Shown: positions 1-64,000 of the stretch, one piece after another
How positions within the stretch are numbered: the stretch's first letter is position 1
Layout: the number at the start of each line of letters is the position of its first letter
DNA from: an uncultured Planctomycetaceae bacterium
GTDB taxonomy: Bacteria; Planctomycetota; Planctomycetia; Planctomycetales; Planctomycetaceae
Assembly (NCBI GenBank): GCA_963815195.1
Contig: CAWFGE010000007.1
Span: 256,001 to 320,000, forward strand
Length of the DNA stretch: 64,000 nt
Reading direction: 5' to 3'
The notes under the pieces: generated by a model
What the model was told of the DNA's origin: nothing
Seen by the model: the letters and a program-made list of their open reading frames with translations, nothing else
Databases searched by the model: none
Translations under genes and position numbers: made by a program

Positions 1-435
1 CATTGGCAGCGACAGTTTTTGCATCCGATGCTCAAGGCCTTTGATGCTCCCAGCCGGGAAGAATGCACGGCCCGGCGGCCCCAGTCCAACACACCGCTCG
101 CCGCGCTCACGCTGTTAAATGACCCAACCTTTGTCGAGGCGTCGCGAGTGCTCGCGGACAGGATATTAAAGGAAGGCGGCGGCACGGATGATTCGCGTCT
201 CAACTTCGCCTACCGGGAAGCCGTGTCGCGCAAGCCGGACTCGGTAGAACGCAAACTGTTGTTGGATCTTTTAAAGAAAAACCGCAGGCAGTATCAGCAA
301 CACCCGGAGGCCGCTCAAGAAGTCTTGAGTACCGGTCTCGCGCCGGTTCCGAAAACTCAACTGCCCGAACTCGCCGCGTGGACGAGCGTAGCCCGCGCGA
401 TATTAAACATGAACGAAACCATCACGCGGAACTGA
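1..435 (+). CDS. DUF1553 (PSD1)-domain planctomycete protein, C-terminal part (5' truncated by window edge)
   Basis: Frame 1 is open from base 1 (HWQRQFLHPMLKAFDAPSREEC...). FDAPSRE-C-RR-SNTPL-AL-LLND and terminal A-LN-NE-ITRN motifs are typical of DUF1553, and a DUF1501 gene follows. Confidence 0.85.
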   Translation, partial: HWQRQFLHPMLKAFDAPSREECTARRPQSNTPLAALTLLNDPTFVEASRVLADRILKEGGGTDDSRLNFAYREAVSRKPDSVERKLLLDLLKKNRRQYQQHPEAAQEVLSTGLAPVPKTQLPELAAWTSVARAILNMNETITRN

Positions 436-478
436 TCAGTACCGTAGTCTCCATCGTAATCCAAAGCTTGATAATCCC

Positions 479-1921
479 ATGATGACAACGCATCCACCAC
501 TCGGCTTCACGCACCTCGCGAATCGGCGGACGTTTTTGCGGCAATCGGGCGTCGCTCTCGGTTCAACGGCGCTCGCTTCGCTGTTGAGTCGTGATGGACT
601 GGCTGCTCGCGTCACGCAAGATTCAGGAACGCCGGGCGGTGCGCATCATTTGCCGAAAGTGAAGCGGGTGATCTTCTTGTGCATGGCGGGCGGGCCGTCG
701 CATCTGGAGACCTTCGACTATAAGCCCAGGCTCAAAGAACTCGACGGCCAGCCGATGCCGGAGTCTTTCACAAAAGGCCAGCCGATTGCCCAGCTTCAAG
801 GAAAGCAACTTCGCTGCCAGGGGCCGTTGACGAAGTTTGGTCGCTATGGCGAAAGCGGCCAGGAGATCAGTGACTTTTTGCCCTGGCATGCCAAGATGGC
901 GGATGACATTTGCATCATCCGCTCGCTTGTCACCGAGCAGATCAACCACGACCCGGCCCACACGTTTATGAACACGGGCACGGCGATCAGCGGCCGGCCG
1001 TCGATGGGGGCTTGGGTGAATTATGGGCTCGGCAGCGAGAGCGAAGACCTGCCGGGCTTTGTCGTGTTGACGAGCGTGGGCGGACGCAATCCGCAGCCGA
1101 TCGCCTCCCGGCAATGGGCCGCGGGCTTTTTGCCGAGCCGGTTTCAAGGGGTGGAGTTCAATTCCAGCGGCGATCCGGTGCATTATGTGCGGAATCCCAA
1201 AGGCGTCGATTCTCATCAACAACAGCAGCTCGTCAACACGATCGCCGCGCTCGACCGCCATCGCAACGAAACCGTCAGGAATCCCGAAATCGATACGCGG
1301 ATCGCCGCTTATGAAATGGCGTTTCGCATGCAGACATCGGTCCCCGAACTGATGGACGTATCGGACGAGCCCAGGCATGTGCTCGACATGTATGGAGCGC
1401 AGCCGGGCGATGGGTCTTATGCTTCCAATTGTCTCTTAGCGCGGCGGCTCGCCGAGCGCGGGGTGCGGTTTATTCATCTCTATCATCGCGGCTGGGATCA
1501 TCACGGCGATTTGGTGAAATATATGAATATCTGCGGCGGCCTCACCGACAAGCCGACCTATGCGCTGATCCAAGACCTGAAACAGCGCGGGCTTTTGGAG
1601 GAGACGCTGATTATCTGGGGCGGAGAGTTCGGGCGGACGCCGATGTTTCAAGGCAAAGGCGGCCCGGGCCGCGATCATCATATCAAGGGGTTTTCGATGT
1701 GGATGGCCGGCGGCGGCGTGAAGGGCGGCATGACCTATGGGGCGACGGACGAACTCGGATACAATTCGGTCGACAACGTGGTCCACGTCCGCGACCTGCA
1801 TGCGACGATGCTCTATCTACTAGGTCTCGACGATCGCCGGCTGAGCGTTAAGCATCAGGGTCTCGACATGCGGCTCACGGGCGTCGAGCCGGCGCGTGTG
1901 CTCCATGACATTCTCAGTTAG
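479..1921 (+). CDS. DUF1501 domain-containing protein (sulfatase-like, Tat signal)
   Basis: NRRTFL Tat motif; M-GGPSH-ETFD-KP, LARRL-ERGVRF, GWDHH and GEFGRTP motifs; usual pairing with DUF1553. Confidence 0.9.
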   Translation: MMTTHPPLGFTHLANRRTFLRQSGVALGSTALASLLSRDGLAARVTQDSGTPGGAHHLPKVKRVIFLCMAGGPSHLETFDYKPRLKELDGQPMPESFTKGQPIAQLQGKQLRCQGPLTKFGRYGESGQEISDFLPWHAKMADDICIIRSLVTEQINHDPAHTFMNTGTAISGRPSMGAWVNYGLGSESEDLPGFVVLTSVGGRNPQPIASRQWAAGFLPSRFQGVEFNSSGDPVHYVRNPKGVDSHQQQQLVNTIAALDRHRNETVRNPEIDTRIAAYEMAFRMQTSVPELMDVSDEPRHVLDMYGAQPGDGSYASNCLLARRLAERGVRFIHLYHRGWDHHGDLVKYMNICGGLTDKPTYALIQDLKQRGLLEETLIIWGGEFGRTPMFQGKGGPGRDHHIKGFSMWMAGGGVKGGMTYGATDELGYNSVDNVVHVRDLHATMLYLLGLDDRRLSVKHQGLDMRLTGVEPARVLHDILS

Positions 1922-1942
1922 CTCACGCGGTTTTGCGGAGCA

Positions 1943-4051
1943 TCAATCCTCCTCTTCCTCCCGGTGGGCGGCGGCGACAATTTTTTGCTGCTCGTTGGCC
2001 GGGACCATTTCGTAATGGCTCGGCTCCAAGGTGTAGGAACCCTGGCCTCCCGTCATGCTGGAGAGATCGCGGGCGTAGGTCATCACTTCCGCCAAGGGGA
2101 CCTTGGCTTTGACGATCTGAAAGCCCCCCGGCGCGCTTTCCATGCCTTCGGGCCGGCCGCGGCGTGTGCTCAGGTCGCTGTTGATGTCGCCGAGCTTGTC
2201 GTCGGGCACGGTAATTTCGATGGTGACGATCGGTTCCAACAGCGCGGGCTTGGCTTCCTGGAACACGTTTCGAAAGCACATGCTCGCAGCGGTCTTAAAC
2301 GCGGTTTCGTTGCTGTCCACCGGATGGTCCTTGCCGAAGAACAATTCGCAGGTCACATCCTGCACCTGGTAGCCCGCGATCACGCCTTTTTCCATCCGCT
2401 CGCGGATGCCCTTTTCCACCGCGGGGATAAAGTTATTGGGCACCGACCCGCCCGTCACGCGATCGACGAAGGCGTAATTCAAATCGGGATCGTAATGGTA
2501 ATGCCGCATGCTGGCGAAGCGGTCCTTGGTGAAAAACTCTTCGGGATCGACTTCCCGCGGCAAGGCGGCGATGCGGAAATGCACTTCGGCGAACTGCCCC
2601 GAACCGCCCGACTGCTTTTTGTGGCGGTAATGGCCTTCGGCGGCGCCCATCACCGTTTCGCGGTAGGGAATCTTCGGCTGGTGCGTGTTGATGTGCACCT
2701 TGTCCCGGTGGGCGAGGCGTTCCTCGATCAGCTTGAGATGCAACTCGCTCATGCCGTACATCACCATTTCCTTGGTCTGCGAATCGCGGTTGACTTTGAA
2801 GGTGGGATCCTCATCCACGATTTTCTGAAGCGCCCCGGAGATCTTCTGCTGGTCGGCCTGGGTCTTCGGCTCGACGGCGAGTCCGATCATCGGCATGGGG
2901 AAGTTGATGGCAGGCATGGCGAGGTCGCCGTCTTTGGTCAATGTATCGCCGACGTGGAGTTCGTCGATCTTCACCAACGCGCACAAACCTCCCGCCGGGA
3001 TTTCATCGACGGCCGTGTTTTTGCCGCCTTGAACTTCGAGCAGTTGGGAGATTTTGACCGGCCGCGAGTGGCCGGCTTGGGTGAGGGTGGAATCTTTTTT
3101 CATGGTGCCCGAAAACACGCGGACGAAGCTCATCTTCGCCACGAACGGATCGATGCGGGACTTGAACACCTGCGCCACGACCGGCTCGTCCGGCGACTGC
3201 TTGAGCGTGACCTCTTCGCCGTCCTCTTTGGTCGCGGTGCGGGTGAGGTGCGTGGGTGCGAGCGCATAAGCGGCCAGGGCATCCATGAACTCCGTCACCC
3301 CCACATCGGTTTTGGAACTGGTGCAGAACACGGGGATCAACGTGCCCGCCGCGATCGCTTTGGCCACCCCGCCCGCGACTTCTTCGGGGCTGAGCGGCTC
3401 GCCTTCGAGGTAGCGCATCATCAATTCCTCGTCGGCTTCGACGATGGCGTCCATCACGGTCTGGTTGAGTTCCTTGGGATCGGCCTGGGCATCGCCGGGA
3501 ACTTCCGCGGGCACGTTCAACGTGCTGACCACGCCGGAGAATTTGCTGCCCAGGCCCACCGGCACGTTCAGCGGCACGCATTGTTGGCCGAAGGATTCCT
3601 GAATCATGCCCAAGAGGTGATTGAAGTCGAGGTTTTCCTGATCGCATTTGTTGAGCAGCACCATTCGCCCGACGCCGGCGTCTCCCGCGCGGGCGAACGT
3701 CCGGCGAGTGTTGACTTCGATCCCCGCCCCGGCATTGATCATCACGACCGCGGTCTCCACCGCCCGCAGCGCCCCGATCGCGTGGCCGATGAATTCCGGA
3801 TAGCCCGGCGTGTCGATCAGATTGATCCGCTTGCCGTTGTGCTCGATATTCGCGAGGGCCGAGGAGATCGTGTATTTGTGCTCTTTTTCGTCGTCGTCCG
3901 TATCGAGCAGGCTGCTGCCTTCGTCGACCGAACCGGCTCGCGTCGCCACGCCGGTCTTAAACAGCATCAGATCCGCCAAAGTCGTTTTCCCGCTGGCTCC
4001 GTGTCCGACCAATGCCACGTTGCGGATGTCTTCAATTTTGTGCTTGGCCAT
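1943..4051 (-). CDS. fusA: Elongation factor G paralog (EF-G2 type)
   Basis: IRNVALVGHGASGKTT, DTPGY, NKCD, GMSELHL, KKQSGGSGQF and HPVDS motifs, about 702 aa. Stand-alone, outside the str operon. Start placed at ATG 4051. Confidence 0.92.
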   Translation of the reverse strand: MAKHKIEDIRNVALVGHGASGKTTLADLMLFKTGVATRAGSVDEGSSLLDTDDDEKEHKYTISSALANIEHNGKRINLIDTPGYPEFIGHAIGALRAVETAVVMINAGAGIEVNTRRTFARAGDAGVGRMVLLNKCDQENLDFNHLLGMIQESFGQQCVPLNVPVGLGSKFSGVVSTLNVPAEVPGDAQADPKELNQTVMDAIVEADEELMMRYLEGEPLSPEEVAGGVAKAIAAGTLIPVFCTSSKTDVGVTEFMDALAAYALAPTHLTRTATKEDGEEVTLKQSPDEPVVAQVFKSRIDPFVAKMSFVRVFSGTMKKDSTLTQAGHSRPVKISQLLEVQGGKNTAVDEIPAGGLCALVKIDELHVGDTLTKDGDLAMPAINFPMPMIGLAVEPKTQADQQKISGALQKIVDEDPTFKVNRDSQTKEMVMYGMSELHLKLIEERLAHRDKVHINTHQPKIPYRETVMGAAEGHYRHKKQSGGSGQFAEVHFRIAALPREVDPEEFFTKDRFASMRHYHYDPDLNYAFVDRVTGGSVPNNFIPAVEKGIRERMEKGVIAGYQVQDVTCELFFGKDHPVDSNETAFKTAASMCFRNVFQEAKPALLEPIVTIEITVPDDKLGDINSDLSTRRGRPEGMESAPGGFQIVKAKVPLAEVMTYARDLSSMTGGQGSYTLEPSHYEMVPANEQQKIVAAAHREEEED

Positions 4052-4431
4052 TGAGTCGCTTATCCTTTTGCTAGAAGTGGTTTCAAAAGTCACCCCAAGC
4101 CGGCGGAGGCGGGAACGCATCGACCGCGTCCTTCCCGGGCCGCTGAGGAGTGATTTTTCGGGTTACAAAACTTCTTGTCGAATCGCAGGGGCCTTCTCCG
4201 GAGAGAATGCCGGCGCGAGGATCACGAACACGCACGTCTAATTGAGAAAACCCGGCGAACGTCGGCAGCGAAGGGAAACTCTGAAAACCCCGGCGCAATT
4301 CGAGGCTCACCGGAAACCGTGGATCTTATGCAATCCGGTGTTTCTTCGCCACTAGACGTGAAGAATTTGCGAAAATCCGGAGGCGAGCGCGAGAGCCTGT
4401 CCACCGCAGAGATAACCGCCGAAAAGGGGGA

Positions 4432-4947
4432 TTATTCGGGGGCCTTCGGGGGAGTCTGTTCGTTGATGGTCCAGCTTCGCTCCTGGATTTCCCGGCGGAA
4501 GGCCCGGCGGCGTTTGGCGGCTTCGTAGTGATGATGATCCGCCGTCGTCTCCAACTTCACCGCGGGCACCGGGACCGGATTGCCTTCGCCATCGACCGCG
4601 ACCATCGTGAAGTAGCAGGAATTGGTGTGCCGGCAGGTGCGGGCTTTGATGTCCTCCGCGATCACCTTGATGCCGACTTCCATCGACGTCCGCCCGGTGA
4701 AGTTCACCTTGGCGAGAAACGTGACCAGTTCCCCCACATGGACCGGCTGCTTGAAGACGACCTGATCCACCGCCAGGGTCACGCAGTATTGGCCGGAATA
4801 CCGCGAGGCGCACGCGAAGGCCACCTCGTCGAGCATCTTCATCATCTCGCCGCCGTGGACGTTGCCGGAAAAGTTGGCCTTGTCCGGCGTCATGAGCACC
4901 GTCATTTCCAAGTGCTTGACCGGTTCGAGGAAATCAGAATCCGCCAT
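4432..4947 (-). CDS. Acyl-CoA thioesterase (hotdog fold, YciA family)
   Basis: P-KANFSGNVHGG-MMKMLDEVA, V-F-PV-VGELV and GRTSMEVG motifs. Confidence 0.9.
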   Translation of the reverse strand: MADSDFLEPVKHLEMTVLMTPDKANFSGNVHGGEMMKMLDEVAFACASRYSGQYCVTLAVDQVVFKQPVHVGELVTFLAKVNFTGRTSMEVGIKVIAEDIKARTCRHTNSCYFTMVAVDGEGNPVPVPAVKLETTADHHHYEAAKRRRAFRREIQERSWTINEQTPPKAPE

Positions 4948-4974
4948 AAGATGCTCCCGCGAAATGCTTCCAAG

Positions 4975-5047
4975 AAGCCGCGCACGAAGTCAGCGGAGTT
5001 CCTTTTCCTTGCGCGTTCGAGAACCGCTTACTTCGTGCGCGGCTCCT
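4975..5047. repeat. REP-like inverted repeat, family A (AGCCGCGCACGAAGTCAGCGG ... CCGCTTACTTCGTGCGCGGCT)
   Basis: Two arms of about 21 bp in inverted orientation. The same element recurs at 34428-34496 and 49266-49348. Confidence 0.8.
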
Positions 5048-5198
5048 TTTCCTTACGGCGTTGTCAACCTGGGAACCGTTTACTTCGTGCGCGGCTCCTT
5101 TTCCTTACGGCGCAATTCCGCCGTTGTCAACCTGGGAACCGCTTACTTCGTGCGCGGCTCCTTTTCCTTACGGCGCAATTCCGCCGTTGTCAACCTGG
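5021..5198. repeat. Tandem repeat of three units (52, 63 and 63 bp): REP arm plus 3' end of the adjacent CDS
   Basis: GAACCGCTTACTTCGTGCGCGGCTCCTTTTCCTTACGGCG(CAATTCCGCCG)TTGTCAACCTGG starts at 5021, 5073 and 5136. Confidence 0.9.
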
Positions 5199-8100
5199 GC
5201 CGGGTCCTGGGATTGCTGCTGCTCTTGATGGCCGCGCTGCCGCTTGAGGATCGGCAGCAATCGCCGGCGGTAAGCCCGGAGCGGATTCACCACGGTCATT
5301 TCCAGAAACCGCCGGCGGGCCTGCCAGTCCTCTGCGTCGATGCCCGCGTCTTCGCGAAGGTGATCCATCGTTTGCATTGCCCGGTTTACGGCGGCCACGG
5401 ACTTTTCCACATCGTTGATCGCGACCTGCGTGGAACTCGGCGTCACGCCGGCCCGCACCGCCCAGCGCTGTTTCATCATCTGCAGCACCGCATTGAGGCG
5501 GTCCCAGCGGTCGAGCGGGTCGGGGGCGGCTTCGGGATGATCGCACAACAGATCGATCGCCGCCGTCACGTTCCGCACCGAACGATCTCCCGGAGCCGAG
5601 TAGAACAGGGAGTAAAACCGATGGGCCAACTCCGCCGGGCAATCGCGGACCGCCGATCGCGAATACAGCTCGGCCACCTCTTGATGCAGGAAAAACGTCA
5701 CGAGCGGATCGTAAGGGTCGGCGAAGGATTCCACGCGGGCGATGTCTTCCGGGCGGTGCGGATAGTGCTTGACCGTGTCGCCCAAGGCGCGGAAATACGC
5801 GAGCCGGCGTTTTTCCTCCTCATGGATTTCGCGCCGGGGCCGCTCGCCTTTGACTTGCACGATGATCGAACGCGGGTTCTTGGTGATCTGCTCCTTGACG
5901 GTCTTGCGATAGACCCAAAACTCGTCGGGATGGCTGGTCATCAGATTTCGCTGCCCGGTGACCTCGGCCAATCGGCGGAGCAAATCGGGATCTTTGGGAT
6001 CGACGCCGCCCCACTGGGCGAAGCGTTCTCCCAGCGGAGCGAGCGCCTCTTGATTCTCGAAGGGCTTCGGTCCCCAGCGCATCATTTCCGCCGGCAGCCG
6101 GAACGCCAGCGTGCCGTTGGAGACGGTGTTGGCCGTCTGGGACCAGCGGGCGTTTTTCGTGGAGAAGGTTTTGAGGGCTTCGTTGTCGAACGCGGCGAGG
6201 TTCAAAGGCACGGACCAGTCCCAGCCCAAGTGCCCCAACTGCCGGCGGACGTGTTCCCGCTGGAGCCGCTCGATCAATCCTTCGCGGGCGACGCCCCGGG
6301 GAGAGTTCGTGCCGATAAGCAGCATCTCCCCGCCGGCCATTTCGAGAAACACCACGTCCCGAAAGGCGCTTTGCATGGTCCGCGCCGCCGCGCGGAGGGC
6401 TTCCGGTCCCAGATCGATAAACGCCAGCCGCTGGCAGAACAGGCCGTCTTCGCTCAACCGCTCGGCGGCGTCATGGTAGAAAGATTGGGTGAAATACGCC
6501 GCGGTCTGAGCGAGGGCCGGCTGATGGGGCAGCGAGACGATCACATCGAACGTCTTCCGCTCGGCCCGCAGGCACAGGGCCGGGTCGATCGGCAGAATCG
6601 TCAGCCGGGAATCCTTCGCGGGGTCGGAGGGCCGCTGTGTCCAGATATGGTCCTTCACCATCGCGATGAGCGCGGGATCGGACTCCGCACAGGTGACTTC
6701 CTGCGTGGGGAACGCCAGCGACGTGGTCACCGGCACGCCGCTGCCGAGGCCGAGAATCAACATCGTCGCGGGGCGTTCGTGCAACACGAGCGGAAAGGCC
6801 GCGGGCAGAAGTTCCGCGGAGAATTCCGGACACATCCGCACATCGCCGCTGGCCATGCCTTTGGGGAGTCCCGATTGGCGGAGTTGCCATTGCACGCCGC
6901 GGTATTTCCAGAGGGTGTAGGTTCCGCCCGGTCCTTCCGCGCGGGCGACGAGCCGGCCTTCATCCAAGACGCGGAGCAGTTCCGGGGCCAGCTTGGCCCG
7001 ATGGGCGTCGAACACCGGAGCCGCGAACAGCAACTTCGCCGAAGTTTCTGGCCGATAATTCCCCGACCACGCCAAGGGGCACACGATCAACAAGCTGCAT
7101 CCGGCAACGAGGCTGCGGGTCCGCCAACCTTCCGGCCATTGCCGTTCCCAAACCAGCCGCACCAAAGCCAATCCCAACACAGCCACGGACAAGCCCACGG
7201 CGATCGCGACCATCGAATTGTTGGTCATCAAAACCCATTGGCTTAATAACCATCCCGTCAAGAACGCCGCTGAATAGAGTGGAACGGCGGATGTCTCGCG
7301 TTTGGACACTTCCAATTGTGAGCCAAGGGCCGAAAACAGCCCCCAGGCAAAACCGAACGGAAGCAGCATGCCGCCGGCAATCGCCAGTCGGCACAGCGTC
7401 AACAAAAAGACCTGGGACACCGACGTCGTGAAACTCAAGCAGACGTTGACGAGCCACGGAAACGAGACGGCGAGCATCACCAGCCACGCCCCGGCGAACA
7501 GCCCCGCCGCCAGACCCCGGCCGCGGGTTTTCATGGCGGAGCTTCGCTGCCCCCAGGCCAATCCCCCCGCCCAGCCCAGCACCAGAAACGCCCATTTCGA
7601 GCACACGATCGCCACGGAGACGGGCATCAATTGATCCACCGCCCGGCTCGCCCAGGCAAACATGCCGCCCAGGCAAACGAGTATCAACCCCGTCCAAACC
7701 TCCCGCCCGGTCTTGTCCCAAAGGCTGCGGTCGGCGGGAGGGGTTGTCGAAATCGATTCCTCGGCGGCATCGGCTGGGGGAGTTTCGCTTGAAGATGGAG
7801 ACCAAACCAAGGCCGCGGCAAGGAACATTGCTCCGAGCAAAGCCCCGCCGAGGGCGGCAGTCGCGACGCCGAACCCTGGAGCGAGCACAAACGCCGAGAG
7901 CAACCCCCCCGCCGCCGTTCCGCCCAGGAACAAGGCCGTGATGCTGCCCGGGGACGAGGGCTTCTCCGCGGCGGCCGATTTCGCGAGCACGCAAAACGGC
8001 ATTCGCGAAAGCGCATAAGCCGGCGGCGTGACCAAGACGAGGGCGATGCCGAACAGCACGGCGAGCGCGAGGCCGGGAACGGCGAGTTGAGTGGGAGAAA

Positions 8101-8428
8101 AGACCTCCAGAAACCCGCTGTGCCAATCGAGCAACCAGGGAAACGCGAGCGTCCAAGCGGCGAGAAATCCCTGCCAACCCAAAGCGGTCCCTAAGGATCG
8201 CGACGCGTTCCCCGATTTGAGCGGCCGCCAACCGAGTTCCAAGGCCAATAACATCGCCAGCACCAGCGCGCTCACGGCGGGTAGCGACGTGCCGAACTGG
8301 GCGGTCCATTCAAAGCACCACGCCAACACCACAAAACCCGCGGCCAATCCGCAAACCGCCGCCTGCATCCGCGGCGAGGAAATCCCGTTGAGAAACCCGC
8401 TCCGCGTTACGCTGAGAATTCGTCGCAT
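5168..8428 (-). CDS. Large membrane protein: multi-TM N-terminus fused to a spermidine-synthase-like SAM-binding domain and a helical C-terminus
   Basis: Many hydrophobic segments, followed by LILGLGSGV, FDVIV and YFTQSFY...RLSEDGLFCQ (spermidine synthase-like). Start uncertain (8428 or 8368). Confidence 0.75.
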   Translation of the reverse strand: MRRILSVTRSGFLNGISSPRMQAAVCGLAAGFVVLAWCFEWTAQFGTSLPAVSALVLAMLLALELGWRPLKSGNASRSLGTALGWQGFLAAWTLAFPWLLDWHSGFLEVFSPTQLAVPGLALAVLFGIALVLVTPPAYALSRMPFCVLAKSAAAEKPSSPGSITALFLGGTAAGGLLSAFVLAPGFGVATAALGGALLGAMFLAAALVWSPSSSETPPADAAEESISTTPPADRSLWDKTGREVWTGLILVCLGGMFAWASRAVDQLMPVSVAIVCSKWAFLVLGWAGGLAWGQRSSAMKTRGRGLAAGLFAGAWLVMLAVSFPWLVNVCLSFTTSVSQVFLLTLCRLAIAGGMLLPFGFAWGLFSALGSQLEVSKRETSAVPLYSAAFLTGWLLSQWVLMTNNSMVAIAVGLSVAVLGLALVRLVWERQWPEGWRTRSLVAGCSLLIVCPLAWSGNYRPETSAKLLFAAPVFDAHRAKLAPELLRVLDEGRLVARAEGPGGTYTLWKYRGVQWQLRQSGLPKGMASGDVRMCPEFSAELLPAAFPLVLHERPATMLILGLGSGVPVTTSLAFPTQEVTCAESDPALIAMVKDHIWTQRPSDPAKDSRLTILPIDPALCLRAERKTFDVIVSLPHQPALAQTAAYFTQSFYHDAAERLSEDGLFCQRLAFIDLGPEALRAAARTMQSAFRDVVFLEMAGGEMLLIGTNSPRGVAREGLIERLQREHVRRQLGHLGWDWSVPLNLAAFDNEALKTFSTKNARWSQTANTVSNGTLAFRLPAEMMRWGPKPFENQEALAPLGERFAQWGGVDPKDPDLLRRLAEVTGQRNLMTSHPDEFWVYRKTVKEQITKNPRSIIVQVKGERPRREIHEEEKRRLAYFRALGDTVKHYPHRPEDIARVESFADPYDPLVTFFLHQEVAELYSRSAVRDCPAELAHRFYSLFYSAPGDRSVRNVTAAIDLLCDHPEAAPDPLDRWDRLNAVLQMMKQRWAVRAGVTPSSTQVAINDVEKSVAAVNRAMQTMDHLREDAGIDAEDWQARRRFLEMTVVNPLRAYRRRLLPILKRQRGHQEQQQSQDPAQVDNGGIAP

Positions 8429-8712
8429 GACATCCCTGTCTCTGTGCGGTTCATTCGTTAATGTGCCACGATGCCGCGGGCGAGGAATCAAACCCGTTCC
8501 CCTCAAACCCCGCGAGCCCGCGCGTTTTACCTAATCTAGGCAAACCTCAGCAAGAGCAGTCTTTCGCCCAGCCGCAGCTCTTCGTCAAAATCCGCCGCTC
8601 TACACAAGTCGGGGGATTTTTCTCGTCGCGAGCATTCTGCCTTTCGTGCCGCCTTGGGCCGGCCGAAACAGATTGTGATCCGCGCCGGTTTTCTCGCACA
8701 AGGACGGCCTTC

Positions 8713-10545
8713 ATGCCGCGAACGATTCGCTATGGGATTTTGATGTGCGCCGTCTTCGGCGCGGCCGGGCTTCCGCGCACGGGTGGAGCGGAGATTCCAC
8801 CCGCCCCGCAACCGGCGGGCGAAAATCCTTCGGTCCAAAAGGAGGTTCCGCTCACGCCGTGCGCCGCCGGCGGGCCGCGGTATGCAGAGGCGTTTCGGGA
8901 ATTCCAAGCGGGAAACCGGCTCTCGGCGGCGGGCGATGCGGCGAGCGTCGATCGGTTTTTCTCCGCTGCGATTCAATCGTGGAAGGATGTGGAGGAAGGC
9001 CTGGCCGAACAGCCGCCGCGATTGCTTCTCGGTTCACTCAACTTGTACAACTCGGCGGTGTTGTCCACGGTGATTGCCGGGCATCGATTGGGGCGATTGG
9101 ATCCGGCGGCCGGCCTGAAGGTTGTCATCGACGGCCGCTGGCAAATCGTTCCCGTGAGAAGCGTGGGGCTGCCTTGGCGGCTCGATCAGATCGATTGCTT
9201 CCTGCCTCCCGCCACGTGTTATCAGGATCCCACATTCGCGTGCAGCGTGCGGTCCGGCGTGGGGGCTGCGATCCAGGGCGTCCACATCAACCGCCCCAAC
9301 GAGCCGGGCGAAGAATATTATCTCGATCGGCAACCTGTGACGATCACCGCGGTCCTCCGCGAAGTCCCCGCCGCCGGCTGGCGGTTGGAATTCCATAGCC
9401 CGATTTCCCACCGTTCGCTCGCGGTCGCGGGGCGGGAACTGGCGTTGTCGAGCAATATCGCGGCGTCCGTCCAATATGCCGTGCGGCAACTCGAAACCCA
9501 GGTCAATCCGTGGACGGCGTTTTTCGATCCCGAAGTCGCGGTCAATCACGAGGGCCTCTTGTTTTTCCAGCCCTATCAGCCCGGCAAAATCCCGATCGTG
9601 CTCGTGCACGGTTTGCTCTCGAACCCCGCCACGTGGGGGGCGATGATTAACGAACTGCTCAACACGCCCGAGCTCATGGCGAAATATCAAATCTGGGCCT
9701 ATCTCTATCCCACGAGCGTGCCGTTTTTGGAAACCGCGTCGGAGCTTCGCGAGGACCTGCGGAACACGTTGGCTTTTCTCGACCTGAACGGCGAGGACCC
9801 GGCCCTCGAACACATGATCCTCATCGGGCACAGCATGGGCGGCTTGCTATCCCGGCTGCAAGTCACCTGGAGCGGCAACTTTTTGTGGGATGAATTTTCC
9901 CGCGTGCCGTTCGGCCAAATTCAAGGCGATGCGGCGACGCGCCAGAAGCTCGCGGAGATGTATTTCTTCGGTCCGCAGCCGTTTGTAAAGCGGGTGGTGT
10001 TCATGGCCGTGCCTCATCGGGGCTCGATTTTGAGTTCGCGGGTGATCGGCTGTCTCGGACGGATCCTCGCGGGCCGGTTGCCCAGCTTGGAAGACATGTG
10101 GATCGAACTGAGACGGCTCAATCCCGAGGCATTCCCGAGGTGTTGGCGGATAGGGATGCCGAACAGCGTGGACCAGTTGGCCCCCAACAGCCCGGCCATC
10201 CGCGGACTCCAGAAACTTCCCTTTGCCCCGTGGGTGCATTTGCATTCGATCATCGGCACCGGCGGATGCTGCGGGCCCTGCTGTCCCGGCGACGGCGTCG
10301 TGTCCGTCCGGAGTGCCCGCATCGCCGGCGTGGACAGCGAATTCTTCGTCGATGCCCCGCACGCGGAGGTCAACGAAAACCCCCAAGCGATCCGCGAAGT
10401 CGAACGCATCCTCTGGGTGCATTGGGCCGCGTATGAGCAAGAGCTCCCCCCAATCGACCTTCCGTCGCCGGCACCGCTGAGATCTTCGATTCCCTCACAA
10501 ATCGTCCCGGCCCAGCGTGCCCTTGTGGAACGCCGAGGCAATTAA
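8713..10545 (+). CDS. Secreted alpha/beta hydrolase (esterase/lipase family)
   Basis: Signal peptide; PIVLVHGLLS, LIGHSMGGL nucleophile elbow, PHRGS, GDGVV and a catalytic His region. Overlaps the convergent gene by 51 bp. Confidence 0.8.
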   Translation: MPRTIRYGILMCAVFGAAGLPRTGGAEIPPAPQPAGENPSVQKEVPLTPCAAGGPRYAEAFREFQAGNRLSAAGDAASVDRFFSAAIQSWKDVEEGLAEQPPRLLLGSLNLYNSAVLSTVIAGHRLGRLDPAAGLKVVIDGRWQIVPVRSVGLPWRLDQIDCFLPPATCYQDPTFACSVRSGVGAAIQGVHINRPNEPGEEYYLDRQPVTITAVLREVPAAGWRLEFHSPISHRSLAVAGRELALSSNIAASVQYAVRQLETQVNPWTAFFDPEVAVNHEGLLFFQPYQPGKIPIVLVHGLLSNPATWGAMINELLNTPELMAKYQIWAYLYPTSVPFLETASELREDLRNTLAFLDLNGEDPALEHMILIGHSMGGLLSRLQVTWSGNFLWDEFSRVPFGQIQGDAATRQKLAEMYFFGPQPFVKRVVFMAVPHRGSILSSRVIGCLGRILAGRLPSLEDMWIELRRLNPEAFPRCWRIGMPNSVDQLAPNSPAIRGLQKLPFAPWVHLHSIIGTGGCCGPCCPGDGVVSVRSARIAGVDSEFFVDAPHAEVNENPQAIREVERILWVHWAAYEQELPPIDLPSPAPLRSSIPSQIVPAQRALVERRGN

Positions 10546-11214
10546 GGCTCCGTCGATCTCGTGCTCTTGGAATAATGCGAGGTCCGTTGCGCTGCGGATC
10601 CCGCCGCCGGTGAAAACCTGGACCTCCGGGAATTTCGTTTTGATCGCGCGGCACAAGGGCAGCGTGGAAACGCCCGCGGCTTCGCCGACTTGGGCCAGGT
10701 CCAACGCAATCAATGTTCCCGCGCCCGCCGCGATCGCTTCCCCGGCAATTGCCAAAGACGAACTCGACGGCCAGGCTTCGAGATCCCCCAACGGCGTCCC
10801 CGCTTTCAGATCCAGGCTGAACACGACCCGGTCCGCTCCGAACGATTGGACCAATTCCTCCAGCACCTGCGGGCCGGCGAGGGTTTCCAAACCCGCAACC
10901 GCGACGGTGCCCGGGATTTCCAACAGCCAATCTGCGTCGCCAGCCCCGCGAAAGCCTGCATCCACCCATAAGCCGGGAAACTCGCTCGCCAGTCGGCGGA
11001 CGACCGAACTCTGCGGCCGCCCGAAGCGGATCGCATCCAAATCCGCGACGTAAAACTGCGACAGCCCCAACCGCTCGCGAAAGGCCCTCGCAACGGCGAG
11101 CGGTTCGCAACTGGGGGTCAACACGCTTTCGATGGGACGGTATTCCTCCCGCCGGCCGCCCACGCCGCGGACGACGTTCCCCTCCATCAAATCCAACACC
11201 GGCAGGATTTTCAT
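10495..11214 (-). CDS. HisA/HisF-related TIM-barrel protein (archaeal-type family associated with H4MPT-linked C1 genes)
   Basis: ILPVLDL-G-VVRG-GG-R-Y-PI-S, YVADLDAI, WVDAG, FSLDLK, LDLA-VG and GGGIR motifs. Confidence 0.8.
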   Translation of the reverse strand: MKILPVLDLMEGNVVRGVGGRREEYRPIESVLTPSCEPLAVARAFRERLGLSQFYVADLDAIRFGRPQSSVVRRLASEFPGLWVDAGFRGAGDADWLLEIPGTVAVAGLETLAGPQVLEELVQSFGADRVVFSLDLKAGTPLGDLEAWPSSSSLAIAGEAIAAGAGTLIALDLAQVGEAAGVSTLPLCRAIKTKFPEVQVFTGGGIRSATDLALFQEHEIDGALIASAFHKGTLGRDDL

Positions 11215-11263
11215 GCTAACTCTGTCGCACCTTTCGAGCTATGATGGATGGTTGAGAATCATC

Positions 11264-11334
11264 GTGGCCCAGACATTCTTGTCTGTGCCGATTCGTTCTT
11301 CAATCCCGGCACAGGCAGGAATGGCTGTGCCGAC
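11264..11334. repeat. REP-like inverted repeat, family C (GTGGCxCAGACATTCxTGxCTGTGCC)
   Basis: Arm GTGGCCCAGACATTCTTGTCTGTGCC with inverse arm GGCACAGGCAGGAATGGCTGTGCC. Related copy at 47567-47636. Confidence 0.65.
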
Positions 11335-11368
11335 TTGGATTTCCAATCACAACTCCCCGCGTGCCGAC

Positions 11369-12370
11369 ATGGAACAGAATGATGAGAGGACAACGGAAAC
11401 CGCGTCCTCGCCTCCCGCACCCGAAACGCCCAAGCCGCTGTGGAAACGTGGCCTGAGGTTTGTGATCCTGCGGGGGGTGTTCTGGTACGCCGTGATCTGC
11501 CTGGTGATGATGTTTTTTCAGCGGAGCCTCATCTACCGCCCGGCCACGACCGAAGCCATCCCGCTGTCCGAAGCCCTTAGGCCGGCTGGGTCCGTGCAAG
11601 AAATCTCCTTCGAGACGGCCGACGGCTTGACGCTCCACGGCTGGCATTACCTGCGAAAGGGGCAGGCGTGCGAAACCCCCGAGGACTGCGAAAAAGTCTT
11701 GGACGCGGCGACGCCTGTGGTGTTGTTTTTTCACGGAAACGGCGGCGACCGGCGCGGGCGGGTGATGTATTATCAGATTCTCAGCCAGTCCGGGGCGGAT
11801 GTGTTTGCGATCGATTACCGTGGCTACGGCGAAAACCCCGGCAGCCCGTCGGAAGCCGGCCTCGCCGAAGACGCCCGCGGCCTCTGGAAATACGCCACCG
11901 AAACCCGCCGGGTCTCGCCGGGGCGGATCGTGCTTTTCGGCGAATCGCTGGGCGGGGGCGTCGCGGTGCGGTTGGCTCAGGAAGTCTGCCAGGCCGGGAC
12001 CCCGCCCGCAGGCCTGATCGTCCGTTCGAGTTTTTCTTCGCTGACCGAGACCGCCGGCTCGCGTTTTCCCTGGCTGCCGGTGCCGATCTTGTTGTGGGAC
12101 CGGTTTCCCTCGGCGGATTGCGTCGGCGATGTGACGTGTCCGATTCTGATGTTCCACGGCACCCGGGATCAGGTCGTGCCTTATGAACTGGGCCAGAAGC
12201 TCTTTGCCGCCGCTCCCGATCGTTCGCAGAACCATCACGCCAAGCAATTCGTGACGCTCGAAGGCGCGGGCCACAATGGGATTCTGTCTTCCCACGAGCC
12301 GGAGTTCGCCGAGGCCATCGGCAAGTTCCTGGCCCAACTCGCGGCCGACGGCGAAAAAGACCGCCATTGA
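11369..12370 (+). CDS. Alpha/beta hydrolase (Bem46/ABHD13-like, membrane-anchored)
   Basis: N-terminal TM with QRSLIY, then FFHGNGG, DYRGYG, GESLGG, HGTRD-VVP and GAGHN. Confidence 0.88.
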   Translation: MEQNDERTTETASSPPAPETPKPLWKRGLRFVILRGVFWYAVICLVMMFFQRSLIYRPATTEAIPLSEALRPAGSVQEISFETADGLTLHGWHYLRKGQACETPEDCEKVLDAATPVVLFFHGNGGDRRGRVMYYQILSQSGADVFAIDYRGYGENPGSPSEAGLAEDARGLWKYATETRRVSPGRIVLFGESLGGGVAVRLAQEVCQAGTPPAGLIVRSSFSSLTETAGSRFPWLPVPILLWDRFPSADCVGDVTCPILMFHGTRDQVVPYELGQKLFAAAPDRSQNHHAKQFVTLEGAGHNGILSSHEPEFAEAIGKFLAQLAADGEKDRH

Positions 12371-12435
12371 CATTCCGGCGCGGAAACGGAAAATTCCCTG
12401 AGTTTTCCCCCTTTCCCCGATCCCGATGAACCAAC

Positions 12436-13669
12436 ATGCGCAGCGAATCCGACGTTCCCTTTGAGGACAACCCGTTTCACATCCCCGTCGCCGACCGCGT
12501 GAAGCGGCTGCCGCCGTACCTGTTCGGCAAGATCAACAAGCTCAAATACCAGAAGCGCGTGGCGGGGGTGGATGTGATCGATCTGGGGATGGGAAACCCC
12601 ACCGACCCGCCGGACCCGCTGATTACGGAAAAACTCGCCGAGGCGTTGAACGATCCCCGCAACCACCGCTATTCCGTCTCGGACGGCCTCGCGAACCTCC
12701 GCCGGGAAGTGGCGGCCCGGTATTTCAAGCTGTACGGCGTGCGGCTGGAGCCTGCGAGCGAAATCATCGCCTGCATCGGCTCGAAGGAAGGTTTTAGCCA
12801 TTTGTGCCTGGCTCTGATGGGACCGGGGGACACCGCAATCGTGCCGGCCCCGTCGTTTCCGGTCCACGTTTATGCCGTGATGCTCGCGGCCGGGAATGTG
12901 ATCGCCCTCGACGTGCAAGAGCCGGACAAATTCCTCACGAACATCGCCTACACCTGCGAGCATCTGTTTCCGCGGCCGAAGCTGGTGGTCGTCAACTTCC
13001 CCCACAACCCGACCACGACGACCGTCGAGCAGGATTTTTACGTCGAACTCGTCCGGCTGGCGAAGAAGTACGAGTTCCTCGTCATCAGCGATTTCGCCTA
13101 TGCGGACATTTGCTTCGACGGCTACAAGGCCCCCAGTTTTCTGTCGGTGCCGGGGGCGCTCGACGTGGGCGTCGAGTTCACCACGATGAGCAAAGGCTAC
13201 AGCATGGCCGGCTGGCGGATCGGTTTCTGCTGCGGGCAATGCGGAGATGGTGCGGGCACTGGCCACGATCAAGGGGTATTACGATTACGGCATTTTCCAG
13301 CCGGTGCAGATCGCGGCGATCGTCGCCATGCGGCATTGCGGGGCGGCGGTGGAAAGCGTGGCCGCCGAGTACCAGCAGCGGCGGGACGTGCTCTGCGACG
13401 GCCTCAACCGCCTGGGCTGGGAAATCACGCCCCCGCGGGCGACGATGTTTGTGTGGGCGAAAATCCCCGAACCCTACGCCCAGATGGGATCGATCGACTT
13501 CGCGATGAAGCTGCTCGACGAAGGCGGCGTCGCCGTCAGCCCGGGGCGGGGCTTCGGCGAAGAAGGCGAAGGCTACCTGCGGCTGGCGGTCGTGGAAAAC
13601 AGCCAACGCCTGCGGCAAGCCGTCCGCCAAATCGGCCGCTGCCTGAAACCCGACGATGCTGAAGATTAA
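12436..13669 (+). CDS. PLP-dependent aminotransferase class I/II (AlaC/LL-DAP aminotransferase-like), one frameshift near 13236
   Basis: RLPPYLF, DLGMGNP, NFPHNPT, DFAY and [12 protein letters not shown] (PLP Lys). After an extra G in TGCGGGCAAT the gene continues in the 13247-13669 frame (GNAEMVRAL...[16 protein letters not shown]). Confidence 0.88.
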
Positions 13670-14161
13670 CCGAAAAAATGCAGCGGCGGCTCTCCGCCGA
13701 AACCGCTCGCTGAAAATCTTTTTTGCAAAATGCGAAGAATTGGCGAATCTTTTTCACTGCGCTCTTGGTTTGATAGGCATTAGAAGGGAACACACAAGAC
13801 CTTCACACAATCCTCGCCCTCGTGGAGCGAATTGGGAATCGAAAAGTTGTCGTTTGCCGGAGCCCGCTGAGAATTTCCCGCCTCGTCCCTCCCGCCGTTT
13901 GATGCCTGCCTGACTTCTCCCGTCTTGGACGTTACGAACCCGCCCGCGGCCTTCCCGATGAGCCTCATGGCCCCATCGTGAGGACGTTCTCCGTCGCCGC
14001 GCGCTGGGACGGTTCGGACGCTGCCTGAGGCGAAAAGCCTGAGCCGTCATTTTCCTCTTCCCCCGCTGCCCCTTTGACTTTGCGCTTTGTCCGTCGCCGG
14101 CTTTTGCCGCCGTCAGGAATTGCGCCCTCTGTAGACCCTTCTCTTTGGAGAAAACCAACCC

Positions 14162-15102
14162 ATGTCCCGACAGTTTAAGCGAACCGGTTTTACCCTCATC
14201 GAACTTTTGGTGGTGATTGCGATCATCGCCATTTTGATCGCGCTCCTCTTGCCCGCCGTCCAGCAGGCCCGCGAAGCCGCCCGCCGCAGCCAGTGCAAAA
14301 ACAACCTCAAGCAGATCGGCCTGGCGATGCACAACTACCACGAAATCTATCAGACGTTTCCTCCAGGGATCGTGAGTGTGACCAATGCCGCCGGCCCCTG
14401 CGTTTCCAACGGCAACAACACCTGGGGCTGGGGCACGTACCTCTTGCCGCAGATGGACCAGGCGCCGATGTTCCAGCAACTCGCCCCCAACGGCTGCCAA
14501 CTGCCGGCGGCCACCACGGTGTTCGCCTCCTCGAACAGGCGCTCTTGCAGACCCCGCTGCCGGCCTTCGTCTGCCCGTCGGACACAGGCGACCCGATCAA
14601 CCCCTACTACGGCAACTACACGAAGAGCAATTACGTCATCAGCGAAGACATCGGGAACGTGAATACCAGCGTCAAAGTCCGCGACATCACCGACGGCACG
14701 AGCAATACCCTGATGTTCGGCGAACGCGCGTTGAAAACGAACCCCCAAGGGAAGCGGCAAACCGGGGCCATCGTCTGGGGCCGGCACAGCAACTCGGACG
14801 CCGGGTTCAAATTCCGCGTGGCCTGGCCGATCAACACGCCGAACCCCACCACCTCCACGACCAGCCCCGGAACCGGTGACGGCGGTTGCGTCCGCCACGT
14901 CGTGTCCAGCGAACACGTCGGCGGGGCCCAATTCCTGATGTGCGACGGTTCGGTGCGGTTCGTCAGCGAGAACATCAGCCACAACCCGATTGCGGAAACC
15001 ACCACAACCTGCACCGCCACGACCACCGCCATGGCCGGCAACGGCTTCACCTACCAGAACCTCTACTTCCGCGCCGACGGCAATCCGGTGGGCGAGTTTT
15101 AG
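14162..15102 (+). CDS. DUF1559 prepilin-type N-methylation domain protein (H-X9-DG C-terminus), frameshift near 14530
   Basis: [44 protein letters not shown] second frame gives [14 protein letters not shown] and [16 protein letters not shown]. Confidence 0.9.
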
Positions 15103-15285
15103 GTTCCGTTCGCCCCCAAAGGAACAACAGGAGGATTTGGATTTCCTCTCCTCCTGCTTGAAACATGGGTTGGGGAAGCCGCCTGCGGTGAACTGGTTTT
15201 CGCGAGAGAATACACCACCAAAGGCGGCTCCCTTTCGCTGGCTTGGCTTTTATTTTTCCGAATTTCCAAAAAGGTGTTTCATTCC

Positions 15286-15714
15286 ATGAAGACATTGCTG
15301 CGAGCCGGTTGTCTTGCCGGTTTGTGTTTGCTGATTGCGGGCTGCGGCAACCAGCCCGCCTATGAAGGCCAGCCCCGCATGGCGGTGGGCGGACGGGTGA
15401 CGATCGACGGCCAGCCCGTGGACGGCGGCACGATTTCCTTCATTCCCCAATCCGCCGGAAGCCGCGTGACCGGCGGATCCATCGTGGGCGGCGCGTATTT
15501 CATCCCCGAAGAAAAAGGGGCGAACCAAGGCAGCTACCGCGTGGAAATCCACTGGCAAAAGCCCAACGGCAAGAAATTCCACGACCCCGACACCGGCGAA
15601 ATGAAAGACGCCGTCAAGGAAAGCATCCCCGCGCAATACAACACGAAAACGACGCTAAGCGCCAACATCTCGTCGCCGCAACCCAGCCTCGATTTTGACC
15701 TCAAATCGAAATAA
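15286..15714 (+). CDS. Lipoprotein partner of DUF1559 (carboxypeptidase-regulatory-like fold)
   Basis: Lipobox IAGC; V-GRVTIDGQPV-G-ISF-P, G-YRVEI, IPAQYN-KTTL and FDL motifs; directly downstream of DUF1559. Confidence 0.85.
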   Translation: MKTLLRAGCLAGLCLLIAGCGNQPAYEGQPRMAVGGRVTIDGQPVDGGTISFIPQSAGSRVTGGSIVGGAYFIPEEKGANQGSYRVEIHWQKPNGKKFHDPDTGEMKDAVKESIPAQYNTKTTLSANISSPQPSLDFDLKSK

Positions 15715-15735
15715 CGCGGAGCCAAAAGTCGAGTG

Positions 15736-15764
15736 GGAGAGCCGATCGGCAAGATCGGCTCTCC
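15736..15764 (+). terminator. Stem-loop after the DUF1559-lipoprotein pair (possible terminator)
   Basis: Perfect 12-bp stem GGAGAGCCGATC/GATCGGCTCTCC; no clear U-tract. Confidence 0.45.
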
Positions 15765-15876
15765 GCTCGTTCGCGCTCGCCGGGAAAATTTCGGGACCGG
15801 TTCTTGATTTCGCTGTGCCCCCGTCTATATTTCTGATTGAAGGCTATGACTTCCCGCATCCGTGGGTTGCAAATTG

Positions 15877-16221
15877 ATGTCCCGCCCGATTGCTATCGCC
15901 CTTTGCTCTCTGATCGGCCTCAACATTCTCGCGATCGTTGAATCGGCCGATCCGCCGCGGGCTTCTGTGGCCGGTCGGCCGGAACCATCTCAAAACGAGG
16001 CCAGGCTCGCGTCAGCCGTCAGCCCGTTGTTGCCGCCTCGCGAAACCGCGCTTCAACCGTCGGCCATCGACGTCTCCCTGGCCCGTCCGCATCTCATCGC
16101 CTGGGTTCCTGTGGACCTCGCGTTCCACGTGAGCCAGGAGATCCCCCGCCGCTGGCAGGGCTCCGCTCGCATCTCGCTGGCTCCCGCGTCCATGAGCCGC
16201 TCGCTCCCGCTTCAGCTTTAG
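15877..16221 (+). CDS. Hypothetical protein (possible signal peptide)
   Basis: ORF with hydrophobic N-terminus (MSRPIAIALCSLIGLNILAIV); no recognisable family. Confidence 0.35.
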   Translation: MSRPIAIALCSLIGLNILAIVESADPPRASVAGRPEPSQNEARLASAVSPLLPPRETALQPSAIDVSLARPHLIAWVPVDLAFHVSQEIPRRWQGSARISLAPASMSRSLPLQL

Positions 16222-16409
16222 GGTCCCGCTTTGAGGAAACGGCACCGATCGCACCGATTTTTGTGCGACCGCCGCGTCCTTCCGCTCTGATCCGCCGCTG
16301 GCCGCCGCCTTCGGGGAACGCTCTGCGCCGCCCGAATCAAAAGGCGACGGCGAATTCCCCCATTCCTTTCCGCTGTTGATCCCGGCCTTCTGAAGAGGAG
16401 TTTCCTTCC

Positions 16410-16961
16410 ATGCAATATAAAGCCGCTCCCCACAAATCCATTTCCGCTCCCCCGGTTTCCGCCCATGCCGTTTCGGAGCCGATGTCCCGCGATTCCCAGC
16501 CTACGACCGAACCGGCGAATTCCGAGGCGTATGCCAAGGTTCGCCGGCTGATCGAAGCGGGCCGTTTGGACGAAGCCGAGTCTCTGGCCCGGTCGCGGTA
16601 CGATGGCCCGATGAAGAACGCCCTCGGCGTGTGTTTGATGCGGGCCGGAAAAGCCGACGAAGCCGTTCGTGTGTATCGCCCGCTGGTGCTCGATCACACG
16701 GGGCTGTTCCTGCGGGGCCAAGTTCCCGCGGTTTACAAAACGAACTTCGCCTACGCCCTGATGCTCTCCGGCCGCATCAGCGGAGGATTAAACATCGCCA
16801 GAGAACTCGCCGCGGAGGATCATCCCAGCGTCCGGAAGCTGCAATCCGCCATTGAAGTGTGGAAAGCAAACCTGTCCCTCGTTCAAAAACTGGGATTGGC
16901 TTTGGGGCTGGAACCGAAACCGCCGCTGGCTCTCGACTTCCCTCCGGGGGATCTGATTTAA
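16410..16961 (+). CDS. Hypothetical TPR-like protein
   Basis: GAGGAG RBS; helical repeats (LIEAGRLDEA, NALGVCLMRAGKADEAVRVY). Confidence 0.65.
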   Translation: MQYKAAPHKSISAPPVSAHAVSEPMSRDSQPTTEPANSEAYAKVRRLIEAGRLDEAESLARSRYDGPMKNALGVCLMRAGKADEAVRVYRPLVLDHTGLFLRGQVPAVYKTNFAYALMLSGRISGGLNIARELAAEDHPSVRKLQSAIEVWKANLSLVQKLGLALGLEPKPPLALDFPPGDLI

Positions 16962-17115
16962 CGCCTTTCCAAATAGCCCGCACAGAGGCTGGATGATTTT
17001 TCAAATGCCTGGAAGTCGTGCCTCATGGAGGCGAAGGGAAACGTCCAGTCAACCGAGGACGATCGGGATCTGGGAAAGGCATCCGGCGGATTCCGAACGG
17101 GACGGCGAATTTGAG

Positions 17116-18081
17116 TCATCGTTCCAGCCGGCTGCGGCGGTCGCGCCAATCGATTTTGAGGTCTTGAACTTGCTTCTTCAAAAATCCCAGCGTCAAGGCG
17201 TCCGACTTGGGCACCCGGCCCAGCAAATCCGTCCCGCTGAGCGCTGTGGGATAGGAGTCTTTGAAGACCGTGCCGGTCTTCTCGATATTGATCTGCTTAT
17301 ACATGGTGCGGACATCGCGGGCGGAGCTGTCCTTTGTCCCGTTGATGAACAGAAACGAGACCGCGCCGGGGAACTTGGTTCGGAAGAACAGCAGCGGCTT
17401 CGCGGAACTGAGGCCGGGAACATTTTCCTTAGGCGACAAGAGCACGAGGCCGCGAACGGTTTGTCCGCGGGGCGTCATCGCCGCCAGCGCGGGGGCGTCC
17501 TGGTAAGGCTTCTTGGTCCAATCATTGGCGGCCCAGTTCAAGACGACGGGGACCATGTTCTCGGCGGCGACAATGGCCAACTTGGCCATGTTGAGCTTTT
17601 TCGCCTGATGCTCCTTGAACAGGAATCCCTGGATGACTTCGAGTTCGCTGATGTTGCTGGCCGATGCCATCGCTTTGTAATCGATGGCCGTGAGTTCCTT
17701 ATTCGGATCGTCCCGCTGGGGTTTGGCGTTGCCGTGCTTCCGCATATCGCAGGTGATGACGGCGAAGTTCTCCGCCTGCAGCCGCGCGGCCATGCCGTTT
17801 TTCTGCCACACCAATTGGTTCTCGTTCTCGCCGTGCAGCAAAATGACGACCGCGGCATCCTCGCCCGCGGGGGATTCGTAATAGGTGATCGGAATGTTCC
17901 AGCCGTCCGCCGTGCTCAACGTCTCCGTGCGGACGCTGGGGGCGGATTTTTTCGATGCTTGCGCAAAGGCCGATTCAAAGCCGGCGGACAGCACCGCGAA
18001 GGCGGCGGCGAGCCCCAACAGGCCCTTGGAAAACTTTTTGAAATGGGAAAATTGAATTGCCGGGATCCAATGGAATTGCAT
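17116..18081 (-). CDS. Secreted alpha/beta hydrolase-fold protein lacking a canonical nucleophile elbow
   Basis: Signal peptide, L-TADG, VILLHG, D-RKHG and LVLLSP. The elbow position reads IVAAENM. Confidence 0.75.
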   Translation of the reverse strand: MQFHWIPAIQFSHFKKFSKGLLGLAAAFAVLSAGFESAFAQASKKSAPSVRTETLSTADGWNIPITYYESPAGEDAAVVILLHGENENQLVWQKNGMAARLQAENFAVITCDMRKHGNAKPQRDDPNKELTAIDYKAMASASNISELEVIQGFLFKEHQAKKLNMAKLAIVAAENMVPVVLNWAANDWTKKPYQDAPALAAMTPRGQTVRGLVLLSPKENVPGLSSAKPLLFFRTKFPGAVSFLFINGTKDSSARDVRTMYKQINIEKTGTVFKDSYPTALSGTDLLGRVPKSDALTLGFLKKQVQDLKIDWRDRRSRLER

Positions 18082-18426
18082 TTGGCTTCACCTCTGTTTT
18101 TGAACGAAACGTCGGAAGATGCTTCAAATTCCAGTGTACGGTGATCGGGGAGTGGGGTCAATCGGCACGTCCGCGCTGCCGCGCAGCGGCCGGATCCGAA
18201 ACTCATAACCCGCTCAGCCCGGTGCTTGTGAAAATTCGGGATTCGCCGCTCGTGCGGGTTTTGCCGGGGATGCTGGTTCCAGGACGCGGCGCGCTGGCAT
18301 AATCCGCACCCGCCGGACCATCTTCGCCGCCCGGCGGCAATTCCGGTTTGAGATGTTCCCGAACGGAACGTACCATCGAGGAGACACGTTCCCCGTTTGA
18401 CGTTTCCTCTTCCGTGGAGCAGGGCG

Positions 18427-19719
18427 ATGGCGATTGGCGGTTCGGCTGAAAAGCCTGGGTTTTTGGCGGCTTCGATCTTGGTGCTGGCGTTGTTGGCTAC
18501 GGCTTCGGAACGGCCGGCGCCGGCGGCGGACGATCCCGTCCAACCCGCCATTGCCGAGTCGGCCCCCCGCGGGTTCGACCTTCTTGATACTTACCAGGCC
18601 AAACAGAAACGCCTGGACGTATTCCTCAAACAGCACGTTCTAGACAACCTCGCGCCGCTGGACCAGGAAAGTCCCGCCGCCGACGAGGTCGCGCGGCTCA
18701 AGGGAGGGTTGCAACTCTTGATCGACCAAGAGGCCGAACGGCTCTTTCGCGAGGCAATGGGTTCCGGGGATCCCGAAGTTCGCGATGCGATTCTCAAGAA
18801 ACTCCTCGAGGGAAAGTATGCTCCCCATGTCAGCGATCGGGTGAAACAAGAATTTGAAAAACGCACAATCGCGAACGGGAAAGAGCCCTTTCCCACGGTC
18901 GAAGAGGCCCGGGCTGCGGAAAAGCGGCTCAAGGAAAAACAGGCGCAACAGGCGGCCGAACAAGCCCAAAAGGATTTAAAAGACTTGGATCAGTTGAAAG
19001 ACCAACTGATGAGCGAGCGGATTTCCCAAGCCGCTCGAGACTTTGCGGAAACCGAATCGCGGAAGCAATTCACGACCGCCATTCGGCTTGTGCGGACGCA
19101 GCGGCGAGAACACCTGCGGGGTCTCATCGCTCGATACCCGGACACGAAAGCGGCCCACGAAGCCGAGGCGATTTTGGCGGGGAAGAAACAAGAAAACGAA
19201 TGGATCGCGAGCCAAAAGCTGGCGGAGGCGGTTCGTGCTCCGGTGAATTTCGATCAGCGTTGGCGGCGGATGAAAGAACTCATCCGGGAGTTGCCGAACA
19301 CAAAAGCCGCCGAGGAAGCCGCGCGGCTGTTCGACCAACACGCGGCCCAGGTTCCTCCCGCGTCCGTCACCAACGAAACCAGCCACGCCGCCGGATTGAC
19401 CTGGGACGTGCCCTACAGCCGGCTCAATTGGGCCAGCATCGCGGCGGGGGAAACCGAATCGCTCGCGTCGGCGTTTCCCATGCTGGTCCGCGTGCAAATT
19501 GATGACAACCAATGGCAGCCTTACCAGGTGCGTCCCGGCGGCCGGTATTTTCTCCGCACGAGCCCCGCGGGAATCCCGGTCTTGTTTGATGAAAACGGCG
19601 TGCCGGCCGGGAAAACCATCGTCGCTCCCCAATTCGGCCGGCCGCTCCCCAAAGCGCCCCCATTGCCGGTTTGGACCGAGCCGCACTTCTTCGACTGGCC
19701 CTGCCTTTATGGCTATTGA
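18427..19719 (+). CDS. Hypothetical secreted protein with coiled-coil/helical repeats
   Basis: Long ORF with signal peptide and repeated (Y/L)P(D/N)TKAA-EA helical motifs. Start uncertain. Confidence 0.6.
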   Translation: MAIGGSAEKPGFLAASILVLALLATASERPAPAADDPVQPAIAESAPRGFDLLDTYQAKQKRLDVFLKQHVLDNLAPLDQESPAADEVARLKGGLQLLIDQEAERLFREAMGSGDPEVRDAILKKLLEGKYAPHVSDRVKQEFEKRTIANGKEPFPTVEEARAAEKRLKEKQAQQAAEQAQKDLKDLDQLKDQLMSERISQAARDFAETESRKQFTTAIRLVRTQRREHLRGLIARYPDTKAAHEAEAILAGKKQENEWIASQKLAEAVRAPVNFDQRWRRMKELIRELPNTKAAEEAARLFDQHAAQVPPASVTNETSHAAGLTWDVPYSRLNWASIAAGETESLASAFPMLVRVQIDDNQWQPYQVRPGGRYFLRTSPAGIPVLFDENGVPAGKTIVAPQFGRPLPKAPPLPVWTEPHFFDWPCLYGY

Positions 19720-19733
19720 GTCGAAAGCGATTG

Positions 19734-20039
19734 CTAGCGAGACACGGGAATGGACTTTCCATCCCACTTGTGGTTCTCGTCTGGAATAAAGGTCATGGAA
19801 GGGTTTGCCGGGTGCTCGCTTGCGGCGAGCACGACGAGCCATCCTCCCGGCACGGCCGTCCGGTAAATGTTCCCAGGCACTTTGTCCTTGGACACCCATT
19901 GGAAGGACAGATCCACCTGGCGTGGCGCCGGCTGTTTGGCCTGGTCTTGGGCAAAAGCGTCGTTCTCAGGTTCCCTCATGCCGGAGCAAAAACCCCAGAT
20001 GGCAACGAGAACGCATAAGGCGATTGTTGAAGCTTTCAT
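19734..20039 (-). CDS. Small hypothetical secreted protein
   Basis: Signal peptide; YRTAVPGGWLV...MTFIPDENHKWD is protein-like and fits the intergenic gap. Confidence 0.6.
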   Translation of the reverse strand: MKASTIALCVLVAIWGFCSGMREPENDAFAQDQAKQPAPRQVDLSFQWVSKDKVPGNIYRTAVPGGWLVVLAASEHPANPSMTFIPDENHKWDGKSIPVSR

Positions 20040-20134
20040 AGGTTGACTTTCTGGTTAGACGGTTGGCAGCGAGCTTTGGACGAAAAGGGACGGCTTTTTT
20101 CGCTGTTCCACCCGGCTCACGATAAGCCGGCGGT

Positions 20135-21781
20135 TTACCAGAGATGCCAGCCGATGAAGCCGGCACAGGCGACTCCAAGGAGTGTAAACGTCAACAGCAT
20201 GCCGAACAGGATGGGACGGCGGCGGCACCAGCGTCCGAGCCGGGCCAACATACCGGGCGGCTTGGTTTTAATCGGCTGGTTCTGCAGATAGCGGCGGAGT
20301 TCCGAAACGATCGCCATCCCGGACGGATAGCGGTCGCGGGGATGGACTTCGAGGCACTTCATGCAGATGGCATCGAGCGGTTTGGGGACGGAGGAATTGA
20401 CCGCGCGCGGGCTGGGCGGGCGGCCTTTGGCGATTTGCTTTAAGAGGTCCCTGCCTTTTCCCCGGAAGGGTCTCCGCCCGGTCAAGAGTTCGTACAAAAT
20501 CACGCCGAACGCGAACACGTCCGTCAGCGGGTCCGCAACGCCGCCGGCTTCGGGGAGCTGCTCCGGTGCCAGATAGGCCGCGTCTCCCACGATGTCGCCG
20601 CCCGCGGTGAGGGTTTGCGCGCTGCGGCCCGTGTTGAGCGAGAAGTCCATCAGGTAAGGCTCCAAGTCGGCGCGCAGGCGGATGTTCGTGGGCTTTAAGT
20701 TCCCGTGCACGACGTCAAATTTGTGCGCGTGATTCAACCCGCTCGCGATCCCGGCGCACAGACTTGCGATTTCCCGAAAGGACAACTTCCGCTCGGACGA
20801 CTTGGCAAGGTATTCGGAGAGTTCAACGCTGCCCCTGGCATAATCGCTCACGATATAAATTCTGTCCTCGGCGCGATCCACTTCGTGCAGGGTGACGATG
20901 TTGTCGTGCCGAAGCTGCATGACGGAGCGAAGCCCCGTGAGAAAATCCTCCGTCTTGCGTTCGTCCACGGGATTCGCCCAGGACACTTTGATGGCAATCG
21001 GTTTGCCGGTCTGGCCGTCTTTGGCGCGAAACACCATCCCAAATGGCCCCACGCCCGCGCGGGATTGCTGGGGAAGCGCATACGGGCCGACGTGGGGTGG
21101 CATCGCGATGTCGGCGGCCGCGGTTTCGGGAGGAATCAGACTGAACCGGGTCTGGCAGTCGGGGCAGTTCAGTTCCAGAAGGTCCTCGACCCTTTGAAAC
21201 GGAACCCGCGCGTGGCAGTACGGACACCGGACCGCGTGGCCGCCGAGTTCAAATGAACTATGTAACGAAGAACGAGCGCCCGCCGCCGATCCTTCCGTCG
21301 GTGAATTGGATATCTCCACGTCTTCGAAAAAATCTTCCGGCAGCACAGCGGAATCGTTGGGGTTGCGCATCCGTTCCTGGCGGTCCGACCGCGGGGCCCG
21401 TTCGGCGCTTTTGCCGTTTCGGCGAGGGGGTTCGGTTTCACTCAGCCGCTGGAAATCCGCCGGCGGCGGTTCGGGCACCGGAGCGGGTTCGTATTGAACT
21501 TTCCCGTGCGTTTCGGCCGGCTTCTGCGATTTCCCGGGTCTTGGGGGGGGTGGGGCAGGTTTTGGGGGATTCTCCGGCGGCGACTCGGGAGTCAGAGCCT
21601 TTTCCATTACAAATTTGTAGCTGCACCGTGGGCATTTCCCCTTCCGCCCCAAAAATTCCCGGCTCGGAAGGTGCAAGTGATAATCGCATTGCGGACAGGC
21701 GACGATGATTTCCATGGGAACAGTTTGAGCCGAAGGCCGTCCTTGGGCAAGGGGTGGAAGTTTCTCATTGGGGGCGCTCAT
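20135..21781 (-). CDS. Ser/Thr protein kinase-like protein with two zinc-ribbon motifs and a C-terminal TM (probable pseudokinase)
   Basis: CPQC/CPRC and CPYC/CPDC; GVGPFGMVF, IAIK, LRHDNIV, HGNLKPTNI, DFS, YLAPEQ and DVFAFGVILYELLTG. Confidence 0.88.
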   Translation of the reverse strand: MSAPNEKLPPLAQGRPSAQTVPMEIIVACPQCDYHLHLPSREFLGRKGKCPRCSYKFVMEKALTPESPPENPPKPAPPPPRPGKSQKPAETHGKVQYEPAPVPEPPPADFQRLSETEPPRRNGKSAERAPRSDRQERMRNPNDSAVLPEDFFEDVEISNSPTEGSAAGARSSLHSSFELGGHAVRCPYCHARVPFQRVEDLLELNCPDCQTRFSLIPPETAAADIAMPPHVGPYALPQQSRAGVGPFGMVFRAKDGQTGKPIAIKVSWANPVDERKTEDFLTGLRSVMQLRHDNIVTLHEVDRAEDRIYIVSDYARGSVELSEYLAKSSERKLSFREIASLCAGIASGLNHAHKFDVVHGNLKPTNIRLRADLEPYLMDFSLNTGRSAQTLTAGGDIVGDAAYLAPEQLPEAGGVADPLTDVFAFGVILYELLTGRRPFRGKGRDLLKQIAKGRPPSPRAVNSSVPKPLDAICMKCLEVHPRDRYPSGMAIVSELRRYLQNQPIKTKPPGMLARLGRWCRRRPILFGMLLTFTLLGVACAGFIGWHLW

Positions 21782-22157
21782 CAGTTATATCACCTCTCCG
21801 GGCCGTAAACTATCCCGCGATTTCTGCATGGGGGAGAATCGGGGGATCGTCTCTGTCCCGCCGGCGCAACAAAACGGGGGACTCTCCAGAAGAGGGATAC
21901 CCTTTTCCCTCAGCGCGGCAAAAGGCCGTCGCGCGCCGCGGCCCCTTTGCAACCCGCTGGGTTTGTCAGATTTTTCCCCACACGTCAGTAGGAGAGCGAC
22001 GGGCGGCAAAATCGTGTATCCGTCGGATGCCTTTTCTGTAGGAGCGTGGTAGGAAAGAGAGGGAAGTTTGGTCTTTTTGTTCTACCCTAACAGGAACCCC
22101 GGCCGTTTCGAGAAGAGGGTTCCCTTTCTTGACATCGAATGGAATAGGAAACAATCC

Positions 22158-22844
22158 ATGTTGAAAACCGATGCCCCCCGACAACAGGACACGGCGAAAA
22201 AATCCGTCTTGCTCGTGGACGATCACCCGATCGTCCGAAAGGGCCTCATGATGCTCATTAACACCCAGCCCGATTGGGAGGTGTGCGGCGAAGCAGCGGG
22301 AATGTCGGAAGGGATGAGCTTGTTTTTCGAAAAGCACCCGGAATTCGTGATTGTCGATCTCTCCTTGGAAAATGGCAGCGGGTTGGAGTTGATTCGCGCC
22401 ATCGTCAAGGTGGAACCCAAGACGAAAATCCTGGTGCATTCTCTGCACGATGAGAACCTCTTCGCCGAACGAGCGCTCTGCGCGGGGGCCAAAGGCTATA
22501 TCAACAAAATGGAAGCCACAAACCGCATCGTGGACGCGCTCAAGTGCCTGCAAGCCGGGAATCTGTATCTCAGCGACAAAATGAAGGAACGCATGTTGTC
22601 CCGGTCGGTCGGGGCGGTTCCGGCGGGCACCGACCATTCGCCGGTGGACCGCTTGTCCGACCGCGAGTTTGAAGTATTTGAGTTGATCGGCAAAGGCATG
22701 GCGGTTAAGGAAATCGCCGAGAAACTCTACCTCTCGCCCAAGACCATCGAAACCTACCGCGACAGCATCAAGACCAAGCTCGATTTGAAAAACTCCCGCC
22801 AGGTCGTGCAATATGCGATTCAATGGGTGCTGGAAGAAATGTGA
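22158..22844 (+). CDS. NarL/LuxR-family response regulator
   Basis: LLVDDHPIVR, IVDLSL (phospho-Asp), GAKGYINK, and LSDREFEVFELIGKG...EIAEKLYLSPKTIETYR HTH. Confidence 0.92.
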   Translation: MLKTDAPRQQDTAKKSVLLVDDHPIVRKGLMMLINTQPDWEVCGEAAGMSEGMSLFFEKHPEFVIVDLSLENGSGLELIRAIVKVEPKTKILVHSLHDENLFAERALCAGAKGYINKMEATNRIVDALKCLQAGNLYLSDKMKERMLSRSVGAVPAGTDHSPVDRLSDREFEVFELIGKGMAVKEIAEKLYLSPKTIETYRDSIKTKLDLKNSRQVVQYAIQWVLEEM

Positions 22845-23183
22845 GGTCCCGGTGTGCGCAGACCAGGCCCGCGCCGCCGCGACGCTTCTCAGGCGGTGTG
22901 CTAAGTGAAAATGGGTTCGTCCGGATCATCAGGGGCAACGACGACGGTGTTAACGAATATCTTGTGCGCGCTCTTGCACCTCCCCAAAGGGCCCAAAGGG
23001 GAGGTGAAATCCATCATTCCTTCCCGCTGCGGATCCGTTTTTCTTTGTCCAATGTGTTGATTCGTCTCCGCACGGGTGCTAATCTGGAGTCATTGGAAGG
23101 CTTTTTTGTAGAGACCGCTACGTATATCCCGCCCAGAATCCTGCCGACTTATCCTGCCGCTGAAAACACTCCCCGTGCTTTTC

Positions 23184-23199
23184 ACTTGTGTACACAAGT
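23184..23199. promoter_or_regulatory. Perfect 16-bp palindrome ACTTGTGTACACAAGT, likely transcription-factor operator (GntR-like)
   Basis: Perfect dyad ending 74 bp upstream of the DUF1559 start; TTGT-N4-ACAA resembles GntR-family boxes. Confidence 0.55.
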
Positions 23200-23272
23200 C
23201 TGCTGACAACCTCACTCTCGTCTGATCCATTTTTTCCCTTTCTCTCAAACCTTTTCCAAAGGAGGTGTCCTT

Positions 23273-24346
23273 ATGACCCTTTCGCGCCTGCAAATGAAGC
23301 GGAGCCGATCTTCGCGACCGAATCGGCTGGGCTTCACTTTGATCGAACTCTTGGTGGTCATCGCGATTATTGCGATCCTGATCGCGCTTCTGCTGCCGGC
23401 CGTGCAGCAGGCTCGTGAAGCCGCCCGCCGCAGCCAGTGCAAGAACAACCTCAAGCAGTTCGGCATCGCTTTGAGCAACTTTCACGACACGTACAACCGC
23501 TTCCCGGTCGCGATGGCGGACGACGACACGAACAACTGGGGTTGGGGCGTCTATTTGCTGCCCTATCTCGACCAGGCTCCCATGTACCAGCAATTGACCA
23601 AGGGCACGAACAGCACCTCGACGACCTTCACGCCGATCGTGCTCGTCTACCAGCCGGGAAATCACACGTTTCCGAGCGGCACCAACAACATCGACTCCAC
23701 AGGCTCGGGACAAAACGTCAACAGCGGCAACTACCCCGGGATTAAAAACACGCTGAACGCTTTTGTCTGCCCGTCCGACACGTTGCCCCAGACCAACAAC
23801 GCGGGCATCGGCAAGTCCAACTACTGCGCCAATATCGGAGCGATCCTCACCGGCAGCGGAGGCTGGGGCGGTCCCAGCGGCCAGACCATGAACGGCGGGT
23901 TGGCCTGGGACAATTACAACTACGCCAGCTACCATACCGACTTTGCCGCGCTGACAGACGGAGCGAGCAACACGATCATGATCGGCGAAGTCACCCAGTC
24001 CACGTGCGTGCGGAACAGCATCAACAACAATACCTGGTTCCCGGTCTGGACGGGCGGGAACACGCATGGTTCGCAGAGTCCCGGCTTCATCGGCTGGGGC
24101 AGCTTTGCCCGCACCACGAACGCCTCTTATCCGATCAACACGCCGGCCAATCTCTCCTCGACCAGCCCCAGTTGCGGCACCGGCGACAACTCGGACCGCG
24201 CTTTCGGCAGCCAGCACGTCGGCGGAGCCCAATTCGTGTTCGGCGACGGATCGGTCCACTTCCTCAGCCAGAACATCAACGCCCTCGTCTATCAGGGGCT
24301 CGGCACGCGGAACGGCGGAGAAGCCGTCTCCACGCCCGGCGGTTAA
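23273..24346 (+). CDS. DUF1559 prepilin-type N-methylation domain protein
   Basis: [25 protein letters not shown]...[29 protein letters not shown] and FGSQHVGGAQFVFGDGSV. Confidence 0.93.
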   Translation: MTLSRLQMKRSRSSRPNRLGFTLIELLVVIAIIAILIALLLPAVQQAREAARRSQCKNNLKQFGIALSNFHDTYNRFPVAMADDDTNNWGWGVYLLPYLDQAPMYQQLTKGTNSTSTTFTPIVLVYQPGNHTFPSGTNNIDSTGSGQNVNSGNYPGIKNTLNAFVCPSDTLPQTNNAGIGKSNYCANIGAILTGSGGWGGPSGQTMNGGLAWDNYNYASYHTDFAALTDGASNTIMIGEVTQSTCVRNSINNNTWFPVWTGGNTHGSQSPGFIGWGSFARTTNASYPINTPANLSSTSPSCGTGDNSDRAFGSQHVGGAQFVFGDGSVHFLSQNINALVYQGLGTRNGGEAVSTPGG

Positions 24347-24481
24347 TCCGGGCCGGTTTGATCGAATGAGACCTGTGCCGCCGGTGCTTCCGGCGGCCCA
24401 TTTTCCTCCAACACGCGGAGGCTCCGCCGGGAGATTCCGCGGTTCTCGCTTTCACAAAGTTTTGCCCAAAGGACTTTACCC

Positions 24482-24955
24482 ATGAATCATATGAAACGTC
24501 TCCCAGCACGAAAGGCGTTCCCGTGCTGGATCTTTCCCCTGTTGGCCGTGCCGCTGTTGCTGGCGGGATGCGGCGGCGGGGAGGAGCATCCCACGGCCGC
24601 CGTGACCGGCAAAGTGACCTACAAAGGCGACCCCGTCCAAGGCGGCACGCTGATTTTTGCTCCGGTGGCCGAGTCCGACAAATCCAACCCCGGAAAGCCG
24701 GGGATCGCCAACATCAAAGACGACGGCACGTTTACCGTCTCGACTTACGCGCAAGAAGACGGCGCGGTGGTCGGCAAAAACAACTTGACGTTTACGCCGC
24801 CGATTCCGGAGGCCCCGGCCACTCCCGAAGGCGGGCACTCGCAGGAAACGCCGAAGTCGCCTTACGACGGACTGGTTCCCAAGCCGTCGAGCGTCGACGT
24901 CAAATCCGGCGAGACGAACTCGTTCAATATTGAACTGGCTCCCTCCGGTTCGTAA
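24482..24955 (+). CDS. Lipoprotein partner of DUF1559
   Basis: Lipobox LAGC; VTGKVTYKGDPV-GG-L-F-P, DGTF-VSTY-DGAVVG and N-FNIEL motifs. Confidence 0.85.
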   Translation: MNHMKRLPARKAFPCWIFPLLAVPLLLAGCGGGEEHPTAAVTGKVTYKGDPVQGGTLIFAPVAESDKSNPGKPGIANIKDDGTFTVSTYAQEDGAVVGKNNLTFTPPIPEAPATPEGGHSQETPKSPYDGLVPKPSSVDVKSGETNSFNIELAPSGS

Positions 24956-25005
24956 AGTGGATCCAGAGCATCGCAGGTTCCGCCCGCGATGAAATGAACT
25001 CGATA

Positions 25006-25033
25006 GGGGCGGCTCGCGGCCGTCCCTTTTTTT
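25006..25033 (+). terminator. Intrinsic terminator
   Basis: GGGGCGGC-TCGCG-GCCGTCCC stem-loop followed by T7. Confidence 0.65.
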
Positions 25034-25104
25034 GCATTTCCCCGTTTGCGTCGTTTCCAATCGGATCAGGCCCGCTCCCCTCGTCGAAACGGTGCCGGCA
25101 ACCA

Positions 25105-26577
25105 ATGGCCTCCACGCCCCGCCCAGCGACGTCCGCCTCCCGAACGCCCGCGCCGTCCGGCCGAGCGGAAACGTGGCTGGCCCGCGCCTGCGCACCCGTG
25201 GACATCGCATCGCTAGTCTTCTTTCGCATCGCATTGGGACTGATCCTGCTGTGGGAGGTGTTCCGGTATTTCGCGAACGATTGGATCGCGTCCCAGTACA
25301 TCGACCCGCCGATTCACTTCATGTATCTCGGTTTCGGCTGGGTTCGCCCCTGGCCGGGCGACGGGATGTTTCTGCACTTTGGGGCCCTCGGCTTTCTGGC
25401 GGTTTGCGTGGTTGTCGGATTGAGATACCGCGCCGCGATGCTCTTGCTCTGGCTGGGATGGACTTACGTCGTGCTGTTGGACAAGGCGATGTATCTGAAC
25501 CATCTGTACCTCGTCTGCCTGATCTGTTTTTTGATGATCTTCGTCCCGGCGCACCGAGCGGGTTCGCTGGACTGCCTGCGAAATCCCGGACTGCGCACGG
25601 ACCACATCCCGGCCTGGGCGTTGTGGCTCATTCGCGGCCAGATCGCCATCCCGTATTTCTTCGGCGGCGTGGCGAAGATCGACGGCGATTGGCTCCACGG
25701 GCAGCCTTTGGAACTCTGGATGTCCCGCATGACTTCGCTCCGGGAAATCGTCCCGTTTTACGGCGAGCGATGGGCGGCTTTGGCTTTCAGCTACGGCGGC
25801 TTGCTGCTGGATTTGTTCGTGGTGCCCTTGCTCTTATGGCGGACGACGCGGCGGTGGGCGTTCGCGGCGGCGGTGACGTTTCACCTTTTGAATGCCGCGA
25901 TGTTCCACATCGGCATCTTTCCGTGGTTTATGATCTGCGCGACGACGTTGTTCCTCTCCCCCGAATGGCCGAGGCGCCTGCTGCGATTGTCCCCGGTGAA
26001 ACCCGCGCCCCCGTCCGTGGATCCCCACCCAATCCTTACGCCCGGGCGGAAACGGGGCATCGGCCTTTTGGCGGTTTGGTTTCTTGTGCAGGGGCTGCTT
26101 CCGTTTCGGCACTTCCTCTATCCGGGCGATGTCAATTGGACGGAAGAAGGCAGCCGATTCGCCTGGCGGATGATGCTTGTGGACAAGACGTCGGCGATGC
26201 AAATTCTCGCGCGGAACCCGCGAACGGGCCAGACCTTTGCCGTGGATCCCCGGCCGTGGCTTACGCCCAAACAGCTCGAACGCACGGGCCAACACCCGGC
26301 CATGGCCTTGGAGTTCAGCCGATTTCTCGCGAGCGAACTCCAGCGCAAGGGTTACGGCGACCTGGAAATCCGCGTGATCGATTTGTGCTCGATGAACGGC
26401 CGGAAGCCGCAGTTGCTCATCGATCCCCATGTCAATCTCGCCGCGGAGCCTCGGACCTGGGGGCATGAATCCTGGATCGTTCCACTCCACGAACCGCTTC
26501 CCGAGAAACCCTGGACCGTCCCGCCGCCCCAGTGGAGCAAATACCTCGACATCCCCCAAATGCTGAAGCGGAAATAG
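25105..26577 (+). CDS. HTTM-domain, vitamin K-dependent gamma-glutamyl carboxylase-like membrane protein
   Basis: VD-ASL-FFRI, YLNHLYL, YFFGGVAKIDGDW, FH-NA-F-IGIFPW, WTEEG-RFAWRMML and S-NGR-PQ-IDP motifs. Confidence 0.88.
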   Translation: MASTPRPATSASRTPAPSGRAETWLARACAPVDIASLVFFRIALGLILLWEVFRYFANDWIASQYIDPPIHFMYLGFGWVRPWPGDGMFLHFGALGFLAVCVVVGLRYRAAMLLLWLGWTYVVLLDKAMYLNHLYLVCLICFLMIFVPAHRAGSLDCLRNPGLRTDHIPAWALWLIRGQIAIPYFFGGVAKIDGDWLHGQPLELWMSRMTSLREIVPFYGERWAALAFSYGGLLLDLFVVPLLLWRTTRRWAFAAAVTFHLLNAAMFHIGIFPWFMICATTLFLSPEWPRRLLRLSPVKPAPPSVDPHPILTPGRKRGIGLLAVWFLVQGLLPFRHFLYPGDVNWTEEGSRFAWRMMLVDKTSAMQILARNPRTGQTFAVDPRPWLTPKQLERTGQHPAMALEFSRFLASELQRKGYGDLEIRVIDLCSMNGRKPQLLIDPHVNLAAEPRTWGHESWIVPLHEPLPEKPWTVPPPQWSKYLDIPQMLKRK

Positions 26578-26637
26578 CTCAGACTTTCATCGGACCCTTC
26601 GGCTCCTGGCCCTGGCCATTCCCCTCGCGAATATCTC

Positions 26638-28395
26638 ATGAACATCTTCGGACGGCATCGTTGGCTCATCACATTTCTGTTGCTCCTCGGTCTTGCCTGC
26701 CACGGATGCAGCCGATCGGGATCTATCGAGGATCCCAACGTGGACGCGAAGCGGCCCGGTGACAAAAGCCCGCCGCCCGCGGCCGATCCCTGGTTTGTCG
26801 ATGCGACGAAAGAGTTGGGCTTGGACTTCGTTCACGATCCGGGACCGATCACGAAAGACTACTTCATGCCGCAGAGCATGGGCTCGGGGCTGGCGGTGTT
26901 CGACTTCGACGGCGACGGGAGGCTCGATCTGTATTTTCTGCAAAACGCCGGCCCGAAATCGTCCTCGAAGAACCGGCTCTATCGCCAGACCGCCGAAGGC
27001 CGTTTTGAGGATGTCAGCAAAGGCTCCGGGCTGGACGTGGCGGGGTACGGAATGGGTGTCGCTGCCGGCGATGTCAACAACGACGGCCGGCCCGATGTCT
27101 GCGTGGCGGAATACGGCCGCGTGCGGTTGTTCCTGAACGAGGGCGACGGCAAGTTCCGGGACGTGACGAAAGCGGCGGGAATCTCCAATCCGCAATGGGC
27201 TTCGGTCCCCGGCTTTCTGGATTACGACCGCGACGGGTTTCTCGATCTGGTGATTGTCAACTACATCGAATACGACCCCGCCTGGGATTGCAGCACAAAC
27301 AGCGGAAGGCCCGATTATTGCGCGCCGTACGCCTTCCAGGGCACGGCGAGCCAACTGTTTCATCACCTGGGACCGGGCGATGGCTCGGTGCGATTTGAGG
27401 ATGTGACGGTTTCCTCCGGCGTCGGCACGCGGGCCGGTCCGGGGCTGGGCGTGTTGTGCTCGGATTTCAACCGCGACGGCTGGATCGATATCTTCATCGG
27501 CAACGATGGCAAAGCCAATCACCTGTGGATCAACCGGCAAGACGGCACGTTCGCGGAAGAGGCGATCCTCAGCGGCCTCGCGTATAACGCCGAGGGAAAG
27601 GCCGAGGCCGACATGGGCATCGGCTGGGGCGATGCGAACGGCGACCTTTTGCCCGACCTGTTCGTGACGCACTTGACCGAGGAGACGCACACGTTTTGGG
27701 TCCAGGAAAGCCCGGGCGTCTTCCAAGACCGCACCGCCGCGTCGCATCTGACGGCTGCGGATTGGCATGCGACGGGGTTCGGGGCGACGATGCAGGATTT
27801 CGATCACGACGGGGCCTTGGATATCGCCTCGGTCAGCGGCCGGGTCTCGCAGAACCTGCGGGCGAAGGTCGATCCAAAGTTGGGATCGCATTGGAGCTTT
27901 TACGCCGAGCGAAACCAGTTGTTCGCGGGCGACGGCCGGGGACATTTCCGCGATGTGTCGCGGGCCAACCCGCCGTTTTGCGGAACGCCGAACGTCGCCC
28001 GCGGGCTGGCGTGGGGGGACATCGACGGCGACGGCGATGTGGATCTCGTCATCACGACCGCAGGCGGCAAAGCCCGCATCTTCCGCAACGTCGCCGCCTC
28101 GCGCGGGCATTGGCTGATCGTGCAAGCCCTCGATCCCCAGCTGCACCGCAATGCCTACGGAGCCGAGGTCACGATTGTGGCCGGTGAGCACCGCAAGATC
28201 GGGTACATCAATCCGGGTGGGAGTTTTGGCTCGAGCAGCGATCCGCGGGCCCATTTTGGTTTGGGAAACACAACTCGCATCGACCGCATCGAAGTTCGCT
28301 GGCCGGATGGGACGCTCGAAACCTTCCCCGGCGGCGAGGTCGATCGCATGATGACTTTGAAAGCAGGAACCGGCGATGTCGCGAAAACGGAATGA
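26638..28395 (+). CDS. CRTAC1-family lipoprotein (FG-GAP/VCBS repeats plus ASPIC/UnbV domain)
   Basis: Lipoprotein-like signal (LACHGC), multiple DxDxDG repeats, RGLAWGDIDGDGDVD, AHFGLG and IEVRWPDG. Confidence 0.9.
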   Translation: MNIFGRHRWLITFLLLLGLACHGCSRSGSIEDPNVDAKRPGDKSPPPAADPWFVDATKELGLDFVHDPGPITKDYFMPQSMGSGLAVFDFDGDGRLDLYFLQNAGPKSSSKNRLYRQTAEGRFEDVSKGSGLDVAGYGMGVAAGDVNNDGRPDVCVAEYGRVRLFLNEGDGKFRDVTKAAGISNPQWASVPGFLDYDRDGFLDLVIVNYIEYDPAWDCSTNSGRPDYCAPYAFQGTASQLFHHLGPGDGSVRFEDVTVSSGVGTRAGPGLGVLCSDFNRDGWIDIFIGNDGKANHLWINRQDGTFAEEAILSGLAYNAEGKAEADMGIGWGDANGDLLPDLFVTHLTEETHTFWVQESPGVFQDRTAASHLTAADWHATGFGATMQDFDHDGALDIASVSGRVSQNLRAKVDPKLGSHWSFYAERNQLFAGDGRGHFRDVSRANPPFCGTPNVARGLAWGDIDGDGDVDLVITTAGGKARIFRNVAASRGHWLIVQALDPQLHRNAYGAEVTIVAGEHRKIGYINPGGSFGSSSDPRAHFGLGNTTRIDRIEVRWPDGTLETFPGGEVDRMMTLKAGTGDVAKTE

Positions 28396-29818
28396 GTCGG
28401 CAAACGAATCATCGATCGCGGTGACCGACGCCGAGGATCGCTCCGCATCAGCCGGTTCTCGGCGAAAGAGATTTCTCGTCGCGGGTCTGCTGCTGATCTT
28501 GGCGGCGGCCGCGGCGGGGGTTTGGTTCGGACGGAAATCTCCTCCGGCTCCGAGTCTTCCGGTGATTTCCCTGGAAGGCGCGGAACCGGCCGTGGTCGCA
28601 GCCATAAAGGCCGCGATGGAACAGGTTCGGCAACATCCCGAGTCGGCGGAAGATTGGGGCCGATTGGGGGAGGTGCTTCAGGTTCATGCTTACAAAGGTC
28701 CGTCGGATGTTTGCTATGCGGAGGCCGAGCGGCTCGATCCCGGCGATCCGCGCTGGCCCTATTTTCGAGGCGTGCATCGGGCCTTGGAAACGCCCGCGGA
28801 GGCGATCCCCTTTTTCCAAAAAGCCGCCGAACTGGCCCCGCCCGAAACCGAACAACGGACGACGGCGGAATTGCAATGGGCGGAATTGCTGCTCACACAG
28901 GGCCGCATTGATGAAGCGGAACAGGTGCTCAACGAAACACTCCAGGAAGGCCAGGGTCGCAACGCCCGGCTGCAATATGATCTCGGCCTTCTGAAAGTCG
29001 CCCGTGGCGAATGGCAAGCCTCTCACGCGCATTTTCTCGCCTGCGCCCAGTCGCCATTCGCCCGGAAGAAAGCCTGCACGCAAATGGCGTTTGTGTTTCG
29101 GCATCTGGGAGAGATGGACGCGGCTCGCCAGTTGGCCGCCCAAGCCGTGCGCTTCCCCGCGGATCAGGATTGGGCGGATCCGTACAAGGCCGAGTATCAA
29201 AAGCTGGCCGCGACATCGCTCAGCCGCAACACCGCCGCCGACCGGTTGGAGCAACAGGGCCAACTGCGGGAGGCTTTAGAGATTCGCCGGGACCAGGCGA
29301 GCCGCGTCGGCGATGCCCGGTCGTATCTCGCCTTGGGTTGGCTGTTAAGCCGGCTCGGAAAGCATGACGAAGCCCGCACCGCGCTGGAAAAGGCCATCAA
29401 GCTCGACCCCCAACAACCGCAGGCGCACTTTTATCTCAGCCGGGCGTTGTTCGCGGAAGCCGAAGCTTTGGAAGCCGACAAGAGACAACAGGAGAAAGCC
29501 TTGGATCGTTACCGGCAAGCGGCCGCGGCGGCGCAGCGGGCCACGGAACTCCGGCCCGATCATGGAGCGGCGTATCTCTATGAGGGCTGGGCACTGGAGC
29601 GGCTTTCCCGGCTCGATGAAGCCATCGAGGCCTTCCGCGTGGCCGCCAAATGCCGGCCCGAAATCGCCGACACGCACCTTTCCTTGGGAGAGGCCTTGGC
29701 GAAAGACGGCCGGACCGCAGAGGCCATCGAGCAATTGGAGCAGGCCGACCGCGTCTCCGTTCCAAACGACCACCGGGCCAAAGATGCCCTGGCGCGGCTG
29801 AGAGAAAACCACAAGTGA
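28376..29818 (+). CDS. Tetratricopeptide repeat protein with N-terminal membrane anchor
   Basis: TM at about aa 33-50 and multiple TPRs; overlaps the CRTAC1 stop by 20 bp. Confidence 0.85.
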   Translation: MSRKRNESANESSIAVTDAEDRSASAGSRRKRFLVAGLLLILAAAAAGVWFGRKSPPAPSLPVISLEGAEPAVVAAIKAAMEQVRQHPESAEDWGRLGEVLQVHAYKGPSDVCYAEAERLDPGDPRWPYFRGVHRALETPAEAIPFFQKAAELAPPETEQRTTAELQWAELLLTQGRIDEAEQVLNETLQEGQGRNARLQYDLGLLKVARGEWQASHAHFLACAQSPFARKKACTQMAFVFRHLGEMDAARQLAAQAVRFPADQDWADPYKAEYQKLAATSLSRNTAADRLEQQGQLREALEIRRDQASRVGDARSYLALGWLLSRLGKHDEARTALEKAIKLDPQQPQAHFYLSRALFAEAEALEADKRQQEKALDRYRQAAAAAQRATELRPDHGAAYLYEGWALERLSRLDEAIEAFRVAAKCRPEIADTHLSLGEALAKDGRTAEAIEQLEQADRVSVPNDHRAKDALARLRENHK

Positions 29819-29847
29819 ATGATGTTGCACCTCGCGTCGGCGGGAAG

Positions 29848-31345
29848 TCAGCGTTCCACCCAGATCGGCGTGAGCCAGGCCCATTGGCCGTTGTGCTGGG
29901 CGACTTGCAAGCGGTAATCATCGCAGCCGCGGTCCGGTTCATCCGCGAGTTCCGCCTGCACCATGCATGCGGATAAGGGAACCAGCGGGCCGATTTTGAC
30001 AGCCTCCGTCAGCCAGCCGCGCAGATAATGCGACCGCCCGCCTTGGAGAAGCTCTTCCAGGGAATGCCGATAACGCTGGCCGCCGGCTTCGAGGAGGACG
30101 TGGGCCGACAACGGGGCATCGATCAACAAGCTTAACCTTTGCATGCGCCGCATGCCGCATGCTGGGATTGCCCGATGTAATCGACCGCCACGCAACCTGC
30201 CGATCGGTTCGTTCCGTGATTTCGTGCGGCAGATCGACATCGTCCGGCGACTCGCCCAGTTCGCCATCGCCCTTGGGTGCCACCACCGCCTGCCCGCTAA
30301 AACAGGACGTCGCCTCGGTGATCGTTCCTTCCGGCAGGCTAATGCGATTCTCCCAAGAGACGAGCCGATCCTTTCGGCCCCAACCCCAGGCGATGTTCAA
30401 CCGAAACGGACCGGCGGGTTCTGTCGCCGGCTCCGGAAAAAAACGCCCAATGACCCGGCCGTTTTTGAGGAGTTCGACTTTGTCGATGGAATCCATCCCC
30501 GCGACTTCGATCTTGAGATGCCGAGTGCCGGGATTGCGAACCGTCTCGCCGATCCAAGCCTCGTCGACAAACAGCCGGGCATCGATCGGGTCGCCGGTGG
30601 CCGCGAAGACCCGCCGAGCGAGAAACGCTTCCCACAACGATTCGCGGGTGAGTTCCTTGGCGAACACGCCCATCCGCCCGTCGCCGTGACTGCCGGGGTA
30701 GGCTCCGTGATGATCCGTCCCGCCGACGATGCCGAACCGGAATCCTCTGTTCCAGCCGGCCTCGGCCGTGGAATCGGCGTCCCGCGGACCCATGTCGTGG
30801 AGCATCGGAAAAGGCGAGCGCTCATCGACCGAACAGCCATGCAGAGAAAACACTTCCACGAACGGCGAACGCTCTTCGCGGTACTCGTCCCAGTTAATAC
30901 CCCGGTAACCCGCGGCATAGCCGATGTGATGCGGAATCGCGATCGCCTTCGCCCGCCGGCAAACCTCCCTGAGGCCCGGCAAATCGGGGGCATCCGCCAG
31001 CGGCAACTCCGGTCCCGCGGCATACACATTGTGATCGCCGAACCGCATCGAATGCCATTCGTAACTGGGCAGCGCGAGGAATTTTCCTTCCTGCGACGCC
31101 TCGGCTTCGGCTTTTAACAAGCGGTCCCAGTTCTTCGCCAGCGTGGCAAAACCCGCGGTGTGGTAATCGATGATGTCCGCATACTGCGCGCGGTCGGTGG
31201 GCATGTCGGGCCAGAACGCGTGGCCGGTGATCGAGCAGAAATCGAGCTGCTGCTTCGCCCGGAGCAAAGCCTGCTCCACGCTGCCGTGGCCGTAGCTGAT
31301 CGAGCAATGGCTGTGCAGATCGCCCCAAAACAATCGGTAGGACAT
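29848..31345 (-). CDS. DUF3604/PHP-like metallohydrolase, frameshift near 30140
   Basis: FWGDLHSHC, ITGH, SYEW, IPHH, EVFSLHG, GGTDHH and RRVFAATG. The C-terminus continues in the 29848 frame (...YRLQVAQHNGQWAWLTPIWV). Confidence 0.8.
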
Positions 31346-31355
31346 GGCCACACCC

Positions 31356-32605
31356 CTATGACATCGCCGGTGCCGGCTCTTGGCTTTCGTCCCGAAACAG
31401 GGCGAACAGAATCACCGTGCAAACCCCCGCAATCGCGGCCGCGGTGTACCACATGCCCGTGTAGTTCACAACGCCGCCGTGCTTGAATTGATCTTGCAGC
31501 ACGCTGCTGAGATAGCCGCCCAAGATCGGCCCCACGCCGAGCATCACCAGCGTAAACGCCGTCTGCGCCGAATGCCGGGCATCCCGCGGGGCGATGCGGT
31601 CGATGTAGATGAAGGCCCCGGCGAACGAGCAGGCAAAACAAAACCCGTGCAAGAACTGGCTGGCAATGATGAACTCATGCGGCAGTTCCACGGTGCCGAA
31701 AATCAGAAACCGCAGACAATAACACGCCGCGCCGATGGAGAGCACCATGCGAAATCCCCACGCGGAGAGCATCTTCCCCAACAAGGCCATCACCACGATC
31801 TCGGCAAACTGCCCGATGGACATGGCCGGCAGGATCGAAGCATCGCTGAGCCCAAGCGCCTCTTTGAAAAAGTTGGAGGTCTGCAAAAAATACAGCTTGT
31901 GCGTCGCCGCGAGCAGCACGGACACAAACAGCAGCACGAGCATCGACGGCCGCGCGAAAACCTCCGCCACTTCCGACAAGGCGAACCGCTTCTGCGCGTT
32001 CGGGTTGGGCGGCGTGTCGGGGAGCGTCAGGCAATACAATCCGTAAAGGATCGAGATGACGCCCGAAACGCGGAGGGCGTCCGCGATCCGCGCCCGGCAT
32101 CGGGCGGATCGTCGCCCGCGAAAAACGGCGGCAGAGAATCGAACCGCACATTGGTCTTGAGCCAAAGCATCGAAAACAACCAGCCCGCCGCGATCCAACC
32201 GATCGTCCCCCACACCCGCACCAACGGAAACTGCCGCTTGGGATCCTCCAGATGACTCATCGCCAACGAATTGGTCAGGCCCAACGTCGGCATATAAAGC
32301 ACGGCATAAATGATCGACAGCATGAGCCAGGCCGCGAACGTCGTTTGATCGGCCAGCAGGAAATTGATGATCCCGCCCGCGATCAATACGGCCGAGAGAT
32401 ATTTTTGCGTCGCGAAATATCGGTCCGCCAACTGCCCGCCGAGAAACGGAGCCGCCACCGCTCCAATCGCCGCCGCCACCGCCGCGATCCACGCCACCTC
32501 GCCGCCTTCGAAGCCGAGTTCGCCTTTCAGATACCGCGGCAAGATCGGCATCCAAATGCCCCACACGGCATACTGCAGGAACATCATCAAGCACAGTCGA
32601 AACAT
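31356..32605 (-). CDS. MFS transporter (nucleoside:H+ symporter-like), frameshift near 32095
   Basis: MMFLQYAVWG, G-LADRYF, YMPT-LTNS and RVWGTIGWI. A second frame gives LPDTPP, MSIGQFAEI and LHGFCF. Confidence 0.85.
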
Positions 32606-32693
32606 GGCGTCCCAAGGGGCAAAGGCCACACGGATCTCATAAAGGGAGCTGGGGTTCTTCAAGTCGGAGAACCTCAGATTTCGGAAGGTTTTG

Positions 32694-32727
32694 TCCCCTC
32701 TCCCCTTGGGGGAGAGGGTTAGGGGAA
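32694..32727. repeat. REP-like hairpin CCCCTCTCCCCTTGGGGGAGAGGGTTAGGG
   Basis: Intergenic palindrome CCCTCTCCCC/GGGGAGAGGG of a widespread REP-like type; single copy in this window. Confidence 0.5.
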
Positions 32728-32798
32728 GCGACTGGTTTAATCCGCATCCACTCTTGATCAAATCCGCTCAAGGAAAGAATGGGCGCAAATGTGCCGGT

Positions 32799-34041
32799 TC
32801 AGTCTACACCAAAATGCTCGTTCAACGGGCGCTGGTAGGCATCGACGGTGCCGTCCAGCACATCTTGAACCCGAACCCGCGCCGGCGAGGGACGATTCCA
32901 AGACCGCAAACGCGCAGGCGAGATCGGTGAGTCCCTCCCGGCCGTCGAGTTCCGGCTTCCGCTCGTGGCGGATTGCTTCCAACCAATCGTGCTGGGTCAA
33001 CACGAAGTCATCCTCCGAATCGATCGGAAAATCCCGCTGCCGAATTTCATCGCCCGCCTGGGACCGATAGAGTTCGCTCAAGCATTGCGGCCCGCCCTGA
33101 TCGGTCGAAAACTGATCGCCCGCGGCGCGGCCGCCTCGGCCGTGGAATACCATGCCCGGACCAAACGTCGTCACGCCGCCGTGCCCGGCCCAACTCGCGG
33201 TCAGGCTGCCGAAGGCTCCTTGGGCGGTTTCGAACGAGGCAAAGCAGGTGTCGTCCGCATCGCAATCGACGGCGTTTGTTTCCCGGCCGTCGGCGTCTTT
33301 TGTGATCCGCCGGGGCTCGACGATCGAAGCTCGGCCTTCGACCGCGACGACATCGCCCGCGACGTGGCGGATCAGGTTGAATTGATGCACGCCCAGATCG
33401 AGCGTGATGCCCCCGGCCTCCAGGCGTTTGTGCCGCCAAGGCGTTTCCGCGACGATGAGATCCGGTGCCCACCAGCGGGCGATATTCCCCGCGAGCACCA
33501 ATTGGAGCTTGCCGCCCGGGCCGCCGTGAAACAGCCAATGCAAGTGCCGGGCCGCCGGCCGAAAGCGGGCGTTCTCGAACACGCCGAACACCAGCCCGCT
33601 CTTTTCGGCATGCTCGCACATCCGCCGGCCGGCTTGGATCGCCGCCGCCAGCGGCTTTTGCGTGAGCAGATGCTTCCCCGCATCGAACGCGGCTTTTGCG
33701 ATTCTGTGATGCAGCGCATGCGTGCTGAAATCGTTAATGGCATCCAGCGGAGCCTCGGCGATCATTTGGCGGTAATCGGTGTAGGTTTTCACGTCGCCCG
33801 TGTCCTGGAAATCGGAAAGATATTCCTCTCCGATCGCCAGCGGATCGCCGGGAATGTCGCTCACCGCCGGCCGCTGGGCCGGGCCTTTTCCCCTCGCGAT
33901 ATAACTCGCGGCATCGGTTTCTTTCCGCGAGCAGAGGGCCGTGATGCGAAAGTCGTCAAACCCCAACTCGCGCAGCGTCCGATATGCCCGCAAATGCGCC
34001 GCCAAAATCCGCCCGCACCCGACAATGCCAATGCGAATCAT
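32799..34041 (-). CDS. Gfo/Idh/MocA-family oxidoreductase, frameshift near 32880
   Basis: IGIVGCGRI, GKHLLTQKPLA, ENARF and DLGVH. The probable true C-terminus (...RVQDVLDGTVDAYQRPLNEHFGVD*) is in a shifted frame ending at 32799. Confidence 0.85.
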
Positions 34042-34427
34042 GATTCATCCTTTCGATCGTCTAAGTCAAACTGTAAGTCGAAGGTGGAGGGGGTGGCTGG
34101 GGCGCAAAGAGATGTTCCAGGAAAAATGGCATTTGAGGCCTGGGGCCGTGCGAGATTTTTCTCGCCCGACCACAGCCCCAGAATTCGTGGTTCAAACCCT
34201 GTTCAAAGCGGAATTAGCGCCCCAGCCACCCAATCGGTTACAGTTTGAAGTTTAAGAAGTATCTCGCGGCGGCTGGAGTCGCCGCTCCGGACGTTGCGCG
34301 CACCTTGCGTTGAAGATTGATTGGTTTCCGTCCCCTTGTAACACACGCCATGGGCCGCCGCCATTGTATGAAGAGGAAGATTGAGGCCCGCCCCGAAGAT
34401 GAGATTTATTAGTTCCAAAAAAGGCCT

Positions 34428-34496
34428 GAGCCGCGCACGTAGTAAGCGGTCTTGCATTGTGTGAATCCTGAAAACCGCTTACTTCGCACGCGGCTC
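34428..34496. repeat. REP-like inverted repeat, family A
   Basis: GAGCCGCGCACGTAGTAAGCGGT ... ACCGCTTACTTCGCACGCGGCTC. Confidence 0.8.
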
Positions 34497-34545
34497 TTGA
34501 AAACCAAACCAATTTCCTGAGCTTTTTTGGAAGTACTGACGTTGC

Positions 34546-34576
34546 CAAGACCGGCGGCTAGCGCCCGGCCGCTCAC
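34546..34576. repeat. REP-like element, family B
   Basis: CAAGACCGGCGGCTAGCGCCCGGCCGCTCAC; relatives at 50410-50437 and 53181-53286. Confidence 0.65.
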
Positions 34577-36417
34577 TCCGCTTCCGATTCCGGCGGAGGA
34601 TCGATCAGGCTGATCAACACCTGGCCGGGTTCCAGGGTGGGCGGGTTGTCGGCTTCGCAGACTTTGATGCGCTTCGTCTCCGTGGAATACACGAAGAGCG
34701 GAATCGCCGAGTCGCCGTACATGTTGCGGTAATTCTCCGCGGTGAAGTCCTTGGTGATCGGGGTCTTCTTCACGATCGCCCCCGCCGCATGCCGATCCGC
34801 CAGGTCATGCCAGGTCGCGTGTTTGTCGAACAGGAAGCGGGCCGTCAGATGCCCGGCCACGGGTTTTTCGTGCCCGCCCTGCTTTGGTTCGGGCACGAGT
34901 TGAAACTGCTTCGCGCTGTCGAAGGCCTCGGCGAGTTGGATCGTCGCGAGCGAATTGACCTGATCGTTGGCCGTCATCGCGAGCAGATAGCCGATGCCCC
35001 GCAAGTCGAGTTGGTCGAGGATGTGTTCCGTGGTGATTTGCTCGTTGACGGCCCGCAAACCTTGCATGCGGGCATTGGCGGCTTTGCGGTAGTTGGAATC
35101 GACCATCAGCACGGGGATGTCGAGCGATTGAAGCATCAAAGCCAGCTCGACCGTGAAGGCGTCGGCTCCCACGAAGAGCACGCCCGCGGGGTCCGGTTCC
35201 CCGATCCCCAGCCGGCGGGCGACGAACCGGGCCGTCAATCCGTAAACCGAAACCGTGCCCACGATCACCAGGAACACGAGCGGGCTTAAGATCCTGGCCT
35301 CCTTCGCCAAAACCGCCAGCGACTTGGAGCTTTCGCTGGCGTGCGCGAGGTGAAAGATTTCGAGCGTGAACACCGAAGACACCGCCGCCGCCACGATCCC
35401 GCGCGGAGCGAGCCACGAAAGAAACAGCCGTTCTTTCCAGTTCAATTCCGATCCCAAGGTGGACAGCAACACCGCCGCCGGGCGGACCACGAGAATCAAC
35501 AGCAGCACGAACGCCGCCGCCGGCCAGCCGAGTTCCCAAAGCTGCTGCGGGCTGATCCGCGCGGAGAGCACCACGAACAGCACCGAGATCAACAGCACCC
35601 GCAGGGTCTCTTTGAAGGCGATCACGTGTTGAATCGGCGTCGAGTTTTGATTGGCGAGGAGGATGCCGAACATCGTCACCGTGACCAACCCGGATTCCGG
35701 CTGAATGCGGTTCGACAAGGCAAACGTGACGAACACCATCGCCAGGATCAAAGCGTTGTCGAGATAATCGGGAATCCAATGGCGTTTGAAGACTTCCACG
35801 ATCACGCGGGCCGCCAGCCAGCCCGCGACGAGTCCTACGATCCCGGTGCGGAGGATGCTCACGATCGTTTCCCAAGTCGCGGCGCGGATTTCGTGCGCGA
35901 ACACCGCATTGAGCACCAGCACCGCCAGCACCGCGCCGACGGGATCGATGACAATGCCTTCCCACTTCGCGACCGCGGCGACCCGTCCCGTCGGCCGCAC
36001 ATGCCTGAGGAGCGGACCGATCACCGTCGGCCCGGTGACGACCAGAATCGAGCCGATGATGTTCGCCATAAACCAGCTCACGCCCAAGACGTAATGGGCG
36101 AGCACCGCCGAGAGGCCCCACGTCAAGAGGCCTCCGATCAAGACCAGCTGCAACAGCGCTCGCCCGCACTCCGCCATCTCGCGGAACTTGAGCGTGAGTC
36201 CCCCTTCAAACAGAATCACCGCCACCGACAGCGACACGACCGAAAACAACAGCGTCTCGTCCAGGCTTTCAAAATCGCCGGGACGCCGGTACTCCCCCAA
36301 GGCAAACCCCGCCGCGAGCAACACCAGGATCGCGGGCAGATGCAGCCGCCACGCCAGCCACTGGGCCGCGATGCCCACGCCGACGACCAGGCTCAAATAC
36401 AAAGTGACCGACTCCAA
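34573..36417 (-). CDS. Cation:proton antiporter (CPA1/NhaP type) with C-terminal NAD-binding-like domain
   Basis: [44 protein letters not shown] and [10 protein letters not shown] motifs. Confidence 0.9.
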
Positions 36418-36703
36418 GGCGGCTCATCCTTTGGCGGAAAAGGGAGGATGTGTGTTTCACAAAAAGGAGGCAGGAACTTGGGTGCCACGCCCTTCGCTGC
36501 GCTCAGGGACGTGCCACCCGATCCATTTGAAAATACGGCGAAAGATCATCCCCCGGCCCTGTCGAAATCAGCCGGGCGTCCGTAGGATAACGTGTTGGAG
36601 CCGATTGGGAGAGCCAGGTTTCGCGCCTCGTCATTTTTTCGCCGAACGCCTCCATCGGCTAAAAAATCATCGAGCCACTCAAACGACTGGGCTGAGCGAA
36701 GTG

Positions 36704-37492
36704 ATGCAACACGAACTTGCCAGCGGGCAACAGGTGCGGCGGGCGTGCCGTCGCGGTGAATGGACCGGACCGACGGCGGGGCTGGCGGCGGGGTTTGCGC
36801 AGGCGAACCTCGTGGTCCTGCCGCGGGATCGGGCGTATGATTTTCTGGTGTTCTGCCAGCGGAATCCCAAACCCTGCCCGCTGCTCGAGGTCACCGAGCC
36901 CGGCGATCCCTGCCCCGCGAAATTCGCCCCGGATGCGGACCTGCGGACCGACCTTCCACGATACCGCGTCTGGCGAAATGGCGAACTAGAGAACGAGCCG
37001 ACGGACATCGCCGGCCTCTGGCGGGACGATTTTGTGAGCTTTCTGATTGGCTGCTCCTTCACGTTCGAGTCGGCCCTCTTGCGGGCGGGCGTTCCGGTGC
37101 GGCACATCGAAGAGAACCTCAACGTGCCGATGTATCGCACGAACATCGCCTGCCGATCCGCGGGAATTTTCGAGGGGCCGATGGTGGTTTCGATGCGTCC
37201 CTTGTCCCCGGCCAATGCAATCAAAGCGGTAGAGATCACCTCGCGGTATCCGATGGTGCACGGCGCCCCGGTGCACTGGGGGACTCCGGAAGAGATCGGC
37301 ATCGAAGATCTTTCGCGGCCCGACTTCGGCGACGCGGTGCCGCTGAAGGCCGGCGAAATCCCGGTGTTCTGGGCCTGCGGCGTCACACCTCAAGCCGCGC
37401 TCATGGCCGCCAAACTTCCGCTCGCCATCACCCACGCCCCCGGCTCGATGTTCGTCACGGATGTCAAGGATGAAACCTTGGCCGCCGGCTGA
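36704..37492 (+). CDS. Putative hydro-lyase (DUF1445/D-glutamate cyclase family)
   Basis: [57 protein letters not shown] and ITHAPG. Confidence 0.9.
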
Positions 37493-37606
37493 ATCCGCAA
37501 GGCAATTTAACGCAAAGGCGCAAAGACCAGACGCAAAGGGCCGCAAAGAAAAACTCTGGCCTCGCATTCATTTTCTGAAGTTGCTCCTCATTCTTCTCTT
37601 GGATTG

Positions 37607-37970
37607 CTTTGTGTCCTCTGCGTCTTCCCTTTGCGTCTTTGCGTTAAAAAGTTTTCGGGGGCAACGAATCGGAAAATTTTTGCGCGGGGGCATCCGAGGA
37701 ATTGGCGCGACCCTGCCGACGGCATCAACCAAGGCAGTCAAACGTTCGGTGCTCGCAATCGGGATTGGTGCTTTCTCTTGATGGGCGACGGCTCCGTCCG
37801 CAAGTTCAATTCGTCCATGGGCCGCAAGCTGCTCAAAGCCCTCAGCACTCCGAATGGGCACGACGACGTGCCCGAATTCTGAAAGGTGTTTTCTTTGCGG
37901 CCCTTTGCGTCTTCCTCGCACTTTGCGTTAAAAAGTTTTCGGGGGCGACATATTTGAAAATTTTTACGCG
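37607..37970. repeat. Two imperfect direct repeats of about 80 bp (37607-37686, 37893-37970) built on a CTTTGCGT motif; inverted copy of the motif at 37506-37547
   Basis: Identical 26-bp core CTTTGCGTTAAAAAGTTTTCGGGGGC at 37637 and 37921. Confidence 0.8.
37687..37882 (+). pseudogene. Orphan 3' fragment of a DUF1559-like gene
   Basis: Translates as GHPRNWRDPADGINQGSQTFG...FLLMGDGSVRKF...LLKALSTPNG...EF*, resembling a DUF1559 C-terminus; no N-terminal part present. Confidence 0.6.
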
Positions 37971-38109
37971 ATCGTTGTGGTTCATGGGGTTCCCGGTAGA
38001 ATGCGTGGTTGGGGAAAATGGTTCCCCACCAACTTTCAAACCGAAGATGTTTTTGGTTTCCCAAGTTGGCGGAAGTTTCGCACCCACCTGAAGAGGGAGA
38101 ACATAGCCG

Positions 38110-38757
38110 ATGCGAGACGTAGATAAGCAAGTTCCCACGGGTCCGCCGGAAACCGGGACGCCGCCTGCGGGCGGGTTCAGTCGCCGCGAGTTCCTGAAAG
38201 GCTCCAGTGCCGCCGCCGTGGCCACGGCGCTCGCGACCGCCGGAGCCGAAGCCCAGGCCCAGGACACCAAACCCAACGTGGCCCCGGCCAAGCCGCAAAA
38301 GATCACGCTCAATGTCAACGGCAAAGATCACACCGTGACCGTCGAGCCGCGGACGCTGCTCCTCACCGTGCTGCGGAACCACTTGAACCTCACGGGCTGC
38401 AAAGACATCGACGAGCGCGACGCCGCCGGGGCCGACACGGTCTTGATTGACGGCAAACCGGTGCTCGCCGGCAGTCGGCTGGCGATCGAATGCCAAGGCA
38501 AGAAGATCAAAACCGTCGAATCGCTCAGAAACGGCGAGATGGTCGACGAAGTCATCGCCTGCTTCGTCAAGCACGATGCGATGCAGTGCGGCATGTGCAC
38601 GCCGGGCTTCGTGATGGCCACGCGGGCGTTCCTCGACAAAAACCCGCACGCCACGCTCAAAGAAATTCAAAGCGGCCTGGGCGGCAATATTTGCCGCTGC
38701 GGGACCTACGACGGCATCACCAAATGCGCCCTCGAACTGGCGAAAGGAGGTGCGTAA
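38110..38757 (+). CDS. Xanthine-oxidase-family small Fe-S subunit (PaoA/YagT-like) with Tat signal; first [2Fe-2S] motif lost
   Basis: SRREFLK Tat motif, EPRTLLL-VLR, QCGMCTPG and NICRCGTY. The N-terminal C-X4-C-X2-C-X11-C is replaced by D/A/D/G. Confidence 0.9.
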   Translation: MRDVDKQVPTGPPETGTPPAGGFSRREFLKGSSAAAVATALATAGAEAQAQDTKPNVAPAKPQKITLNVNGKDHTVTVEPRTLLLTVLRNHLNLTGCKDIDERDAAGADTVLIDGKPVLAGSRLAIECQGKKIKTVESLRNGEMVDEVIACFVKHDAMQCGMCTPGFVMATRAFLDKNPHATLKEIQSGLGGNICRCGTYDGITKCALELAKGGA

Positions 38758-40903
38758 TGGCGCGTGAAGTTGCTTGGAAACCGATGGGTGATAATGTCCT
38801 CATCGGCACCGAAGTTTCGCGGCTGGACGGCGTCGATAAAGCCTCCGGCTATGCGAAATACAGTGCCGACATCAACACGCCCGGCACCTTGTACGCTCTC
38901 GTCCTGACTTGCCCCCACGGTCATGCGACGGTGAAGAGTTTGGACCTTTCGGCGCGAAGAAAAGCCCCGGCGTGAAGGCGACCCACATCTTTAACGATAC
39001 CGGGGCGGAACTGTTTTGGGATGGGGCGCTCGTCGCCGCCGTCGCCGCGGAGACGCTCGAACAAGCCCAGGACGCCATTCGGGCCATCAAGGTCGAATAC
39101 GAAGTCCTCGAACATTTCGTGGATGAAGACGACCTCCGCGGCGCGGAAGTCGCCAAGCGGACGAAAGAACCGCAGGAATCCAAGAAAGGCGATGTGGAGG
39201 CGGCTTTGAAAAAAGCCAAGGTCGTCCACAAAGGCCATTATGGGATTCACACCATCACCCACTGCTGCATGGAGCCGCACGGCTCGCATTGCGAGTGGAG
39301 CGAGGACGGCAACGGTGTCCTCACCGCGCATCTTTCGACGCAAAACGTGTCGGGGACCGGCGGGCAGTACGCCGGGCCTTTGGGCGTGGATCAATCGAAG
39401 GTCACGATCATCTGCAACTACATCGGCGGCGGGTTTGGTTCCAAATTCGCCGTGGATGAGTGGGGCGTGGCCTGCGCCAAAATGGCCAAAGAAGCCGGCC
39501 GACCGGTGCGGTTCCTGCTCGACCGGGCGACCGAGTTGAAATCGGCCGGGCAACGGCCTTCGGGCTTTGCCGATGTCACCATCGCCGCCGACGCCAACGG
39601 CCGGATCACGGCGTGGGACAGCGTGCACTGGGGCTCGAACGGCATCAAAGGCGGCACCGTCGCGGTGAGCCAGTATCCCTACGTGTTCGATTTCGAGAAC
39701 CGCAACCGCAAGGCCATCGGCATCGAAACCAACACCGGCGATTCCCGCGCCTGGCGGGCACCGAACCATCCGCAGCTTTGTGCGATGACCTGCACGGTGA
39801 TTGACGATCTGGCCGCGAAGCTCGAAATGGACAGCTACGACGTGTTCATGAAGAACCTCGACCAGACTCCGAAAGCCGATGTCTATAAGGCCGAGATGGA
39901 GATCGCCGCCAAACTCATCGACTGGAAGAAGAACTGGCATCCCCACGGGAAAGGCGAGAGCAAAGGGGGGATGAAGCGCGGACTCGGAATGGCCCTCCAT
40001 ACCTGGGGCGGCCGGGCTCATGCCGGGAGTTGCACCGTGAAGGTCAATCCCGACGGCACGGTGGAATCCACCTCCGGCAGCCAGGACATCGGCACGGGCA
40101 CGCGGACGGTCATCGCCATCGTGCTCGCCGAGACCTTCGGCATTCCCGTGGAGATGGTGAAAGTCAATATCGGCTCCAGCAAGTATCCCCGCTCCGGTCC
40201 GTCCGGCGGGAGCACCACCGTGGGCGGCGTGAGCGGCCCCAACCGCCGAGCCGGCTTGGAAGCCCTGTGGAAGATCTTCGATCTCGTCGCCAAGAAGTAC
40301 AACGTCAATGCCGACGACCTCAAAGCCGACGGCGGAAAGATTCTCGCCGGCAGCAAAGTGGTGTGCACTTGGAAAGACGCCGCCCGGCTCACCGGGCCGA
40401 TGGGCCTTGAAGTCCAAGGCCAGGGACCGAAGAACGACGGCCTCACGTCCGACGGCGTCGGCGGCGTGCAGATGGCCGACGTTTCGGTGGACACCGAGAC
40501 CGGCAAGATCAAGATCAACAAGCTCGTGGCCGTCCAGGACTGCGGGCTGATCATCGACCTCAAAACCGCCGAGAGCCAGGTGCTGGGCGCGTTAATCATG
40601 GGCATTGCCTATGCGATTACCGAAGAACGCATCATGGACAAGAAGACGGGCCGGTTCATCAATGCCGACCTCGAAAATTACAAGCTGCCTCGCCTAGGCG
40701 ACATCGGCGAACTCGTCGTCGAGATGTACCAGCCCGAAAGCGAGTACAAACGCGGCGTGATCGGGCTGGGCGAACCGCCCGTGATTTCCCCCGGCGCGGC
40801 GATTTCCAACGCGGTGGCCAACGCCCTCGGCGTGCGGGTTCCCGTGCTTCCCATGACCCCCAAACGCGTCCTCGATGCGCTGGAGAAAGGAGGTAACTCA
40901 TGA
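38757..40903 (+). CDS. Xanthine-oxidase-family molybdopterin-binding large subunit (PaoC/YagR-like), frameshift near 38952
   Basis: TAATG coupling; RLDG-DKASG-AKY, H-MEPH, STQ, IGGGFGSK, WRAP-HPQ, QDIGTG, SGGS, DCG-I, Y-LP and GLGEPP. Confidence 0.9.
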
Positions 40904-41901
40904 GACCCTTTGAGTATGCCAGTCCGCGGACCGAAGCAGGAAGCCGTGGAACTTCTAAACGACCACCAGGCCAACACCGCCGTCCTTGCCGGCGGGACGG
41001 ACCTCATCAACTTGATGAAACAAGACCTGCTCGCCCCCGCGCGGGTCGTGGACATCAAGAACATCGACAGCCTGAAAACCGTCTCCGCCGACGGCGACGG
41101 CGTTCTCGTCGGCTCGTTGGTGACCTTGGAGGATATGAAAGACAACCCGCTGCTCGCCGACTATCGGTCGCTGATCGATGTCGTGGACGGCGTGAAGTCG
41201 ATTCAGATCCAATCCATGGGCACCGTGGGCGGCGATTTGTGCCATCTGCCCAATTGCTGGTATTTCCGCAATGGATACGGGCTGTTGGGACAAGACAACG
41301 GCGAGTCGCTCGTGGCTGCCGGGGACAATCGCTACCACGCGATCTTCGGTAACTCTGGCCCCGCCAAGTTTGTCTCCGCCACCCGCTTCGGGCCGGCGCT
41401 GATTGCTTGGGCGCAAAAGTGCGGATCGCGGGACCGAAGCCCGATCAGGTCACGCTGCTGCCTTTGGAATACTTCTACGTCACTCCCAAGACGCAAAAGC
41501 AAGGCATCACGGTGCTCTCGCCCGGCCAGATGATTACCCATCTCTGGCTGCCGCCCGCGAAAGCCGTTCGCTCGGCGACCTATGAAGTGCTGGAACTCGA
41601 AGGTCTGGACTGGCCGCTGGCGGCGGCTTCCGCGTGTCTGGAAGTGGACGGCGGGATCGTCCGTGGCGGGCGGATTGTGCTCGGCCACGTCGCCCCCACG
41701 CCTTGGATTTCCGAAGCGGCGATCCGGGCGATCCAGGGCAGGACCATCTCCGAAGAAACCGCCGAACAGGCGGGCGAAGCGGCGGTCGCCAACGCGACGC
41801 CGCTCAAAGACAACCGTTACAAAGTCCGCCTGGCCCGAACCGCGGTCAAACGCGCGGTGCTCAAGGCGGCCCTACAGTTGAACTTGGAAGGAGGTGCCTA
41901 A
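40900..41901 (+). CDS. Xanthine-oxidase-family FAD-binding-type subunit (PaoB/YagS-like), frameshifts near 40935 and 41410
   Basis: ATGA coupling; MRPFEYA, LAGGTDL, VVDIK, GTVGG, CWYFR, NRYHAIFG, VLGHVAPTPW and PL-DN-YKV. Confidence 0.88.
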
Positions 41902-41904
41902 GCC

Positions 41905-42135
41905 ATGTCCGAGAAGAATCCCGAACTCGAAATCCTCGATACCACCGGCGAGCGCTGCCGGCATCTCTTGTCTAAGGGCCTGTATATCAACTGGGGCCTG
42001 CCGCCCGGTGAAGAAGCCGCGGGCGATGGCAACTTCTGGTGCGCCCACACGCAAACCATCTTCGGCCCCGACAAACAAATCTGCGACAAAGACCCCTGCT
42101 GCAACCCGACCCGCAGCTGCTACGAAGCCCCCTAA
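41905..42135 (+). CDS. Small six-Cys protein, last gene of the Mo-enzyme operon
   Basis: GGAGG RBS inside the previous gene end; 76 aa with CRH, FWC-HTQ-FGPD, C, CC and SCY; host-like codon use. Confidence 0.75.
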   Translation: MSEKNPELEILDTTGERCRHLLSKGLYINWGLPPGEEAAGDGNFWCAHTQTIFGPDKQICDKDPCCNPTRSCYEAP

Positions 42136-42406
42136 AGGCGAGCAGACCAACCTGCGGTCGGTGCCCGCGTCAGCCCCCTGGTTACTCTAAACGTTTTTTC
42201 AGCGAGCTTTTTTAAGTCTGCAAATTACCGGCCAGCTTACACTGGCCGCTCGCCTTCAACAAAATGCCCGTCGGAGTTTCGGCCCCGGCGGGCGTTTTGG
42301 CGTTTTGGATTTCGCAGCGAACGTTCCTTGACGGTTCCGCGTGCGGTGAACAGAATGAAAGAGTGTAGAGCCCGTCATTCCCATCTTCAAACTGGAGGAT
42401 TTTCCG

Positions 42407-43075
42407 ATGCGTTTTGGACTTTTGGCCGCGGCCGCTCTGAGTTTGGGTCTGTTGACCAATGCCCGCGCCGCCACCATTGAGGGCGAATATCTCGAAGCCC
42501 GCACCTGCAATGTTTACACCGGCCCCTGCTTTGCCAACGGCGAAATGGGCATGGCCGGCAAAGAAGCCATCCTCGCCTGGAAAGTCGATCAGGGCAGTTG
42601 GAACGAAACCGCCTTAGACGGCCTGGGCGTCGCGCTCGTCGTCACCGCCGACAGCACGCTGGGCGACGACGGCGTGTTCGGCATGGAAACGCCCGAAACC
42701 AAGTCCGTGATCCTCGTCGATAAAAACGCCAGCGAAAGCCAAAAGAAAGCCCTCGTGGCCTTCGTGAAAGACTCCGCCAAGAAGCTGGCGAAGAACGTGG
42801 TTCGCATCGAAGAAGTCCCCTTTACTTTGGAAAACGACCATGTGGACGCCAAGGGCATGTTCGCGGCGGGCAACATCGCCAAGATCGAAACCCGCAAGCT
42901 CAAAAAAGGCGACTGCGTGTGCAGCAACGAAATCGTGTATTATCAACCGCTGACCAAAGTCGAAAACTTCCACCCCGCGTTTTCGCTGTCGAACAAATTC
43001 CAGGGCAAAGGCCTCCAAAACAACTGGTCCGCCGGCGGCGAACGCAGCGCCTTCCTCGCCACGTTCCGCCGCTGA
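42407..43075 (+). CDS. Secreted DUF1326-like putative metal-binding protein
   Basis: GGAGG RBS and signal peptide; GEYLEARTC-VYTGPC, W-V-G-LDGL, VD-A-QKKAL and YY-PL motifs. Confidence 0.7.
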   Translation: MRFGLLAAAALSLGLLTNARAATIEGEYLEARTCNVYTGPCFANGEMGMAGKEAILAWKVDQGSWNETALDGLGVALVVTADSTLGDDGVFGMETPETKSVILVDKNASESQKKALVAFVKDSAKKLAKNVVRIEEVPFTLENDHVDAKGMFAAGNIAKIETRKLKKGDCVCSNEIVYYQPLTKVENFHPAFSLSNKFQGKGLQNNWSAGGERSAFLATFRR

Positions 43076-43101
43076 TTTCTTTCGGCGATCTAAGAAACTT
43101 G

Positions 43102-43137
43102 AAAACGGAACCTCTTTTGCGGGGGGTTCCGTTTTTT
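43102..43137 (+). terminator. Intrinsic terminator
   Basis: AAAACGGAACCTC...GGGGTTCCGTTTTTT hairpin with T-tract. Confidence 0.7.
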
Positions 43138-43315
43138 GTTTAAGCATTCGAACGCAAAAAGCACAGCGCGGCTGAGCCGCGCTGTGTCCTTTGCGTTCGA
43201 ATCTCAAGAGCGGTCCACGGACTGGTGCGGGGATTGTTCCCTGGGTATGGTATGAAGACGATCCAATGGGATCCCGCTTTCCCGATTTCATACCACGACT
43301 GGAGAGGAACACATC

Positions 43316-43978
43316 ATGCGCTTAAATGGTTTGCCTTGGGTTTTGGGTTTGCTGCTCGTTTCGGGAACGATTTCCGCGGAGGACAAAGACGGCTTTATGT
43401 CAATGTTCGACGGGAAAACATTGGACGGTTGGGAGCAGAAAAACGGCACGGCCACTTACGGTGTAGAAGACGGCGGCGTCATCGTCGGCAAGACCAGCGA
43501 AGGCAGCCCCAACTCGTTTTTGTGCACAAAGAAAAACTACGGCGATTTCGAGTTGCTGTTTGAAGTGAAGGTCGATGATGAGCTGAACTCCGGCGTGCAG
43601 ATTCGCTCGGTCAGTAAGCCTGATATCAAAAACGGCCGCGTCCACGGGCCGCAGGTGGAAATCGCCACCAACGGCACCGCGGGGTTCATTTACGGCGAAG
43701 CCCTGGGCACCGGCTGGCTTAGCAGCGACGAAGCCCGCGCGAATCCCAAAAAACAAGCCGCGTTCAAAAAAGGCGAGTGGAACAAATACCGCGTCGTCGC
43801 CCAGGGGAAGGCCATCAAGACCTGGGTCAACGGCCAGCCCGTCGCCGATCTGGTCGATGACAAAACCGGGATGGAGTCGGGCCGAATCTGCCTGCAAGTC
43901 CACGGCATCAAAAAAGGCGCCGGCCCTTACGAAGTCCGCTGGCGAAGCATCAAGCTCAAAGACCTTTCGCGGAAATAA
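43316..43978 (+). CDS. DUF1080 (3-keto-disaccharide hydrolase family) secreted protein
   Basis: Signal peptide; FDGKTLDGW, YGDFEL, NSGVQIRS, GEWN-Y, G-I-LQVH and V-WR-I motifs. Confidence 0.88.
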   Translation: MRLNGLPWVLGLLLVSGTISAEDKDGFMSMFDGKTLDGWEQKNGTATYGVEDGGVIVGKTSEGSPNSFLCTKKNYGDFELLFEVKVDDELNSGVQIRSVSKPDIKNGRVHGPQVEIATNGTAGFIYGEALGTGWLSSDEARANPKKQAAFKKGEWNKYRVVAQGKAIKTWVNGQPVADLVDDKTGMESGRICLQVHGIKKGAGPYEVRWRSIKLKDLSRK

Positions 43979-43996
43979 ACTCGCGGCTCGCCCGTG

Positions 43997-44049
43997 AAAA
44001 AACCGAGGCGGACCACCGGGAAATTTTCCCCGTGGTCCCCTCGTTTTTT
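43997..44049 (+). terminator. Intrinsic (possibly bidirectional) terminator
   Basis: A-tract, long GC stem-loop and T-tract immediately after the DUF1080 gene. Confidence 0.6.
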
Positions 44050-44280
44050 ATTCGGCCGGCAAATTGAGGAGAACCCCTATCAGCCCGAAAGGAAATGCGA
44101 GCGGGCCAGAATTGTTGAAAATCGTGCAATCGGACTAAAGCCACGCCCGGCGAAAAAATCCCGGCTCCAGCGCGGAGAAGCTTTGACAACCGGGTTGCCG
44201 CCCCGATTCGGTGAAATAATCTTGCGGTAATCCGTTTCCCCGTCTCCTTGGGCGTTCAAAACTAACGAAAAGGGTTTTCC

Positions 44281-44472
44281 ATGAAGTCCGATGCCGAAAC
44301 TCGTTCCCCGCTGTTCAACTTCCCCGTCCTGTTGGCCCTCACCGCGATTGTTTGCCTGGTGATTTATCAAGTGTTTGGCTTGAACACCGCGGCGGCCGTG
44401 GCGTTTTGCTCGATCCTCTTCACGTGGTGCGCCCTGCGGCGGAAACCCCAAAACGCCGCCGAAACCAACTGA
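44281..44472 (+). CDS. Small two-TM hypothetical membrane protein
   Basis: 63-aa ORF with two hydrophobic segments, convergent with the next gene. Confidence 0.55.
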   Translation: MKSDAETRSPLFNFPVLLALTAIVCLVIYQVFGLNTAAAVAFCSILFTWCALRRKPQNAAETN

Positions 44473-44489
44473 GCGATTGGCTCAATGGT

Positions 44490-45872
44490 TTAAGGAGCCA
44501 GCCGCACCGGGGTCAGGGAGCGGACGACGATGTTGTCCATCCGCAATTCGGGGCGATAGCTTCGTTGGCCGTAGAGGCCCATCGCTTTGCCGACGTAAGG
44601 TTCCAGATTCAAGCCGCGAACGGGCTGCAAGTACGCCAGCACCTGGCCTTGGGGCGTAATCAGCACATAGGCGGGCGTGCCGGCCCCGGCGGTCGCGGCC
44701 CGCTGCACGATGCCCGCCCCGTCGAAGCGGGGAACCGGCTGTGCGGATTGTGACGGCGGCGCGGGATCGGGTTTCCGTGGGATGGGCTCCACCCCCGGAA
44801 GCTCCACCGGATCGGGAACCTGGGTCTGGGCGAACGGATCGGGAATCGGAACCAACGGCTCGTCTTCCGCGGGCGTCGGCGTCGGAGTGGATTTTGTTTG
44901 CTGCTGTTGAATGGACATCAACTGCGCATCCCGCTTGCGGGTCTCCGTGGTGAGCTTGACCAGCGCATCGTAGCCCTCTTTGATTTTGCGATACCGGTTG
45001 ATCGCATTAAACCGGAGGTCAATCTGGCTGGCGAGGGCGGGGAGAGCCGCGTCCTGTTGAAGCTGGCGGTAGCCCTGTTCCAACGGGGCGAACGACCAAT
45101 CTTCGGTCCGGCCGTTGACCATCGTGCGGAACGCCGTGTCCAATTCCTCGAGCCGCTGATGCTGGGCGGCAAGCACGTTCGGATCGGGACCGCTACGCCT
45201 TACGGCGGGTTCGCCGGCGGGCTGGTTCCGCGAGGATTCGAACACATTCATGTTCGCCGACTGCGGCGGCTTGGTTTGGGTTACTGCGGAATTGGGTGCC
45301 GCCGGCGGGGCCTGTTTCGCTTGGGACGGAATCGCAAACGGATTTTCGTCCTGCTGCTGGCGGACGATCTGATTCACCGGCGTGATGTACTTCCCGGAGA
45401 CCCAGCGGTATTCGCCGATCGGCGGGGAGATCTTGTAGTGAGGCACCTGCCCGGCCGGCGTGGAGAGCACTTTCTCTTCGAGGATTTGCACCTGGTCGTT
45501 TCTGGACAGCCGAACTTGCTCGACCTCGCGGGTCTCATCGCCGAAAGCACTGCCTACGCGGACGACGACGTTGTTTTCGGCGATCGTCCCGCGATTGGGA
45601 GCGGTTTTTTGAACGTACTCGGCCCGGATCCAACTGAAGCTCCCGGGCGGCGGGGCGATCATGTACCACCCGCCGGGATCGTGCCGATGAACCGTGACCC
45701 GCGTGCCCCGGTTGAGTTGCCCCGTGGGATAAAATTGCTTGCCCGGGCCGCTGCGAACGTAGGCGGCGTCCGATTCCACCAATCCTTCATAAGGGAACTT
45801 TCGAATTTGCGCCGAGAGGGGACTGAGCATCAACAACAACGCGCTCGACCCGAACAGCAAGAAACGCAACAT
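44490..45872 (-). CDS. Secreted SH3-domain-containing protein
   Basis: GGAGG RBS and signal peptide; VRSGPG-YPT-L-G-V-V, W-I-PP-GSFSW, and a second SH3-like repeat (YKISPP-GEYRWV). Confidence 0.75.
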   Translation of the reverse strand: MLRFLLFGSSALLLMLSPLSAQIRKFPYEGLVESDAAYVRSGPGKQFYPTGQLNRGTRVTVHRHDPGGWYMIAPPPGSFSWIRAEYVQKTAPNRGTIAENNVVVRVGSAFGDETREVEQVRLSRNDQVQILEEKVLSTPAGQVPHYKISPPIGEYRWVSGKYITPVNQIVRQQQDENPFAIPSQAKQAPPAAPNSAVTQTKPPQSANMNVFESSRNQPAGEPAVRRSGPDPNVLAAQHQRLEELDTAFRTMVNGRTEDWSFAPLEQGYRQLQQDAALPALASQIDLRFNAINRYRKIKEGYDALVKLTTETRKRDAQLMSIQQQQTKSTPTPTPAEDEPLVPIPDPFAQTQVPDPVELPGVEPIPRKPDPAPPSQSAQPVPRFDGAGIVQRAATAGAGTPAYVLITPQGQVLAYLQPVRGLNLEPYVGKAMGLYGQRSYRPELRMDNIVVRSLTPVRLAP

Positions 45873-46285
45873 CGAAAACCTCCTCGCCCCGCGCGGCGAT
45901 TTCGGAAAATCTGACGGGAAATGGTGAAAACCGGCCTGGTCAATCGGGAAATTGAGTCCCGACGGCCCATCGCACCGGGTGAAATCGCATCCGGGCGGTC
46001 GGCGGCGTCGGTGAGAGAATTGGAGAATGGATAAGAAGCGGGTTCTTACAGAATTTTCAGAATCTCCTCAAGATCGGTCTCGAAAAAACCGACGCCCGCC
46101 GGCAAATTTCGCCGTTCGCCGGCTGGAAATGCCGAAAAACGGCTCGGAACCGGCCCGGCCCCGTGCTTGCGATCGGCATTTCGCTTCGCGAGAATGAAAC
46201 GATCGGCCGCCCGAAAGCGGGCATTGTCTCGAATCGCCGCGGACGCCCCGATTTCGCGTTTTGCTCCCTTTTTCCCTTCCAACTC

Positions 46286-46855
46286 ATGCGACCTCGCGTA
46301 CTGATTCTTCCCCTCTCCGCCGTCGTGATCGCGGGGTTATGTGCTTACAAGCTCTCGCAGTCGGAAGAACCGCCGGATCCCGACCGTTCGATCGTGCTCA
46401 CTCGCCAGGCTCCGTTTTTCGAGCTGTACAACGACCACAAGCCGCCGCAGTTGGTCTGGCTCAAAAGCTACATCGGCCGGCACCGGATCGTGCTCGTGTT
46501 TTTCGATCCCCAAACCGGTTTGAAAGGCGATCCGGCGCTGGTGTGGCTTCGCCGGCACGCGGGCGGCTTGCACAGCCGGAACGTGAAGGTGTTCGCCATC
46601 AGCCAGGCCCTCCCGCAAACGCACCGCAAAATGCTGAAAGCATGGCTCGCCGACGACGAGGAGCCGCCGTTCGAGTTCCTCACCGATTTGACGGGCAGCG
46701 CGCACCGGGCTTACGGCCGCTTCGACGAGAAAACGAAAGCCCTCCTCACGGGGGTGTTCCTCATCGACCGGGCCGGCAATCTGCCCTGGGACGAAAGCCA
46801 TCCATTGCCGCTCGAGCGCCCCTTGGAGGCACTCGAGCACGAGTTCTTGGAATAA
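46286..46855 (+). CDS. Redoxin/peroxiredoxin-fold membrane-anchored protein lacking the catalytic Cys
   Basis: AP-FEL, IVLVFF, VFAIS, PF-FL-D, YG and VFLIDR-G give the Prx fold; no Cys in the soluble domain. Confidence 0.7.
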   Translation: MRPRVLILPLSAVVIAGLCAYKLSQSEEPPDPDRSIVLTRQAPFFELYNDHKPPQLVWLKSYIGRHRIVLVFFDPQTGLKGDPALVWLRRHAGGLHSRNVKVFAISQALPQTHRKMLKAWLADDEEPPFEFLTDLTGSAHRAYGRFDEKTKALLTGVFLIDRAGNLPWDESHPLPLERPLEALEHEFLE

Positions 46856-46978
46856 ATCATCGGCTCGGCAGGCTTTTCTCTTTTGGCGGGTTCGGTACAC
46901 TGATAGGAAGGAATTGATAATTCGCAAACTGGTTGCGCGAAGCATTTTCGTTTGGGGTCTTTCTGAGGAATTTCGATT

Positions 46979-47554
46979 ATGATCAAGTGGATTGTGTGTG
47001 GGGCGATTTTGGGGATGGGGCTGTTGCAATCCGCCCGGGCGGACGAGAAGACCGAGGATTCCCCCGTGCTCAAGCACAAAATGAATTCGCTGGCCGGCAA
47101 GCCGGTGGACCTCTCGCAGTACAAAGGCAAGGTGCTGCTCATTGTGAACACCGCCAGCCGCTGCGGAGCCACTCCGCAGTACGAAGACCTCCAGGCGCTT
47201 CACGAAAAGTACTCCAAAGATGGCCTCGTGGTCTTGGGCTTTCCCTGCAACCAGTTCGGCAAGCAGGAGCCGGGCGACTCGAAGCAAATCGCCTCCTTCT
47301 GCAAGAAGAACTACGGCGTGACGTTTCCGATGTTCTCCAAGATCGAAGTCAACGGCGACCGGGCCTGCGACCTTTTCAAGTACCTCACCTCCAAAGAGGC
47401 TTACCCCGACGATTCGGGCAAGGTGAAGTGGAACTTCGAGAAGTTCCTTATTAACCGCGACGGCAAAGTCGTGAAGCGGTTCCGCACCGGCGTCAATCCC
47501 CGCTCGAAACCCGTGATCGAAGCGATCGAACGCGAGCTGAAAAGCGATTCGTAG
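46979..47554 (+). CDS. Glutathione peroxidase family protein (Cys type, signal peptide)
   Basis: YKGKVLLIVNTASRCG, LGFPCNQFG-QEPG and WNFEKFLI motifs. Confidence 0.93.
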   Translation: MIKWIVCGAILGMGLLQSARADEKTEDSPVLKHKMNSLAGKPVDLSQYKGKVLLIVNTASRCGATPQYEDLQALHEKYSKDGLVVLGFPCNQFGKQEPGDSKQIASFCKKNYGVTFPMFSKIEVNGDRACDLFKYLTSKEAYPDDSGKVKWNFEKFLINRDGKVVKRFRTGVNPRSKPVIEAIERELKSDS

Positions 47555-47566
47555 ATGGAACTCTCT

Positions 47567-47636
47567 GGTGGCTCAGACATTCCTGCCTGTGCCGAAACAT
47601 GGCGATGATCTCCGCAGAGAAGAATGTGTGTGGCAC
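47567..47636. repeat. REP-like element, family C
   Basis: GGTGGCTCAGACATTCCTGCCTGTGCC with a degenerate inverse arm; matches 11264-11334. Confidence 0.6.
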
Positions 47637-47648
47637 GTTCGTTCCAAG

Positions 47649-47680
47649 AAGCCCGGCCTTTCCGAGACGCCGGGCTTTTT
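47649..47680 (+). terminator. Intrinsic terminator
   Basis: AAGCCCGGC...GCCGGGCTTTTT stem-loop with T-tract. Confidence 0.6.
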
Positions 47681-47698
47681 GTTTTTTGAAAGCCTGCC

Positions 47699-48328
47699 AT
47701 GACGACCGCCGAGAAATCTTTGCCAAAACAAACGACCCGCCGGGCTCCGTTGGGGATTCCGCGGGGCAGCATTCGGGCGCTGCTCACGATTCTCGTGGTG
47801 GCGTTCATCGTGGTCCAAACCGCGCGGGGCAAAGACATCGGGCTGTTGTGGTCGGAAACTTTGATGATCATGCTGGCCCACTATTTCACGTCCCGGCGGT
47901 TTGTGGAGCTGCCGCGGGACCTGCGGGAGCAACTCGAAGCCGAGGGCAAAATCCCCGCCGATCGGCAACCGTTGTATTTGCCCAAGCACACGATTCGGGG
48001 GCTGATCGTGCTGTCGTTCGCGGGGTTGGCCTGGTACTTGTACCGGGAAAGCCGGTTGATGGAGCCTCGATCGCTCGCGATCCTGGGCACCGTCGGGGCC
48101 TACTTCTTGGGGATTCTGGCCAAAATCGTCACGGGCTGGTTTAGCCAAGAGGGAACCGCCCGGCCCGCCAACTGGTGGGACGACATGAAGGCCCTCGCGA
48201 CGCTGCTCATCGTCGCCGCCGCCATTGCGGTCGAGTTTTTGCACCTCCAGGACAAACTCCCCTTCACGCAGAATCAACTGGAGTCCACGACGCTCGGATT
48301 GATTCTATTCTACTTCGGCTCCCGCTAA
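47699..48328 (+). CDS. Hypothetical membrane protein with internal duplication
   Basis: About six TMs; repeated PLG/YLP-SIR-L motifs; ends in FYFGSR. Confidence 0.75.
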   Translation: MTTAEKSLPKQTTRRAPLGIPRGSIRALLTILVVAFIVVQTARGKDIGLLWSETLMIMLAHYFTSRRFVELPRDLREQLEAEGKIPADRQPLYLPKHTIRGLIVLSFAGLAWYLYRESRLMEPRSLAILGTVGAYFLGILAKIVTGWFSQEGTARPANWWDDMKALATLLIVAAAIAVEFLHLQDKLPFTQNQLESTTLGLILFYFGSR

Positions 48329-48483
48329 CCCTGGACGCACTCCGCCTCAGGTGCATAATGAATTGAAGACGCCACGCGGGGAACTTCGCCCCGAGGTGTT
48401 TTGGTGATTCGGATTTGGGATTTGTTTCGGATTTCGAGATTCGGATTTTGTTTAGAACGGGGCAACTTAAAGGAGAATTGGTG

Positions 48484-49095
48484 ATGACACGTTTCTTCCT
48501 GGCGGCGGCATTGGCGAGTTGTGTGCTCGGTTTGAACGCGGGGGCGGCTTCGGCGGCGAAGTTCAACAAGAAAGTCGACGTCGGCGACACGCCGGCCGAG
48601 TGGAAAGATCTCGAAGGCATTGACGGCAAAACGCACAGCCTCGCCGATTACAAAAAAGCCGACGTCCTGGTGATCGCCTTCACCTGCAACCATTGCCCGG
48701 TGGCGAATGCTTATGTCGACCGCTTCAACAAGCTGGCCGAGAAATACGGCGAGAAGAAAGTGCGGTTCGTGGCCATCAACGTCAGCGACAGCCCGGTGGA
48801 CAGCATGGACAACATGATCAAGCGGGCGAAGGACAAAGGCTACAAGTTCGACTATCTCCAGGACCTCAGCCAGGACAGCGCCCGGGCGTACGGGGCGCTC
48901 GTCACGCCGCATTTGTTCGTGCTCGACAAAGACCGCAAGATCGCCTACATGGGGGCCTTCGACGACAGCATGAACCCCGCCGAGGTCGAAAAGCATTACG
49001 TCCGCGACGCCGTCGATGCCCTGCTCGCCGGCAAAAAGCCCGAGGTCAAAGAGTCCCTCCAATTCGGCTGCGGCATCGAATACAAGCGGAAATGA
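48484..49095 (+). CDS. Secreted thioredoxin-like (AhpC/TSA, redoxin) protein
   Basis: AAGGAG RBS and signal peptide; FTCNHCP, YGA-VTPH-FV, Y-GA-DD and GC-I motifs. Confidence 0.88.
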   Translation: MTRFFLAAALASCVLGLNAGAASAAKFNKKVDVGDTPAEWKDLEGIDGKTHSLADYKKADVLVIAFTCNHCPVANAYVDRFNKLAEKYGEKKVRFVAINVSDSPVDSMDNMIKRAKDKGYKFDYLQDLSQDSARAYGALVTPHLFVLDKDRKIAYMGAFDDSMNPAEVEKHYVRDAVDALLAGKKPEVKESLQFGCGIEYKRK

Positions 49096-49265
49096 TGTCC
49101 TCGGCCTAAGCCCGGCTCATCTCGGGCGTCGTCTTTGCGATCGCGACTCGATGACGAGTGTGCGCGCGGACAACGGAGCCGCATGTGGGAGGCGGGACAG
49201 CTTGCGGTGCGGAATCGCGGCCGATACGATCGCGCTTTTGAGTTTCTGTCGTTCCAAAAATGCCA

Positions 49266-49348
49266 GAGCCGCGCCACGAAGTCAGCGGGACAGCGACTTC
49301 TGAATCTGAAGTCTGAAGGGCAAAAACCGCTTACTTCGTGCGCGGCTC
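49266..49348. repeat. REP-like inverted repeat, family A
   Basis: GAGCCGCGCCACGAAGTCAGCGG ... ACCGCTTACTTCGTGCGCGGCTC; the spacer holds TCTGAA repeats. Confidence 0.8.
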
Positions 49349-49378
49349 CTAATGACATCCTTCGAGAGGGCATGGTTG

Positions 49379-50407
49379 ATGAAAGCATTGGTCAAACGCC
49401 GCGCGGAGCCGGGGTTATGGTTGGAGGATGTTCCCGAACCGGAGGTGGGACTCAACGATGTGTTGATCCGCGTGGACCGCACGGGCATCTGCGGCACGGA
49501 TTTGCACATCTACAAATGGGACAAGTGGGCCCAGAAGACGATCCCGGTGCCGATGGTCGTGGGGCACGAGTTCGTGGGCGAAGTCGTCCGCGTCGGCTCG
49601 AATGTGGCGGACTTTCATCCGGGCGAAGTCGTCAGCGGCGAAGGGCACGTGGTCTGCGGCCGTTGCCGGAATTGCCTCGCGGGGCGGAGGCATCTGTGCA
49701 AGGACACGCAGGGCGTGGGCGTCAATCGGCCCGGGGCGTTTGCGGAGTACATTTCGCTGCCGATGACGAACGTTTGGCATCATCGCGAGACGGTGGACCG
49801 GGACGTGGCGGCGATTTTCGATCCCTTCGGCAACGCCGTGCACACCGCGCTATCGTTTCCCGTCCTGGGCGAGGATGTTTTGATCACCGGGGCCGGTCCG
49901 ATCGGAATCATGGCGGCCGCGGTGGTCCGTCACGCCGGGGCGAGGCACGTCGTGATCACCGACGTCAACCCATACCGGTTGGAGCTGGCGCGGAAGATGG
50001 GAGCCACGCTGGCGATCGACGTCCGCGAAACCTCTATCGCCGAGACCCAAAAACAACTCGACATGCACGAGGGGTTCGATGTGGGCCTGGAAATGTCCGG
50101 CAATTCCGACGCCTTCAACGACATGCTCGCCAATATGTGCCACGGCGGGAAGATCGCGATGCTCGGCATCCCGGAGAAGGAAATGGCGATCGACTGGAAC
50201 CTGGTCGTGTTCAACATGTTGACCATCAAAGGCATTTACGGCCGGGAAATGTACGAGACCTGGTACAAAATGACCGTGATGCTCGAAAGCGGCTTGGACA
50301 TCCGCCCCGTGATCACCCACCGCTTCCACCACTCGGAATTTGAAAAAGGCTTCGAGGTCATGCGGTCCGGCAACTCCGGCAAAGTCCTTTTGAATTGGCG
50401 CGACTGA
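49379..50407 (+). CDS. tdh: L-threonine 3-dehydrogenase
   Basis: [44 protein letters not shown] and [14 protein letters not shown]. Confidence 0.96.
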
Positions 50408-50604
50408 CGGTGAGCGGCCGGCGTCAGCGGGTTGATCACGCCAAAAAAAATAATGCGTTTCCGAATTCAAAACGATCATGGGGCTGACGCCCGGCCTGAC
50501 GCCCCGCTCCCGGGGGAGAATTTCAGGACTGGCATTCGCGGGCCGTTGCTCGATAAAATGAAAATTGAGAGGGAGTCGTCCAATCCGCAATCGTGAGGTG
50601 GCCC

Positions 50605-51078
50605 ATGTCGGGGATGGCAATCGGAATCTGGACCGTCGCGGCGGTGGCCGCTTTCGTCCTCGCCTGGAGGCCGCTTAGGAACTGGTGGCGAAAACAGGAG
50701 GTGCGCGAAGCTGTGCGCAGGTTTCGCCTGCAGCGCGAGCAATTGGAGGCCCGCTTCTTCGACATGGCCCGCACGCAAGGCAAACCCCGCGGCCTTCGCT
50801 GGCTGGATTGCGATTGGCAGTCCGACGTGACCTTCGCCCGCGATTTGCATTCGGGGCTCTTAACCGCGTTCGTGGCGGTCAATATCTACTTTGAGGCCAT
50901 CGAAGGCGGCGACATGGAAGATGTGGAACACGTGAGCACCGTGCGGGACGCGGCGGCGCTGTTTCATTATCAGCACGGCCGCTGGGGAACGGGCGGCCGG
51001 CCGCTGTTCAACATGAACCCGCGCGAGGTTGTCTCCCGCTTTGAAGGCCAATTCGAGCCGGTCTCGATCGATCCATAA
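50605..51078 (+). CDS. Conserved planctomycete hypothetical protein
   Basis: GAGGTG RBS, N-terminal TM, GKPRGLRW, FEAIEGGDME and GR-LFNMNP. Confidence 0.7.
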   Translation: MSGMAIGIWTVAAVAAFVLAWRPLRNWWRKQEVREAVRRFRLQREQLEARFFDMARTQGKPRGLRWLDCDWQSDVTFARDLHSGLLTAFVAVNIYFEAIEGGDMEDVEHVSTVRDAAALFHYQHGRWGTGGRPLFNMNPREVVSRFEGQFEPVSIDP

Positions 51079-51181
51079 GCCGGCCTCCGCGAGCCGGACG
51101 ATCGGAGCGAGTCATTGACCCTGCCTGATTCGCCCACCATAATGGAGTGGGAATTCTTCCGGCGGGATGAGGAGGTCTGGG

Positions 51182-52360
51182 ATGGCTCGGTTTGGAATCG
51201 CATCGATAATCTTCGCGCTCGCCTTCCTGCCCGCGAAAGCGTGGCCGCAACACCATCATCAGACGATCCGCTATCCGCGGGTGTACGGAGCCACGGGCCA
51301 TCTCTACGGGCCGACCCAGGCCTATTATCAATACCAAAGGCAGTACGGGCATCCCTGGAACGGATATGGCGGGATTACCGCCCCGGCGACCGTGGGCACG
51401 GGTTATCAATACGTCAACGGCTATCCCGCCGGCGGGTTGTCCTACGGGTATCTCGCCTACCAGGGCTACGGCGGTTTCGGGGTCGGCTACGGGGGTTTTG
51501 GGGCCGGCTATGGGGGCTATGTCGTGCCGCCGGGCTACAATCCGTTTCCCAGCTACACTCCGCCGGTGCCCACGATGATTTATTCCAACCCTCTGCTGTT
51601 GGGCAATGGCGCGCTGAACCCGGGTCTGCCGAATAACGCCGCGTTGAATCAGCCCCTGAATCTGCCGGACGCCCCGGGAGCGAACCTGCCCCCGCCGCCG
51701 AGCACGGCGGAAGCGAAACTAAAAAGCGTCCGGGCTCAGGCTCAAGGGGACATCTGGTTCAAACAGCAAGAGTACCACAAGGCGTTTGACCGCTACAAAG
51801 CGGCGGTGTCCGAAGCCCCGGACCGCGGGGCGGCCCATCTTCGCCTGGCGATTTGCTACGCGGCCCTGGGGCATTTGGATTTGGCGGTGCGGCAGTTGAA
51901 GGCGGGTGCGTTCTCGGATCCCAAACTGGCTGCGGACGCCGAACCGCTCAAGGACATCTACGGCGCGCAGAATTCGATTCCGCAAGCCTCGATGGTGCAT
52001 CGGGCCACGCTGTGGGCCAAGGATGATATCCGCGACCCGGACCGTTTGTTTCTGTTGGGGGCGATGTTGTATCTCCAGGGCGACGAGCGAGCCGCGATTC
52101 CGTTGCAGACGGGAATGGAGCTTCAAGGCGGGGGCGATCACTTCCGCAGTTTTCTGGTCGCCGCTCAAGCTGCGAAAAACGCGGGAAATCCAGCCGCCGG
52201 TTCCGCACCGCATCCCCAAGTCATCGACCAGACTCCGCATCCGCAAACGACTCCGCAAAACGGCAACGCCGGGGGCCTGCCGCCGTTGCCCGCGCCGCCG
52301 TCCTCCGCACCGGGCAATCTTCCGCAAAATCCCGCCCCGCTGAACCCGATCCTTCCCTGA
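51182..52360 (+). CDS. Secreted TPR protein with Gly/Tyr-rich N-terminus and Pro-rich tail
   Basis: Signal peptide, YGG-rich low-complexity region, TPR (GD-WFK-Y-KA-Y). Confidence 0.75.
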   Translation: MARFGIASIIFALAFLPAKAWPQHHHQTIRYPRVYGATGHLYGPTQAYYQYQRQYGHPWNGYGGITAPATVGTGYQYVNGYPAGGLSYGYLAYQGYGGFGVGYGGFGAGYGGYVVPPGYNPFPSYTPPVPTMIYSNPLLLGNGALNPGLPNNAALNQPLNLPDAPGANLPPPPSTAEAKLKSVRAQAQGDIWFKQQEYHKAFDRYKAAVSEAPDRGAAHLRLAICYAALGHLDLAVRQLKAGAFSDPKLAADAEPLKDIYGAQNSIPQASMVHRATLWAKDDIRDPDRLFLLGAMLYLQGDERAAIPLQTGMELQGGGDHFRSFLVAAQAAKNAGNPAAGSAPHPQVIDQTPHPQTTPQNGNAGGLPPLPAPPSSAPGNLPQNPAPLNPILP

Positions 52361-52390
52361 CCGGCCCGATCCTCAAGAAATTTTTTCCGC

Positions 52391-53158
52391 ATGCGCGAAC
52401 GTCTTTTGGTCACCCTCTGCACCTACAACGAACGGGAAAACATCCGGGGACTGATTCCGGAAATCCACAAGCATGCCCCGGACGCGGATGTCTTGGTGAT
52501 CGACGACAACTCCCCCGACGGCACCGGGGCGTTGGCGGACGACATGAGCCAGGGCGACGGCCGGATCGCCGTGCTGCATCGGCCGCGGAAAGCCGGTCTG
52601 GGGGCCGCGACGCTCGCGGGTTTTCGCCACGCGATCGAGCATGGCTACGATTTTGTGATCAACATGGACGCCGACTTCAGCCACCCGCCGAGCGCGATGC
52701 CCGCGCTGCGGGCGGCAATGGAAACGGCCGACGTCGCGATCGGCTCCCGGTACATTCCCGGCGGCGGGATTCGCGGTTGGGGCTGGCTTCGGCATTTCAT
52801 GAGCCGGGGCGTGAACTGGTACTCCCGGCTGCTATTGGGCCTTCGCACCCGCGATAACAGCGGCAGTTACCGCTGTTACCGGATTTCCAATCTCGCGGAA
52901 ATCGATTTCGGCCGCGTGCGATCCAAAGGCTATGCGTTCCAGGAAGAAATCCTCTACCGCTGCCGGCGCGCGGGCTGCCAATTCGCGGAAACGCCCATCG
53001 TGTTTGAAGACCGCCGGTATGGATCATCCAAAATCAACCTTTGGGAAGTCCTCACAGCGCTGTGGGTCATCTTCCGCCTGGGCGTGGACAACTTTCTGGG
53101 CGTTCCCGTCACCGCCCTGCCCAAAACCGAACCGTCCAATGCGGACAGCGATGTTTGA
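52391..53158 (+). CDS. Polyprenol monophosphomannose synthase-like glycosyltransferase (GT2)
   Basis: TYNERENI, IDDNSPDGTG, GLG-A, MDADFSH, GSRY-PGG, GYAFQEE and F-DRR-G-SK. Confidence 0.9.
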   Translation: MRERLLVTLCTYNERENIRGLIPEIHKHAPDADVLVIDDNSPDGTGALADDMSQGDGRIAVLHRPRKAGLGAATLAGFRHAIEHGYDFVINMDADFSHPPSAMPALRAAMETADVAIGSRYIPGGGIRGWGWLRHFMSRGVNWYSRLLLGLRTRDNSGSYRCYRISNLAEIDFGRVRSKGYAFQEEILYRCRRAGCQFAETPIVFEDRRYGSSKINLWEVLTALWVIFRLGVDNFLGVPVTALPKTEPSNADSDV

Positions 53159-53180
53159 GTCCAGATTTCACTCAGAAAAT

Positions 53181-53286
53181 GTGAGCGGCACGGCGTAGCC
53201 GCCGGTCTTGATGCTTATCGTTGATCAAAGCCGGCGGCTAGCGCCTTGCGTTGATCAAAGCCGGCGGCTAGCGCCTTGCCGCTCAC
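53181..53286. repeat. REP-like family B inverted pair with a 30-bp tandem duplication
   Basis: GTGAGCGGCACGGCGTAGCCGCCGGTCTTGAT, then TTGATCAAAGCCGGCGGCTAGCGCCTTGC twice, ending in GCTCAC. Confidence 0.75.
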
Positions 53287-54114
53287 TCAATCGTGGCTAT
53301 GTTCCGCCGCGGGGAATTCGCCCGAGAGGACTTCTCGCAGGTAGCGATCGGTGGCCGCGAGGACGGTGGACTTTAAGTCGGCGTAGCGTTTGAGGAACTT
53401 GGGTTCGAAGCCGCTTGTCAGGCCGAGCATATCGCAACTGACGAGCACCTGCCCGTCGCAATGGGCCCCCGCACCGATGCCGATGGTGGGGATGCTCAAT
53501 TCCGCCGTGATCGCCTGGGCGATTTTTTGGGGGATCAGTTCCAGAATGATCGCGAACGCCCCGGCTTTTTCGGCGGCGCGGGCGTCGGCGAGGAGTTGCT
53601 TTTCGTCGCGGGCGATTTTGGCCATCGTGCCCAACTTCCGCACGGACTGCGGCCGCATGCCGATGTGGGCCATCACCGGCAGGTCGGCCGAGGCGAGGGC
53701 TTCCATCGTGCCCGCCTGCTTGACGCCGCCTTCCAACTTGACCGCCGCCGCCCCGGTCTCCTTCAAAATCCGCCCCGCGTTGCGAATGGCCTGCGTCGGC
53801 GACTCCTGAAACGACATAAACGGCATGTCCGCAATGACTAACGCATATTTCGCCGCGCGGGCCACCATCTCGGTGTGGTAGATGATCTGATCCAGCGTGA
53901 CGGGCAAGGTGGTGGAGTGCCCCTGCACGACCATCCCCAACGAATCGCCGACGAGCAAACTGTCGACGCCCGCCTCATCAAAAATCCCCGCCCAGAGAAA
54001 ATCGTACGCGGTCAACATCGTCAATTGGCGGCCGTTTTTCTTGGCCGCCTGAAACCGCGGGATCGTCATCGGCTTGCGAGGCGAGGCGGACGAGGAATCG
54101 AGATAGGTGGGCAT
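53287..54114 (-). CDS. panB: 3-methyl-2-oxobutanoate hydroxymethyltransferase
   Basis: MLTAYD, LVGDSLGMVVQG, ADMPF, VKLEGG, HIG-PQ and PTIGIGAG-CDGQVLV. Confidence 0.96.
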   Translation of the reverse strand: MPTYLDSSSASPRKPMTIPRFQAAKKNGRQLTMLTAYDFLWAGIFDEAGVDSLLVGDSLGMVVQGHSTTLPVTLDQIIYHTEMVARAAKYALVIADMPFMSFQESPTQAIRNAGRILKETGAAAVKLEGGVKQAGTMEALASADLPVMAHIGMRPQSVRKLGTMAKIARDEKQLLADARAAEKAGAFAIILELIPQKIAQAITAELSIPTIGIGAGAHCDGQVLVSCDMLGLTSGFEPKFLKRYADLKSTVLAATDRYLREVLSGEFPAAEHSHD

Positions 54115-54373
54115 GGCGAAGCGGTTTTCCATTCGAGGATTGCGATTCACCCCAAGTATCGGATTCGGCCCTCCGCCTGACAAGTGGTTGCACACAGTTT
54201 TCGCGGACGCGGCCGGAAGCGAATGACGCAATCTGATCCGCGCAGAATCAAACACATGTTGCGTTTTGCAACAGCCTTCCCGAGGAAACCCGCGAAGGCG
54301 GAATCGGTTGTAATTTTTTCAAATCCCATCTGCCAATGTGTTTGCGTCGATATACTAACTCCGGGGCGACCTC

Positions 54374-54390
54374 TTGGCACGAAACATGCT
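54374..54390 (+). promoter_or_regulatory. Putative sigma-54 (-24/-12) promoter
   Basis: TTGGCACGAAACATGCT has correct GG-N10-GC spacing. Confidence 0.4.
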
Positions 54391-54693
54391 TTCCAATGGG
54401 GCAGTCAAAAAGTTAAGCGTTGGCCCGCACTTGCTTTTTGATCAATTTCGAGCGTCTCAAGCAATTTGTTGTTTGAGACGCTTTTTTTTGCGCGCACATT
54501 CCGATTCGAGGCGTATACATATCTTGTCCGCGCTCTTTCACCTCTCCAAATCCGTGGTTGATCACCACACAAACAGATCATCGGCGTCCGCCCCCCCGAT
54601 TCGCCGGAAGAGGCTTAGAAAACTGTCACGCGCGGCGGAAGTTGTTAGAATGAACAAAAACCAATCCGCCGGTCTTTTCACAGGTGCGATCGG

Positions 54694-55881
54694 ATGAAAG
54701 TTCTTCTCTCCTTCTGCCTGCTCGCAATCGCCGGGTCTGCCTGGGCGGAGGAACCGGTTCTGAATCGCCCGGTTCCCGATCGGCTGACTGGGGCCCCCCT
54801 GCGGAAGGCGCTCGCGACGTACTTCAGTTCCTCATGGGAGAACGAGGAACTGCGGATCATTCTCCATCGGCTGGCAGACGAGTATAAAACCGCCGTGCTT
54901 CTCGATCGCAGCCTCGATCCCAATCAAAAATTGACCCTGGATATTGGCTACCAAGCGCTGTCGTCGGGCTTCGGGGCGGTGGCTCAATCCGCGTCCGCGG
55001 GGCTGTGCCTGGCCGGGAACACCATGTACATCGGCCCGCCCGAGCGTGCCGCGAAGCTCCGGACGCTGATGTCCCTGCGATCGCAAGAGCCGATCGCCGC
55101 GGAAGCCAAGCTCCCGCCCGGACGCGGTTTGGCGCTGTCGCGGGTCGAGACGGTGCATTGGAACGATCTGGACGAACCGAAGCGGATCGCGATCGATTTG
55201 GCGAAGCGGGCCGGCGTGAGCATCGTCAATCCCGAAGCCATTCCGTACGACCTCTGGGCGTCGGCCACGATTCCACAAGCCAGCTTCGCGGAAGCGATGT
55301 CGCTGATTTTGATTCAATTCGATCTCACGTTCGCCTGGAACGCGGACACGACGAAAATCCAACTGGTTCCGGTCCCCAAGAGCGTGGGCGTGGAAAAATC
55401 CTATTCGCCAGCCGGCGGTCCGAGCCAGCGGGCGTCCGCCGCGGTTCGAGAGCGGTTCCTCGAAAGCGTCGCCAAAGCCTACAATCAGCAATTCCCCGGC
55501 ATCACTTGCCGGGTGGATGTGGAGCACCATCAGATCTGGATCAAAGCCACTCTGGAACAGCACGAGGCCCTCAGAAACGCCGGCCAGGCCAAGCCCCAAG
55601 CCAACCCCCCCGCGGCCAAGGTCCCCCCGGTCCGCCGGCGGGAATTTACGCTCCGCATCGAACAAGTGAAGGCCGGCGACCTGTTCAAGAAACTCGAAGA
55701 GACGGGCATCAACATGAAATATGATTCCCGGCAACTCGCCGCGAAGGGCATCGATCTCGAACAGCGGATTAACATCGATGTGGAAAAAGCGAAGGCCGAC
55801 GAGTTCTTTCGCACGATCTGCGATCCCTTAGGGCTGAAGTTCGCGATCGACAACCTGACCGTGACGCTTACGCCGAAGTGA
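54694..55881 (+). CDS. Secreted hypothetical protein with secretin-N/STN-like repeats
   Basis: Signal peptide; L-RLA-LDR-LDP, IP-DLW-A and terminal I-L-GL-F-I motifs. Confidence 0.7.
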   Translation: MKVLLSFCLLAIAGSAWAEEPVLNRPVPDRLTGAPLRKALATYFSSSWENEELRIILHRLADEYKTAVLLDRSLDPNQKLTLDIGYQALSSGFGAVAQSASAGLCLAGNTMYIGPPERAAKLRTLMSLRSQEPIAAEAKLPPGRGLALSRVETVHWNDLDEPKRIAIDLAKRAGVSIVNPEAIPYDLWASATIPQASFAEAMSLILIQFDLTFAWNADTTKIQLVPVPKSVGVEKSYSPAGGPSQRASAAVRERFLESVAKAYNQQFPGITCRVDVEHHQIWIKATLEQHEALRNAGQAKPQANPPAAKVPPVRRREFTLRIEQVKAGDLFKKLEETGINMKYDSRQLAAKGIDLEQRINIDVEKAKADEFFRTICDPLGLKFAIDNLTVTLTPK

Positions 55882-55937
55882 CGCTCATCATCCAGCGGGT
55901 TCTGGCTCGGCGCAAATCGATTTTATCGACACAACCG

Positions 55938-57114
55938 CTAACCCGGGGCCGCCAATCGCTTGAGCGCCTGATCCAGATGAAACCGCTCCACGCCCATCGC
56001 GGATTTGAGTTCCCGGGCCCTCTTTTCCGCTTCTTCTGACGCAGGCGACACCCCGTCCCGGCGGACGGCCCGGATGAGCACGTTTTTCGCGGTGTGCTCC
56101 ATGTCGATGAACTCCACAACCTGCACCTTGTAACCCAGGCGTTCGAGGGCTTGGGCGCGGAGGGCGTCGGTCAAGATCGCGGCCAGGCGGTCTTTGAGGA
56201 TCCCATGCTGCGTGACCGCCGGCAAAAACTCCGCCGGAAGTTTCGATGCAATCTCGTGCTGACAACAAGGCACGGCGAGAATGACCTCGGCGTTCCAGGC
56301 GACGGCTTTGGCGATCGCCTCATCGGTCGCCGTGTCACAGGCATGCAGCGACACCGCGAGATGCACGCGGTCTTCCTCATGTTCCCCAATGTCGCCCACG
56401 CGAAATTCCAGACCCGCCAGGTTCAGACGGTCCGCGATTTTTTGACAATCCCGAATCACGCCAGCTTTAAGGTCCAGGCCCACGATCCGCACCTCCCGCT
56501 GATGGATGTTCGTCAGCAAATGATGGAGCGCGAACGTGAGGTAACTCTTCCCGCAGCCAAAATCCACGACGTTCAAAACCCCCTCGCGGGGCAGGTGGGG
56601 AATCACATCGTTCACCAGTTCGAGATACCGGTTGATCTGGCGGAATTTTTTGTAGCGGCTGGCTTTGACGCCGCCGGCGGTGGTCATCACCCCGATCTCG
56701 GCCAGAAACGGGCAGGGCTGGTTATCGGGAATCAGATACTGCTTGGCCCGGTTGTGGGGTTCCTCGCCAGCGGGCTTTTGTTTGCTCGGCGGGGACGTGG
56801 TGATTTTCACTCGGCCTTTGCGGTTCACGCGGGCGGCATAATCGGCCTGCGACGTGAACACATGCCCGTCGGCAAAAACCTCCCCAAACAGCCGTCCCGC
56901 CTTGGCGAGAGTTTCCTCCGGCGAGAGATTTTCATGGATCTCCTGCCCGTTCCTGCGCGGCCCATTGGTAATGCCGGCGTCCGCGAAGCTCCACCGGCCG
57001 CACAGTCCATTTGTCCTCGGACACCGCGCACGCCGCGCAGGGTTTGCTGAGCACCAGCCCCAGCAAATCCTCCTCCGCCAACGCGGTTTTCAAAATGTCT
57101 TCAAACCGTTGCAT
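55938..57114 (-). CDS. SAM-dependent methyltransferase, frameshift near 56960
   Basis: HNR-KQY, KFRQINRYLE, VDFGCGKSYLTF, LHACDTATD, VPCCQHE and EF-EHTAKN. The N-terminus lies in the 56932-57114 frame. Confidence 0.85.
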
Positions 57115-57218
57115 GCTGGTATTAAGCGGTAGGCGTTGAAAGAACCGACGAGTCGTCTCAATGATCCATTAGATCATAGCCGCAAACCAAATCGAGGGAA
57201 GCAACAGGATTCGTATTA

Positions 57219-57270
57219 GCCCGAACCGCCAGCGAGGGAATAGGTTACCCGCCTCGCTGGCGGTTCGGGC
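57219..57270. repeat. Perfect 19-bp inverted repeat (REP-like)
   Basis: GCCCGAACCGCCAGCGAGG / CCTCGCTGGCGGTTCGGGC between divergent genes. Confidence 0.7.
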
Positions 57271-57419
57271 GAAGTGAGAATCACGCAAAACGTATGCCTC
57301 TCGTCAAATTTCCTTGCGGAATGTCCGCTTGTTGAGGAAGGGGGCGGCGTCTATACTTCCAGTGTTCGCCCGACTTCAAGCGGGCCGGTTTTTTGATTGA
57401 AAAAATGGGTGGATTTACG

Positions 57420-58892
57420 ATGACCAAACGAATTCTTGCAGCCTTGAGCACCGTGTGTTTGATCGCATTGGGCGGTTGGCTGCTGCTGCGAACCGAGCCC
57501 GCCGTCGCCGCCAAACCCGATTGGCTCACCGATCTCGCCCAGGCCCAAAAAATCGCGGCCAAGGAAAACAAGGACCTGTTGATCAACTTCACAGGCTCGG
57601 ACTGGTGCGGCTGGTGCATCCGGCTGCGGGAAGAAGTCTTCGACAAGCCCGGCTTCGAAAAAGCCAACGACAATTTCGTCATGGTCGTGATGGATTTTCC
57701 GTCCGACGAAACCCTCGTCCCGCCCAAGACCCGCGAGCAGAACGAAATCTGGAGCAATCGCTTCGGCGTCCAAGGCTTTCCGACGATCGTCCTCGCCGAT
57801 GCCCAGGCCCGGCCGTATGGCACGTTGGGCTACACCCCCGGCGGCCCCAAGGCGTTTTTAGCCGAGTTGGATCAAGCCCAAAAAATCCGCCAATCCCGCG
57901 ACGAGATTCTGGCCCAGGCGGACAAAGCCCAAGGCGTCGCCAAGGCCAAGCTGCTCGATAAAGCCCTGGAAAAAATCCCCGCCAACTACCGCCTGCCGAT
58001 GTACAACAGCCAGGTGAAGGACATCATCGCCCTCGACACTCAGAACCAGGCCGGACTCAAATCCCAATACACCAAAGTCCTGCAGGAAGCGGAAGCCGAG
58101 GAATTCCTGAAAAAACTCCAGCAAGCCGTCCAAGTGGCGTATGAAAAAGACGGCCAGGATGCGGCCCTCAAACTGGTGGCCGATGCCCTCAACAGCAAAA
58201 ACGCCCAGTCCAACCCGGTGCTGCGGAGCCAACTCGCCAATGCGGAAGTGAATCTGCTCGTGTCGTTCGAGAAAACGAACCAAGCGCTGGCGAAGCTGGA
58301 AGCGCTGGTCGCAGACAAATCCGTGTCCAAAGAGGATCGAAAAACGTTCCGCCAATTAGAGGCCCAGTTGCTCAAGGACTCGGGCCAGACCGAAGCAGCC
58401 CTCAAAGTCTATGACGCCCTGCTCGCCGATGCGGATGCCGCGCCGGGCGAGATTTTAAAATATCTGACCGACAAGGCGGAAGTCCTGGCGGGGGCGGATC
58501 GGCCGAAAGAAGCGCTGGACGCGTACAACGCGGCCCTCAAGAAAACGAAGAAAGGCACCGACGAATGGCTGATCGTGCAGGTCAGCCGCGGCGATTTGCT
58601 CGCGAAATCCGAGCAGCCGAAACAAGCCGCGGGCGTGTTTGACGAGATGTTGACCTTGGAAACGCTGCAACCGATTCAAGAGGCGATGCTGCTGGTCCGC
58701 TCCGCCGAAGCCCACCACGCCGCCGGGCAAACCAAGGAAACGGAAACGCTAAGCCAAAAGGCGAACAAGATTTTGAAAGACCTCGCCAAAGCCGAGAAAT
58801 ACCCGCCGCAACTCTTGGAAGAACTCCAAGGCCGCGTGGACGCGCTCGGCAAGAAAGAGGACACGTCGAAGGCGGAGAAAAAGTCGGAATAA
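57420..58892 (+). CDS. Thioredoxin-family protein (CGWC) fused to TPR repeats
   Basis: Signal/TM; NFTGSDWCGWC and V-GFPT; C-terminal TPR-like helices. Confidence 0.88.
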   Translation: MTKRILAALSTVCLIALGGWLLLRTEPAVAAKPDWLTDLAQAQKIAAKENKDLLINFTGSDWCGWCIRLREEVFDKPGFEKANDNFVMVVMDFPSDETLVPPKTREQNEIWSNRFGVQGFPTIVLADAQARPYGTLGYTPGGPKAFLAELDQAQKIRQSRDEILAQADKAQGVAKAKLLDKALEKIPANYRLPMYNSQVKDIIALDTQNQAGLKSQYTKVLQEAEAEEFLKKLQQAVQVAYEKDGQDAALKLVADALNSKNAQSNPVLRSQLANAEVNLLVSFEKTNQALAKLEALVADKSVSKEDRKTFRQLEAQLLKDSGQTEAALKVYDALLADADAAPGEILKYLTDKAEVLAGADRPKEALDAYNAALKKTKKGTDEWLIVQVSRGDLLAKSEQPKQAAGVFDEMLTLETLQPIQEAMLLVRSAEAHHAAGQTKETETLSQKANKILKDLAKAEKYPPQLLEELQGRVDALGKKEDTSKAEKKSE

Positions 58893-58927
58893 TCGAAAAC
58901 CGTGAGCAAGCGAGACGAGGTGGGCAG

Positions 58928-59269
58928 ATGCTTCCCAGATGCATTGTGCTTCAAACGCCGGCTTCTGACCATCTGGGCTTCCTGCTGCTCGTACCCGGTG
59001 ACCTCACGCATGGAGATTGTATTTTCAGCATTATTCCCAAAAACCCCGCCGTGTTTGACCACCCATCGGCGCAACAATTGTTTCCACGCCGCGATGTTGG
59101 CGAAAGCCGTTACACGCTCGATTGCCAATCCGGTTTCCAATTACGGATTGTCTCTGCCGGTTTGCCGGATCTCATTATCGAACTCGACGAAAATGGGAAG
59201 GGCATTTGGCGCGATGATGTCCCTGAAACGAATGGCGGCTGTGCATTGATCCCGACTCAAACCGAGTAA
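58928..59269 (+). CDS. Hypothetical protein
   Basis: GAGGTG RBS; 113-aa ORF filling the gap, lower GC than its neighbours. Confidence 0.4.
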   Translation: MLPRCIVLQTPASDHLGFLLLVPGDLTHGDCIFSIIPKNPAVFDHPSAQQLFPRRDVGESRYTLDCQSGFQLRIVSAGLPDLIIELDENGKGIWRDDVPETNGGCALIPTQTE

Positions 59270-59371
59270 CTGATTAACGCCGCTCTCGCCAATTCATGAT
59301 CTTGCCGCTAGAAATGCCGATGTTCTCGGCGCTGTTTCCACACTCTTTTTACGAATTTCCCCCAACAGGCA

Positions 59372-61045
59372 ATGTCACAACAGTATATCTTTACCATCGA
59401 AGGCCTCACCAAGCAGTTTGGTGAGAAGGAAGTTCTGCACAACATCTGGCTGGCGTTTTATCCCGGCGCGAAGATCGGCGTATTGGGCAACAACGGGGCG
59501 GGGAAAAGCTCGCTCCTGAAGATCATGGCCCTCGAAGACACCGACTTCATGGGCACCGCCCGGCCGATGAAGGGGATTCGCATCGGCTATTTCCCGCAGG
59601 AGCCCCGGCTCGACCGTTGGGAAACCGTTGAGGAGTGCATTCAAGATGCGGTCGGGGAATCGCAGGCGATTCTCGACCGCTACAACGACATCAACATGAA
59701 ACTCTGCGAAGACCTCTCGCCCGAGGAGATGGAAAAGCTGCTCGAAGAGCAGGCCAAGGTGCAGGATCAAATCGACGCCGCGAATTTGTGGGAACTGGAC
59801 CGCCTGGTCGAGATGGCGATGGATGCGATGCGGCTGCCGCCCGGCGATGCGAAAATCGACCACCTCTCCGGCGGCGAGAAGCGGCGGGTCGCCTTGTGCC
59901 GCTTGGTGCTGCAAACGCCGGATATGCTGCTCCTCGATGAGCCGACGAACCACCTCGACGCCGAGTCCGTGGCTTGGCTCGAGCGGTATCTGCACGAATT
60001 CCCCGGCACCGTCGTCGCGGTCACGCACGACCGGTATTTTCTGGACAACGTCGCCGGCTGGATTTTGGAACTCGACCGCGGCCACGGCTATCCGTACGAG
60101 GGGAACTACACATCCTGGCTCGAACAAAAGCAGGCCCGGCTCGCGGTGGAGCAAAAACGCGAAAGCCGTCGGCAAAAAGAACTCGCCCGCGAACTCGAAT
60201 GGGTCCGCATGTCGCCCAAAGCCCGGCAATCCAAAAACCGGGCGAGACTCCAGCGGTACGAACAACTTGCGGCCCAAGCCTACGATGCCCGCGACGAGGC
60301 CCCGGACATCCAAATCCCCGTGGCCCGGCCGCTCTCCGATCTGGTCGTGCGGGCGGAGAACGTTTCCAAGGCCTTCGGCGATAAGCTGCTGTTCGAGAAC
60401 TTGAATTTCGATCTGCCCCGCGGCGGGATCGTCGGCGTGATCGGTCCCAATGGGGCCGGCAAGACGACGCTGTTCAAAATGATCGTCGGGCAGGAAAAAC
60501 CCACCCGCGGCGAGTTGCGGATGGGCGATTCGGTCGAATTGTCTTACGTCGATCAAACCCGCGATGCTTTGAACGATGACAAAACCGTCTACGAGGAAAT
60601 CTCCGGCGGCGTCGATCAACTCGACGTGGGCGGCGTGCGGATTCACGCCCGGGCCTACTGCGGGCGGTTCAATTTCAAAGGCCCGGACCAGCAAAAGAAA
60701 GTCGGCAAGCTCTCCGGCGGGGAACGCAACCGCGTGCACCTGGCGAAGTTGTTGCGGTCGGGCGGCAATTTGCTGCTGTTGGACGAACCCTCGAACGATC
60801 TCGATGTGGACACCCTGCGGGCGCTCGAAGAGGGCCTGATGAACTTCGGCGGCTGCGCAATGGTCACCAGCCACGACCGCTGGTTCCTGGACCGCATCGC
60901 CACGCACATTCTCGCGTTTGAAGGCGACAGCCAGGCGGTTTGGCACGAAGGCAACTACGAAAGCTACGAAGCCGACCGCCACGCCCGCCTGGGCGAAGAC
61001 GCCGACCGCCCGCACCGCGTCCGCTACCGCCCCGTGGCGCACTGA
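59372..61045 (+). CDS. ettA: Energy-dependent translational throttle protein EttA (ABC-F)
   Basis: [52 protein letters not shown] linker, and a second ABC domain with LSGGERNR. Confidence 0.95.
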
Positions 61046-61249
61046 GTCTTGTGCCACGGGCATTTGCGAAGAATCTTCGCAGACGGGGTAGGCAAAGCAG
61101 GGAGAAATTGGGTAGGCTTGAGGACTGCGCGAAATTTGGGAATGTCTTCTTCAATTTCCGCGGTCGAGACTTTTCACATTTGGCGATGACGGCCAATCGC
61201 ATACAATGGGAATTTTGCATCTGGGAACCTAACGGGCAGGGAGCCGTTT

Positions 61250-64000
61250 GTGACGTTAACAGAACTTCTGGAAAATAAATTTCGGGCGGATCTCAGGTTT
61301 CGCGGGGAAACCTACGTCAAAGCCGAGCGCGTCTCGCTGATTCGGATAACGCCGGACCAGGTGTTCGGCATCGTGCAGGACAGCGTCGAGTACGAAACCC
61401 AGCTCAGCCGCGACGATTCGCAGCTCAAAATGTATTGCACCTGCGAAGCCTTTCAGCGGTCCGGGGTGTGCAAGCATCTGTGGGCGACGATTGTGGCGGT
61501 GCAGGAAGCCGGTCTCGTCGCGGGGGCGGTTCGTCCCGGGCATATCCCACCGTTCGCCGCCGAGATGGAACCCAACTTCCTCGCCGGCAGCATCTGGGAC
61601 GAAGACGACGAACTCGACGACCTGAGCGACGTCTATCATCCTCCCGCATCCGCGGCCGGCGGGAACGGCCAGAGCGCGGTGCACGTCAAGCCCCGGCTCA
61701 GGCCTTGGGAAGCGAAACTCCAGGAGCTTCGCGGCAAGATGCAGACGAACGAACCCGCCGCCCCGAACGCCGGCCGGGAGCGGGAGATTTTTTACGAGAT
61801 CGACGTCAGCGATAGCCGGTCCGTGGGCCAGTTGGTGATCCAGACGTCCCAGCGGCAACGCCGGGCCAACGGGCAGTGGGGAAAACTCAAGCCGCTCAAA
61901 CTCCGTCCGGGGAAGCTCGATGAAGTCGAGCACGAGGACGACAGCAAGATCCTCGCGTATCTGTCCGGCGGCACGCCCGAGCGGACCAACTGGCACGCGC
62001 AGCAGGCGGAGATTCAAACCGCGGTTTACCGCTACCGGGTGCCCTTTGAATTGAGCGAATTGATCCTCCCGCTGATGTGCCACACCGGACGGGTACGGTA
62101 TCTCGATTCGCACGAAACCGACCGGCAAAACTTGGAATGGGACGACGGCCCCGCGTGGGAACTCACGATGCGCATCGCGCTGGATCAGGACCAGGACGAG
62201 TGGAAGCTCGAGGGCCTGCTCAAACGCGACGAGGAATCGATGCCGGCCCGGAAAGCGGTGCTCATCGTGCCCGGCGGGTTGGTGCTAACGCACACCAAGA
62301 TCGCCCGTCTCCGGGATTTCGACGCCTTCGATTGGATTAACGTCTTATCATCGGAAAATGCGCTCCGCGTGCCCCACGGCGAGCAGCAGGAGTTGGTGGA
62401 CACGCTCTTCGACATGCCCACGCTGCCCCGGTTGGAACTGCCCGAAGAACTCCAGCTTGAGGAAATCACCTGCGATCCGAAGCCGCAACTCACGATCCAA
62501 TCGCCCCGCGGCAAGCGCTGGCATTTGGAGCGGCTCCAGGGCCAGGTGCATTTCGATTATCTGGAGTCCCTGGTCCCGGCGAGCAGTTCGCAATGGGCCT
62601 TGGTGCAGCGCGAGCAGGGGCGGTGCATCTTGCGGAACCGCGATCAGGAAGACGAGGCCTGGGCGCAGCTTCATGAATTGGGATTTCGGCGGATGCTCGA
62701 CCAGCGCCGCCGGGGCCACGATGTCGAAATCGCCGCCCGGTTTTTGGGGCCGGCCGTTCGGCGGTTGATGGAGCTCGGCTGGCAGGTCCACGCCGACGGC
62801 AAGCAGGTCCGGCAACCCGGCGAGTTCAACTTTCGGATCAAATCGGGCATCGACTGGTTCGAACTCCACGGCGAAGTGCAGTTCGAAGGCCAATCGATCT
62901 CCTTCCCCGAACTGCTCTCGGCCCTCGCGCGGGGCGACAGCACGGTCCGGCTCAGCGACGGTTCGTTGGGGATTCTCCCGGAAGACTGGGCGAAAAAGTT
63001 CGGACTTCTGGCGGGGCTGGGCGTGGCCGAGGAAGACCACATGCGGTTCGCCCACAACCAGGTCGCGCTGTTGGATGCGCTCCTCTCCGCCCAGGAGCAT
63101 GTCGAGCGGGACGAACAGTTCGAAATCCTCCGCGACCGCTTCAAAAACTTCACCGGCGTTGATCCCGCGGGCGAACCCAAAGGCTTCGTCGGCGAACTGC
63201 GCGGCTACCAGCGCGAAGGCTTGGGCTGGCTCGAGTTTCTCCAAGAGTTCCGCCTGGGCGGGTGTCTCGCGGACGACATGGGCCTCGGCAAAACGATCCA
63301 GGTCCTGGCTTTGTTGATGGACCGCCGGAAGAACCAGAAAAAGCAGCAGCCCTCCTTGATCGTGGTGCCCAAATCGCTGCTCTTCAACTGGCATCACGAA
63401 TGCACCCGATTCACGCCGCAGCTTTCGGTGCTGGAATACACCGGTCTCGACCGGGAAAACCTCCGGCCTCACTTTGAAGACCACGATGTGATCCTCACCA
63501 CCTATGGCACGCTCCGGCGGGACATCGTGCACCTCAAAGACACGCGGTTCGATTACGTCGTGTTGGACGAGGCCCAGACCATCAAAAACGCCGGCTCCCA
63601 GGTCGCCAAGGCCTCCCGGTTGCTGCAAGCCAATAACCGCGTCGCTTTGAGCGGGACGCCCATCGAAAACCACCTGGGCGATTTGTGGTCGATCTTCGAG
63701 TTCTTGAACCCCGGCATGCTCGGGCGAAGCTCGATCTTCAAAAGCTACGCCAACGACTCCGGCGACGACAACACGCGAAGCCTGTTGGCGAGTGCCCTGC
63801 ATCCGTTCATTCTCCGGCGGACCAAACGCCAGGTCGCCAGCGAACTGCCCGAAAAACTCGAGCAGACCATCTACTGCGACATGGGCCGCGAGCAACAACG
63901 GCTCTACAACGAGCTCCGCGACCATTACCGCAGCTCGCTGTTGGGACTCGTCCAAAAGCAGGGCCTGGGCAAATCCAAGATGCACGTCTTGGAGGCGTTG
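61250..64000 (+). CDS. SWIM zinc finger plus SNF2-family helicase (3' truncated by window edge; not in the ORF track)
   Basis: GTG start after GGGAG; CTC...CKHLWA SWIM motif. The same frame has LRGYQREG, LADDMGLGKT, LDEAQ-IKN, LSGTPIEN and LRRTK. Confidence 0.9.
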   Translation, partial: MTLTELLENKFRADLRFRGETYVKAERVSLIRITPDQVFGIVQDSVEYETQLSRDDSQLKMYCTCEAFQRSGVCKHLWATIVAVQEAGLVAGAVRPGHIPPFAAEMEPNFLAGSIWDEDDELDDLSDVYHPPASAAGGNGQSAVHVKPRLRPWEAKLQELRGKMQTNEPAAPNAGREREIFYEIDVSDSRSVGQLVIQTSQRQRRANGQWGKLKPLKLRPGKLDEVEHEDDSKILAYLSGGTPERTNWHAQQAEIQTAVYRYRVPFELSELILPLMCHTGRVRYLDSHETDRQNLEWDDGPAWELTMRIALDQDQDEWKLEGLLKRDEESMPARKAVLIVPGGLVLTHTKIARLRDFDAFDWINVLSSENALRVPHGEQQELVDTLFDMPTLPRLELPEELQLEEITCDPKPQLTIQSPRGKRWHLERLQGQVHFDYLESLVPASSSQWALVQREQGRCILRNRDQEDEAWAQLHELGFRRMLDQRRRGHDVEIAARFLGPAVRRLMELGWQVHADGKQVRQPGEFNFRIKSGIDWFELHGEVQFEGQSISFPELLSALARGDSTVRLSDGSLGILPEDWAKKFGLLAGLGVAEEDHMRFAHNQVALLDALLSAQEHVERDEQFEILRDRFKNFTGVDPAGEPKGFVGELRGYQREGLGWLEFLQEFRLGGCLADDMGLGKTIQVLALLMDRRKNQKKQQPSLIVVPKSLLFNWHHECTRFTPQLSVLEYTGLDRENLRPHFEDHDVILTTYGTLRRDIVHLKDTRFDYVVLDEAQTIKNAGSQVAKASRLLQANNRVALSGTPIENHLGDLWSIFEFLNPGMLGRSSIFKSYANDSGDDNTRSLLASALHPFILRRTKRQVASELPEKLEQTIYCDMGREQQRLYNELRDHYRSSLLGLVQKQGLGKSKMHVLEAL

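Follow-up and report, generated by a model that had tools for sequence, protein, structure and literature searches.

Among the xanthine-oxidase-family enzymes described, PaoABC (YagTSR) of Escherichia coli is presented as a heterotrimer with a Tat leader on its Fe-S subunit (PDB 5G5G/5G5H; PMC3958847). Two [2Fe-2S] clusters are treated as a constant of the family in the sections consulted, FAD being the known exception (PMC3958847, PMC12316806). Desulfovibrio aldehyde oxidoreductase and deflavo forms of xanthine and aldehyde oxidase are described as turning over without FAD, with nitrite reduced at Mo (PMC12316806, PMC6129670), and for the deflavo enzymes substrate oxidation and subsequent nitrite reduction are placed at the same Mo site (PMC6129670; PMC10420851). 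MhyADH of Alicycliphilus denitrificans, another three-subunit member, is credited with a non-redox hydratase step (PMC3044224). In the literature searched, with subscription papers mostly beyond its reach, we found no description of a variant free of the distal cluster.

A PaoABC-like operon and its cofactor sites

The window, i.e. the whole 64,000-nucleotide stretch of Planctomycetaceae DNA that was analysed, carries a PaoABC-like operon with a Tat signal on the forward strand. The gene order is small Fe-S subunit (S; PaoA/YagT-like, 215 aa, 38110–38757), large Moco subunit (L; PaoC/YagR-like, 38757–40903), flavoprotein (M; PaoB/YagS-like, 40900–41901), a 76-aa Cys protein (41905–42135), and a DUF1326 protein (42407–43075). 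S and L overlap in TAATG and L and M in ATGA, which bears out the three coupled genes described in an earlier note on this DNA. A terminator-like hairpin with a T run follows the DUF1326 gene (43111–43132), as a weak candidate from a pattern scan with 15 sites found versus 9.2 expected, and a promoter scan stayed at chance level (1 found versus 1.2 expected).

We compared the operon with the known systems. Among PDB and NCBIfam entries, L is matched best by PaoC (E 1e-60), and the operon shares with PaoABC the Tat signal on S, the catalytic Glu, an STQ-equivalent Gln, RAP, and a PaoB-type insert in M. The scores nevertheless stay far below the NCBIfam cut-offs for PaoABC equivalogs (S 133 vs 322 bits; a 645-aa part of L 306 vs 1180), and the window differs in its order S-L-M, the lack of xdhC in the operon, the additional four-Cys and DUF1326 genes, and the absence of the distal [2Fe-2S] ligands and of three of the four [4Fe-4S] Cys. 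The Methylobacillus aldehyde oxidase 5Y6Q, which ranks first among the PDB matches for M (E 1e-31), second for S, and third for L, keeps both the distal-cluster and the insert Cys, unlike the window. The best match of S is CO dehydrogenase (CutS/CutM, CoxS/CoxM; 1FFU, 1N5W). As here, its flavin site shows GTIGGD and GDW motifs and it operates without a [4Fe-4S] insert, but it contains both [2Fe-2S] clusters and lacks a Tat signal; the window L scores far below the CoxL models. The Desulfovibrio and deflavo enzymes lack the flavin and have both [2Fe-2S] clusters, so that the window enzyme is the reverse case.

S matches TAT_signal and Fer2_2 but not Fer2 (Pfam). Its predicted twin-arginine signal peptide (38110–38259; SRREFLK ... 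AQA, with a putative cleavage site) scores above the cut-offs of PF10518 and TIGR01409, and the RR pair occurs in 119 of 120 homologues. In alignments with CutS, 5Y6Q, and QorS, the distal [2Fe-2S] ligand positions (38410–38472) are occupied by D101, A106, D109, and G121, i.e. all four Cys are replaced, and the ferredoxin-type motif Cx4Cx2Cx11C that marks the second cluster of the family is missing from the window S. This absence is not due to chance: in the set of the 120 best homologues, which includes the protein of the window itself, 117 have no Cys at any of the four positions. The proximal ligands C160, C163, C195, and C197 (CxxC...CxC; 38587–38700) are kept, as they are in 51/51 loci of the lost type and 35/35 intact loci. 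The earlier note had read the small subunit in the same way, with the N-terminal Cys replaced and the CGxC...CRC cluster retained. By homology, the window enzyme belongs by descent to the xanthine oxidase family, with a predicted cofactor set that departs from the canonical one.

L contains the hammerhead and MoCoBD_1/2 domains (PF01315, PF02738, PF20256). All six motifs that had been listed for its Moco and catalytic sites (STQ, GGGFGSK, WRAP, QDIGTG, SGGS, and GLGEPP) are indeed present in the window and in 42/42 full-length lost loci, with the catalytic Glu aligned to that of PaoC. XdhC was found in 49/50 lost-type genomes, adjoining the operon in five genomes of a basal clade, and a MoaA domain in all 80 genomes searched; the window genome has a MoaA domain, XdhC, and a MocA-like gene. 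The loci L128, L134, and L136 provide an internal contrast: their L motifs are degenerate, and these three genomes have no XdhC or only a weak match. Together, motifs and gene inventories show an intact predicted Mo site and retained Moco maturation genes. The window genome also encodes further xanthine-oxidase-family members, for which XdhC could be kept.

M matches FAD_binding_5 and CO_deh_flav_C (Pfam). Three of the four PaoB-type [4Fe-4S] Cys are absent, as had been noted before; C119 remains, within a family-specific C114-x4-C119 that M carries in addition to R162. The claim that parts of the FAD motif are replaced holds for little more than the Asp of HPSD, which is R162 here, and three conserved Arg (R104Q, R231L, R233L/M): the AGGTDL loop is intact, and GTVGGD matches GTIGGD of CutM. 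R162 and the three Arg changes are common to Planctomycetaceae copies with and without the distal cluster, and conserved Arg near the flavin are gone across the main family clade. Among lost loci, the FAD-binding motifs xxG[TM]D and GT..GD.C occur in 42/42 and 41/42 cases, respectively. In one long-lost clade, the pyrophosphate loop for FAD has a changed first Gly (11/44 lost-labelled rows, 0/34 intact). M is under purifying selection, and its rate relative to L is no higher in lost lineages (1.21 vs 1.16, p=0.59). We therefore reject a dismantled FAD site or flavoprotein and regard M as a putative FAD-binding subunit; the conserved motifs and the steady rate fit equally a structural flavin and one that continues to be used. 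Of the nearest outgroup operons, 8/8 have both [2Fe-2S] motifs but already lack the [4Fe-4S] Cys, and so do 75/79 family M proteins, irrespective of the type of S. The coordinated loss in two subunits that had been proposed is thus rejected as well, the [4Fe-4S] loss being older and separate.

Operon integrity and distribution of the distal cluster

Three frameshifts had been reported for the window, and we found them near 38950 (in L), 40934, and 41405 (both in M), each a one-base indel absent from the 92–97% identical sister L070. Such frameshifts could mark a decaying pseudo-operon or an artefact of poor assembly. At the first site, short-read contigs of runs X1 and X2 have one extra G behind 38950, X1 being otherwise identical over 461 nt; they restore the frame, and this frameshift is an assembly error. 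Those near 40934 and 41405 are probably assembly errors too, judging by the comparison with L070, since the short-read contigs cover the 38950 site only. The purifying-selection test that had been suggested for orthologous operons gave a dN/dS of 0.02–0.28 overall and of 0.06–0.28 per gene or gene part in the comparison with L070, and S, L, and M are unbroken in 71 of the 78 family loci that hold all three. Because of this selection, the unbroken loci, and the Cys loss shared by the homologues, pseudogenisation is rejected and now very improbable. In this respect, the earlier view stands: the enzyme is conserved, with its Mo site intact and its distal cluster absent.

A small-subunit match was found in 173/398 family genomes; P0020, named by its source Thalassoroseus pseudoceratinae, is a cultured carrier of the lost-type motif. 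Of 87 sampled Planctomycetaceae loci, 51 have lost the distal cluster and 35 have kept it, and the two types are interleaved on the tree. All counts were made after 12 duplicate loci had been dropped. L129, with a shifted four-Cys motif, is treated as ambiguous in the ligand, motif, Cys-gene, and unbroken-operon counts and as lost in the M-rate and DUF1326-neighbour counts. All four distal Cys are kept in 35/35 intact loci, so that the distal cluster is still selected for in these lineages.

The fewest state changes that explain the pattern number nine, both on an L+M tree of 55 hand-picked rows and on an L tree of 90 rows. These trees come from rapid LG+G4 searches, and their backbone is poorly resolved; 12 named rows with broken or truncated L or M were dropped beforehand, L129 was left out of the 90-row L tree, and L099 out of the S single-origin test and the M/L rate comparison. 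On our reading of the tree, which assumes no regain, lost clades are separated by intact ones in at least seven places at SH-aLRT >=95. That the loss arose only once is rejected on L+M (delta lnL 886, p-AU 2e-8) and, more modestly, on S when the trait columns are taken out (7 changes, p-AU 0.025). A single event in S, passed on by recombination, may underlie the two pairs L090/L101 and L094/L146 (p-AU 0.55). Taken together, there appear to have been at least seven independent losses of the distal cluster, with every subunit remaining conserved.

The replacements follow a partial pattern. In the lost loci, the third ligand is Asp in 50/51 cases, a two-base change from Cys, and the fourth is Gly, Ser, or Asn in 51/51; the first is Asp, Glu, or Gln in 40/51 and the second Asp in 29/51. 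This third-ligand Asp notwithstanding, the replacement loops differ among lineages, and a separate basal clade (L130, L160–L168) has Ser at all four positions. What is new here, as far as alignments and trees tell, is that the loss is recurrent within Planctomycetaceae and that the third ligand repeatedly became Asp.

The four-Cys protein and DUF1326

The 76-aa gene with six Cys was found as reported. Four of these Cys (C18, C46, C65, C72) are conserved; the protein has no signal peptide and no Pfam or NCBIfam match. Its family comprises 901 clusters at E<=0.001, with the four Cys in 146–149 of the best 150, and matches in 139/398 family genomes, tied to this operon type. The expected co-occurrence with Cys loss was obtained only in part: 41/41 lost loci carry the gene, but so do 24/33 intact ones. 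It also flanks the operons L064, L065, and L069, in which all clusters are intact, and predates the distal loss, so that the idea of a new partner acquired together with the loss is not supported. The loci without the gene go back to about three events, which are too few for a test, and the residues covarying with its absence, most from one clade, pointed to no single subunit.

For the predicted structure of the Cys protein (pLDDT 81.5), neither Foldseek at E<=0.001 nor VIA at Z>=2 among 48,161 chains gave a match, a result that falls short of demonstrating a new fold. A weak search of 8000 candidates found no longer, fused forms, and the Atlas returned hypothetical-protein and DUF1326 clusters only. 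In a complex prediction with S(60–215), M, and FAD, L being outside the model, the Cys protein scored 0.00 as partner, which gives no verdict. A supporting role in the enzyme is possible. The DUF1326 gene (PF07040) encodes, in agreement with the secreted protein noted before, a signal-peptide-like N-terminus; its model is beta-rich (pLDDT 89.9). It is a frequent but optional neighbour, located beside 17/42 lost-labelled loci (one of them the ambiguous L129), 6/33 intact loci, and the Acidobacteriota operons L017 and L018.

Proposed electron flow at the molybdenum site

Because the distal ligands were repeatedly lost while the subunits stayed conserved, Mo is likely recycled by a way other than the normal passage of electrons to the flavin. 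We give a probability of roughly 45% to the reading that the predicted Tat-exported enzyme runs both half-reactions at Mo and sends no electrons to FAD, the distal cluster having become dispensable. Mo(VI) would hydroxylate a PaoC-type substrate, probably an aldehyde (PaoABC itself oxidises aromatic aldehydes). A co-substrate entering that same funnel would then re-oxidise Mo(IV); it could be an oxo-donor, for example an N-oxide, an S-oxide, or nitrite, or else a small redox mediator, and the proximal cluster would act as a one-electron buffer. The relay would have become dispensable stepwise, from [4Fe-4S] loss through flavin-site remodelling to the separate distal-cluster losses. The third-position Asp may stand in for the negative charge of the cluster and keep the domain folded, and the flavoprotein would be retained mainly for assembly and export. 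The repeated loss, the active-type Mo site motifs, XdhC retention, and the precedent of the deflavo enzymes, where nitrite is reduced at the Mo site that oxidised the substrate, support this reading, and a mechanism without electron export along the normal wire was also one of the two proposed in the earlier note. Against it, neighbourhood clustering gave no consistent substrate pathway, nor does any gene for a substrate or co-substrate show a consistent link to the operon. Intact lineages, moreover, continue to select the distal cluster.

The conserved FAD motifs and the equal relative rate of M with or without the distal cluster would also suit an ordinary aldehyde-type oxidoreductase, in which tunnelling from the proximal cluster to FAD is slow but sufficient and the remodelled flavin site (C114/C119, R162) passes the electrons on. 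If this distance is taken as 18–22 Å, as in xanthine oxidase structures, a Moser-Dutton estimate gives 0.05–600 per second; the upper part overlaps typical turnover, but most parameter sets stay below 10 per second at 20–22 Å. With the changed pyrophosphate-loop Gly confined to lost rows and the flavin-adjacent Arg gone across the main clade, we regard this explanation as rather unlikely. Proximal-cluster electrons could instead be taken by another redox metal, bound where the distal cluster used to be by acidic side chains (D101, D109, frequently one more Asp), or by a metal centre of the four-Cys protein. The prevalence of acidic residues there and the nearly invariant Cys of a protein present in all lost loci speak for such a relay. 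It is distinctly unlikely, however, in view of the Ala and Gly at two ligand positions in the window, the basal clade with Ser only, and a Cys gene that is older than the loss, has absences from about three events, too few for a test, and encodes no signal peptide.

Non-redox catalysis, with Mo-OH as Lewis acid or nucleophilic water donor (hydratase or hydrolase) and an unchanged oxidation state, would explain a dispensable relay, and MhyADH, likened here by its described function, is reported to hydrate enones without an electron acceptor (PMC3044224). The same source, however, describes both cluster motifs of MhyADH as intact, and the invariant proximal cluster and retained XdhC fit sulfido-Mo redox cycling, although an assembly role could explain both too; we consider this option quite improbable.

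In its fullest form, the reading with both half-reactions at Mo would make this Planctomycetaceae subfamily a self-contained periplasmic Mo oxo-transferase, which oxidises one substrate and deoxygenates another at a single Mo site, shedding its wire stepwise in parallel lineages, with an Asp mimic of the cluster and the four-Cys protein as fourth component. This complete picture is possible but doubtful. The sequences suggest that a supposed constant of the family is broken, the distal ligands having been dropped many times in a widespread operon type, and they define a so far unnamed four-Cys protein family for which no fold match was found. Close sister pairs of intact and lost type (L104 vs L090; L106 vs L094; L123 or L114 vs L120) would make it possible to examine directly the contributions of distal cluster and flavin, and whether a carboxylate can take over the structural part of a cluster.

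Setting of the operon

The source genome, G000, comprises 8.9 Mb in 25 contigs (window G000:C7:256001-320000). The operon region is made up of five genes on the plus strand. The small Fe-S subunit (38110-38757) carries a Tat signal and the Pfam domain Fer2_2, without a match to Fer2. It is followed by the large subunit with the molybdenum cofactor domains (38757-40903), the flavoprotein with FAD_binding_5 and CO_deh_flav_C (40900-41901), a 76-aa cysteine protein with no family assigned (41905-42135), and a DUF1326 gene (42407-43075). The large subunit is most closely related to E. coli PaoC, the flavoprotein to the medium subunit of 5Y6Q, and the small subunit to CutS and 5Y6Q; all window subunits remain far short of the NCBIfam equivalog cut-offs.

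Upstream lies an ORF of the D-glutamate cyclase family (36188-37492), homologues of which occur near 17 of the collected operon loci, and a MOSC-domain gene is found near 13 loci; this neighborhood may be mere synteny. Another protein that has a signal-peptide-like N-terminus but no Pfam family (L103:2719-3345, minus strand, in one of these loci) is encoded near 18 loci, of which 16 are lost-type (see below), and is absent from the window. In the distant loci L019 and L060, the small and large subunits are fused in a single reading frame. Short direct and inverted repeats resembling REP/MITE elements (a 50-nt pair, arms of 24-34 nt) are located at 37506-37970 and 43146-43202, and a short frame between them resembles the remnant of a DUF1559 C-terminus. 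Other xanthine-oxidase-family genes of G000 are located on contigs C12 (near 301-303 kb), C15 (near 56-58 kb), and C23 (near 543-546 kb). Both small subunits among them have canonical distal motifs, and the C15 large subunit is likewise split across frames.

Loss of the distal cluster ligands

The four ligand positions of the distal, ferredoxin-type [2Fe-2S] cluster align to D101, A106, D109, and G121 of the window small subunit. Cysteine is missing from all four in 117 of the 120 best homologues (63-100% identity, window protein counted), while the proximal ligands and the twin arginine are kept in 119 of the 120. The replacement described in the earlier note is therefore real, and close orthologues share it instead of retaining the cysteines. 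A small subunit match was found in 173 of 398 Planctomycetaceae genomes (E<=1e-42). Among 87 family loci from a hand-picked, non-random spread of genera, 51 have lost the ligands (lost-type), 35 are intact, and one is ambiguous. The 27 best loci of the phylum outside the family are all intact, as are seven of nine further loci from the outgroup order, the other two being unmatched by the motif pattern. Locus L129 (G428) has a shifted motif (C-x3-C-x3-C), which may represent an intermediate state. The third ligand is replaced by Asp in 50 of the 51 lost loci, a change of two bases (Cys TGC/TGT to Asp GAC/GAT), and the fourth by Gly, Ser, or Asn. This Asp notwithstanding, the replacement loops are unlike between lineages.

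Lost and intact loci are interleaved on the tree, with a minimum of nine state changes both for large subunit plus flavoprotein (55 rows) and for the large subunit (90 rows). Assuming no regain and counting at nodes with SH-aLRT >=95, these trees suggest at least seven separate losses: in the basal Ser clade (L130, L160-L168), the L051 clade, L120/L121/L140, L090/L101 (with or without L094/L146), the window's group, the L073/L081 group, and L078/L083/L089/L126. A single origin was rejected on large subunit plus flavoprotein (delta lnL 886, p-AU 2e-8, 5000 resamples), on a weakly resolved backbone and for a group set post hoc, after the first tree. It was also rejected on the small subunit with the trait columns removed (p-AU 0.025; 7 changes), where L090/L101/L094/L146 are compatible with one clade (p-AU 0.55).

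The earlier note had also considered a decaying operon with real frameshifts. All three window frameshifts are one-base indels relative to the close sister locus L070, which is unbroken and 92-97% identical across most of the operon. The G missing behind 38950 is present in short-read contigs of runs X1 and X2 (X1 otherwise identical over 461 nt), contradicting that frameshift; the contigs spanned only this site, and the other two are judged by comparison with L070. Nei-Gojobori dN/dS ratios in 15 lost-type pairs (13 for the cysteine gene) were low, with 0.03-0.22 for the small subunit, 0.04-0.27 for the large subunit, 0.05-0.23 for the flavoprotein, and 0.02-0.27 for the cysteine gene. Values for 12 intact pairs fall within this range, and the window versus L070 gave 0.06-0.28. 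Together with the unbroken sister and the unbroken subunit genes in 71 of 78 family loci holding all three, this argues strongly against a pseudo-operon, and we regard decay as extremely improbable.

Partner proteins and the molybdenum site

The losses had been read as coordinated between two subunits. This did not hold: the PaoB-type insert of the flavoprotein contains two to three further cysteines in 13/13 distant outgroup proteins and none in 8/8 near-outgroup proteins, where both [2Fe-2S] motifs are kept. The [4Fe-4S] cluster was therefore lost first and separately; in the family, the insert lacks further cysteines in 75 of 79 flavoproteins. Flavin-site changes followed that are common to intact and lost members of the main family clade: C114 and R162 are new (78/78), R104 is mostly replaced by Gln, and R231 and R233 by hydrophobic residues. 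In the basal Ser clade, R162 and Q104 are present and C114 is absent. In all 78 main-clade rows a C-x4-C pair (residues 114-119, window 41239-41256) adjoins the predicted flavin site. It is absent from the outgroup and basal clade proteins; a disulfide with a structural or redox role is conceivable. The core FAD motifs, described as partly replaced in the earlier note, persist, and the GGD form of the window protein is native in CutM. Relative to the large subunit, the flavoprotein evolved no faster after the loss (1.21 versus 1.16, p=0.59; 28 versus 25 non-independent branches). Relaxation shows at one point only: in the L051 clade, 11 rows have another residue in place of the initial Gly of the pyrophosphate loop.

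The cysteine protein has a match in 139/398 family genomes, almost always single. Its family comprises 901 clusters; the 150 best are 63-130 aa long, and four cysteines are conserved in 146-149 of these. Two of the six in the window protein are variable. The protein probably binds metal. The expected co-occurrence with the loss stands only in part: where enough flank is available, the gene accompanies 41/41 lost loci but also 24/33 intact ones, and it flanks fully intact outgroup operons. It is therefore an old operon companion and did not come in as a substitute at the time of the loss. Intact-type operons without it are L105, L112, L113, L141-L143 (genus code g360), and L114; the family-genome search gave no match in any g360 genome, and the g360 flavoprotein has W238 replaced by Gln and Q104 by Thr. 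DUF1326 is an optional neighbor, extended to 395-498 aa in outgroup loci L052, L053, L055, L058, and L059; it is mentioned in one paper of the literature covered.

All six large subunit motifs are present in 42/42 full-length lost loci and 29/32 intact loci. The exceptions L128, L134, and L136 (G732, G729, G727) have altered Mo-site motifs (STE, GSGFGSKS, SEGS, LSEPP), both [2Fe-2S] motifs intact, no cysteine gene alongside, and dN/dS of about 0.08-0.12. XdhC is missing or a weak match in their genomes, and their product is possibly a Mo-free pseudoenzyme. In a survey of 80 genomes among those yielding fetched loci, XdhC was found in 49/50 lost-type and 27/30 intact-type genomes and a MoaA domain in 80/80. 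G000 encodes a MoaA domain, XdhC, and a MocA-like protein; this evidence is indirect, because G000 has further xanthine-oxidase-family members. Judged by its motifs, the Mo site looks maintained in lost loci. Five genomes of the basal Ser clade carry XdhC immediately behind the cysteine gene, on the opposite strand (G466:C90, G464:C146, G467:C138, G468:C6, G463:C2).

Possible turnover without the distal cluster

Judging from xanthine oxidase structures, about 20 A would separate the proximal cluster from FAD once the distal cluster is gone. Direct, slow tunnelling from the proximal cluster to FAD is a possible but doubtful explanation: estimates over 18-22 A span 0.05-600 per second, the upper end being in its favor. 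The usual electron route in the family runs from Mo via the two [2Fe-2S] clusters to FAD, with centers ~12 A apart (PMC12316806). A replacement relay is unlikely. Non-redox hydration has a precedent (in the part of PMC3044224 available) and seems slightly less probable still. The available part of PMC3958847 leaves the electron acceptor of PaoABC unidentified. Likeness to PaoC, the one pointer to substrate class, would suggest an aldehyde.

The literature covered, which omits most subscription papers, held no description of this planctomycete enzyme, or of any natural xanthine-oxidase-family member in which the distal cluster is missing. The recurrence of the loss, the convergent Asp, the order of events, and the XdhC contrast are products of the present analysis. 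We infer that the Asp carboxylate would take the place of the cluster as acceptor of loop backbone hydrogen bonds. In the available parts of PMC6129670 and PMC10420851, family members are described in which one Mo center first oxidizes a substrate and afterwards reduces nitrite, even in the absence of flavin. The simplest explanation for repeated loss, given a Mo site that is unchanged and supported by a chaperone, is turnover that does not need the electron path to FAD. This path would be dispensable if substrate oxidation and co-substrate reduction both took place at Mo, a reading to which we tentatively assign a probability of about 0.45.
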